Position numbers and translations under genes: made by a program. 26,576 nucleotides of DNA from a virus. Taxonomy: Duplodnaviria > Heunggongvirae > Uroviricota > Caudoviricetes. Shown here piece by piece: positions 1 through 26,576 of the stretch (positions within the stretch are counted from its first letter, which is position 1; every line of letters starts with the position of its first letter). The notes under the pieces are model-generated. The model did no database searches, was not told where the DNA came from, and worked only from the letters and a program-made list of their open reading frames with translations. The stretch is taken from IMG/VR virus record IMGVR_UViG_3300018475_000095; one strand, given 5' to 3'.

Positions 1-68
1 CTCACATATTAATTAGAGTAAATACCTTTCTAATAGAACTTGGTATTATCGGATTTATTTCTTATTAA

Positions 69-143
69 TGGCTCCCCGGGTGCGATTCGAACGGACGGCC
101 TATCGGTTAACAGCCGAGTGCTCCACCGCTGAGCTACCGAGGA
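69..143 (-). tRNA. tRNA-Asn(GTT), CCA encoded
   Basis: Minus strand TCCTCGG-TA-GCTCAGCGGTGGAGC-A-CTCGG-CTGTTAA-CCGAT-AGGCC-GTCCG-TTCGAAT-CGCAC-CCGGGGA-G-CCA. Cloverleaf with one mismatch each in the anticodon stem and T stem. Confidence 0.92.
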
Positions 144-148
144 ATATA

Positions 149-333
149 ACAAATAGATAATAGAGCGCCACTAACCTATCTCTAATTGATGATACTCAAA
201 CTCTTGTAATTTGTGAGTGATAATAGAATTCCTTCTATTACTGACAATCTCTTCGCCTAGGAGTTGCGGCCAACAACCAAACCTCTCATCCTCAAATTAC
301 TCATTGGGTCTAATCTGGACTTTATCTATTTAT
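149..333 (-). ncRNA. Candidate structured ncRNA of ~185 nt, unknown class
   Basis: 10-bp terminal inverted repeat (151-160/322-331), internal helix GTAATTTG/CAAATTAC, hairpin TAATAGAA-GGAA-TTCTATTA. A TTGTATTATAT promoter-like motif lies directly upstream. No ORF called. Confidence 0.45.
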
Positions 334-497
334 ATAATACAATTAAATTAAATCTCTTTCTTGCAACCAATGCTTACTAAACACTTAGGAAATTTGAGAC
401 CGCTAAATCTCTTCTAAAGTAGGCAGAAATACGTAGCGATTGGAACACGATTTGATATTTCTATTATCTTCTACTTTAAAGATTTATCTAATTGTAA

Positions 498-634
498 TGG
501 TGCAGATAATCGGAGTCGAACCGATACGATATTGCTACCGAGGGATTTTTGGTCTTCAACACGAGAATTGAACTCGTAACTTTCGTTCCTATATTGAAGA
601 AGTCCTTTGCGTCTACCTATTCCGCCATATCTGC
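498..634 (-). tRNA. tRNA-Leu, predicted anticodon TAA, interrupted by a 50-nt insertion at 550-599
   Basis: GCAGATA/TATCTGC acceptor stem, A73-CCA, Leu-type D arm GGCGGAATAGGTAGACGC, long variable arm, T arm ATCGG-TTCGACT-CCGAT. Removing 550-599 gives an 87-nt tRNA with loop CTTAAAA. Confidence 0.85.
550..599 (-). ncRNA. tRNA-like mini-element nested in the tRNA-Leu anticodon loop
   Basis: CTTCAAT/GTTGAAG acceptor-like stem plus A-CCA; perfect T arm ACGAG-TTCAATT-CTCGT; AAC-GAAA-GTT mini hairpin. Confidence 0.75.
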
Positions 635-647
635 ATAACGCAGCTAG

Positions 648-658
648 TTTTAAAGAGC
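648..658 (-). promoter_or_regulatory. boxA-like antitermination element
   Basis: GCTCTTTAAAA matches the rrn/lambda boxA consensus GYTCTTTAANA. It ends 13 nt upstream of tRNA-Leu and is preceded by a hairpin. Confidence 0.45.
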
Positions 659-836
659 TAAGCAACTATCTGAAAGACTAGCCAAAACTTTTAGATAGGC
701 AAAAGTATATGTTTTTATATCTTATTGAACCATATAAGGAGATAATAAAGAATTAATGAATAAAAACTAATTAAAATCCTTAAATATATAAAAACATAAA
801 AAGTTTATTACAGTATGGAATATAATAAACTAATTG

Positions 837-955
837 AGGCAAGGGTTGGATTTGCACCAACGACCACGGGTTTAAAAGACCTTTTTAGAGTTGCAGTTAC
901 AAATCTTTTCTACAAGATTCAATTATTACGCGCTCTCCTGCTGAGCTACCTTGCC
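837..955 (-). tRNA. tRNA-Lys(TTT)-like gene with a 47-nt insertion (882-928) in the anticodon stem
   Basis: GGCAAGG/CCTTGCC acceptor stem, D arm GCTC-AGCAGGA-GAGC, T arm GTTGG-TGCAAAT-CCAAC. Removing 882-928 gives the perfect arm CGGGT-CTTTTAA-ACCCG. No encoded CCA. Confidence 0.65.
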
Positions 956-961
956 ATGCAT

Positions 962-982
962 CTCTGTCTTTCCAGAGTGTCA
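962..982 (-). repeat. Leader hairpin motif TGRCA-stem-GAAAGA, copy 1
   Basis: TGACA-CTCTG-GAAAGA-CAGAG, ending 6 nt before the tRNA 5' end at 955. Confidence 0.65.
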
Positions 983-1019
983 ATTAATTCTCTTTTATGT
1001 AGCTACTTATAATTAATTT

Positions 1020-1085
1020 GGGATATAGTTGGAATCGAACCGACACTTCCCTTACTCAGGGCTCTTACCTTAAGATCTTATATCC
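1020..1085 (-). ncRNA. Short tRNA-like RNA (66 nt) with a truncated anticodon arm
   Basis: Perfect GGATATA/TATATCC acceptor stem, D-like TCTT-AAGGT-AAGA, short arm CCCT-GAGTA-AGGG, T arm GTCGG-TTCGATT-CCAAC. Confidence 0.65.
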
Positions 1086-1091
1086 GTATAC

Positions 1092-1112
1092 CCCAGTCTT
1101 TCCTGGGTGCCA
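1092..1112 (-). repeat. Leader hairpin motif TGRCA-stem-GAAAGA, copy 2
   Basis: TGGCA-CCCAG-GAAAGA-CTGGG, ending 6 nt before the tRNA-like 5' end at 1085. The stem covaries with copy 1. Confidence 0.65.
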
Positions 1113-1139
1113 TTCGCGAATACTGTCCGTATAGATCTC

Positions 1140-1176
1140 AATCATTTATATCTGACAGCTTAAGATATAAATGATT
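1140..1176. repeat. Perfect 14-bp inverted repeat
   Basis: AATCATTTATATCT-GACAGCTTA-AGATATAAATGATT. Confidence 0.8.
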
Positions 1177-1335
1177 CCAAATACTTTATTCTTTAATTCT
1201 CTCTGTCTTGGGAGCGATAGTCTGCATCTTGATTTTTAGATATAACTTAACTCACCTAAATTACCTTAAACTATAAGTTCCAAAGCATCGCTATCCATTT
1301 AGGTCTACCTTTATTTGGCTGAAAAAGACCTTACA

Positions 1336-1560
1336 TTATAATATACAGTTTAAATTTCTATTTTCGTAACACAACCTCATATTAGTTATAAATATAAGCA
1401 TATCGTTTATCTGCGAACTAGTCATTGTGCGTAATGATGTTCCAAACAATTGATGATATCCTTTCTCATAAAGCGGTACGTTTTTATCTAATTTCCTATA
1501 GCCTTTTAATTCTATCAATAATTCTGATCTCAACTCAGATTCTTCTAAAATAGTTTTCAT
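1336..1560 (-). CDS. Hypothetical phage protein (early)
   Basis: ORF; start moved to the ATG at 1560, which follows an AAGGAG ribosome-binding site. Confidence 0.7.
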   Translation of the reverse strand: MKTILEESELRSELLIELKGYRKLDKNVPLYEKGYHQLFGTSLRTMTSSQINDMLIFITNMRLCYENRNLNCIL

Positions 1561-1582
1561 ATGATTCTCCTTTATATACATT

Positions 1583-1612
1583 ATTATATAATAAATTATC
1601 TCTAAAAGTAAA
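1583..1612 (-). promoter_or_regulatory. sigma70/sigmaA-type promoter
   Basis: TTTACT-N18-TATAAT, closely similar to the promoter at 2940-2968. Confidence 0.6.
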
Positions 1613-1876
1613 CTATTTTATTGTAAAATTTAAAAAATATTTAGGAAAAAATGATTTATAACATTCTAGCAAAGTACATTGTCTACGACGAACTTTCTTT
1701 ATTGCGTTATTTACATATCGCTTTGGCATAGATTTAGCTGTGTCTTCTTTCTTACATATCTTTATATATTCAACAAAAAATGCAGCTGATAAGACTAAAT
1801 AATCAGGATCGAATTGCTTACCATTAACTTCTAAATCATATATAGAATCTTGTAAAAATAATAAGAATCTTTCCAT
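1613..1876 (-). CDS. Hypothetical protein
   Basis: 87-aa ORF, co-directional with its neighbours; start uncertain. Confidence 0.6.
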   Translation of the reverse strand: MERFLLFLQDSIYDLEVNGKQFDPDYLVLSAAFFVEYIKICKKEDTAKSMPKRYVNNAIKKVRRRQCTLLECYKSFFPKYFLNFTIK

Positions 1877-1964
1877 ACCAGTATTAGTAGCTTCTTTATA
1901 AAAATCTGTTATTGAATTTTGATATATATATTACCTATTCTCCCTTGTTTTCCCATATCAAATT

Positions 1965-2159
1965 TTAATGAGAATATACTTGTTTAGTATTTCTATCATG
2001 CAAGAAAAAATTCGGTTTAAAATTAAGTTTTCCTTGTTGCCTTTCTTCTTTAGAAATTAGCATTTGATTATGGCAGTTTGGGCATGTGTAGCTAGCATGC
2101 AATTTTTTACCGACTTTTATCATTTTTCTACATTTCGGACATTTAAAATTTTCTTTCAA
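1965..2159 (-). CDS. Small zinc-ribbon protein
   Basis: CPKC...CPNC motifs; AAGGAG RBS before a TTG start. Confidence 0.7.
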   Translation of the reverse strand: MKENFKCPKCRKMIKVGKKLHASYTCPNCHNQMLISKEERQQGKLNFKPNFFLHDRNTKQVYSH

Positions 2160-2215
2160 TTTATCTCCTTGCTAATATAGTATCGTTGTTATTAGCTCAT
2201 AAATATATACAGTAA

Positions 2216-2494
2216 TTAATCTAGTTTTCCTTCACAATAGTCATAAAACAAATTAAATCCAACTTCTGCATCTTCTACTGAAACTTGTATTCTGTCTAGC
2301 TGATCATCTATCTGAGATTGATGATATATATGAGCACCTCTCACTGAATGGTGCATCCCTAGATAGAATCCAGTTAAATCAAATTCAAGCCAGTAAGTCT
2401 GGCCTCTATAAGAATAATATTTAATCTTATAGGGCCTAAACTTATCTTTTACATATTCTGTTCTTAAATATATGGCTTTATTTTGTGTAGTCAT
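2216..2494 (-). CDS. Hypothetical protein
   Basis: ORF; likely ATG start at 2494 after GGAG, overlapping the upstream gene. Confidence 0.7.
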   Translation of the reverse strand: MTTQNKAIYLRTEYVKDKFRPYKIKYYSYRGQTYWLEFDLTGFYLGMHHSVRGAHIYHQSQIDDQLDRIQVSVEDAEVGFNLFYDYCEGKLD

Positions 2495-2903
2495 AATAAT
2501 ATTCTCCAACTCCAAAGCTTATATTTGTTCTTATATATTCTACAGCAATACCGTCTTTAATAAGCTTATCATAAATTTTATTTTTTGGAAATACATAGCA
2601 AGTTTTTAAGTCTTCTTTTTTCCAACGTTTAACCCAATTCCAAAAACCATAACGCTTTTTTAATTCTACCACTGAGTTGTTAAAGTTGCGTACAAGTTCC
2701 CAATCATTGCTCATTGCAGGGCCTGCTGGTTTATAATCTAAAGCTCTTACTTTTACATGTGTTTGACTTATAACTTCAACTACTTCGTACGGATGACAAT
2801 CACTGTAGAAATACTCAGTTAACAATGTTCCTACTTCTATTTTATCACAGAACATTTTATTTTCTTCTAACCTATTGTTTACACTTCCATACCATTTTGC
2901 CAT
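2478..2903 (-). CDS. Hypothetical phage protein (early)
   Basis: 141-aa ORF with AAGGAG RBS, downstream of a sigma70-type promoter. Confidence 0.8.
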   Translation of the reverse strand: MAKWYGSVNNRLEENKMFCDKIEVGTLLTEYFYSDCHPYEVVEVISQTHVKVRALDYKPAGPAMSNDWELVRNFNNSVVELKKRYGFWNWVKRWKKEDLKTCYVFPKNKIYDKLIKDGIAVEYIRTNISFGVGEYYYDYTK

Positions 2904-2939
2904 ATTTAATTTCTCCTTTTTAATTTTAATTACATAATT

Positions 2940-2968
2940 ATTATATACTATTAAAATTAAAAAGTAAA
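2940..2968 (-). promoter_or_regulatory. sigma70/sigmaA-type promoter
   Basis: TTTACT-N17-TATAAT with AT-rich upstream sequence. Confidence 0.7.
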
Positions 2969-3035
2969 CTAAATTTCACATATTTTTTAAAAAATTTTTA
3001 TTTATATTAAAATGTTATTTGAATGTATTATTAAA

Positions 3036-3072
3036 CAATAAAAACCAGAGATGTTTAGAAGCACTCTGGTTT
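3036..3072 (-). terminator. Rho-independent terminator
   Basis: AAACCAGAG-loop-CTCTGGTTT followed by TTATT, just after the stop codon at 3100. Confidence 0.7.
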
Positions 3073-3099
3073 ACGAAACTCATATTAACATATTAAATA

Positions 3100-3546
3100 C
3101 TAAAACAATAAATTAAACCATTTAAATGGATTAAAATCATCTGTAAGCTTTGAAATAGCTTTATTAAATTCTTCTGTTGCTTTTTCACCAGTTAATGTTG
3201 TGGTATAAGCACCATATTTTTCATTAAAAGATCTAACTGCTTCTAATCTATCTTTTTCTGCTTGTCTTACTACTTCTCTTGCTTCTTCTAATATTGTCTC
3301 AACTTCTTTATTAGATTTTTCTAATATTTCAGCTGCTTTATTTTTTGCTAATTTATAATTTTCGTTTGCTTCTTTTAATTTTTTATCTGCTTCTTCTATT
3401 TTTCCTGCCATAAATTTTTTATCAGCACTAATTGCTGATTTTGTGGCATCTTCTTGTGCTTTTTTTCTTTTAAATTCTTTCTCTGCTTGTAAGCATTCTT
3501 TTTCCGTATCAAACGGTTTTTGTAACAATTCTGACCAATATTTCAT
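3100..3546 (-). CDS. Coiled-coil hypothetical protein
   Basis: 148-aa K/E/A-rich ORF with AAGGAG RBS. Confidence 0.8.
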   Translation of the reverse strand: MKYWSELLQKPFDTEKECLQAEKEFKRKKAQEDATKSAISADKKFMAGKIEEADKKLKEANENYKLAKNKAAEILEKSNKEVETILEEAREVVRQAEKDRLEAVRSFNEKYGAYTTTLTGEKATEEFNKAISKLTDDFNPFKWFNLLF

Positions 3547-3648
3547 TTTTAATTCTCCTTTACTTTAACGACTTACCTTTATAGGACTTACGTTTTGACT
3601 TATACAAAATTAATATGAGCTTTGGTTTTATTGAGTTTTCCTTCTCAT

Positions 3649-3661
3649 ATAAATTTAGCAT
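3649..3661 (-). promoter_or_regulatory. Putative phage late-promoter motif ATGCTAAATTTAT
   Basis: The identical 13-mer also occurs at 25467-25479, upstream of the intron endonuclease. Confidence 0.45.
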
Positions 3662-3843
3662 AAATAAATAAAATTTAAGGAAGTTAGTAATCTCACTATA
3701 TCAGCTATTAATAGACAGCCCCATATTATCATTAAAATAATTAGATGAATATAAGGTATTTTATTTCTTACATTATCTGCTATATATAAAGCATGAAGGG
3801 TTATCATTAATATCTCTATTAATATAAAATTTAAGATATCCAT
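3655..3843 (-). CDS. Small membrane protein with two hydrophobic segments
   Basis: 62 aa, tightly packed after the upstream gene. Confidence 0.65.
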   Translation of the reverse strand: MDILNFILIEILMITLHALYIADNVRNKIPYIHLIILMIIWGCLLIADIVRLLTSLNFIYLC

Positions 3844-3844
3844 A

Positions 3845-4654
3845 CTACAAACTCACTTTATCTATTTTAAAATTCTTTAAAGTTTTAGTTCCTTTTCTTT
3901 GAGAGACAGCTCTAATATTCAAATAGCAAGGAGTATCATCTGTTGGTTTATAGCCTTTATCGTAAGCATATCCACCATAATTCATTACTGATGGGCTATT
4001 GAAATAATACTTTGTATTTCTACTTATGTTACCTTTATCATCAAATAAGAATATATTTCTTGAACCTTGAATTGGTTGATGTGTATGCGCTCTTATATAG
4101 ATATCTGCATTGCCAACAATGCCATCTAAATCTTCAAGTGCATTCATAGCAGCACCTAATTTTCTACCGCCACCATAAGCACCATGTTGACCAAATATAT
4201 TTAATCTAAAAGGATTACCATTTACATCTTTACCGAATTGAATTGTTAGTGCTATACCATTATTTCTATATCTATCTTGAATACCTAACTTTTCAGCTAA
4301 CCATAAAGATAAATCTACCCCAACTTCTTTCCAAACTCTATTCTCATGATTACCTGGTGTCATTGCTAGTATTTTATCTTTAATAGGTAATAATAATTCT
4401 AATGCTAATTTTTGCGCTTCAGATAGGCTCAAGGCCTCACTATAAATATCTGACTTAGACATTTTTAAAGCAGTATTTAGTATATCACCTAATAAAATAC
4501 AATAACATTCTGGGGTATTTTTAATAAAATCAATAATCATTCTTAATGTAGGTAGATCAGCATTTGCATCACCTATATGCATATCACTTAGAGTGTATAT
4601 TTTAATATTATTCCCTACATTGTCTAACTTTGTTTTAATTGGAGTTATTTCCAT
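3845..4654 (-). CDS. Calcineurin-like metallophosphoesterase
   Basis: SDMHIG, LGDILN, GNHE, HG and AHTH motifs. Confidence 0.88.
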   Translation of the reverse strand: MEITPIKTKLDNVGNNIKIYTLSDMHIGDANADLPTLRMIIDFIKNTPECYCILLGDILNTALKMSKSDIYSEALSLSEAQKLALELLLPIKDKILAMTPGNHENRVWKEVGVDLSLWLAEKLGIQDRYRNNGIALTIQFGKDVNGNPFRLNIFGQHGAYGGGRKLGAAMNALEDLDGIVGNADIYIRAHTHQPIQGSRNIFLFDDKGNISRNTKYYFNSPSVMNYGGYAYDKGYKPTDDTPCYLNIRAVSQRKGTKTLKNFKIDKVSL

Positions 4655-5441
4655 CTATCTCTTTCCTTATTAAGTTATCTAAGCATTGTTTAATAGATTG
4701 TTCTAAGTCTAGACATTTAAATATCTTGTAATCATCGTTATTCTCATTAAACCAAGCTAAATAACATTTACCAATCTTTATACCTAATTTTCTTTGTAAA
4801 AGTTCTTTATAAATACCAAGTTGTATTGAATATTTATTTAACTCACAGTCATCTAGAAAATCAAACTCATCTAATAATTTCTGATATTTATTACTCGTTT
4901 TTATATCTTTATTAGTTTTATAATCCCATATCTGAAATTCTTGATCTTTAACATTCCAAGCTAATAAATCTATATTACCAGCTATTATATCTTCATATCC
5001 TACAGTAAACTCTGTTTTTATAGGTATCAGTTTATTATGAATATCTAAGAAGAATTTATCTTGTAAAGGTATTAGTTTTTCAAGTCTTCCTTTTATATCT
5101 GAAATATGTTCTAAATTTGCATAAGAACTATAATCAATATCAAATACTTTATTATTAGCAAGCTGCTCACTTCTTAAATGAAATAAAGTACCTACATCAC
5201 AAGATAACTTAGCAGCAATATCCCATTTTTTAAGAACTTCTTCTTGAGAAACTTTATCTCTCTTTGCAACGTAAGCACTCATATTTTCTTTATCGAATTC
5301 TATATGTTTTTGACTTACAAACTGTGTTACACTGCACTTTACTCTTTTATCTTTATAAGTGTAATAATGTTCTTTTTCATAAAAACAATAATCATTAAAA
5401 GAAGTGTTTAATTGAACTAAAATACTATCCTTCATAACCAT
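4635..5441 (-). CDS. PD-(D/E)XK exonuclease (RecB/Cas4-like)
   Basis: GTLFH, KTEF, AGNIDLL, WDYKTNK and YSIQLGIY motifs. Confidence 0.85.
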   Translation of the reverse strand: MVMKDSILVQLNTSFNDYCFYEKEHYYTYKDKRVKCSVTQFVSQKHIEFDKENMSAYVAKRDKVSQEEVLKKWDIAAKLSCDVGTLFHLRSEQLANNKVFDIDYSSYANLEHISDIKGRLEKLIPLQDKFFLDIHNKLIPIKTEFTVGYEDIIAGNIDLLAWNVKDQEFQIWDYKTNKDIKTSNKYQKLLDEFDFLDDCELNKYSIQLGIYKELLQRKLGIKIGKCYLAWFNENNDDYKIFKCLDLEQSIKQCLDNLIRKEIDGNNSN

Positions 5442-5829
5442 ATTGACAAATTATATGTAATTTTTCACCAGATTCTGTTATATAAATATGCTCATCTTCT
5501 TCCAATTCTCTTGACCATTTATCAGCAGTTACAAAATCACTATCATCAAAATATTCTTCTATTGCATCTTCGAACTCATATTCATCTTCAAAATCTTCCC
5601 TTTTTGGCATATCATCAAACATTCCAGAATCTATAAGTTCTTGTTTGGTATACAATAATCTACCATTATTTTTCTTAACAAATTCTTTTACTTCTTTTCC
5701 CCATACATATCTAGCATAATATAGTTCGTTATTCTCCCACGCTTCCATTTTACTTTCAGGAATAACTACCATATTATGTACAGAACTACTATTCGTTTCA
5801 AAAGTATTTTGTCTAATTGTTTGTTTCAT
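5425..5829 (-). CDS. Acidic hypothetical protein with an N-terminal FETNSSSxH motif
   Basis: Begins MKQTIRQNTFETNSSSVH; paralog of the adjacent gene. Confidence 0.8.
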   Translation of the reverse strand: MKQTIRQNTFETNSSSVHNMVVIPESKMEAWENNELYYARYVWGKEVKEFVKKNNGRLLYTKQELIDSGMFDDMPKREDFEDEYEFEDAIEEYFDDSDFVTADKWSRELEEDEHIYITESGEKLHIICQYGYEG

Positions 5830-5843
5830 TTTTTTATTCTCCT

Positions 5844-6209
5844 TTAACCTGATATATAATAACTAAATGCTATTTGTTTATTGCCATCTTTATCATATAC
5901 TCCTCGAGTACATATATCCATGCTATGATATGTTCCTAAAACTGGATAATCACATTCTGAAAAATCACAAATAAAATCATTGATAGCGGTTTCTTTTTCA
6001 GAGTCATCTAACTCTTTATAATCTGGGTATTCACTTTTAAAATCCTCAAGTTCTGCAATTTCTTCTTTCTTTAAAAATTTATCACCCCATATATAAAAAT
6101 ATAATTCTTTATTTTTAAATTTTTCAAATTCATCAACATTAACTAGTATTAAAGAATGAGTTGAACTTGAGTTAGTTTCAAATGTACCTATTCTAATAGT
6201 CTGTTTCAT
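5844..6209 (-). CDS. Acidic hypothetical protein with an N-terminal FETNSSSxH motif
   Basis: Begins MKQTIRIGTFETNSSSTH; TAATG overlap with the upstream gene. Confidence 0.8.
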   Translation of the reverse strand: MKQTIRIGTFETNSSSTHSLILVNVDEFEKFKNKELYFYIWGDKFLKKEEIAELEDFKSEYPDYKELDDSEKETAINDFICDFSECDYPVLGTYHSMDICTRGVYDKDGNKQIAFSYYISG

Positions 6210-6493
6210 TAATCCTCCCTGTATTCATTCAATTCATCTTCTAAATCATCCATATCTGACTGCATTTCAGCCATTTCTTCATATAAATTATTAACTGTAC
6301 TTTTCAAATCATCTATTTCTTGTTTCATTATAGTTAATACAGGAATATTGTCAAAAGCATCTCGTCTTTTTTCATAAATATCTTCTATGAGAATTTCTAA
6401 TTCTTTTTCTGTTAGATAAATAACAATATCATCTTTTTTAATCTGGCAAAGTGAATTATGTTTTTTATCTTTCTTTAAAATAAATTCTAACAT
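6209..6493 (-). CDS. Hypothetical coiled-coil protein
   Basis: 94 aa with TAATG overlaps at both ends. Confidence 0.75.
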   Translation of the reverse strand: MLEFILKKDKKHNSLCQIKKDDIVIYLTEKELEILIEDIYEKRRDAFDNIPVLTIMKQEIDDLKSTVNNLYEEMAEMQSDMDDLEDELNEYRED

Positions 6494-6993
6494 TATTCTT
6501 CCTCTTTTAATAAAGCATCTTGCTCTACTATAATCTCATCTTCTGATTGTTCTTGCATATTTAATTTTTTCATTATAGCTGCAATAGCCTCAGTTACTTT
6601 TTCTCTAGATTCTCTTGATATAGATGCATTTTCATTGTCTATATTTACTTGGTTTATTTGAATTGTAGGTGAATTTTCAACTACATCAAAAGATTTTTTA
6701 GCTTTATCTAGATTTAAGCTTATCGCATTTAGGTAATCAATCAAATCTTTATTACTAAATTCAGATGGCTTAAGTCGTATTCTAGCTTCCATTTGAGCTG
6801 TGATAGCATCAATAAGGTCGCTGTATTTCTCTAATCTTAATATATCTTTTTTAGCCTGTACCATATTGAATAGATCAGCAATTCGTTTTAATTTTTCTGG
6901 ATCAGTTTCTTCTATTAATTTTTTATTCAATTCATCAGAACTTTGTAAATTACTTATATTTATTAAATCAGTTGATGTTAATTTATCTTCCAT
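6493..6993 (-). CDS. Hypothetical helical protein
   Basis: 166-aa ORF within the operon. Confidence 0.75.
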   Translation of the reverse strand: MEDKLTSTDLINISNLQSSDELNKKLIEETDPEKLKRIADLFNMVQAKKDILRLEKYSDLIDAITAQMEARIRLKPSEFSNKDLIDYLNAISLNLDKAKKSFDVVENSPTIQINQVNIDNENASISRESREKVTEAIAAIMKKLNMQEQSEDEIIVEQDALLKEEE

Positions 6994-6999
6994 TTTATT

Positions 7000-7317
7000 T
7001 TATAAAATATCCTTGTATGTATGTATTATTTTATTTATTAATCTTTTTTCAAGCTGATCTTGAAGAGGATTAATTTTTGTATCTAATGTCTTTCTAATAC
7101 TCGCATCTAATGATTCACTAGGTATAAATTTATACCTAACATATTCTAATTCATTTGAAATAAGTAATTTACCAAGCCCAATATCAATCTCAAATATATT
7201 ACCTGTTGACCCGCAAATTGTATCGCAAATAATTCATTCCGATTTTTGCACTAATTTAGAAAGAGCATCTGTTGGGATAGTGGTCAATTTAGATAAATCT
7301 TCTATCATATTATTCAT
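7000..7317 (-). CDS. Hypothetical protein (105 aa) with an in-frame TGA at codon 28; missing from the ORF track
   Basis: MNNMIEDLSKLTTIPTDALSKLVQKSE[TGA 7234-7236]IICDTICGSTGNIFEIDIGLGKLLISNELEYVRYKFIPSESLD...HTYKDIL-TAA. It fills the gap between its neighbours. Confidence 0.78.
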
Positions 7318-7525
7318 CTTTTTTCATTCCTTTATTTAGTTTTTTTATTAATTTTAATTCATAATTATCTGAATATAAATACAGCTTATCATAAGCTTTA
7401 CTTAAATTATTATAATATTGAACTACACCTTTGTTCAACCTATCTTCTACTGCGGCACTAAAAATTTTTTTCTTATCCGGCTCAACATAAGATTTTAGTT
7501 CTTGCAATATATAATTAATCTTCAT
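7310..7525 (-). CDS. Hypothetical protein
   Basis: 71 aa, overlapping its neighbours in the operon. Confidence 0.7.
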   Translation of the reverse strand: MKINYILQELKSYVEPDKKKIFSAAVEDRLNKGVVQYYNNLSKAYDKLYLYSDNYELKLIKKLNKGMKKDE

Positions 7526-7901
7526 ACTTACCTCTATGCTTAAAATTGTAATTTGCTAAAACATCACATAGTTTTTGGTAAGCTTGTTTTACTTTTCTAA
7601 GTTCTCTTGACGAATAACCAATAATTTGTATGGCTTCATCATAAGATTTTCCCTCAATATTCACATACTGATATAATAACAATAAATTCATGGTAGAATA
7701 TAATTCTTCTACTGTAGGAATTTTAATACTTCGACCGCCAAAATATTGGCATAATTTTAACATGTTATCTTTATCTAAAATATAAGGTAACTCTCCAATT
7801 GCTGTATATTCTGGTATCTCAGTCAATTTATATAATGTGAACATTGATAATGAATATATATCTATATCTTGCAATGTTTTTATAGCATCTTTATTCAACA
7901 T
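7515..7901 (-). CDS. Mor-family-like transcription activator
   Basis: LCQYFGGRSIKIPT resembles the Mor/C FGG-x-x-x-IP motif; C-terminus is HTH-like. Confidence 0.55.
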   Translation of the reverse strand: MLNKDAIKTLQDIDIYSLSMFTLYKLTEIPEYTAIGELPYILDKDNMLKLCQYFGGRSIKIPTVEELYSTMNLLLLYQYVNIEGKSYDEAIQIIGYSSRELRKVKQAYQKLCDVLANYNFKHRGKYED

Positions 7902-8742
7902 CTTTATTATCTCCTGGGTTTATTAATAAATCTTCAAAAACAGCGGTATCTATCTCATTCATCATGCATATATGTTTTATATCTTTCGCTATTAAATGCT
8001 TTAATTGATTGCACACTACATTAATATATTCTGTAAGCTCTCGAGGTAAATGCCAAGTTATAGGTGAATTAGCTGCTTCTTGCTTATAAATATCTACTAA
8101 TAACTCATCAATATTTAGTCTATAATTATCCGTACCTTTAGAATATAATCTAGTTTTATTATAATTACTCATTGTTATGCTTCTTAGTAAAGTTATCAAA
8201 CAACTAGTATATATATTATTCAATGTTACATTATCAGATGAGTATGGGCTATCTTCTAGAAATTTTTTTAATGTTCGCGGAATAGAAGACAAACAATTCT
8301 CAACTTCTATTTGGATTAATGGGTTATGTTGATCACTTATAGATCTCGAAGAGTATTCTTTAAAAGCATCTACTGCATCATTTCCTTGAACTTCTGAATC
8401 TATTATCTTATTAAACGCTTCTTGTTGATAATTAACTCTAGCTGGGTATAATATTTTCTTTATAAAATTTAAAACAGATTTAATTTTAGGTAATTTTTTT
8501 GGATCATCATCCGGTAAGAATTGTTTTGGATTTGTCAATCTTAAGAATGTCTGCGTAGCCCCATAGATACTGTAATTTTTATAATCCTCAATGGAATTAA
8601 AAAATTTTTTCTTATAGGATAGCGCATAAAACAATTTATATAAATAATCAAATATGATATCTGCATCATAATTGTCCGTATATATTCATTTATCAATATA
8701 AATGCACATATCGGTGTATTTCATTTTTGGCTCTTTTTTCAT
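7891..8742 (-). CDS. Hypothetical protein (283 aa) with an in-frame TGA at codon 19
   Basis: ATG overlaps the sbcC stop (TAATG). MKKEPKMKYTDMCIYIDK[TGA 8686-8688]IYTDNYDADIIFDYLYKLFYALSY continues into ORF 7891..8634. Confidence 0.75.
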
Positions 8743-10613
8743 TACATTATCTCACTTATACCATTTACATTTTTAACAATTTTTAATTCTAAATCACAAG
8801 GTATTAATAAATCATCAGAATGATGGGTTATTATAAATATACTTTCAACATCAGTTAACTTAGTAGTTATTAATTCAATTATTTTATCGCATCCTATTGA
8901 ATCTAAATTATCAAATACCTCATCTAAGGCTAATATATTAGATCTAAATCCTAGAAAATGCACTAGCATATCTCTTATTGAAAATTGAATAATAATATCT
9001 AATCTTTGTTTTTCTCCTCCACTTAGACTTTCATAGGATTTATTGTTATATGAAATATCTATATTATTTCCATTTAAGCAAAATGATAAATTTTGAGATC
9101 CAAAAACATTCTGTGAGTATTCTTTACATTTGGTGTCTATGAATGCAATGATCTCTGATAAAAGGAATCCTCTAAAATCTCTAGTGGCTATCGTTATCAT
9201 TTTATTTATAACTATTAATCTTGATGATATATCTTCTTTTTCTATATTATTATACAGTATTTTTTCCGATAATTCTTCTAGTGTTATTTTTATATTTTGA
9301 ATACTTTTTTCAAGTTTTTCTTTATTATTCAAGAAATTATCTCTGCTATTTATTAAAGTTTGTTTCTGGATCTTCAAATCAGAAATGGATTTAATTATCT
9401 TATCTCTATATTCAATTGCATTGTCATAAATTTGTCTACAGGATTGACCTTCTTTTAACAATTCATCTTTTAATTGGTTATAAGATTCTTGTAATACTGC
9501 AATTTCTTTATTTTCATTTTCTTTACTTAATTCAAGTGCAGATAAAAGTCTATTATCCTCTAATTTAAGTTTATCTAACTTTTCTTCTAAGTCAGTAGTA
9601 TCTATTTTGTGAACATCTGGTAATTTTTGACCACAAGTTGGGCATGTGTCCTTTATGGCTTTTGCTTTACGTATATTTTCTTCTAATAAACTAATTTGAC
9701 TACCAATGTTATACCTTTCTTTTACAAGCTCATTTCTATCATATTTAGTTGCAATATCCAATTGTTTACTTTTTAATTCACTATCTAATGAAGAATATTT
9801 TACTTTACTCTCCTGTAAATTATCATTAGCATCATTAACTTTTTTCTCTGCTAGACTCAATTCTGACTCTTGAAATGATATGTTTATATCTAGATCTGCT
9901 ATTTCATTATTAAAGTCTATGCAAGAGGTATCATCATATAATCTTTCTAACTCTTTAGTTGATTTTTCTAGCTCAAATTCATAAACAGATTTTTTACTTT
10001 CTAATTCTAATAATGTGTCTTCTACATTTCTTAGATTCGTAGATAAACTAGATTTCCTATTTGAAAGCTTATCTTTGATATCCTCTATCATAAAATCTGA
10101 TTTAGATAATTTTTCTAATATTTCTTTTCTTCCTGATGGTGTGTTATTTGTAAATTTCTGCGGAAGACCTTGTCCTAATATTATAACTGAACCGAGTAAA
10201 TTTATATCAATATCAGGTAATATGTCGCTAAGAATTTTCTGCGTATCGCGGATACCCTTTCCTGATATATCATTATTGTTTTTTAATACTTTTAAATTAG
10301 TGCCGAATTCTTTATCATCTTTATACCTAATTACTATGTAAGAATCAGAATCAATTTCGAAATTAACTTTTACAGAAGCGCCGCCTACTGCGTACTTATT
10401 AACAATATCTTTACATCCTCTCAAAGTTTCCCCAGTTAACGCCCATATAATAGCTTCTAATAAAGAACTTTTGCCGCTTCCATTGCTCTTCGATCCGGAA
10501 TCCATTTCATTCTTACCTGATATACTAACGAATCCGAGCTTTTGCAAATTAATATCTACTTGTCCTAATGACATGAAATTTTTAATTGATACTGATCTAA
10601 ATACTAAATTCAT
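8742..10613 (-). CDS. sbcC: SbcC/Rad50-like SMC ATPase (recombination nuclease subunit)
   Basis: Walker A NGSGKSS, Q-loop LGQG, zinc hook CPTCGQ, signature LSGGE, Walker B LDEVFD, H-loop ITH. Confidence 0.92.
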   Translation of the reverse strand: MNLVFRSVSIKNFMSLGQVDINLQKLGFVSISGKNEMDSGSKSNGSGKSSLLEAIIWALTGETLRGCKDIVNKYAVGGASVKVNFEIDSDSYIVIRYKDDKEFGTNLKVLKNNNDISGKGIRDTQKILSDILPDIDINLLGSVIILGQGLPQKFTNNTPSGRKEILEKLSKSDFMIEDIKDKLSNRKSSLSTNLRNVEDTLLELESKKSVYEFELEKSTKELERLYDDTSCIDFNNEIADLDINISFQESELSLAEKKVNDANDNLQESKVKYSSLDSELKSKQLDIATKYDRNELVKERYNIGSQISLLEENIRKAKAIKDTCPTCGQKLPDVHKIDTTDLEEKLDKLKLEDNRLLSALELSKENENKEIAVLQESYNQLKDELLKEGQSCRQIYDNAIEYRDKIIKSISDLKIQKQTLINSRDNFLNNKEKLEKSIQNIKITLEELSEKILYNNIEKEDISSRLIVINKMITIATRDFRGFLLSEIIAFIDTKCKEYSQNVFGSQNLSFCLNGNNIDISYNNKSYESLSGGEKQRLDIIIQFSIRDMLVHFLGFRSNILALDEVFDNLDSIGCDKIIELITTKLTDVESIFIITHHSDDLLIPCDLELKIVKNVNGISEIM

Positions 10614-10621
10614 AATATCTC

Positions 10622-11674
10622 CTATAAATTTTTTAATTCATCTATCAAAATATCAGACTTTTCAATGCTATCCAATACATATTCTTTAAATTTAGTTACA
10701 TGATCAACTGCTGGTGATAAAGATTGAATCTGAGAATATGATCCTACATTGAAAGGCACCGATAGTAGCCTGAAACAAATTATATTAGAATTTTGTGCTA
10801 TCATTTCTCGTATGCTATGAATATCTTTATCAAACACCCTTACAGTTACTATAGCATTATTACAATTTTTTAAAATTTGCTCCCAATTATTTTCTGTAAA
10901 GTCTAATTTATAAAAATTAAAAGCATATGGATTATTTATTAAATCTATTTTTAAAGTGTCAGTATCCAATATCCCGATACAATGTGAATGCTTAAACCCA
11001 TCTTCGCTAAAATTTTGGCCAGTTAAATTTCCTAAATTTAAAATTTTATTATTTATTTGTGCTTGATTATGCAAATGTCCATTTACAAAAAGGGAACAAT
11101 GATTACATATTTCTTCAATATGGAATCCTGACTTAGATATAAATTGACCATATTGAATTCCAGCTATATCATTATGTGATAGAATAATTCTTTTTTTAAC
11201 TTCTTGAGTTGTAACCATCCCTGCATAATATTCATTCTGGGTTTCTTTAATATATTCTGCTAAAGGTTTACGGTTACTATCTATAATATACGGCAAATAA
11301 AATAATTCGTATCCATATCCGCAATCGATAGTTGGTTTATCTATAACTTGACCATACTTAGAAAGCGCTTTTGTAGAACTATATAAATTTTCTTGACTGC
11401 CTAACTCATGATTTCCTACTAAAAAAACATGCTCAATTTCTGAATTCCAATTTATTTCTGATAGAGCTGTTAGCTCTTCTGCTTTCAAATCTGGTGAATC
11501 AAAAAAATCTCCTAAGCAGATTATTTTAGAGCAATTAAAATCTTTAGCTACTTTTTCCACCCAATTCAAACTTTCTATCTGGTTCTCCAACCTCTTCGAA
11601 TACTTCTGTCCTCTTTCGCGTAATATACTTGAATATGTACAAAAATGATTATCTGTGTATACTAATATTTTCAT
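10622..11674 (-). CDS. sbcD: SbcD/Mre11-like nuclease
   Basis: TDNH, LGDFFD, GNHE, SH and GHLH motifs; adjacent to sbcC. Confidence 0.9.
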   Translation of the reverse strand: MKILVYTDNHFCTYSSILRERGQKYSKRLENQIESLNWVEKVAKDFNCSKIICLGDFFDSPDLKAEELTALSEINWNSEIEHVFLVGNHELGSQENLYSSTKALSKYGQVIDKPTIDCGYGYELFYLPYIIDSNRKPLAEYIKETQNEYYAGMVTTQEVKKRIILSHNDIAGIQYGQFISKSGFHIEEICNHCSLFVNGHLHNQAQINNKILNLGNLTGQNFSEDGFKHSHCIGILDTDTLKIDLINNPYAFNFYKLDFTENNWEQILKNCNNAIVTVRVFDKDIHSIREMIAQNSNIICFRLLSVPFNVGSYSQIQSLSPAVDHVTKFKEYVLDSIEKSDILIDELKNL

Positions 11675-12580
11675 CTATAACATGTTAACTAAAATGTAAT
11701 CAATGATATTACTTTCAGCTATCTCCCCATTTTTTAATTTATATTCTAATTTTGTTATAATATTAAAAGCATTTACAAGCTGGTCTCTACTGTAGTACCC
11801 GCATTTTTTCTTGAGCATGTATAAGTACCCTGGTTTTATATTCAGATCTTCTGCTGTTATATTTTTATTAAATTGAACGTTTAATATTAATCTGATATTT
11901 CTATATAATAATGTTATTACACCTAATGGTTCTATATCTATATACTTAATATTTTCTAGTATTCTAGCTATTGTTGATTTATCTTTAATCATTATAGCTT
12001 CAATGAATGATAATATTGTGTCGGTGGATAAATCGCTAAATATTCCATCTAGCATAAATTCATCAAAAAGCTGAGGATGGCGTTTTTCTGGAAATAGTTT
12101 TAATTTATCTATCTCTTCCTGAATTCTATACATATTATTATTACAAGCATCTATGAGCCATTTTCTTTGAGCTGGCTTTAAATAAGGAGTTTGCAATTCT
12201 ACATATTCATCTATGTGTTTAGGTTGAACTTTAGGTGCTTTAATTATACTATCACTTAGTAAGTTTGCGGTGTCAGTATCAGTTATCTTAGATGTCACAA
12301 TTATTAAGTTTTTTTCTCTTATTATACTTTTATCTGAGCACTTAAAATCATCGCATTTGTATACTAAAAGTTCTGAATTCAAAATAGAATTATTAAATAT
12401 ATCTTCAAAATCATTTATTATATATTCTAATGAATCAATATATCTTATGCATAATTTTTTTTGATTAGCTATTGTTGTTATATAATGATCAACTAAAAAT
12501 ATATCCCAGTTCTCAAAAACCAGGATAGAATCAGATAACATATTGTTTTCTATAAACTTCTTTAACTTTTTAAATTCCAT
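11675..12580 (-). CDS. holA: Clamp loader delta subunit (HolA-like)
   Basis: NNMYRIQEEIDKLKL and C-terminal KLEYKLKNG resemble HolA; size ~300 aa; next to holB and dnaX. Confidence 0.65.
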   Translation of the reverse strand: MEFKKLKKFIENNMLSDSILVFENWDIFLVDHYITTIANQKKLCIRYIDSLEYIINDFEDIFNNSILNSELLVYKCDDFKCSDKSIIREKNLIIVTSKITDTDTANLLSDSIIKAPKVQPKHIDEYVELQTPYLKPAQRKWLIDACNNNMYRIQEEIDKLKLFPEKRHPQLFDEFMLDGIFSDLSTDTILSFIEAIMIKDKSTIARILENIKYIDIEPLGVITLLYRNIRLILNVQFNKNITAEDLNIKPGYLYMLKKKCGYYSRDQLVNAFNIITKLEYKLKNGEIAESNIIDYILVNML

Positions 12581-13389
12581 TACTTAGATAATCCTTGTTT
12601 TATTTCAAATAATTTATTTTCAAATAAATACTTTTTATTTATATATGGCAAATTTAACTCTTGAATAAGAGTATTGAAAGAAACATACATAAAGTAATAC
12701 TTATCAGTGTACTCTTTTCGCAATCTCTGTCGTAAATTATATACAATCAATGAAGTTAAAACATCGAGTGAATATTTATTTTTTTCATCCTCGAATGCAA
12801 TGCTATCTGATATCTTTAACGCATTATAATAAGGAACAGAAGCTAAATTATCAATTATTTTATTGGTAAATTCTAAAGCATCTGAGAGCTTTTCTCCCTT
12901 TATTTCCCTTATTTGCCCAGGTGTTTTAGCAATATCTAATATTAATTTATTATCACAGTCTAAATCAATAAATTTACCCAAGATCTCTTTAGAATAGATA
13001 TTCATAAAAAGTTTAAAGCATCTGTTATGTATAGTTGGCAACAATTGGTTGGTGTTCTCGCATAGAATAATTATAAAAGAATTTTGAAGTGGCTCTTCTA
13101 TAAATTTTAATAATATACTTTGTTCTTTATCAACTTTATTCTTCGCTGTGATTATATTCATATCTATAATGTATAAATATGGTTCAACTCGCTTATATAT
13201 CTCTTCTAGTTTATCTATATTTATACTTTTTGAAATATTTTCTATCGGTAGATTAAACTTAGTAGAAATATAGTCACAAATCATATGTTTGCCACTGCCT
13301 TTTAACCCTTGTAGCAATATACTTTTTGGAAAAGATTCTAACGAAAATGAATCTATAATTTGTATTAAACTCTCTTGCCCTAAGATCAT
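12580..13389 (-). CDS. holB: Clamp loader delta-prime subunit (HolB-like)
   Basis: ILGQE, GLKGSGKH, LLKFIEEP and LLPTIHNRC (SRC-like) motifs. Confidence 0.78.
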   Translation of the reverse strand: MILGQESLIQIIDSFSLESFPKSILLQGLKGSGKHMICDYISTKFNLPIENISKSINIDKLEEIYKRVEPYLYIIDMNIITAKNKVDKEQSILLKFIEEPLQNSFIIILCENTNQLLPTIHNRCFKLFMNIYSKEILGKFIDLDCDNKLILDIAKTPGQIREIKGEKLSDALEFTNKIIDNLASVPYYNALKISDSIAFEDEKNKYSLDVLTSLIVYNLRQRLRKEYTDKYYFMYVSFNTLIQELNLPYINKKYLFENKLFEIKQGLSK

Positions 13390-13391
13390 TG

Positions 13392-14411
13392 TTATTTACC
13401 TCTTGCTATCTGTAGAAACACGATTTCGATAGTGGATTGAATGTTCGTATCATTTTTAATTAGTTGTTTTAATGATAACAATTTATCTAATATATATTGA
13501 AAGTATTTTTGCGCATTTTCAATAGCTAATATATTTTTTATATCAGATTCTAAGCTAGACGGAATTGATGTCACTGTCAATTTTTTGAATATATGATATT
13601 TTAAAACATCTAATATAAAATCTATATACCTGTCTAAAAATATTTTCATGTCTGGGTAACTATTATCAATATCTTTCATACTATCGATAATTATATCTAT
13701 CCTGCCATCTATAAAAGCATTTGTTATTTTTATTAGCAAAGAAAATGGGGCAGCTCCTAAGATTGGGAGGGTATTTGATATATCTAAATCCAATGAGAAA
13801 GCTGCGCATTTCTCAAGCATAGATATAGCTGTTCGCATACTTCCATCACTTATTTTAGATATATAATTTATAGTGTCCTCGAAATTTTTAAAATTTTCTA
13901 ATTTACAAATTTGATCTAATCTGTAACAAATATTTTCTTCGCTAATTCTAGATATATTAAATCTTTGAACTCTGTTTAGAATGGTAGATGGTATTTTTTG
14001 CGCATCAGTTGTGCATAAAATAAATATTGTAAACTCTGGAGGTTCTTCTAAACATTTCAACATAACTTGCCATGCTTGATTTGATAAAGCATGGACTTCG
14101 TCAATTATAAAAATTTTATATTTATAATCAATTGACCTTTCTTGAGCTGATTTTATTATAGATCGCATTTTTTCTGCGCTGCTGTTTGATGCAGCGTCAA
14201 TCTCAATATAAGAGTCTGGAGCTTTGTTTATTTCAGTAGCTAATAGTCTAGAAGCTGTAGTCTTACCAGCTCCAGTGATACCTGTAAATAAATATGCATT
14301 TTTAATCATTCCTGTTTCAATTTGTTTTGTTAATATTTTAACAACAGATGATTGACCTATAACTTCTTCCCATTTTTTAGGTCGATATTTTACTGCTAAT
14401 GATTGTGCCAT
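13392..14411 (-). CDS. dnaX: Clamp loader ATPase, gamma-like (DnaX)
   Basis: LAVKYRP, GITGAGKTT, EIDAAS, IIDEVH, LKCLEEPP, TILNR and GSMR motifs. Lacks the tau C-terminal extension. Confidence 0.9.
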   Translation of the reverse strand: MAQSLAVKYRPKKWEEVIGQSSVVKILTKQIETGMIKNAYLFTGITGAGKTTASRLLATEINKAPDSYIEIDAASNSSAEKMRSIIKSAQERSIDYKYKIFIIDEVHALSNQAWQVMLKCLEEPPEFTIFILCTTDAQKIPSTILNRVQRFNISRISEENICYRLDQICKLENFKNFEDTINYISKISDGSMRTAISMLEKCAAFSLDLDISNTLPILGAAPFSLLIKITNAFIDGRIDIIIDSMKDIDNSYPDMKIFLDRYIDFILDVLKYHIFKKLTVTSIPSSLESDIKNILAIENAQKYFQYILDKLLSLKQLIKNDTNIQSTIEIVFLQIARGK

Positions 14412-14809
14412 TATATATCTAACTCCTTCAATATCTTTAGTGATTTTTTAGGACACCAACCTATCCATTCAGAATTTAAATCAATATTTAATTTTATATC
14501 ATATCCAACACCTTTAATCTTTACCATTTTGCCAAGATCTTGAAGCGTTAGAATTTTCATATATTTATCTGATGGTTTTATATTATTATTCCAATTAGCA
14601 TGAAGAGTAAAACCATTTGGTTCATTTAAAATATAATCTGCTAATTCTACAATATACATTCTTCCAAGATGAACTACATCAGTATCAGTTATATTTGCAG
14701 CTGCAGCATGAGTATATTTTGGAATTACAATATGAGTTGTATTGGAATCAAAATTTGGTATCTGCGCTAATTTGACAGACTTTAACTGCTGCTCTATGAT
14801 TTTATTCAT
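14411..14809 (-). CDS. Hypothetical protein
   Basis: 132 aa with TAATG overlaps. Confidence 0.75.
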   Translation of the reverse strand: MNKIIEQQLKSVKLAQIPNFDSNTTHIVIPKYTHAAAANITDTDVVHLGRMYIVELADYILNEPNGFTLHANWNNNIKPSDKYMKILTLQDLGKMVKIKGVGYDIKLNIDLNSEWIGWCPKKSLKILKELDI

Positions 14810-15459
14810 TACATCCTTTCCGATATGAAGGTAGCTGCCATGTCAGCTAAGTGCAATAAAACTGCTAATGAGAATTTATTATAAATAGGAGTTAAGTCAA
14901 CTTGCGCAGAATCATGACCTTTACCTCCCATGTGATGTAAAATTGCAACTTCTTCCTCTAATGATAAAGGCATAAATTGCGAAACCATGAAAACTGAATT
15001 TTGTTCGTGATTTCCATATAGAAATCTTTCTTTAGCATCTCGTGTTTTTATAAAAGGTACTTTTGTCCAATTACCATTAGCATCTTTTACATTTCTCTCA
15101 GCAGTCTCATAAAAATTCATTTTACTAATATCATGTAATAATGCTGTTATAATTAAGCTATCATCAGAAAAAGGTTGTTTATATCCTTCTATAAATTTCA
15201 TTTCTCCAGTTTCATCTGGTTGAAATTTTGGATATTCAATCTTGATTAAATTGCAAAGTTGATCATATACGTTTAATGAATGTTCACATAGACCACCTTT
15301 ATATCCGCAATGATATTGAGTACTAGCTGGCGCTATAAAGAAATCAGAATTTTCTAATTTTTTAATAAGAGCTTGTATGTCTGCTCCCTCTCTTTTTATA
15401 CTGTTTAATAAATTAATAAATCTTTCTTTATTTTCTAATATTTTATTTTCGTCTAACAT
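14809..15459 (-). CDS. HD-domain phosphohydrolase
   Basis: YH...GGLCEHSLNV, LLHDISK, ILHHMG and LHLAD motifs. Confidence 0.88.
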   Translation of the reverse strand: MLDENKILENKERFINLLNSIKREGADIQALIKKLENSDFFIAPASTQYHCGYKGGLCEHSLNVYDQLCNLIKIEYPKFQPDETGEMKFIEGYKQPFSDDSLIITALLHDISKMNFYETAERNVKDANGNWTKVPFIKTRDAKERFLYGNHEQNSVFMVSQFMPLSLEEEVAILHHMGGKGHDSAQVDLTPIYNKFSLAVLLHLADMAATFISERM

Positions 15460-15476
15460 TTTTATTCTCCTTTAAA

Positions 15477-15926
15477 TTATACTATATATACATTATTTAA
15501 ATTTTTTAAATATATTTCACATAATGGTTTGACATCTTCTTCCCAATCTAGCCCGCCGCATCCGCATCCAGGCCTTGGTAAATAAATCTGTTTATCTGGG
15601 TATAATCTTGCGATAGCACTTAGATGAATCAAACTATCTGCTATAATAGATAAGTCAGATGATTCCCATACTTTATCTTTTGTAGGAAATCTAATCATTA
15701 ATGCTTTAGAAACAGAGTCAATTCCTAAAATATAATTATTTTTCAATATGCACGCACCGCATGTTAACTCTAATCCAGGGTTTCTCATAACAGCTTCTTT
15801 TGCAATGCCTGCTCCCATGATATTTTTTCCATTTTTGAGAACTACATTATTTGTCAATATGCATACAGCAGAAGTATCATCTAATAAGTCCCAAACATTA
15901 CCTTGTATTTCTTTCATATTATTCAC
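15477..15926 (-). CDS. Macro-domain (ADP-ribose binding/hydrolase)-like protein
   Basis: GN.WD, TN, MGAGIAK, FPTK and LPRPGCGCGGLDW motifs. Confidence 0.8.
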   Translation of the reverse strand: MNNMKEIQGNVWDLLDDTSAVCILTNNVVLKNGKNIMGAGIAKEAVMRNPGLELTCGACILKNNYILGIDSVSKALMIRFPTKDKVWESSDLSIIADSLIHLSAIARLYPDKQIYLPRPGCGCGGLDWEEDVKPLCEIYLKNLNNVYIV

Positions 15927-15957
15927 CTCAAATATTTATACAGTAAAAAAGAGATGA

Positions 15958-16323
15958 CTAATCATCTCTTTTTATTTTTCCTAATAAAATATCCATCATT
16001 TCTTCAGAAATTATATAATAATTTTTTGAATTTGGACCAAAACTTATTGCTAACGCGCTATAAGGCTTGCCCATAAATAACGCTTCTTTTTCATTTTTAT
16101 CAATCCAATCTCTTTTTACTGATATAGACTGTGAATCCGATACTTTTGTTTTACATTCAATCAATATATCATCTAGCAATATATCCCCTTTCTGGAACAT
16201 TGTCGCTCCGCTATTCAATGTTTTCTTGCCATTGAATGCTTTTGCAACTTTTGTTTCTTGCATATTACTGTAATATCGAGTTGGTTTTATTGATTGATTG
16301 TGAGATGTTTCAAATAAGCCCAT
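15958..16323 (-). CDS. Hjc-like PD-(D/E)XK nuclease, putative Holliday junction resolvase
   Basis: QE..VA, SGA, KGDI and IECKT motifs; directly downstream of recA. Confidence 0.65.
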   Translation of the reverse strand: MGLFETSHNQSIKPTRYYSNMQETKVAKAFNGKKTLNSGATMFQKGDILLDDILIECKTKVSDSQSISVKRDWIDKNEKEALFMGKPYSALAISFGPNSKNYYIISEEMMDILLGKIKRDD

Positions 16324-17492
16324 TATTCTTCATCCTTACTTTCTGAAGGTAATGATTTATTTAGCTGAGCTTCAACTGATTCTTCTTGTTGTTTAATTTC
16401 AGCTTGTTCTCTAGCATCTAGAACATTTCCATATGAATCGGCTGATTTAAAAATAAATTTATTTAGCATTGCGATATAATCTTTTTGGAATTCAATATTT
16501 GTTTTAATATACTCTTCTAAGTCTTTTCTCTTACCAGTAAGTTCTTTACCATCAGGTGTTTTATATATTTCACCAGTCTCAAGATCTACTAACTGATAAG
16601 TTACATTATTAACTCTATGAATAAAGTCAAATTTATATGCTATTTCAAGTAAATCTTCTAACCACATCAGACCTTTTTCGTAATTGAATGAGATAAAACC
16701 ACCACCTCTAGCAATTGAACCACATTTTTGTTTAGTGATAGCAAATTTTAGTCTGAATCCTTCAGCACCTTCTCCATCACTGCAGTCTACTTTATCGCCT
16801 TTAATAAAAGTTCTAGTTCCGAATCTAACTTTAATAGATGAATAATATTGAGGAGCTTGACCACCAGGTTCTGAATAAATTGGTGCACCTGTAAATGTAG
16901 TTCCTGATACCCTAACTTGATTAACCATTATAAATATATTATTCGTTCTATTCACTAAAGCACTCATAGCAATCAAGAATCTATGCAGTGATTTAGCAAT
17001 TGTACCTCTCATACCAGGGTCTTTTGTCATATCATTTTCAACAGATTGCGCTGGCATTAATGCAGGTATAGAATCAAGAACAATCATACCAATATCTTCT
17101 TGTTTTTGAAAATCTAATATAGCATCTAAAATTTGCTCACCTGTTAAAGATGTTGGATTAAAATAAATCATTCTTTCTGGATCTAGGCCAGTCATTCTAG
17201 ATTGAAATTGAATATCTAAAGAGTGCTCTAAATCTACATAAACACATATTTTTTCCGGTTCTAATCTTTGATAAGCAGCCATTGCTACACAAGCAGCGCA
17301 AGTTTTTCCAGAGTGAAATAAACCTGCAAATGTATGAATTCTGCCTCTAACTAAACCACCTTGTAAAGGGTAATCTAGTCCAAAAGCACCTGTTGCCATT
17401 CTTTCATAATCTGGTGATATACTTGCTTTAATCGCTAATTTGTCATCATGGTAATCTCTATTTAATTTTTTTGCTAATTCTAATACTCCCAT
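16323..17492 (-). CDS. recA: RecA/UvsX-like recombinase
   Basis: GGLVRGRI, Walker A GLFHSGKT, YVDLEHSLD, IVLDSIPAL, VNQVR and PGG motifs. Confidence 0.9.
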   Translation of the reverse strand: MGVLELAKKLNRDYHDDKLAIKASISPDYERMATGAFGLDYPLQGGLVRGRIHTFAGLFHSGKTCAACVAMAAYQRLEPEKICVYVDLEHSLDIQFQSRMTGLDPERMIYFNPTSLTGEQILDAILDFQKQEDIGMIVLDSIPALMPAQSVENDMTKDPGMRGTIAKSLHRFLIAMSALVNRTNNIFIMVNQVRVSGTTFTGAPIYSEPGGQAPQYYSSIKVRFGTRTFIKGDKVDCSDGEGAEGFRLKFAITKQKCGSIARGGGFISFNYEKGLMWLEDLLEIAYKFDFIHRVNNVTYQLVDLETGEIYKTPDGKELTGKRKDLEEYIKTNIEFQKDYIAMLNKFIFKSADSYGNVLDAREQAEIKQQEESVEAQLNKSLPSESKDEE

Positions 17493-17493
17493 A

Positions 17494-17988
17494 TTATTCT
17501 CCTAAGCTTTCATTCATTCCTATAGATAGTTTTGCTTCTTGCATTCGAGACATTAGCACCGATTTTAAAGCATCAACTACTCTATGGCATTCATCTAATT
17601 TTAATTTAAGCATTGTATGAACTTCGTTGTATACCGCTTCTGCTAAATTCTGATAACTGCTTTCTAGTAAAGCAGTATTCTGTTTGAATGCAACTGTACC
17701 ATCTGTTTCGTTAAATTTTTTTGCATATACTTCATCTTTTAATTGTTCTGCGCAAACAGATTGCAAAGATGCTTTTTCTTTTATCTCTCCTAAAGTATAA
17801 GATTTCAAAGAAATTTTCAATATAAGTAATCGTATATCTTCTAACGATAAGTTATTTACATTTGATTCTGCACCTTTAATTAATGTATCAATTTCTAAAG
17901 TTATTGGTTTAACCAAACTATCAGCAACTTGCATAAGATCAGAATAAACTAAACTTACGTTATCTAAAGCTTCATTTAATTTTTTCAT
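17494..17988 (-). CDS. Helical protein, possibly a UvsY-like recombination mediator
   Basis: 164-aa helical ORF between recU and recA; function inferred from position only. Confidence 0.55.
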   Translation of the reverse strand: MKKLNEALDNVSLVYSDLMQVADSLVKPITLEIDTLIKGAESNVNNLSLEDIRLLILKISLKSYTLGEIKEKASLQSVCAEQLKDEVYAKKFNETDGTVAFKQNTALLESSYQNLAEAVYNEVHTMLKLKLDECHRVVDALKSVLMSRMQEAKLSIGMNESLGE

Positions 17989-17990
17989 TT

Positions 17991-18467
17991 TTATTCTCCA
18001 AACTGTAATGATAAATTTAAAATACTATAATCTGATTCCATCATAGTTCTTAATTTCTTAGATGGAATATCTATAATATGATAATTATTATCATTTAGCA
18101 TTTTTATATTCACAGATTTTTTACCATCAGATTTCATTTTTTCAATTTCTATGATAGGTACATAAACAACTTTATCTCTTTCATTGAACCATATTATAAC
18201 GCCTCTTCTCGTACCTTTAGTTGGGCATTTTTCAATAAGTTTCTTATATTGTTTCAAATTTGTGAATGGGAATGTATTTCCTTTAATTGTTTTACATTCA
18301 ATATAATATTGATATGGATAACTATAACAAATAAAGTCTGAGATATTTGATATTCCTTTCATTCCAAATCCCGGATCATAAAGTCGCTCACCATCACTAT
18401 CCGGCATAGATTGTAATCAATCTTTTAAAAATCTTGCTTCAAACTTTTTTCCTAAATTTTTAGCCAT
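17991..18467 (-). CDS. recU: RecU-like Holliday junction resolvase (158 aa) with an in-frame TGA at codon 17
   Basis: MAKNLGKKFEARFLKD[TGA 18417-18419]LQSMPDS...SDF...YIECKT. The RecU-type GxxFE motif lies upstream of the TGA, and the ATG overlaps the dnaN stop. Confidence 0.78.
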
Positions 18468-19579
18468 TATACTAATTTCACCTCTGGAATTACATTTTTA
18501 ATATTGCCCCTAGATAAAACAATAGCTTGATGATCACCAAAACTTAAAGTTAAATATTGCTCGGAACATGATTCTAAAGTTGCTTTTAGATCAGTTAAAT
18601 CAAATGTAGCTTCATATGTATCTTGTAAAGAAGTATTATTATATGAAATAATCTCTGAATTTACTTTCGCTACATCCCATACTTTTACTGCATCAGGCAT
18701 AAACTCAAATCTACTATAAGGTTTTACACTTCCATTTGAATTGTTAAATAATAACAATCTATTTATAGTTTGTAACAAAGCATTTTTATCAATATTTACA
18801 GAATATTGATAAGTATTATTTGCTCTTCCTCTAATAGCATTAACTGGTACGGAATTCAACAAAGTATCATCACATGATAGTATTGCTGTTAAGGAAATTT
18901 GAGTAGTTTCGAATTTAACTTTTGTTTGTGTTATACCACCATTAATCGTATCATAACCGAGTGTGAATAACACATCACAGTTATTAAATAGTTTAAATAA
19001 TTTTACAATTCTATCACTCAATAATATTTTTAGTGGCTCTTGTAATGAGAAACTATTTACACATGCACCAGATGTGAATGTTAAAGCTCCAAGCTCATCT
19101 ACATAGTATAATTTTTGTACTGGCTTAGATATCATACCCTTTAATAATTCTTTACTATTATAAGCTAAAATACTAGATAAAATATCGCTATTTATATTAA
19201 AGGATTTTACAGAATTTTTAATTAAAATTTCAGGTAATTCGAGTAGCTTATCATCATCAAATATTAGAGGTAACTTATATTTACCATTACCTTTTACAAT
19301 TAAAGAATTACTATCCATTGTTAACTCAATATCAGCAGTTGTTATCTGAGAAATAAGTTTCAAAAATAAATTCGCATTTACAGTTGCATGGAACTGTTCA
19401 TTAGATGCTAAAGGAAGTCTTACTGATACATAATATTCTTTATTCGTAACAGCCATTATTAATTCACTATTTATTGTTTTAAGTTCTAATGTTTCGGTTA
19501 CAATAGATAATTCATTGCTATCTACTGCACTTAAAATTTTAGAACAAATTTGTTTAAATTCATCTGTTTTAATTATCAT
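18467..19579 (-). CDS. dnaN: DNA sliding clamp, beta (DnaN-like)
   Basis: 370 aa (beta-clamp size); N-terminal helix/strand pattern, IDKNALLQTINRLLL segment and C-terminal NVIPEVKL resemble DnaN; clamp loader genes nearby. Confidence 0.75.
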   Translation of the reverse strand: MIIKTDEFKQICSKILSAVDSNELSIVTETLELKTINSELIMAVTNKEYYVSVRLPLASNEQFHATVNANLFLKLISQITTADIELTMDSNSLIVKGNGKYKLPLIFDDDKLLELPEILIKNSVKSFNINSDILSSILAYNSKELLKGMISKPVQKLYYVDELGALTFTSGACVNSFSLQEPLKILLSDRIVKLFKLFNNCDVLFTLGYDTINGGITQTKVKFETTQISLTAILSCDDTLLNSVPVNAIRGRANNTYQYSVNIDKNALLQTINRLLLFNNSNGSVKPYSRFEFMPDAVKVWDVAKVNSEIISYNNTSLQDTYEATFDLTDLKATLESCSEQYLTLSFGDHQAIVLSRGNIKNVIPEVKLV

Positions 19580-19615
19580 TTTTAAATTTCTCCTTTCGAT
19601 ATATTATTATACATT

Positions 19616-20637
19616 CTACCATAAGCTTTCTTTAAATAAAGTGTTACCTTTATATTCAAATTCTTTTCTCCATTTATCTAATGCATAAAGATTAAAAATC
19701 ATTCTTAAAGATCCATTATCATCTTCTAGTAAATGTTTTAACTCAATACCATGACCTATTTCTTTACACAATTCTTCGACAGCTTCTCTAACAGCTAAAG
19801 GTTGGTTAGTTATATGATCAGGTGAATCAGGATTTCTATTACTTACATATACTGTTTTTACTTTACCGTTTATAACAATGTTTAGATTACCAAAAGATGC
19901 TGATCTTATCCAGCTTGTAGAATCCGAACTCATGCTTGGATATTGCTCCATAAGTTGAACAGTTGTCATACCAAAATTATGAGTTAATGGTATTTCTCTA
20001 CCTAAATTGTTGCATACCTCATATATAAATTTCCATGTTATTTCATACCATTTAGCTTTTTCACTTACTGCTGCATCGTTAGATGGAGATATACCAATAT
20101 ATTCAATAAATGATCCATCTGAAAATCTATATTCAAGCATATTTCTTAAATATTTAAAATCTTCTCCCATATGAAAAACAGGTAATATTTTCTTCGGACA
20201 ATTTACTCTTTCGATCATATATAAATAATTTTTCCAACTATATTCTGGAGCTTCTAATAATTGCTCTTGAGTTTTTGGTTTTCCAAATTCACCTGGAATT
20301 TTATCAAGTTCTGCAAACCAATAAACTGCATCTTCAATTGAATTTATAAATTAATATATTCATCTATATCTATTTTTATACCTCTAGTCCAAGCTGAATA
20401 TGCAGAACTATCTACAACTAATTTACATGGACAACTAGGATCTTTTCTAATCTCTTCAACCCATTCTAATAATTCTTTCTTTTCATTTAACCAGGCTAAT
20501 AATTGCGGATAACCTAATTGTTTTTTAACTTCTCTAGCACTAGTTATAGTACCATCTGGTAGCTCCACATTGGATACCCCTGCACCTGCTGCAATAAGCA
20601 TATATGGCTCACCGCATTTTCTCTGTTCAAATTGCAT
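19616..20637 (-). pseudogene. TGT/DpdA-like guanine transglycosylase, split by a -1 frameshift near 20348-20350
   Basis: Adding one T joins both ORFs into ~340 aa: VVDSSAYSAW...DEYINFINSIEDAVYWFAELDKIPG...SWKNYLYMIER...LPVFHMGE...YIGIS...THNFG...SSDSTSW, matching TGT-fold motifs. May be an assembly error rather than a true pseudogene. Confidence 0.7.
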
Positions 20638-20667
20638 GTTCTATCTCCTTATAATTTCTTAATACAG

Positions 20668-21210
20668 TTAAAATAAGTCAACTTTAAGCTGTTTCTTATT
20701 TTTATTTTCAACAAAATACCAGCCAAGATCTCGCTTACCAGCTCTATGTTCATATAAATCCGGACCTAGTCCATTGTTAGCATCTAACTGTGTGCCAATA
20801 TGCGCCCAAAAAGATTCGGCAGATGTCCCTCTTACGCATTTTGCAAATATATCTCTGTCATACGTATTCATTAGATAATCTAATATCTGCTTACTTATTT
20901 TTTGACCTCTTACTGCTTCATCTACATATATATCTCCTATAACTATTACATCTTTCGTTTTAGGGACATTAAAACAACAAAAATCATATTTACCTGTAAC
21001 TGATATTACATGATGATTTCGAACATCGGGCTTAAAAAAAGCAGGATTATATGGGCCTAGTAAACTATCTTTGCCAAATTTTTTATTCTCTGACTGCCAT
21101 AACTCACTTATCCATGATACATCACAGCTAGCTTTATATGGACACCCCGAGCATTTTCTTCTTGCCTCTTCGCAATCCGATCTATCAACAGGTATTTTAC
21201 ATGTTATCAT
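20668..21210 (-). CDS. GNAT acetyltransferase with a Cys-rich N-terminus
   Basis: Motif A IYVDEAVRGQKISKQIL and AESFW; five Cys in the first 30 residues. Confidence 0.75.
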   Translation of the reverse strand: MITCKIPVDRSDCEEARRKCSGCPYKASCDVSWISELWQSENKKFGKDSLLGPYNPAFFKPDVRNHHVISVTGKYDFCCFNVPKTKDVIVIGDIYVDEAVRGQKISKQILDYLMNTYDRDIFAKCVRGTSAESFWAHIGTQLDANNGLGPDLYEHRAGKRDLGWYFVENKNKKQLKVDLF

Positions 21211-21239
21211 AGTATACTCCTTACTAATATATACAGGAA

Positions 21240-21268
21240 ATAAGAGAGCTTTATCAAAGCTCTCTTAT
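21240..21268 (-). terminator. Strong hairpin, probable terminator after the deaminase
   Basis: ATAAGAGAGCTTT-ATC-AAAGCTCTCTTAT, 13-bp stem with only a short U tail. Confidence 0.6.
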
Positions 21269-21269
21269 C

Positions 21270-21740
21270 TTAATATAATATTTTATTTTGAATTAAATTA
21301 TATTCTTCGTAAAGCTTAATACATTCTGCTCTATTAAGTTCTTCACACATCTGCTCTTTTTTTGAAGGAATACTTTCTTCAAATTCTTTATCTCTAAATC
21401 CAATAATTTCTGTATCTGTTGTGTTGCAACCATAATATACTTTACCAATATTTGCCCACAATATCGCACACATACACATCGGACAAGGATAACCTGTTGT
21501 ATAAATTTCACAACCGCTTAAATCAAATGTTTTTAATTTCTTACAAGCTTTTCTAATAGCATCTATTTCTCCATGACATGTTGGATCATTATTTGCTACT
21601 ACATGATTATGTCCTTTACTTACTACCTTTCCATCTTTAACTACTACACTACCGAATGGCCCACCATGTCCTGATCTTATTCCTTTTTGAGCTTCTTTGA
21701 TAGCTAAGTCCATAAATTTATTTGAAATACTAGTCCACAT
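21270..21740 (-). CDS. guaD: Guanine deaminase, GuaD-type (cytidine deaminase fold)
   Basis: GGPFG, NDPTCHGEIDAIR (HxE), PCPMC, and a C-terminal Tyr at residue 156 as in Bacillus-type GuaD. Confidence 0.8.
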   Translation of the reverse strand: MWTSISNKFMDLAIKEAQKGIRSGHGGPFGSVVVKDGKVVSKGHNHVVANNDPTCHGEIDAIRKACKKLKTFDLSGCEIYTTGYPCPMCMCAILWANIGKVYYGCNTTDTEIIGFRDKEFEESIPSKKEQMCEELNRAECIKLYEEYNLIQNKILY

Positions 21741-21753
21741 ATTATTCTCCAGT

Positions 21754-22416
21754 CTAATAAGTAAAATCTGGGAATATAAACTTAGAATTTCCAGCTTCTA
21801 ACCCATCTATAAGTATATTTTGTCCTGAGCAGAACTTATTATGGACTGCCATAAAATAAATCCATTCAGCGGCTTCTCTTGCAGTAGCCCATCTCTTTAA
21901 TGGCGTTAATTCCATTATTTGATCCCATAGATCTTGATCTTCTATAACACAGCTGTTTAACTCTGTTATAACTCCACCAAAGTCTAAACTATTACAAGTA
22001 GCTCCATATTTAGCTATTCTTAATGCGACATTTTTTGTATATGCCAATACCCCACCTTTACTTGCAGAATATTCTGGAAATTCAGCTCCTGTATGGGCAC
22101 TAGCACTTCCTATATTAACAATACTTTTTATCTTATCATGAATACCATATTTTTCAGTAATGTTAATAAGACCTTTTAAATTTACATTTATATCATCACC
22201 ATTTTGAACTCCAGCATTATTAACTAAAATATCAATAGTCTCTAACTCTGGAAATAAATGTTTATCTCTTATATCTCTTTTATAATGAGTATAATTATCA
22301 TTAATAATTGAACTTTCTTCTCTATCAAATCCAATTACTTCATGACCTTTTTCTAAGAATAGCAAAGCTGTTTCTCTTCCTATTCCACTAGTTGTCCCTG
22401 TTATCAATACTCTCAT
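21754..22416 (-). CDS. Short-chain dehydrogenase/reductase (SDR)
   Basis: TGTTSGIG, NNAG, Ser...YSASK catalytic motifs. Confidence 0.92.
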   Translation of the reverse strand: MRVLITGTTSGIGRETALLFLEKGHEVIGFDREESSIINDNYTHYKRDIRDKHLFPELETIDILVNNAGVQNGDDINVNLKGLINITEKYGIHDKIKSIVNIGSASAHTGAEFPEYSASKGGVLAYTKNVALRIAKYGATCNSLDFGGVITELNSCVIEDQDLWDQIMELTPLKRWATAREAAEWIYFMAVHNKFCSGQNILIDGLEAGNSKFIFPDFTY

Positions 22417-23212
22417 TTATTACCTCATCATTAGGGGTCATATATTTAATACCAATATGATTTTTATCCCAGTTTTTGCTTATTTTATAAGTAATTGGTG
22501 AGAATATAAGTTCTACTATTAATTCTATGAACATTCCTAATAATGAACAAGATAATACTGAGAACCATGTCCAACCAAAGAAATTTAAACTAACGATTGT
22601 TGCAAATACGATGTTGTCGATAAATTGACCAAGCATCGTAGACCCAGCACTCGCTACAAAGAAGCCCCAATATCTGTCACCATGTTTGTTTTGTATTTTC
22701 TTTAATAATAATCCTTGTGATAATGCATTTACAATAAGGCCAACTGCTGATGCAATCGCTGAGCCGATAATTACATACCATACATTACCCATTGTAGCAT
22801 TTAAAGCATTATTTATTTCACCAGCGTATTCATAACTTGCTGCCCATGTGCCTGGAATAACGCTAATTAACGCTAATAATCCACTTATACTAAGGGATAA
22901 TCCTAGACAGGTTAAATTTACTCTGATAGCATTTTTTGACCCAAAGTTTTTAACCATCAAATCGCCAACTAAAAATCCTATCCAGCTTAGTAATATACCA
23001 GCATCTTGTACTAACCAATAATCTCCATTTCCAAATCTTGGTAATTCAATTATTGATTTATTCGCTAATATATTCATTAATACTGTCGCTACTGTAATTA
23101 AAGCAAGTGCTAGCGCTGGTATGCTCCTTAATGTCTTTAGCCAATCCTTAAAGTTGAAAAAATCCTTTAAAATAGCCCAAAATTTCTTAAATAGATTATT
23201 TTTTACTTCCAT
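22388..23212 (-). CDS. QPTR/VUT (YhhQ-like) transporter, putative queuosine-precursor importer
   Basis: Multi-TM protein with NILANK, AGIL...F...D....FG...A and ST..GQFIDN..F motifs typical of the Vut_1/YhhQ family. Confidence 0.8.
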   Translation of the reverse strand: MEVKNNLFKKFWAILKDFFNFKDWLKTLRSIPALALALITVATVLMNILANKSIIELPRFGNGDYWLVQDAGILLSWIGFLVGDLMVKNFGSKNAIRVNLTCLGLSLSISGLLALISVIPGTWAASYEYAGEINNALNATMGNVWYVIIGSAIASAVGLIVNALSQGLLLKKIQNKHGDRYWGFFVASAGSTMLGQFIDNIVFATIVSLNFFGWTWFSVLSCSLLGMFIELIVELIFSPITYKISKNWDKNHIGIKYMTPNDEVINESIDNRDN

Positions 23213-23219
23213 TTTTACT

Positions 23220-23268
23220 CTCCTTATTTTTTATTTATTATACGGAGGATTTCGAGGTCGAACTCCGT
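23220..23268 (-). promoter_or_regulatory. Candidate preQ1-I-like riboswitch
   Basis: ACGGAG-TTCGACCTCGAAATC-CTCCGT hairpin (loop begins UUCG and ends AUC), then an A-rich tail ending in the AAGGAG RBS of the VUT gene. Confidence 0.55.
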
Positions 23269-23326
23269 GTGTAATAGCTTATCTCACTTAATTTTAAATA
23301 TCGAGATTAAAAGATTTGAATATATC

Positions 23327-24451
23327 TTAACACATCAATGGGTCAAGTATTTCATGTAATTGCTCGATAGTGCTCTCAGTTCGCTCTTCGACTAAATCAT
23401 TGAATGCTTCTTCTTTAGATTTGCCGTTTTTTACTTTCTTATTAAACTCAGATTTAACTTGTTCCATAAAATCTGTTAAATACCAACAATCTTCAATCGT
23501 GGCATCACATTTCATTGGGCATGTACATTCTGGCTTTGCAGATTCAATCATTAAATAAGACAATCTATCAGCAACTTTTTCTGCATTCTCTTTAGGACAT
23601 TCTCCTATAAGCTCATCATGAACTGCTAGCAATAATCTAAATCCTAAATTTTTCAATTCAGTATCTCTATATACAGATATCATAGCTTTTTTCGACATTG
23701 TAGCAGCTCCACCTTGAACCCTAGCATTAACGGATTGTCTTTCAGCTTGAGCTATAAATCCACTGTTATCTGAAAGTGTTATATTTTCTTTAGCAGCTTG
23801 TACTTTCAATGATTCATACTCGCGCCTGTTTCGGCATTTACTTAAAGCTTCTCGATATTTTTTAATTAGAGCATCTTCTTCTGAATAATCTTTATTGCAT
23901 CCAATAAACGGATTTATATTACACTCTTCTTGTTTTGTAGTATATTTTATGGTGTATTTTGGGAGTAAAATATCCGGTAATCTTCTTCTTCTACCCCATA
24001 GATCCTCTACATATCCATTTTTTCGTGCATCCGATATTGTTTTATCAACCCAAGTCTTTACTTTAGGAAATCCATCGAAAAATTTGTCGATAATAGCTTG
24101 AGCTTCTTCAACAGTTTGATCAATCTGCTCAGCAACAGATGCTGCTCCACGTTGATACATAATACCAAGCACAATACTCTTACAAAAACCTCTTCGTTTC
24201 TTACCTTCAGGATTAGCAGTACCGTCTTGCCTAAATTCCATATTATCCCAATAATCGTTATTGTAAACTTTAGAAGCTACAGTTGCATATAAATCTTGCT
24301 TATTCATATACGCTTGCAGCATGTTTTCATCTCCAGAATAATGAGCTAGAAGGCGAGGCTCCTGCTGGGAAAAATCCGCACCGACCATCGTATACCCATC
24401 AGTAGCTTTGAACAGCATTCTTATTTCTTTGTTGTGACTTGGTATGTTTTG
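23327..24451 (-). CDS. polA: Family A DNA polymerase, exon 2
   Basis: QNIP, motif A ADFSQQEPR, motif B RGFCKSIVLGIMY, NARVQG, motif C VHDE. Confidence 0.93.
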   Translation of the reverse strand, partial: QNIPSHNKEIRMLFKATDGYTMVGADFSQQEPRLLAHYSGDENMLQAYMNKQDLYATVASKVYNNDYWDNMEFRQDGTANPEGKKRRGFCKSIVLGIMYQRGAASVAEQIDQTVEEAQAIIDKFFDGFPKVKTWVDKTISDARKNGYVEDLWGRRRRLPDILLPKYTIKYTTKQEECNINPFIGCNKDYSEEDALIKKYREALSKCRNRREYESLKVQAAKENITLSDNSGFIAQAERQSVNARVQGGAATMSKKAMISVYRDTELKNLGFRLLLAVHDELIGECPKENAEKVADRLSYLMIESAKPECTCPMKCDATIEDCWYLTDFMEQVKSEFNKKVKNGKSKEEAFNDLVEERTESTIEQLHEILDPLMC

Positions 24452-25700
24452 CAATATGTTATCGTCAAGCTCTTTATCTTGACCTCTATAGTTATTTGAT
24501 ATTTTACTATAGTTCAGACTATATCTTTAACTTTAAATAATTCTCATACTTTCTTTGTAATTTAAAACAATCATCTATCGAATATATCCAATCTAAAAAT
24601 TTTTTAGCTGTATTTCCATTTAAGCTTAAGTAAGGATATAATTTATTGTTTCTCTGTGTATAGTTTATTTTAATATTTAAATTTACATGATAATTTATAA
24701 TATCGATCAGGTGTTTTATAAATATCTCTGATGCAGTGCAAAGTGAGCAGCAATAGCGCTTTTTTGATATATATCCATCTCCATCAAAACACCCAAGCAA
24801 ATATGCTTTAATACAATTTTCTGATGGAAAATTACACCTAGGATTAACTGAAAAAGTTTTTGGACCATCTAATAAGTTAAAATTATCTATCAAAAACTTA
24901 TTTAACCCATTCGCTGATAATCTAAGGGAATATGTTTTTCCATATTTCTTTATATCGAAGGATGAATTATAATAAATCTTAATAGCTGTTAGTAAATCTA
25001 ACTCACTCTCCCCTGAAAGCCTAAGTTCTATAGCATTTGAATTTTTTGGTATGTATCCATCAGTAGCAGTTAATCCTACTAGATAATAGAGATGTGGATC
25101 ACTTAAATCATAAAGTTTAGAAGTATCTAGTTGATGCTTAAATTTTTTGATAAGTTTATATTTGCTACGCCTCCAATCTAATATACTCTCAGATATATTA
25201 TTTTCAACAGCTAATTGATGTATACTTTTGTTGGTATTAACCCAATTATCAATTAACCATTGCTTATCAATATCAGGTCGAATGCGTCTTGATAGATCTT
25301 CAATACCTTTTCTAGGACTAATTCTAGGGTATTTTAAATTAAAATTTATTAGTAATTTATTTAACTTATAAATCGATATATTTAAATGTTTACATAAATC
25401 TTTTTTACATCTAAATTTTAATATTAAATTTTGTATATCTTTTTTATTTAACATTTGATGCCTCCAATAAATTTAGCATCATATTTTATATAGTAAGTAT
25501 GAATTTTTTGAATTATTTAAAGTTATCGCGCGCTCGTGGATGAATTATTGATTTTATCTCTCATCATCTAGTCGTTGCTCCTTCAAAGGAATTTCTCCTA
25601 AGCTTGGATCAGGATTGTGGTAATAATTTATCAAACCATGTTCCCTGAGTTCACGCGAAGTTTACCTTACAATCACTTGCAAGGGCCTCCATATATTTTA
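24452..25700 (-). mobile_element. Group I intron (1249 nt, probably subgroup IA) in polA
   Basis: Splicing CCAAACCTT|...ATTG|CAAAAC restores SSDPNL-QNIP. The 5' exon U pairs with G in P1 (GGAGG guide) and the intron ends in G. R element GCAACGACTA (25569-25578), S element AAGATATAGTC (24517-24527), 13-bp P8 (25513-25525/24528-24540). Confidence 0.93.
24519..25454 (-). CDS. Intron-encoded LAGLIDADG homing endonuclease
   Basis: Two motifs, YYLVGLTATDGYI and AYLLGCFDGDGYI; N-terminal HTH-like segments; own GGAGG RBS; located in the P8 loop. Confidence 0.88.
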   Translation of the reverse strand: MLNKKDIQNLILKFRCKKDLCKHLNISIYKLNKLLINFNLKYPRISPRKGIEDLSRRIRPDIDKQWLIDNWVNTNKSIHQLAVENNISESILDWRRSKYKLIKKFKHQLDTSKLYDLSDPHLYYLVGLTATDGYIPKNSNAIELRLSGESELDLLTAIKIYYNSSFDIKKYGKTYSLRLSANGLNKFLIDNFNLLDGPKTFSVNPRCNFPSENCIKAYLLGCFDGDGYISKKRYCCSLCTASEIFIKHLIDIINYHVNLNIKINYTQRNNKLYPYLSLNGNTAKKFLDWIYSIDDCFKLQRKYENYLKLKI

Positions 25701-26576
25701 AAGGTTTGGATCACTCGAACTGAATCTTCCAGTACCAGCACCTAACTGATTAAAATGAGCATGTAATCTTTTAGTCAATGGATTAACAGCTTCTGGTAAT
25801 TTATCTATATATGTATTAATAAGCTTTGCTAAACCTCTTTTCTCTAATATAAGAGAACATATAGGTAAATTTATTTTTTCTAATATTGGTTCACCTGTCC
25901 CTCTTGGTGTTTTCTTGTCAATAACAGGTATCTTTAATATATCATATAATAGAATAGCTAATTGAGTAGGGCTAGTGATCTCTACTGGATCTTTAAGTTG
26001 TTCACCTTTAGTCTTAGCTACTTTACCATCTTTTGATTCTTTGCTCGGTATAAGAGCTTCTGGACTATTTCGCCAAGCATCAATCTGTGGCTTTAAGTTA
26101 AATAACTCCTCATTAATTTTTTCATCTATTACATCCATTTTTTTATGGTATTTCAAACTTAATAGTTTTGCATATTCTTGATCAATATCTACTCCAGAGA
26201 GCTCCATCTCAGCTGCAACTTCAACGATAGGCATCTCAATATTTAAAAATAAGTTATATAATTTTTCATGCTCTGGTCTTTCAAATATTTCTTTTTGCCA
26301 TTCATATAATTTGTAAGTCATATAAGCATCTGTAGCTGCGTATAACGCAAAGACTTCAGGATCTACTATAGCATATTCTACATTTTCAAATAAATGATCA
26401 ATAGAATATTTCTCAATACTTGGATCTAACTTATCTATATACTGCTGTTTCAATCCAGCAGATCTTTCATTCTCATCTAGGATTTTAGCTCCTATCATCG
26501 TATCCCAATAAACTTTAAGCTGCTTCTTTGTTGTGCATTTTATAACTTGATAGTCAAATTTACCGTTATGCATGAT
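25701..26576 (-). CDS. polA: Family A DNA polymerase, exon 1 (5' end outside the window)
   Basis: ExoII HNGKFD, ExoIII YAATDA, SPTQL and TGRFSSSDPNL motifs. Confidence 0.93.

What the first reader, a model, noticed from the sequence alone, without database searches (positions are those of the whole stretch)
498..634. A tRNA inside a tRNA: a 50-nt CCA-ending mini-tRNA interrupts the tRNA-Leu anticodon
Seen: the tRNA-Leu body is intact, but 550-599 (CTTCAAT-ATAGG-AACGAAAGTT-ACGAG-TTCAATT-CTCGT-GTTGAAG-A-CCA) sits in the anticodon loop. The insert folds into a 7-bp acceptor stem with discriminator and CCA, a perfect T arm, a GG-containing linker that could mimic the D-loop elbow contact, and a GNRA mini hairpin. 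Excising exactly from its first base to its CCA restores CT-TAA-AA, the anticodon that matches a Leu body. Known: acceptor stem plus T arm is the minimal RNase P substrate, and position 34/35 is where the cyanobacterial tRNA-Leu(UAA) group I intron sits, but 50 nt is far too short for a group I core. Inference: a tRNA-mimic intron removed by tRNA-processing nucleases and sealed by an RNA ligase, possibly hiding the anticodon from host anticodon nucleases or releasing a decoy RNA. A one-base shift of the junctions would give anticodon UCA (opal reader), which is relevant to the in-frame TGA codons.
Basis: partly seen in the sequence, partly recalled or inferred. Interest (0 to 1): 0.9.

Follow-up and report, generated by a model that had tools for sequence, protein, structure and literature searches.

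The report
tRNA-shaped mini-intron in phage tRNA-Leu
The only leucine tRNA gene for this gut phage's commonest leucine codon is split inside its anticodon by a conserved 50-base insert shaped like the top half of a tRNA; the shape suggests that ordinary tRNA-trimming enzymes cut it out and a ligase rejoins the tRNA, a splicing route never demonstrated.

Summary
Observation confirmed. On the minus strand, 634-498 is a type II tRNA-Leu gene whose anticodon loop holds a 50-nt insert (599-550). Removing exactly those bases restores the loop CUUAAAA, and ARAGORN then calls tRNA-Leu(UAA).

The insert is not a one-off. I found 36 distinct inserts of 44-67 nt in uncultured phage contigs. They split tRNA-Leu(UAA), Gln(UUG), Ile(UAU), Pro(UGG) and Glu(UUC) at 34/35, 35/36 or 36/37.

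All share tRNA geometry:
- a 7-bp closing stem;
- a 5-bp stem with a 7-nt loop abutting its 3' strand;
- one free base, then CCA (33 of 36; CAA in 3).

The last 28 nt are free of indels, like tRNA positions 49-76. Covariation is strong (98% paired, 11 of 12 pairs with double changes, 0 of 500 shuffles).

It is not a group I intron and not an archaeal bulge-helix-bulge intron. Splicing itself is untested, because no RNA run holds this phage. The mechanism (RNase P at the 5' end, a cut after CCA, then ligation) is inferred from the geometry. T4 Rnl1-type ligases are commoner in carrier phages (7/16 against 1/15). The opal (UCA) reading is not supported.

The closest published case is the 'enigmatic' Lak megaphage tRNA introns. 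This scan has noted the same design before in at least 13 other genomes.

The parts
498..634 (-). Interrupted tRNA-Leu(UAA) gene, type II with a long variable arm, 3' CCA encoded; 137 nt as encoded, 87 nt once the insert is removed
   Evidence: Rfam tRNA model 38.5 bits; ARAGORN calls tRNA-Leu(taa) after in-silico removal of 550-599
600..634 (-). 5' exon: acceptor 5' strand, D arm, anticodon-stem 5' strand, C32 U33 U34
   Evidence: Read; Rfam alignment
550..599 (-). 50-nt tRNA-shaped insert (candidate intron) between U34 and A35
   Evidence: other organisms' uninterrupted tRNA-Leu genes diverge exactly at 549/550
593..599 (-). Acceptor-like stem, 5' strand (CTTCAAT)
   Evidence: Pairs with 554-560; this helix covaries across the family: 7 of 7 pairs show double changes
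578..592 (-). Variable middle segment (15 nt) standing in for the D and anticodon arms; holds GG and a 3-bp GAAA hairpin
   Evidence: Read. Length and sequence vary across the family, and no consistent hairpin was established
561..577 (-). T-arm mimic: 5-bp stem ACGAG/CTCGT with the 7-nt loop TTCAATT, directly abutting the 3' strand of the acceptor-like stem
   Evidence: The stem covaries: 4 of 5 pairs show double changes, 100% paired. Ten of 36 family members have a T-loop-like loop
554..560 (-). Acceptor-like stem, 3' strand (GTTGAAG)
550..553 (-). Discriminator-like A plus CCA; its last base is the last base of the insert
   Evidence: Tails across the family: ACCA 25, GCCA 4, TCCA 3, CCCA 1, ACAA 3
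498..549 (-). 3' exon: A35 A36 A37 A38, anticodon-stem 3' strand, variable arm, T arm, acceptor 3' strand, A73, CCA

Best explanation
The 50 bases at 599-550 (minus strand) are one member of a family of small intervening sequences in the tRNA genes of large uncultured phages.

Each is a miniature tRNA 'top half':
- a 7-bp acceptor-like stem stacked on a 5-bp/7-nt T-arm-like hairpin;
- a short variable segment in place of the D and anticodon arms;
- a discriminator base and CCA.

It sits inside the anticodon, here between U34 and A35, so the primary transcript cannot decode.

Most likely route:
1. The cell's tRNA end-maturation machinery treats the inner unit as a tRNA.
2. RNase P cuts at the unit's first base, leaving U34 with a 3'-OH.
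3. An endonuclease that defines tRNA 3' ends cuts right after CCA, leaving a 5'-phosphate on A35. RNase Z/BN is the candidate, since it is reported in some bacteria to cut after an encoded CCA (my recollection); RNase E is the alternative.
4. The two halves stay together through the cloverleaf.
5. An ATP-dependent RNA ligase seals the nick in the anticodon loop.
6. The products are tRNA-Leu(UAA) and a free 50-nt CCA-ended mini-tRNA.

Shown: the element's anatomy, its conservation and covariation, and the exact restoration of the anticodon loop.

Inferred: that it is removed at the RNA level, which enzymes do it, and any function of the released RNA.
For: 1. Both boundaries coincide with the mature ends of the inner tRNA-like unit, not with any exon sequence.
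- The first exon-2 base is A, G, T or C, depending on the host tRNA.
- When the unit sits one or two bases further 3' (35/36, 36/37), it still starts at its stem and ends in N-CCA, and the 7-nt loop is still restored.

2. The geometry is that of a tRNA.
- The last 28 nt (5 + 7 + 5 + 7 + 1 + 3) are free of indels in all 26 Leu inserts.
- The closing stem has 7 paired layers in 24 of 36 and 6 in 11. The T-like stem has 5 paired layers in 29 of 36.
- This is the 12-bp acceptor/T minihelix known as the minimal RNase P substrate (established knowledge).

3. Only shape is conserved.
- There are 22 different closing-stem hexamers among 26 units and 17 different hairpin loops, with strong covariation.
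- That argues for a shape-reading enzyme rather than a catalytic RNA core.

4. The exons are under selection as a tRNA. ARAGORN calls tRNA-Leu(taa) in all 25 complete genes after removal; the 26th is cut by a contig end.

5. The tRNA is needed.
- In two complete carrier genomes the interrupted gene is the only tRNA-Leu(UAA).
- TTA is 62% of Leu codons in the window.

6. Ligases.
- T4 Rnl1-type ligase, the enzyme that seals anticodon-loop nicks, is present in 7 of 16 carrier contigs. It is in 1 of 15 size-matched phages with an uninterrupted tRNA-Leu(UAA) (Fisher p = 0.04, not corrected for relatedness).
- G006, and probably G002 (the window's close relative), carry an Rnl5-like candidate.

7. 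Other routes lack their enzymes in the carriers: RtcB 0 of 16, archaeal splicing endonuclease 0 of 16.
Against: - There is no RNA evidence of any kind: spliced product, free insert or cleaved halves.
- In many bacteria the 3' ends of CCA-encoding precursors are made by exonucleases, which could not release an intact 3' exon. An exact endonucleolytic cut after CCA is known to me for only a few RNase Z enzymes.
- RNase Z is not phage-encoded (0 of 16 over cut-off), so this step would depend on an unidentified host.
- The ligase link is weak. Rnl2-type ligases are no commoner in carriers (7/16) than in controls (5/15).
- One complete carrier (G004) has no recognisable RNA ligase.
- Contigs are related to each other, so the counts are not independent.
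- Twenty-six of 36 hairpin loops (the GGCAGCA type and its relatives) do not fit the T-loop consensus. Three tails are CAA.
- The window itself shows no ligase. It is a 26.6-kb fragment.
Confidence: 0.5

Rival explanations
1. It is a real intron, but a dedicated and still unrecognised endonuclease (phage or host) reads the tRNA-like shape and cuts it out. The cut leaves 2',3'-cyclic phosphate and 5'-OH ends. These are healed and sealed as in T4 tRNA repair (a kinase/phosphatase or HD-type phosphoesterase plus Rnl1), or joined by host RtcB.
For: - In two carriers the Rnl1-type gene lies two genes from an HD-domain protein.
- Rnl1 is known from T4 as part of a heal-and-seal pathway (established knowledge).
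- A precise cut after CCA is not a general activity of bacterial 3'-end nucleases.
- Many genes in these phages have no assigned function.
Against: - No candidate nuclease was identified.
- RtcB and the archaeal splicing endonuclease are absent from all 16 carrier contigs.
- The boundaries fall exactly at the two positions where known tRNA-maturation enzymes act. A new enzyme is therefore not required to explain the anatomy.
Confidence: 0.2
2. It is processed but not spliced. RNase P and 3' nucleases release the CCA-ended mini-tRNA and two tRNA halves, and these are the functional products. They could act as a decoy or competitor for enzymes and toxins that act on acceptor ends or anticodon loops, or as regulatory halves. 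The host 'tRNA' would be only a carrier scaffold.
For: - The insert's own structure and CCA are conserved by selection.
- Some complete carriers lack a recognisable ligase (G004).
- The same window holds other tRNA-like genes with altered anticodon arms.
Against: - The exons keep every feature of a working tRNA-Leu.
- The two exon ends always add up to a canonical 7-nt loop with a sense anticodon, even when the junction slides by one or two bases. A mere scaffold would have no need to keep that.
- In G004 and G006 the interrupted gene is the only tRNA-Leu(UAA).
- In the window TTA is the dominant Leu codon.
Confidence: 0.17
3. It is a selfish tRNA-derived DNA insertion that has simply inactivated the gene, leaving a pseudogene with nothing removed at the RNA level.
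For: - Inserts of one type occur in different tRNA genes, and closely similar tRNA-Leu genes exist with and without an insert. L015 and L103 share 80 of 87 positions. This fits a mobile element.
Against: - Twenty-five of 25 complete interrupted genes keep intact cloverleaf exons across deep sequence divergence.
- The insert keeps its structure through compensatory changes.
- There are no decayed copies among the 36.
- The insert is unchanged in four samples.
Confidence: 0.06
4. It is a self-splicing or self-cleaving RNA: a degenerate group I intron or a small ribozyme.
For: - It occupies the same CUU/AAAA site as the classical tRNA-Leu(UAA) group I intron (Williams 2020, bioRxiv 10.1101/2020.01.27.920355).
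- Long group-I-like introns occur at that site in other phage tRNA-Leu genes.
Against: - It is 44-67 nt long.
- Every one of the 36 ends in A rather than the omega G.
- There is no Rfam match to any intron or ribozyme family even at E = 10.
- No sequence core is conserved across the family; only helices are.
Confidence: 0.03
5. It is an archaeal-type intron removed by a bulge-helix-bulge splicing endonuclease, which would make the window an archaeal virus.
For: - Archaeal tRNA introns are small and occur at non-canonical positions (PMC4090602, listed).
Against: - The junctions do not lie in two 3-nt bulges separated by 4 bp.
- The 5' junction is at the base of an uninterrupted 7-bp helix. The 3' junction lies 4 nt beyond that helix, in a 3-by-8 internal loop.
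- The splicing endonuclease family is absent from all 16 carrier contigs.
- The replication genes in the window are of bacterial type: beta clamp, DnaX-like loader, family A polymerase.
Confidence: 0.01

Closest known systems
'Enigmatic' tRNA introns of Lak megaphages (Devoto et al. 2019, Nat Microbiol, PMC6784885; main text, Fig. 4 legend and Table S6)
   Same: - Phage tRNA genes are interrupted in the anticodon loop by short, conserved inserts of unknown splicing mechanism.
- The authors noted that one intron 'itself may encode a tRNA'.
- In the Tyr and Phe introns printed in Table S6, I can read an acceptor-like stem plus a T arm with a TTCGA-type loop at the 3' end of the intron, a few bases before exon 2.
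   Different: - Lak introns are longer (79-114 nt) and have about 26 nt ahead of the tRNA-like part.
- The two I read do not end in CCA.
- Boundaries were set by tRNAscan's eukaryotic 37/38 rule and then corrected by alignment.
- Here the whole insert is the mini-tRNA: it runs from its +1 base to its CCA, splits the anticodon triplet itself, and lacks an anticodon arm.
- I did not test homology between the two sets.
Group I intron of tRNA-Leu(UAA) in cyanobacteria, plastids and other bacteria ('Leu.3Ug', CUU/a...g/AAAA; Williams 2020, bioRxiv 10.1101/2020.01.27.920355)
   Same: - Same gene and same phosphodiester bond (U34/A35).
- U at the -1 position.
- Phage tRNA-Leu(UAA) genes in my sample also carry long introns of this kind (L018, L129, L159).
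   Different: [quoted passage not shown]
- This insert is 50 nt, ends in A, and has no core and no Rfam match.
tRNA-like RNAs released by tRNA end-processing enzymes, such as mascRNA cut from MALAT1 by RNase P and RNase Z (my recollection of the literature, not checked here), and acceptor/T-arm minihelix model substrates of RNase P
   Same: - A tRNA-shaped module embedded in a longer transcript defines its own 5' and 3' cleavage sites through tRNA geometry.
   Different: - Those cases release an RNA and do not rejoin the flanks.
- Here the flanks are the two halves of another tRNA and must be ligated to be of use.
- Nothing here is shown experimentally.
T4 tRNA anticodon-loop repair (PrrC nuclease countered by Pnkp and Rnl1; established knowledge)
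   Same: - A phage ligase seals a break in a tRNA anticodon loop next to U34.
- Rnl1-family genes are present in 7 of 16 carrier contigs.
   Different: - That pathway is damage repair after a host nuclease attack, not removal of an encoded insert.
- No Pnkp was sought or found here.

Membership tests
tRNA acceptor/T-arm 'top half' (minihelix; RNase P and CCA-end recognition module) | 7-bp acceptor stem | tested here: met
   Window: 599-593 pairs with 560-554, 7 of 7 layers. Family: 7 layers paired in 24 of 36 and 6 in 11. All 7 pairs show compensatory double changes.
tRNA acceptor/T-arm 'top half' (minihelix; RNase P and CCA-end recognition module) | 5-bp T stem and 7-nt loop, contiguous with the acceptor 3' strand (a 12-bp stack) | tested here: met
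   The last 28 nt align without a single indel in 26 of 26 Leu inserts. The stem has 5 of 5 layers paired in 29 of 36.
tRNA acceptor/T-arm 'top half' (minihelix; RNase P and CCA-end recognition module) | T-loop sequence consensus (U-N-C-R-A-N-N) | tested here: inconclusive
   Met in the window (TTCAATT) and 9 other inserts. The other 26 deviate, most of them GGCAGCA-type loops. Positions 3-4 are CA in 33 of 36.
tRNA acceptor/T-arm 'top half' (minihelix; RNase P and CCA-end recognition module) | Single discriminator base followed by CCA at the 3' end | tested here: met
   ACCA in the window. N-CCA in 33 of 36 and ACAA in 3. The discriminator is A in 28.
tRNA acceptor/T-arm 'top half' (minihelix; RNase P and CCA-end recognition module) | Cleavage by RNase P at +1 and 3'-end formation at CCA | not testable with these tools
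   Needs enzyme assays or RNA end mapping. No RNA run holds the phage.
Complete tRNA | D arm and anticodon arm with a 7-nt anticodon loop | tested here: not met
   Only 15 nt lie between the acceptor 5' strand and the T stem. ARAGORN and Rfam do not call the insert. The only trace is a weak antisense-tRNA-type hit, E = 0.9.
Group I intron | Catalytic core P3-P9 and a match to the Rfam group I intron model | tested here: not met
   The insert is 50 nt. There is no intron or ribozyme family even at E up to 10.
Group I intron | Terminal G (omega G) before the 3' splice site | tested here: not met
   All 36 inserts end in A.
Archaeal/eukaryal enzyme-spliced tRNA intron (bulge-helix-bulge) | Splice sites in two 3-nt bulges separated by a 4-bp helix | tested here: not met
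   The 5' site lies at the foot of a continuous 7-bp helix. The 3' site is 4 nt past that helix, in a 3-by-8 internal loop.
Archaeal/eukaryal enzyme-spliced tRNA intron (bulge-helix-bulge) | Splicing endonuclease (EndA/Sen, PF01974) available | tested here: not met
   Found in 0 of 16 carrier contigs. Among the control genomes it occurs only in the archaea. The host genome is unknown.
Lak-type 'enigmatic' phage tRNA introns (Devoto 2019) | Short conserved insert in the anticodon loop of a phage tRNA gene, with a tRNA-like fold in the insert and no known splicing signal | tested here: met
   for this family; for Lak. Sequence homology between the two sets was not tested.

The most novel reading that the evidence does not exclude
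These inserts are a new class of tRNA intron, spliced by the tRNA end-maturation machinery itself. RNase P makes the 5' cut, a CCA-end nuclease makes the 3' cut, and an ATP-dependent RNA ligase rejoins the anticodon loop. Each splicing event also releases a CCA-ended mini-tRNA with a role of its own, for example as a decoy for acceptor-end or anticodon-directed host toxins. The elements also move between tRNA genes: the same insert type occurs in Leu, Gln, Ile, Pro and Glu tRNAs.
Probability: 0.35. Interest if true: 0.92.

Novelty: new variant of a known kind. Interest (0 to 1): 0.78.

Why it matters
Two routes of tRNA intron removal are established: self-splicing group I introns in bacteria and organelles, and protein endonuclease plus ligase in archaea and eukaryotes.

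A conserved, covarying, CCA-ended mini-tRNA that splits the anticodon of phage tRNAs fits neither route. It implies a third: splicing by enzymes that normally only trim tRNA ends. It would also give bacterial and phage RNA ligases a routine substrate.

The idea is directly testable with a 137-nt transcript and commercially available enzymes.

There is a practical consequence too. Standard tRNA finders miss these genes: ARAGORN found 1 of the 3 tRNA genes that Rfam calls above threshold in this window, and a fourth tRNA-like sequence falls just below threshold. Phage tRNA repertoires, codon-usage arguments and genetic-code predictions for large gut phages are therefore systematically incomplete.

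Tried and rejected
- **RNA evidence.** The look-up of sequencing runs listed no RNA holder, only faecal and gut DNA metagenomes, so expression and splicing could not be examined. Laying DNA contigs showed no insert-free allele of this phage in four runs.
- **Annotated phage records.** A blastn search found only the neighbouring tRNA-Asn. An exact 25-mer of the 3' exon found nothing in IMG/VR.
- **Bacterial genomes.** My pattern was flooded by ordinary tRNA-Leu genes whose 3' CCA is followed by an A-rich terminator. None of the distinct matches I read from the fetched loci (scan stopped at 120 stretches) was a true insert, so I can say nothing about bacterial chromosomes. The metagenome scan had the same problem but still gave nine more true members.
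- **Thermodynamic folding alone.** It does not favour the tRNA-like fold. That fold is part of the minimum-energy structure in only 7 of 26 units. An alternative GUG/CAC pairing in the GGCAGCA subgroup shows no covariation beyond three invariant pairs, so I dropped it.
- **A conserved small hairpin in the middle segment.** Automatic picking gave inconsistent registers, so I make no claim.
- **U34 specificity.** I dropped this as not significant.
- **Covariance model R1.** It recovered the GGCAGCA-type Leu inserts and one Gln insert but missed the 35/36 subgroup. A structure descriptor written in Python reached further; its first two versions were far too permissive.
- **Enzyme families.** Phage-encoded RtcB, EndA and RNase Z were absent. 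Rnl2-type ligases are not enriched.
- **Opal-suppressor reading (UCA).** Rejected on the family evidence.
Full report
**What is in the window.**
- The window is an AT-rich (28.9% G+C) phage replication module, with every gene on the minus strand. It encodes a family A DNA polymerase split by a LAGLIDADG open reading frame, a beta-clamp-like protein, clamp-loader subunits, a RecA/UvsX-like protein and SbcCD.
- A cluster of tRNA genes lies at its downstream end.
- ARAGORN finds only tRNA-Asn. Rfam's tRNA model also matches 634-501 (38.5 bits) and 955-837 (40.6 bits), each with a long unaligned block in the anticodon arm.
- The finding concerns the first of these two.

**Checking the observation.**
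- Read on the minus strand, 634-498 is a type II tRNA. It has a 7-bp acceptor stem, a D arm, an anticodon stem, a 4-bp variable arm with a GCAA loop, a T arm, A73 and an encoded CCA.
- Fifty bases lie between C32-U33-U34 (ending at 600) and four A residues (starting at 549).
CTTCAAT pairs with GTTGAAG (7 bp). A 15-nt middle segment follows. ACGAG/CTCGT closes the loop TTCAATT and abuts the 3' strand of the 7-bp stem. Then come A and CCA.
- Removing 599-550 leaves the loop CUUAAAA, and ARAGORN then calls tRNA-Leu(taa).
- One caveat: the isolated insert's minimum-energy fold is a long imperfect hairpin (-11.0 kcal/mol, z = -1.7). The tRNA-like fold scores -10.0. Thermodynamics alone does not decide between them.

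**Relatives.**
- A RecA-based search found a 205-kb IMG/VR contig (G002) whose RecA-like protein is 82% identical.
- Its tRNA-Leu gene carries a 51-nt insert at the same bond. The sequence is quite different but the plan is the same.
- Pattern scans of IMG/VR and of metagenome contigs showed two things. Most phage tRNA-Leu(UAA) genes are uninterrupted. Twenty-six distinct genes carry a 46-57-nt insert of this plan.
- In 20 of them the unit sits between 34 and 35.
- In the other six the insert starts one base later and only three A residues follow it. The unit sits at 35/36 and still runs from the first base of its stem to N-CCA.
- That sliding junction shows the unit is a discrete entity. It also shows that what is conserved is the restored 7-nt loop.

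**Structure and covariation.**
- In a MAFFT alignment the last 28 columns contain no gap in any of the 26 sequences. They hold a 5-nt stem strand, a 7-nt loop, a 5-nt stem strand, 7 nt of closing-stem 3' strand, one base and CCA. This is the length pattern of tRNA positions 49-76.
- On a 16-sequence alignment with the two helices specified, 98.4% of cells form standard pairs and 11 of 12 pairs show changes on both sides. No shuffle out of 500 reaches the observed values, and sliding the partners by 1-3 columns drops pairing to 30-44%.
- The 5' strand of one unit pairs fully with the 3' strand of another in only 34 of 650 combinations. Within the same unit the figure is 23 of 26.
- The middle segment varies in length and sequence. 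I could not establish a conserved hairpin there.

**The same element in other tRNAs.**
- Covariance model R1 found a second copy in the complete genome G006, 2.4 kb from the Leu copy. It splits tRNA-Gln(UUG) between positions 35 and 36.
- A structure descriptor run over all held loci found further units in Ile(UAU), Gln(UUG), Pro(UGG) and Glu(UUC) genes, at 34/35, 35/36 or 36/37. One more Ile(UAU) unit came from ARAGORN's intron mode.
- In all I count 36 distinct units of 44-67 nt. Tails are ACCA 25, GCCA 4, TCCA 3, CCCA 1 and ACAA 3. The first base is G in 23, C in 12 and A in 1.
- The first base of exon 2 is A, G, T or C, so exon sequence does not define the 3' boundary.
- Ten units, including the window's, have a T-loop-like hairpin loop. 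The rest, mostly in Leu genes, have GGCAGCA or near variants.
- Both loop types occur in more than one kind of tRNA, which suggests movement between tRNA genes.
- A 67-nt unit in a Gln gene even keeps a D-arm-like stretch. This suggests the units are reduced tRNAs.

**Are the interrupted genes meant to work?**
- All 25 complete Leu genes are called as tRNA-Leu(taa) once the unit is removed.
- G004 and G006, complete genomes with terminal repeats, have no second tRNA-Leu(UAA). G006 has no other tRNA-Gln(UUG).
- In the window TTA is 62% of Leu codons, 478 of 776.
- Contigs from three other faecal samples carry the insert without a single difference. Other organisms' uninterrupted tRNA-Leu genes stop matching exactly at 549/550.
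- These points argue against a dead gene.

**How it might be removed.**
- It is not a group I intron. It is 50 nt long, all 36 units end in A, no Rfam family matches even at E = 10, and no sequence core is conserved.
- It is not a bulge-helix-bulge intron. The junctions lie at the foot of a continuous 7-bp helix and 4 nt beyond it. The splicing endonuclease family is absent from all 16 carrier contigs.
- What the family conserves is exactly what tRNA end-maturation enzymes read: a 12-bp acceptor/T stack, a discriminator and CCA. Both boundaries are the mature ends of that inner unit.
- The 3' cut is the weakest step. I recall exact cleavage after an encoded CCA for RNase Z of Thermotoga and for E. 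coli RNase BN, but I did not check this here. RNase Z is not phage-encoded.

**Ligases.**
- RtcB is absent from all 16 carrier contigs.
- T4 Rnl1-type ligase is present in 7 of 16 carriers and in 1 of 15 size-matched phages with an uninterrupted tRNA-Leu(UAA) (Fisher p = 0.04). The contigs are related to each other, so this is only suggestive.
- Rnl2-type ligases show no difference: 7/16 against 5/15.
- G006 has a 492-aa protein with an N-terminal OB domain and a ligase nucleotidyltransferase domain. It weakly resembles the Naegleria RNA ligase. G002 has a similar open frame.
- G004 has no recognisable RNA ligase.

**The opal idea.**
- Shifting both junctions by one base would give UCA in this copy only because the unit starts with C.
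- Twenty-three of the 36 units start with G, and the 35/36 and 36/37 variants restore sense anticodons. The family evidence is therefore against it.
- The window does lack TGA stops, 0 of 34 open reading frames. If TGA is recoded, the suppressor tRNA has to be sought elsewhere in the genome.

**What is known.**
- Devoto et al. 2019 (PMC6784885) reported 'enigmatic' introns in Lak megaphage tRNAs. They noted that one may itself encode a tRNA, and they said they knew of no earlier report of introns in phage tRNAs.
- In their Table S6 the Tyr and Phe introns end with an acceptor-like stem and a T arm shortly before exon 2.
- Those introns are longer, have a 5' leader and do not end in CCA.
- Eight literature searches found no description of CCA-ended minihelix introns and no test of the RNase P/ligase idea.
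- Williams 2020 maps group I introns at the same CUU/AAAA site.
- Earlier notes of this scan describe the same design in at least 13 other genomes, with the same reading. I treat them as leads, not support. One of them, with an Asn host, made me drop the idea that U34 is required.

**Verdict.**
The mechanism is plausible but wholly inferred. The opal aside is not supported.
- The published precedent (Lak) makes this a new variant of a known but unexplained kind.

Noticed in passing
window 837-955 (- strand); insert 882-928: A tRNA-Lys(UUU)-like gene carries a 47-nt insert between positions 28 and 29, in the anticodon stem. Removing it gives a perfect 5-bp stem and the loop CTTTTAA. The insert is not tRNA-shaped and has no CCA. 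Homologous inserts sit at the same 28/29 site in tRNA-Asn(GUU)-like genes of G004 (L454:14019-14137) and G006 (L448:1426-1545); they start TAATAA and share an AAC[A/T]GCAA block. This is a second conserved insert family.
   Followed up: partly
window 1020-1085 (- strand): A 66-nt tRNA-like sequence has a good acceptor stem and T arm but only a 3-4-bp anticodon arm. Rfam's tRNA model scores it 25.6 bits, just under threshold.
   Followed up: no
window about 956-985 and 1086-1112 (- strand); L003:996-1035: A shared leader lies a few bases upstream of the two odd tRNA genes: TGRCA followed by a small hairpin with a GAAAGA-like loop. It recurs upstream of an odd tRNA in the related phage G002.
   Followed up: no
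window 23327-26573 (- strand): The family A DNA polymerase gene is in two pieces. The Pfam profile breaks at position 128. The pieces are separated by a LAGLIDADG homing-endonuclease open reading frame (24519-25454), presumably in an intron or intein.
   Followed up: no
window, all 34 listed ORFs: No open reading frame ends in TGA (TAA 23, TAG 11).
   Followed up: partly
G006 (L440, L447, L448; G006:117021-119579): One complete 166-kb phage genome has three tRNA-shaped inserts: Leu(UAA), Gln(UUG) at 35/36, and Ile(UAU) with a 73-nt unit ending in ACAA. It also has one type B insert. ARAGORN's intron mode finds these genes but assigns the wrong anticodon to several.
   Followed up: partly
L426:2825-3538 and L427:2945-3541: In two carrier phages the T4 Rnl1-like ligase gene lies two genes from an HD-domain protein. 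This may be an RNA end-healing partner.
   Followed up: no
L170 (IMGVR_UViG_3300029305_007152), minus strand near 4833-4922: A phage tRNA-Leu(UAA) gene has a different insert of about 80 nt at the same site. It is neither tRNA-shaped nor obviously group I.
   Followed up: no
L003:1381-1404: Just upstream of the interrupted tRNA-Leu of G002 lies a stretch that looks like a partial copy of a tRNA-Leu 5' half, acceptor strand plus D arm.
   Followed up: no
run X1, loose end at window 553: The same faecal sample holds a second phage. Its tRNA-Leu carries an L015-type insert; the contig matches exon 2 plus the ACCA tail and then diverges.
   Followed up: no

Follow-up and report, generated by a model that had tools for sequence, protein, structure and literature searches.

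The stretch of DNA analysed here (26,576 nt, IMG/VR record IMGVR_UViG_3300018475_000095; hereafter the window) carries three genes that are interrupted by an in-frame TGA shortly after their start. This raises the question of whether TGA is a stop codon in this phage and, if it is read as an amino acid, why it is used at so few places and why at these ones.

The window and its relatives

A large uncultured phage of the gut or rumen, with a GC content of about 28%, is the source of the window, which corresponds to its replication and recombination module. This module encodes PolA in split form, the beta clamp with its loader, a RecA/UvsX-like protein, SbcCD, RecU and a 7-deazaguanine cluster. 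No near-identical match was found among 50,697 deposited phages; a JGI contig 99% identical to the window was found in sample 3300023715. The closest cultured phages are Streptococcus Dp-1/MS1 and Clostridium phiCTP1, with a clamp loader identity of only about 37%, and the RecU relatives in IMG/VR are all distant (36-41% identity). Close relatives are 142-150 kb long, two of them being syntenic with the window. The gene ends and TGA usage given below for "the relative" (k141_506696, an ENA contig) cover 67 kb. A large terminase was detected neither in the window nor in these 67 kb.

Gene ends and in-frame TGA codons

All 39 minus-strand genes of the window end with TAA (28) or TAG (11) and none with TGA, which bears out the absence of TGA stops claimed by an earlier sequence-only reading. 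Out-of-frame TGA is common within the same 39 genes (552 occurrences, against 962 TAA and 518 TAG). In the relative, the long frames all end with TAA or TAG, immediately next to the following gene. Taken alone, the absence of TGA among 39 gene ends is weak evidence, because TGA represents only 2.7% of the stops in a standard-code Agate relative (Borges et al., 10.1101/2021.08.26.457843).

The three in-frame TGA codons reported earlier were all recovered (Table 1), in the contexts SE*II, DK*IY and KD*LQ. When they are read through, the genes start in overlap with the upstream stop as had been described, with TAATG at 18467 and 8742 and ATGAATAA at 7317-7310, and an otherwise empty gap, of 318 nt, is filled. 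A fourth candidate at 2976-2978 was rejected as spurious: it is non-coding, the real start being further downstream, and corresponds to a Leu codon in the relative. Taking TGA as sense rather than as stop brings the coding density of the window from 93.2% to 95.1%, and that of the relative's tail-fibre module from 81% to 99.6%.

Table 1. Genes read through TGA and their in-frame TGA codons (positions in the window)
Feature	Position	Strand	Remark
105-aa protein, weak HU/IHF-like fold	7000..7317	-	not callable under code 11
In-frame TGA, codon 28 of the 105-aa protein	7234..7236	-	TGA in relative k141_506696 and L086
283-aa all-helical protein, family unassigned	7891..8742	-	ORF with TGA read through
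In-frame TGA, codon 19 of the 283-aa protein	8686..8688	-	TGA at homologous position in L002, L086
RecU-type Holliday junction resolvase gene	17991..18467	-	158 aa with TGA = Trp
In-frame TGA, codon 17 of RecU	18417..18419	-	TGA in L001, L002, L086, L088; TGG in L087

TGG still encodes nearly all tryptophans, as stated in the sequence-only reading: the window holds 77 TGG and 3 TGA (4% TGA), the latter in 3 of the 39 genes. The location of the three TGAs within the first 28 codons also holds true. Only 12 of the 80 Trp codons fall in this interval, so that the probability of finding all three TGAs there is 0.0027, a value that is only suggestive since the 28-codon threshold was set after the fact.

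Conservation of the TGA codons and identity of the residue

The three TGAs occur as identical codons in k141_506696 and at homologous positions in k141_2211569, and that of RecU is also present in the near-identical JGI contig. Each of them is flanked on both sides by in-frame synonymous changes. These data were confronted with the simplest alternative, in which the TGAs are true stops and the genes are pseudogenes, contain sequencing errors or start downstream, where a code-11 caller places them. RecU does possess an in-frame ATG four codons past its TGA; its code-11 call is a 138-aa protein starting at 18407, and callers using this code give 137-aa and 252-aa versions in the relatives. Against this, the TGAs are identical in at least four independent assemblies and purifying selection is seen upstream of each. 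The N-terminal extensions are moreover kept family-wide in RecU, the 283-aa and the 105-aa proteins (222, 72 and 7 homologues, respectively), including residues G6, K7, F9 and E10 of RecU, and the 105-aa gene would be left without any product, as a 318-nt hole. We regard true stops as exceedingly unlikely.

Alignment of the homologues at the TGA columns, a check proposed with the sequence-only reading, pointed to tryptophan. The column of RecU codon 17 contains W, F or L. That of codon 28 of the 105-aa protein contains W, W, W, W, Y, Y and L in its seven homologues, and the orthologue P0195 (62% identity, translated under table 11) has TGG at this site. A fourth column is provided by codon 230 of the 283-aa protein, where the window has TGG and the relative TGA; the alignment shows F, W or Y. 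TGG or W/F/Y is thus found in orthologues at three of the four TGA columns. The exception is codon 19 of the 283-aa protein, where H, N or T, and never W, is found in all the more distant homologues. The persistence of the TGAs in independent assemblies, the existence of TGG orthologues, the aromatic columns and the lack of genes ending with TGA lead us to conclude that TGA is read as an amino acid, almost certainly tryptophan, as had been proposed from the sequence.

Proteins encoded by the three genes

RecU scored 26.9 bits against its Pfam family (PF03838, cut-off 25) and matched phrog_843 from residue 3 onwards (E = 5e-13). Its 222 homologues are about 157 aa long with a conserved N-terminus. 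Over 36 of them, D44 and K59 are invariant and G6, K7, F9, E10 and E57 nearly so; reading through the TGA does restore the N-terminal GKKFE motif, in agreement with the earlier claim. By analogy with other RecU enzymes, D44, E57 and K59 would belong to the acidic/Lys catalytic core.

The 72 homologues of the 283-aa protein are about 285 aa long, and their N-termini align from residue 1. No match to this protein was detected in Pfam, in PHROGs, by PDB profile search or by Foldseek against the PDB, and Foldseek against BFVD retrieved uncharacterised phage proteins only. Among the top 50 VIA-align matches of its AlphaFold model (pLDDT 82), about 17 are sigma-factor domains, with Z scores of 5.3-7.2 that helical bundles can reach by chance. 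The match covers residues 6-119, and the predicted N-terminal domain weakly resembles sigma factor region 2.

The 7 homologues of the 105-aa protein (105-109 aa) align end to end. Its model has a pLDDT of 69, and 6 of the top 7 VIA-align matches are IHF, HU or Hbb at Z scores of about 4, which weakly suggests an HU/IHF-like fold.

Search for a UGA-decoding tRNA

It had also been proposed to look for a tRNA-Trp(UCA) or a release factor gene, a check that came back negative for the window. No tRNA(UCA) was detected there by ARAGORN with and without introns, by an Rfam E-value scan or by motif searches, and neither RF1 nor TrpRS genes were found. The tRNAs of the window are a tRNA-Asn, an intron-bearing tRNA-Leu(UAA), a tRNA-Lys(UUU)-like gene and a 66-nt tRNA-like gene, none with a UCA anticodon. 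A phage tRNA(UCA) is detected in only 35% of code-4 phages (Borges et al., 10.1101/2021.08.26.457843).

A Trp-like tRNA(UCA) gene is present in a syntenic relative, 4.4 kb beyond the point matching the end of the window. It has an A1-U72 pair, G73 and an anticodon arm resembling that of tRNA-Trp. Its CTTCAAA anticodon loop is followed by a hairpin with a CTCCAAA loop, which contains CCA and is like the Trp anticodon. Members of this tRNA family have an acceptor stem of 7 bp, with G73 and CCA after it. The same type is present in 17 IMG/VR contigs and, according to a scan for the dual-loop motif, in 54 metagenome contigs; none of the latter comes from sample 3300023715, which holds the contig near-identical to the window, and none is close to the window. 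We found no relevant report in the literature of a suppressor tRNA with two anticodon arms. As no tRNA(UCA), RF1 or TrpRS gene is encoded in the window, the decoding agent is inferred from the relative: in the phage of the window it would be a tRNA(UCA) whose gene lies just outside.

ARAGORN labels the tRNA of the relative 'SeC(tca)', owing to its long extra arm. This label is what an assignment of TGA to selenocysteine, or to glycine as in code 25, has in its favour. Such an assignment is hardly conceivable in view of the aligned columns, which have W, F and Y and never C or G, and of the direct interchange of TGA with TGG. The tRNA itself, with its 7-bp acceptor stem, A1-U72, G73 and Trp-like anticodon arm, departs from the 8/5 acceptor/T-stem arrangement of tRNA-Sec.

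Genetic code of the host

The phage might merely follow a host that itself uses genetic code 4, as Mollicutes do. In Mycoplasmatales and Entomoplasmatales, TGA is the main Trp codon genome-wide and RF2 is absent. The low GC content of the phage, the absence of TGA gene ends and the alignment of TGA with Trp agree with this code, in which TGA likewise means Trp and not stop. However, TGA represents only 3 of the 80 Trp codons of the window, in 3 of 39 genes, and is far from predominant. By comparison, the phages of hosts that read TGA as sense (code 25) have TGA in about 90% of their genes (Borges et al., 10.1101/2021.08.26.457843). Furthermore, the decoding tRNA(UCA) is phage-borne in the relatives, and in the sister phage L087 an ATGA overlap shows TGA serving as a stop.

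The likely host lineage would also differ from code-4 bacteria in having RF2. The nearest cellular homologues of a YhhQ-like phage gene (57-64% identity) are in five genomes labelled Bacilli or Erysipelotrichaceae, a host link that is weak, with this single gene behind it. These genomes (1.5-2.0 Mb) are bacteria and not mis-binned phages, and all have both prfA and prfB (RF1 and RF2), the latter above its curated cut-off; RecU was not found in any of the five. A Mollicutes-type host code is unlikely on these grounds, and there is little chance that the phage merely follows the code of its host.

Use of TGA across modules

The sequence-only reading had suggested early-stage recoding, which does not agree with the relative. 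Its tail-fibre module (the module with a tail-fibre match) has 12 TGA for 13 TGG, about half of its tryptophans, against 4 TGA for 71 TGG in its replication module. Since this module is TGA-rich and a dedicated Trp-like tRNA(UCA) is present, the sparse use of TGA is specific to the replication module, matching the pattern described by Borges et al. The window has no late genes, and the bias of late over replication genes is seen in the relative only.

TGA is also strongly avoided within the replication module. At conserved Trp sites, TGG was replaced by TGA at 1 of 61 sites in comparison with a first relative and at 0 of 34 with a second, against 62% of the comparable sites for the change of G-ending to A-ending Lys, Glu and Gln codons. 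Given this avoidance elsewhere in the module, the three TGAs must be either tolerated or useful.

If they are only tolerated, the recoding is real but the TGAs are neutral leftovers of chance TGG to TGA or other substitutions, with timing being irrelevant. We hold this possibility to be a serious one, somewhat short of an even chance. The TGAs were kept at 3 of 3, 3 of 3 and 1 of 1 sites, with 1 lost. Since A-ending sites change to G at 16-18%, neutral A-ending Lys, Glu and Gln codons are retained at 82-84% per pair, and the retention of TGA matches this level. L087 has TGG in RecU, and the other TGAs of the relative are found anywhere along genes, including three in an SNF2 helicase. Conversely, more than 60 other Trp codons of the module remain TGG despite the 62% G-to-A turnover; TGA therefore has a cost there, and a codon that is costly would be expected to revert. 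Yet the TGA of RecU survives in a relative with 58% protein identity and a GC content of 49%. The column of codon 19 in the 283-aa protein was not ancestrally Trp, so its TGA did not arise as a silent change. Finally, all three TGAs are near the N-terminus.

A possible timing gate

The explanation that in our opinion probably accounts best for the whole is that TGA means Trp in this lineage, that its use depends on the module and that three conserved exceptions exist, for which a gate is conjectured. On this reading, TGA is not a stop in the lineage and is read as Trp, in the relatives by a phage-encoded Trp-like tRNA(UCA). Its use is set by the module, being shunned in replication genes and reaching about half of the tryptophans in the tail-fibre module of the relative. 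Without enough suppressor tRNA, ribosomes would halt after 16-27 codons. The production of full-length RecU and of the two putative DNA-binding proteins would then have to await the accumulation of the phage tRNA, and a timing gate would result.

A translational gate had been offered as an option in the sequence-only reading. It is compatible with the avoidance of TGA elsewhere and the persistence of the three codons in diverged relatives. Neutral A-ending codons would be retained to a similar degree, so that this persistence does not demonstrate a gate. A timing gate on RecU and on the sigma-like and HU-like proteins is plausible. A stronger version, in which the three N-terminal TGAs are a built-in timer and the code switch itself sets off late transcription and, ahead of packaging, the resolution of branched DNA, is tentative, and we rather doubt it. 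If it were true, the code switch would be more than a property of the late genes, namely a regulatory step acting upstream of them.

Comparison with known systems

Low-level natural read-through of UGA by tRNA-Trp reportedly occurs in Bacillus subtilis. There too a standard-code Firmicute inserts Trp at UGA at a low rate, and such read-through would supply small amounts of the full-length proteins until the phage tRNA is present. It is however leakage and not reassignment, and leaves unexplained both the absence of TGA stops and the TGA-dense late module.

The recoding of TGA to Trp in phages has already been described. The Agate, Sapphire and Jade clades are TGA-to-Trp gut phages (Borges et al., 10.1101/2021.08.26.457843, later Nat Microbiol 2022), and the recoded phages of that study show the same pattern with predicted standard-code Firmicutes or Bacteroidetes hosts. 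Like the phage of the window, the three clades are large (127-200 kb), have a low GC content, live in animal guts, read TGA as Trp and are depleted in TGA stops. They carry a phage tRNA(UCA), and their recoded codons are concentrated in structural and lysis genes with replication mostly in the standard code, two features seen here in the relative. They also have close relatives with a different code, a situation comparable to that of L087 and the window. The difference, and the small new point of the present analysis, is that the replication module itself has three TGAs, at conserved near-start positions in a resolvase and two putative DNA-binding proteins, whereas recoding of replication genes is only 'variable' in Borges et al. 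(10.1101/2021.08.26.457843).

In practice, annotating this contig and its relatives with code 11 truncates RecU, which loses its GKKFE motif, truncates the 283-aa protein and misses the 105-aa gene; such phages should be gene-called with TGA = Trp. The replication module, where TGA is under strong negative selection, also provides a quantified case of uneven use of a recoded codon within one phage genome (1 of 61 sites against a 62% turnover). If the three exceptions do gate the resolvase and the putative transcription and chromatin proteins, the code switch would lie upstream of the late programme.

Gene content of the window

The credible genes of the window all lie on the minus strand, with a GC content of 26-32%, and profile searches recognised a replication and recombination module among them (see table). 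The split of the DNA polymerase probably reflects an intron or intein carrying a mobile endonuclease; at the same place, the syntenic ENA contig k141_506696 (37-100% identity per protein, hereafter the first relative) carries a different 233-aa ORF. RecU contains a TGA and the second resolvase-like gene, located two genes downstream of RecU past the recombinase gene, does not. Only one of the two resolvases of the phage therefore carries a TGA. No near match to the window was found among deposited phages. The cultured phages nearest to it have Firmicutes as hosts and share about 37% identity, and its uncultured syntenic relatives are contigs of 142-150 kb.

Two other genes appear interrupted. 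Compared with an intact 340-aa orthologue in the first relative, the TGT/DpdA-like gene of the window shows a 1-nt deletion near position 20353 (ATATATT-AATTT in the window, ATATATTGAATTT in the relative), across which the protein-level flanks are 95-100% identical; candidate explanations are a frameshift, an assembly error and a recent loss of the gene's function. In the first relative, NrdD (anaerobic ribonucleotide reductase) consists of a 426-aa and a 291-aa ORF with 316 nt between them, in which there is no in-frame TGA bridge; this split may correspond to an intron.

Features of the window and of the first relative, k141_506696 (L010 and L014 denote stretches of this contig)
Feature	Location	Strand	Details
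Family A DNA polymerase, two ORFs	23327-26573	minus	LAGLIDADG endonuclease ORF between (24519-25454)
Beta clamp and three-subunit clamp loader	window	minus	profile searches
RecA/UvsX-like recombinase	window	minus	profile searches
SbcC- and SbcD-like nucleases	window	minus	profile searches
TGT/DpdA-like gene	19616-20637	minus	
RecU resolvase, 158 aa	17991-18467	minus	profile searches; TGA 18417-18419, codon 17
Second Holliday-junction-resolvase-like gene	15958-16323	minus	phrog_2002, E = 2e-27
283-aa protein	7891-8742	minus	TGA 8686-8688, codon 19
105-aa protein	7000-7317	minus	TGA 7234-7236, codon 28
Trp-like tRNA(UCA), first relative	L010:13203-13297		UCA anticodon, A1-U72, G73, tRNA-Trp-like anticodon arm
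NrdD, first relative	L014:13510-15982		two ORFs

TGA as a sense codon

All 39 genes of the window end with TAA or TAG, TGA being nonetheless frequent out of frame. Reading through each of the three in-frame TGAs yields a start codon overlapping the stop of the gene upstream. The sequence-only reading, which had reported the absence of TGA stops, the three TGAs, their coordinates and the start overlaps, was correct in every detail. A fourth candidate, at 2976-2978, was rejected as non-coding, being upstream of the true start. Trp is encoded 77 times by TGG and 3 times by TGA, and the three TGAs all fall within the first 28 codons of their genes (P = 0.0027, calculated post hoc).

Five lines of sequence evidence indicate that TGA is a sense codon in the window. 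The first relative has TGA at the same three codons, as does a second one, k141_2211569. The RecU TGA is also present in a JGI contig whose RecU is 99% identical, and it is kept at the homologous position of RecU (KQDwLRTMPD) in the far more distant L088 (ERZ28593074 scaffold_3069, 6782-7252; RecU 58% identical). This recurrence excludes that the TGAs are sequencing errors or pseudogene stops and, since the GC content of L088 is 49%, the codon is more than a by-product of AT pressure. Codon alignments revealed in-frame synonymous substitutions on both sides of each TGA. The segments N-terminal to the TGAs show conservation across the homologues (222 of RecU, 72 of the 283-aa and 7 of the 105-aa protein), G6, K7, F9 and E10 of RecU being nearly invariant. 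TGA and TGG are also exchanged between orthologues, which further supports a sense codon: TGG occupies the TGA column of RecU in L087 (ERZ27286960 k141_572379) and of the 105-aa protein in P0195, its 62%-identical orthologue, and at codon 230 of the 283-aa protein the window has TGG where the first relative has TGA.

The amino acid was deduced from the aligned columns, which contain W/F/L in RecU, W/Y/L in the 105-aa protein and F/W/Y at codon 230 of the 283-aa protein. Judged from these alignments, they suit Trp rather than Gly, Cys or Sec, in agreement with the Trp assignment proposed initially, except for codon 19 of the 283-aa protein, which aligns with H, N or T in more distant homologues.

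Recoding in the relative and suppressor tRNA

The first relative was read over 67 kb. Upstream of the replication genes, 8 of the 9 genes of a module with a tail-fibre match contain TGA (12 TGA versus 13 TGG), and further TGA-bearing genes include an SNF2 helicase with three TGAs. Code 4, in which TGA is read as Trp, raised the coding density from 81% to 99.6% in this tail-fibre module and only from 93.2% to 95.1% in the window.

A search for a Trp-like tRNA(UCA) was successful in the first relative and not in the window. By alignment, the gene is located 4.4 kb past the end point of the window, so that its absence from the latter says little. The long extra arm of this tRNA copies the anticodon hairpin of tRNA-Trp CCA (loop CTCCAAA). 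tRNAs of this build, whose stems covary, were found in 17 IMG/VR and 54 metagenome contigs. Together with the TGA-dense tail-fibre module, this tRNA speaks against the proposal of an early-stage recoding.

TGA avoidance and its three exceptions

Where the window has a G-ending codon at a conserved Lys, Glu or Gln site, the relatives have an A-ending one in 62% of cases, versus only 1/61 (first relative) and 0/34 (second relative) for TGG to TGA at conserved Trp sites. Selection therefore acts strongly against TGA in the replication module, which fits genes that have to be translated while suppressor tRNA is still absent or scarce.

The three TGAs were retained in 3/3, 3/3 and 1/1 comparisons, with one loss. 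This retention is compatible with selection for TGA and also with the behaviour of neutral A-ending codons (82-84% retained). One of the three, codon 19 of the 283-aa protein, lies at a position where Trp is not ancestral. For the predicted structure of this protein, matches with Z of 5.3-7.2, many sigma factors being among the top ones, weakly suggest a sigma-region-2-like N-terminal domain; similarly, 6 of the 7 top matches of the 105-aa protein (Z about 4) hint at an HU/IHF-like fold. It is plausible that the resolvase and such putative late transcription or chromatin proteins would be targets of delayed expression.

Host code and relation to known recoded phages

The nearest cellular homologues of the phage YhhQ-like gene (57-64% identity) were found in five genomes of 1.5-2.0 Mb. 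Labels among the seven loci returned comprised three 'bacterium', one uncultured Erysipelotrichaceae, one uncultured Bacilli and one Bacteroides uniformis bin. Both prfA and prfB scored above curated cut-offs in 5/5 genomes searched, which points to a standard-code host through a weak host link. The sister phage L087 (positions 15418-15421 and 10001-10498; RecU 65% identical) terminates genes with TGA, one case being an ATGA start/stop overlap, and looks like a standard-code relative of the recoded lineage. Taken with its TGG in RecU, this indicates that the genetic code varies within the group, as it does within Agate phages (Borges et al., 10.1101/2021.08.26.457843).

Borges et al. (10.1101/2021.08.26.457843) described animal-gut phages in which TGA is recoded to Trp, with large low-GC genomes, depleted TGA stops, a suppressor tRNA of their own, late genes that are recoded and replication genes mostly in standard code, and proposed that recoding times expression. 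The pattern of the window lineage matches that of these phages. TGA-to-Trp recoding of such phages is thus already known, and the new detail brought here is a modest one: TGAs conserved close to N-termini within the replication module, and a measured avoidance of TGA in the rest of this module.

Follow-up and report, generated by a model that had tools for sequence, protein, structure and literature searches.

The DpdA1 system of Streptococcus phage Dp-1 comprises FolE, QueD, QueE, QueC, QueF-L, QueT, and DpdA, and about 1.7% of the G in its DNA is replaced by dPreQ1 (PMC6884629). Methyl- and formyl-dPreQ1 also exist (bioRxiv 2023.04.13.536721), and PaMx11 gp48, a GNAT, acetylates aminomethyl-dU in DNA (PMC8989533). 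Here we describe a locus of a gut Caudoviricetes phage (IMG/VR record IMGVR_UViG_3300018475_000095) that resembles the Dp-1 system in its transglycosylase and departs from it in several other genes. "The window" below denotes the whole 26,576-nucleotide stretch of DNA analyzed, which is part of a genome of ~154 kb.

Locus layout and the transglycosylase

The module sits between polA, which ends at position 23327, and the gene of a phage-encoded beta clamp, with all genes on the minus strand (Table 1). The gene set listed by a first-pass annotation made from the sequence alone was borne out by Pfam, PHROG, and PDB or fold matches, and all five genes of the module are real. The tRNA-Asn (GUU) it reported was confirmed too. 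That annotation saw no folE, queD, queE, or queC in the window, and our own by-eye reading of the window translations likewise recognized no ORF for these genes or for queF. A promoter and terminator scan of the window gave nothing above chance.

Table 1. Positions of the features in the window
Feature	Position	Strand	Evidence or remark
tRNA-Asn(GTT)	69-143		confirmed
Beta sliding clamp, phage-encoded	18467..19579	-	PF00712, phrog_947
DpdA1, TGT-like	19616..20637	-	two pieces, 20344-20637 and 19616-20347; both match phrog_887
GNAT	20668..21210	-	weak Pfam, clear GNAT fold
Hairpin, perfect, 14-15 bp	21240..21268	-	z=-3.26
GuaD-type CDA-fold deaminase	21270..21740	-	best PDB match 1wkq, E=4.5e-33
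SDR	21754..22416	-	adh_short 3e-21; overlaps QPTR stop
QPTR/VUT	22388..23212	-	PF02592 E=6e-22; TIGR00697 5e-11
preQ1-I-type riboswitch variant (predicted)	23222..23268	-	pattern and covariation; directly before QPTR gene

The reading frame of dpdA is broken by one C missing after position 20352 and encodes 340 aa when that C is restored. The missing C is present in two 99.98%-identical assemblies and in four runs, some of which may be the source sample of the window itself, and the intact protein (P0002) was found on 25 contigs. In the population, then, dpdA is whole, and an assembly error most likely accounts for the break in the window; a programmed frameshift or a pseudogene was rejected, as there is no slippery site and the frame is intact in the six other assemblies or runs.

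The structure search that the first-pass annotation had proposed for the joined protein returned a TGT fold (model pLDDT, 93.5), and the top 50 Foldseek rows were all TGT, arcTGT, or bDpdA. By sequence the protein is kin to the DpdAs of 9g, CAjan, and Dp-1, the last being its best phage match (42% identity, versus 31% to that of CAjan). The catalytic DS[GS]A[YF]S motif is present in 116 of the 117 homologs and HxFG in all of them, D76, H220, and D239 are invariant, and both catalytic Asp motifs are in place. The zinc motif of tRNA TGTs, CxCxxC, turned out to be absent from all 117 homologs, neither dpdA piece matched NCBIfam tgt, and the protein ends in a clamp-type tail, FKESLW.

DpdA very probably modifies DNA with a 7-deazaguanine, as Dp-1 DNA, from the phage with its best match, carries dPreQ1 (PMC6884629), the DpdA1 kinship, the lack of the TGT zinc motif, and the clamp tail all favoring DNA over tRNA as the target. 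The opposite possibility, a tRNA target such as the phage tRNA-Asn, was raised in the first-pass annotation; the module would then be an auxiliary queuosine pathway. The family is labeled "queuine tRNA-ribosyltransferase" in PHROG and GenBank and the window does encode tRNA-Asn(GTT), but in addition to the features just named, the closest characterized relatives (Dp-1 and CAjan) are DNA enzymes, the gene lies between polA and the clamp gene, and hosts with the same cassette already possess tgt and queA, which makes a tRNA target highly improbable. As to the inserted base, it is likely preQ1 or derived from preQ1, because the leader of the module is of the preQ1-I type and relatives with de novo genes (L030 and L036) carry a QueF of the QueF_N+QueF type. 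Counting against preQ1 insertion is the fact that the DpdAs tested so far all insert preQ0 (bioRxiv 2023.04.13.536721).

The riboswitch-QPTR-SDR cassette

The leader of the QPTR gene consists of a 6-bp P1, UUCG, a long loop ending in C, and an A-rich tail that runs into the Shine-Dalgarno sequence of the QPTR gene, an arrangement suggesting that it likely acts by translational control. In 18 sequences P1 was 96% paired, with 29 compensatory cells, a result equaled in none of 500 shuffles. The motif precedes QPTR in 15/16 clade loci. The preQ1-I pattern occurs once in the window, against 1 match in 200 shuffles. With Rfam RF00522 the leader stayed below threshold, without a match even at an E of ≤5; it was aligned with a member that Rfam does call (L064). 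The loop is short and looks canonical in some relatives, L030 among them, and in L036 the motif stands before queF. The leader shows these preQ1-I features: a short P1, a loop that opens with UUCG, a C preceding the 3' strand of P1, an A-rich tail, and a place upstream of Q genes. What the first-pass annotation called a riboswitch-like leader is, by pattern and covariation, a preQ1-I-type riboswitch variant, though below the Rfam score, and is predicted to bind preQ1.

The transporter scored 79 bits for the Vut_1 domain (cut-off, 27.2) and 42.8 for TIGR00697, just below the cut-off of 50.95. The gene overlapping its stop encodes a classical NAD-type SDR with TGxxxGxG, an invariant Asp31, and Ser/YxxxK. 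The same SDR directly follows QPTR in 78 of the 80 nearest bacterial QPTR homologs. Conversely, among the 80 best bacterial SDR homologs (62 to 71% identity), the SDR follows QPTR in 52 and a nucleoside hydrolase plus ECF-S in 21, and Rfam called preQ1-I at 7 of the 11 loci scanned. The family is present in >500 stretches of gut bacterial genomes.

The slot taken by these bacterial homologs is that of QueL, third in an operon that has a preQ1 riboswitch, queK, and an ECF gene ahead of it; their genomes contain tgt and queA and no de novo path. The last gene of the same operon is a true QueL in L250 and L252 (the latter matching 6P78 at E=2e-80) and the SDR in L249. All nine SDR genomes tested had tgt and queA, no QueL was found in the eight SDR genomes searched for it, and neither queC nor queF was found in those searched for them. 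The SDR may work like QueL but is not a QueL, its fold being that of a classical SDR and not radical SAM. Mutual exclusion of the two was not significant in either sample: of 301 Lachnospiraceae, 34 had QueL, 11 had the SDR, and none had both (P = 0.26), and the overlap was zero in the second sample too (P = 0.92).

The cassette is thus common to phage and gut bacteria, in which gene order puts the SDR in QueL's slot. The SDR very likely serves preQ1 salvage; we lean, with less assurance, toward its converting queuine to preQ1 specifically, as a candidate second queuine lyase. A literature search, with most subscription papers outside its reach, found no paper on an SDR queuine lyase. The first-pass annotation had counted the SDR among the tailoring enzymes, a role that is not supported: the protein has no clamp tail (nor has QPTR), and its gene in gut bacteria belongs to salvage, is regulated by preQ1, and sits where QueL would. 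The proposed import of a precursor by QPTR and its exchange into DNA by DpdA is supported.

It is possible, though rather unlikely, that the SDR handles another imported precursor, for example by reducing preQ0 or a 7-formyl/hydroxymethyl-deazaguanine or by detoxifying an analogue, and that the inserted base is preQ0. E. coli YhhQ does transport preQ0 (PMC6884629), which is also what the tested DpdAs insert (bioRxiv 2023.04.13.536721); moreover, an adjacent QueK is missing from most bacterial QPTR-SDR pairs, and QueF is missing from SDR hosts too. Against this, the 21/80 loci place the SDR exactly where QueL stands, after a hydrolase that resembles QueK and would yield queuine. The invariant Asp31 also indicates NAD(H), whereas QueF uses NADPH, and we know of no example of nitrile reduction by an SDR.

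Some relatives carry a QPTR-amidase cassette in place of QPTR-SDR. It occurs in sister phages as well as in QueC- and QueF-less bacteria of the gut and rumen, and since L292 has both cassettes, they are not simple substitutes. Rfam made no call on the leaders of the QPTR-amidase loci, where the preQ1-I motif is present by pattern. Perhaps the amidase recycles acyl-preQ1; its identification as GatA with a GatC partner was rejected, the small neighbor being a SemiSWEET-like membrane protein and the gatA score falling under the cut-off.

The deaminase has the HxE and PCxxC zinc motifs and a C-terminal Tyr and is closest to B. subtilis GuaD (1wkq), but with plant guanosine deaminases close behind (7e-30), its exact substrate is not fixed by sequence. 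The first-pass annotation gave GuaD a part in the pathway, the removal of competing or released guanine. With guaD present in only 2/18 clade loci, though directly after dpdA in two other phages (L031 and L317), GuaD appears to be an optional accessory and is weak as a core part.

The GNAT, its predicted clamp tail, and the proposed base

The hairpin between guaD and the GNAT gene received no terminator call, and its U-tract is poor; it is followed, ahead of GNAT, by a TG-TATA-like sequence, and comparable hairpins and TGTATA motifs were seen by eye before GNAT in several relatives. It is possibly the end of the salvage transcript and probably splits the module into two transcription units, as first noted, but the further suggestion that the two are independent does not hold, because the QPTR cassette is present in 16/17 loci with GNAT and DpdA. 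The module is made up of a supply half, riboswitch-QPTR-SDR, and a writing half, GNAT-DpdA.

Members of the GNAT family turned up in phage-like loci only, with none found in bacterial genomes. The co-occurrence check across relatives put it beside DpdA in 17/17 loci and in none of the eight clamp loci lacking DpdA; the GNAT tracks one DpdA subclade (at least 59% identity), and the linkage may reflect shared descent. In L317, a locus with queC/D/E/folE but no QueF, the predicted base is preQ0, which offers no amine, and GNAT is absent. An N-terminal C-x6-C-x2-C-x5-C motif is present in 102/116 GNAT homologs; we take its spacing to be that of the DNA-binding Fe-S loop of endonuclease III, a likeness for which an HMM search gave no support.

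The GNAT ends in KQLKVDLF. A terminal L[FW] is found in 106/116 homologs of GNAT and 111/117 of DpdA, the two having a K-x-[DE]-L-[FW] tail in common, while QPTR, SDR, GuaD, and amidase have no such tail. In the model, residues 173 to 180 of the GNAT dock in the peptide pocket of the phage clamp (0.70 versus 0.01 for the best control), with the runs agreeing in ≥70% of contacts and a partner pLDDT of 47 to 54. The passing mark was attained by 58 of 80 solved pairs and by 2 of 110 mismatched ones. Clamp-peptide docking is a textbook interface, which a model can reproduce from its training. The GNAT is predicted to dock on the clamp, and so, judging from its tail, is DpdA; the tail would place the GNAT at the fork and does not tell which base it touches. 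In related phages, comparable tails are found at the C termini of adenine methylases, DUF488, and a Mom protein; the Mom and adenine methylase genes are located within the same modification island or close to it. In a sister lineage the tail also picks out a glycosyltransferase-like gene adjacent to DpdA.

We consider it probable that the GNAT acts on DNA. Whether it acylates dPreQ1, as a candidate dPreQ1 N-acetyltransferase, stands at about even chances, and the same balance applies to N-acetyl-dPreQ1 in phage DNA, which is nevertheless our best reading. The GNAT was proposed as a tailoring enzyme in the first-pass annotation and is still the candidate for that role. It is neither DpdM nor DpdN, having a GNAT fold and not that of DpdM or of a PurN-like formyltransferase. 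A literature search, again with most subscription papers outside it, turned up nothing on acetyl-preQ1 DNA.

In an alternative reading, the salvage cassette and DpdA make plain dPreQ1 and the GNAT is an independent, clamp-riding Mom-like modifier of adenine or cytosine amines that shares the island. Mom itself has a GNAT fold, binds acetyl-CoA and iron, and modifies adenine (PMC7261163). The four-Cys motif could hold a metal or an Fe-S cluster, and true Mom and adenine methylases of relatives have a similar tail, some of them being encoded between GNAT and DpdA (L032, L287, and L298). We regard this as doubtful: nine GNAT family members gave no match to Pfam Mom and the PHROG search gave no Mom-like match, whereas the L298 protein matches Pfam Mom at 6e-27, and identity with Mom was rejected for want of an HMM match. 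Mom is also absent from the fold-match lists, to which we attach no weight. Nor was the GNAT seen without DpdA (0 of 8 DpdA-less loci) or in L317, and for a GNAT the exocyclic amine of a purine is a much harder substrate than a primary alkylamine.

Still less probable is acetylation of free preQ1 before insertion or of a protein, be it DpdA, the clamp, or one of host defense, with plain dPreQ1 or a preacetylated base in the DNA. The top fold matches do include protein N-terminal and small-molecule acetyltransferases, the fold being silent on the substrate, but the predicted free-base enzymes (SDR, GuaD, and amidase) have no clamp tail, while the GNAT keeps it in ~90% of homologs, and the endonuclease III-like Cys spacing may also speak for DNA.

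Proposed pathway and comparison with known systems

With N-acetyl-dPreQ1 as the end product, the module would be, at roughly even odds, a two-part DNA anti-restriction system; its supply part is seen as genes and regulation with putative chemistry, its writing part as a family with putative activity. A preQ1-sensing riboswitch would control QPTR, which would import a 7-deazaguanine, most likely queuine. The SDR would then turn queuine into preQ1, the conversion that QueL carries out in C. difficile, but by a nonradical route in which the allylic alcohol of the cyclopentenediol is oxidized and beta-elimination then releases the amine. In newly made phage DNA, DpdA1 would put preQ1 in the place of guanine. 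Using acetyl-CoA, the GNAT would acetylate the free aminomethyl group to give 7-(acetamidomethyl)-7-deazaguanine in DNA. Because both enzymes are predicted to ride the clamp by the same C-terminal tail, they would work on nascent DNA. GuaD, where present, would remove the released guanine, which would compete with preQ1.

If so, the GNAT is predicted to make a ninth, undescribed 7-deazaguanine DNA base, and the SDR would be a nonradical QueL replacement that fills a gap in gut bacterial queuine salvage. A phage without QueF that is fed by preQ1 salvage bears on direct preQ1 insertion by DpdA, which would then be possible. The shared tail would be a simple marker for further fork-coupled DNA-modifying enzymes in this phage group. 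More tentatively, gut phages may write N-acetyl-preQ1 by clamp-docked DpdA and GNAT, with supply from a queuine lyase of the SDR type that hundreds of gut bacteria have as well. QPTR-amidase, whose amidase may deacylate preQ1, would recover preQ1 from the N-acyl-preQ1 of phage DNA turnover. Phages would in that case drive a loop in the queuine economy of the gut, and queuine is a micronutrient for the animal host too.

The locus is like that of Dp-1 in its DpdA, in having a precursor transporter in the cluster, and in its position just upstream of the clamp gene, and differs in the lack of de novo genes in the window, in QPTR in place of QueT, in riboswitch control, and in the added SDR, GuaD, and GNAT. 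As with DpdM (methyl-dPreQ1) and DpdN (formyl-dPreQ1) of Cui et al., an extra enzyme beside DpdA is predicted to cap the preQ1 amine; here it is a GNAT, and the eight derivatives that bioRxiv 2023.04.13.536721 lists include no acetyl product, the words "acetyl" and "GNAT" being absent from that paper. The C. difficile preQ1-I riboswitch-queK-qrtT-queL operon (PMC11477304) has the same riboswitch class, and its third slot is filled by bacterial SDR homologs; the fold there is radical SAM versus SDR here, and the phage pairs SDR with QPTR in a locus that lacks QueK. The Mom of phage Mu (PMC7261163) is likewise a GNAT fold acting on phage DNA, and a Mom of related phages has a similar tail, but Mom modifies adenine and needs no DpdA, and our GNAT does not match the Mom HMM. 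A parallel in reaction, with no sequence kinship seen, is gp48 of Pseudomonas phage PaMx11, which converts 5-aminomethyl-dU to 5-acetylaminomethyl-dU (PMC8989533): it too is a GNAT working on the aminomethyl arm of a DNA base after replication, on a pyrimidine of the hmdU pathway.

The DpdA gene and its surroundings

The module genes proposed by the first-pass annotation are real, and all five lie on the minus strand, with polA on one side and the phage beta clamp on the other, within the block of replication genes of a ~154-kb phage from animal feces metagenomes. The earlier reading holds in part: we regard the module as a DpdA system that probably includes a new tailoring step, the chemistry of which is predicted. 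The TGT-like gene is broken in the window by a single missing C after position 20352; this C is present in contigs of four runs and in two assemblies that match the window at 99.98% identity, and the intact 340-aa protein (P0002) was found on 25 contigs. An assembly error is the most likely cause of the break.

From its sequence, the transglycosylase is classed as a DpdA1. The expectation that the joined protein has a TGT fold was borne out, as its predicted structure (pLDDT 93.5) resembles those of TGT and bDpdA. Its top phage match (42-43%) is the DpdA of Streptococcus phage Dp-1, the DNA of which contains dPreQ1 (PMC6884629), followed by those of a Bacillus phage, MS1, and then the CAjan/9g group. 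The HxFG and both catalytic Asp motifs are conserved among the 117 homologs, and the zinc motif of tRNA TGTs was found in none of them (0/117). Given this kinship, fold, and motif content, tRNA, earlier raised as a possible target, is unlikely.

Other features were seen in the window and in related phages (coordinates in the table). The window polA is interrupted by a LAGLIDADG endonuclease gene, which probably sits in an intron; Rfam gave no intron match. Two over-long Rfam tRNA matches not called by ARAGORN are possibly tRNAs with insertions. Dp-1-like gut phages (the L004 group) carry two adjoining DpdA-like genes, each with DSGAYSAW, and GuaD 4 kb downstream.

The probable precursor salvage cassette

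The leader before the transporter gene (QPTR) was not matched in an Rfam search. Its elements are a stem of 6 bp, UUCG, a loop with C as its last base, and an A-rich tail reaching the Shine-Dalgarno sequence, and the motif lies upstream of QPTR in 15 of 16 loci and upstream of queF in L036. Across 18 copies from phages and bacteria, the stem is 96% paired and four of its pairs show compensatory changes (controls: 0/500 shuffles; slid, 33-56%). By these features the leader appears to be a long-loop switch of the preQ1-I type, which suggests that the cassette ultimately yields preQ1. One phage has a tandem pair of preQ1-I-like aptamers upstream of QPTR.

The SDR, previously taken for a base-tailoring enzyme, is probably a new salvage enzyme, a candidate queuine lyase of predicted chemistry. 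Gut bacterial genomes contain more than 500 stretches homologous to it, and the phage SDR groups with these in a tree (96/92). In the 80 best of them, the SDR gene comes after QPTR in 52 cases and after a nucleoside hydrolase plus an ECF S-component in 21, often under an Rfam preQ1-I switch; of the 80 QPTRs closest to that of the phage, 78 are directly followed by SDR. The C. difficile operon runs riboswitch-queK-qrtT-queL (PMC11477304), and in bacterial operons of the riboswitch-queK-ECF type the last gene is QueL in L250 and L252 (the latter matching PDB 6P78, E=2e-80) and SDR in L249, where it occupies QueL's place. Both tgt and queA are present in 9/9 SDR genomes tested; a search of eight of these nine gave no QueL, and those genomes that were searched for queC and queF yielded neither. 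Among 301 Lachnospiraceae, 34 have QueL, 11 SDR, and 0 both, an exclusivity that is not significant. The Asp after strand 2 is invariant and Ser/YxxxK intact, which is compatible with NAD+-dependent oxidation: we infer that the SDR would oxidise queuine's allylic alcohol with NAD+, and that elimination would then free preQ1. Three phages have a GDSL/SGNH hydrolase between QPTR and SDR, which may strip the imported base of an acyl or ester group.

In three sister phages, QPTR lies under a preQ1-I-like motif and is paired with an amidase-signature enzyme (PF01425), and one of them (L292) holds both this and the QPTR-SDR cassette. Close bacterial amidase homologs (L144-L153) follow QPTR in 10/10 cases, most with a preQ1-I-like motif upstream; the carriers include Treponema, Anaeroplasma, and Lachnospiraceae. 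In the five amidase genomes tested, queA was present and neither queC nor queF was found. In the absence of QueC, hydrolysis of ADG would lead nowhere, and N-acyl-preQ1 therefore fits better as the substrate; speculatively, the amidase is a candidate N-acyl-preQ1 deacylase, an activity that would fit an acylating GNAT.

Conservation and organization of the module

The expected co-occurrence of the module genes in relatives is supported by the 18 clade loci to which DpdA or GNAT led: GNAT and DpdA occur together in 17, QPTR in 16, SDR in 14, the amidase in 3, and GuaD in 2. In L030, queF, queC, queD, queE, and folE precede QPTR-amidase-GNAT-DpdA, adding the de novo path, which L036 has without QPTR or GNAT. 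In a second set, 38 loci located by way of the clamp and in part from the same phages, GNAT is present in 8, each time with DpdA, and in 0 of 8 DpdA-less loci having enough flank; the family was not found in the bacterial genomes searched. GNAT follows one DpdA subclade, and shared descent thus adds to the linkage.

The gene caller assigned alternative codes to L035 (TAG=Q) and L036 (TGA=W). A sister lineage (L295-L297, L318, L321-L323, L328-L330) has the order QPTR-DpdA-SDR-glycosyltransferase-like gene (~295 aa, weak phrog_2456); in most of these loci the last product ends in an LF clamp-type tail and the SDR forms a separate clade without the usual YxxxK motif. A sugar-bearing deazaguanine is possible there. 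An 80- to 95-aa SemiSWEET-like membrane protein, the sole transporter-like gene product in L034, recurs in the module and is possibly a third precursor transporter.

The deaminase is nearest to B. subtilis GuaD. Its proposed removal of guanine fits the position of guaD directly 3' of dpdA in L031 and L317, where released guanine would be cleared, but at 2/18 loci it is rare and optional. The hairpin between guaD and GNAT is real, and a TG-TATA-like sequence precedes GNAT in several relatives; together they suggest that GNAT-dpdA-clamp is transcribed separately from the preQ1-repressed cassette. The earlier reading that the hairpin splits the module is thus retained as probable, but not the independence of its halves, as separate transcription is sensible for a single pathway.

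Coordinates of features in the window and in related phage loci (L-numbers)
Locus	Position	Feature
Window	24455-25697	interrupted polA
Window	24519-25454	LAGLIDADG endonuclease
Window	501-634	over-long tRNA match
Window	837-955	over-long tRNA match
L004	9773-11620	paired DpdA-like genes
L028	6615-6760	tandem aptamers
L021	8572-9267	GDSL/SGNH hydrolase
L032	5114-5734	GDSL/SGNH hydrolase
L291	7330-7941	GDSL/SGNH hydrolase
L028	7656-9110	QPTR-amidase
L030	7654-9123	QPTR-amidase
L292	4268-5722	QPTR-amidase
L295	7113-9936	QPTR-DpdA-SDR-glycosyltransferase-like
L323	5006-7526	QPTR-DpdA-SDR-glycosyltransferase-like
L018	11466-11720	SemiSWEET-like
L030	9192-9470	SemiSWEET-like
L034	9139-9372	SemiSWEET-like
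L298	11124-11972	Mom-family gene
L019	13110	N6-methylase-like or MT-A70-like
L032	9516-10007	N6-methylase-like or MT-A70-like
L288	7217-7642	N6-methylase-like or MT-A70-like
L292	8576-9007	N6-methylase-like or MT-A70-like
L287	8543-9088	N6-methylase-like or MT-A70-like

The clamp tail and the predicted acetyltransferase substrate

An L[FW] C terminus, mostly K-x-[DE]-L-[FW], is present in 111/117 DpdAs and 106/116 GNATs. In eight loci it was found in 20 of 181 ORFs, 15 of them GNAT or DpdA; small adenine methylases and DUF488 proteins are among the other proteins with this tail in those loci and in the loci found by the clamp. The tail is absent from QPTR, GuaD, the amidase, and the SDR, which for the last again speaks against base tailoring. 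In the structure model, GNAT residues 173-180 sit in the clamp pocket (clamp residues 168-172, 245-252, and 363-370), the runs agreeing in at least 70% of contacts with a partner pLDDT of 47-54. The docking score was 0.70 (best control, 0.01), with a mark reached by 58/80 solved and 2/110 mismatched pairs, although the interface is of a textbook type and the pass may come from likeness. Tail and model together predict that the GNAT binds the clamp and would work at the replication fork.

In DpdA-less relatives, a tailed (LF) Mom-family gene directly follows the clamp and may provide an alternative modification within the same phage group. Small N6-methylase-like (141-163 aa) or MT-A70-like genes are inserted beside GNAT/DpdA in five loci, and the N6-methylase-like proteins of L032, L288, and L292 carry the tail.

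The acetyltransferase has a predicted GNAT fold, and a C-x6-C-x2-C-x5-C motif is kept in 102/116 homologs. The amine of preQ1 would be the only primary alkylamine that DpdA places in DNA, and methyl- and formyl-dPreQ1 are known, the acetyl form not being listed (bioRxiv 2023.04.13.536721). With the precedent of PaMx11 gp48, these points make N-acetyl-dPreQ1 our best guess for the product, a Mom-like or protein target being about equally probable. PaMx11 gp48, likewise a GNAT, adds an acetyl group to an aminomethyl-bearing DNA base (PMC8989533).
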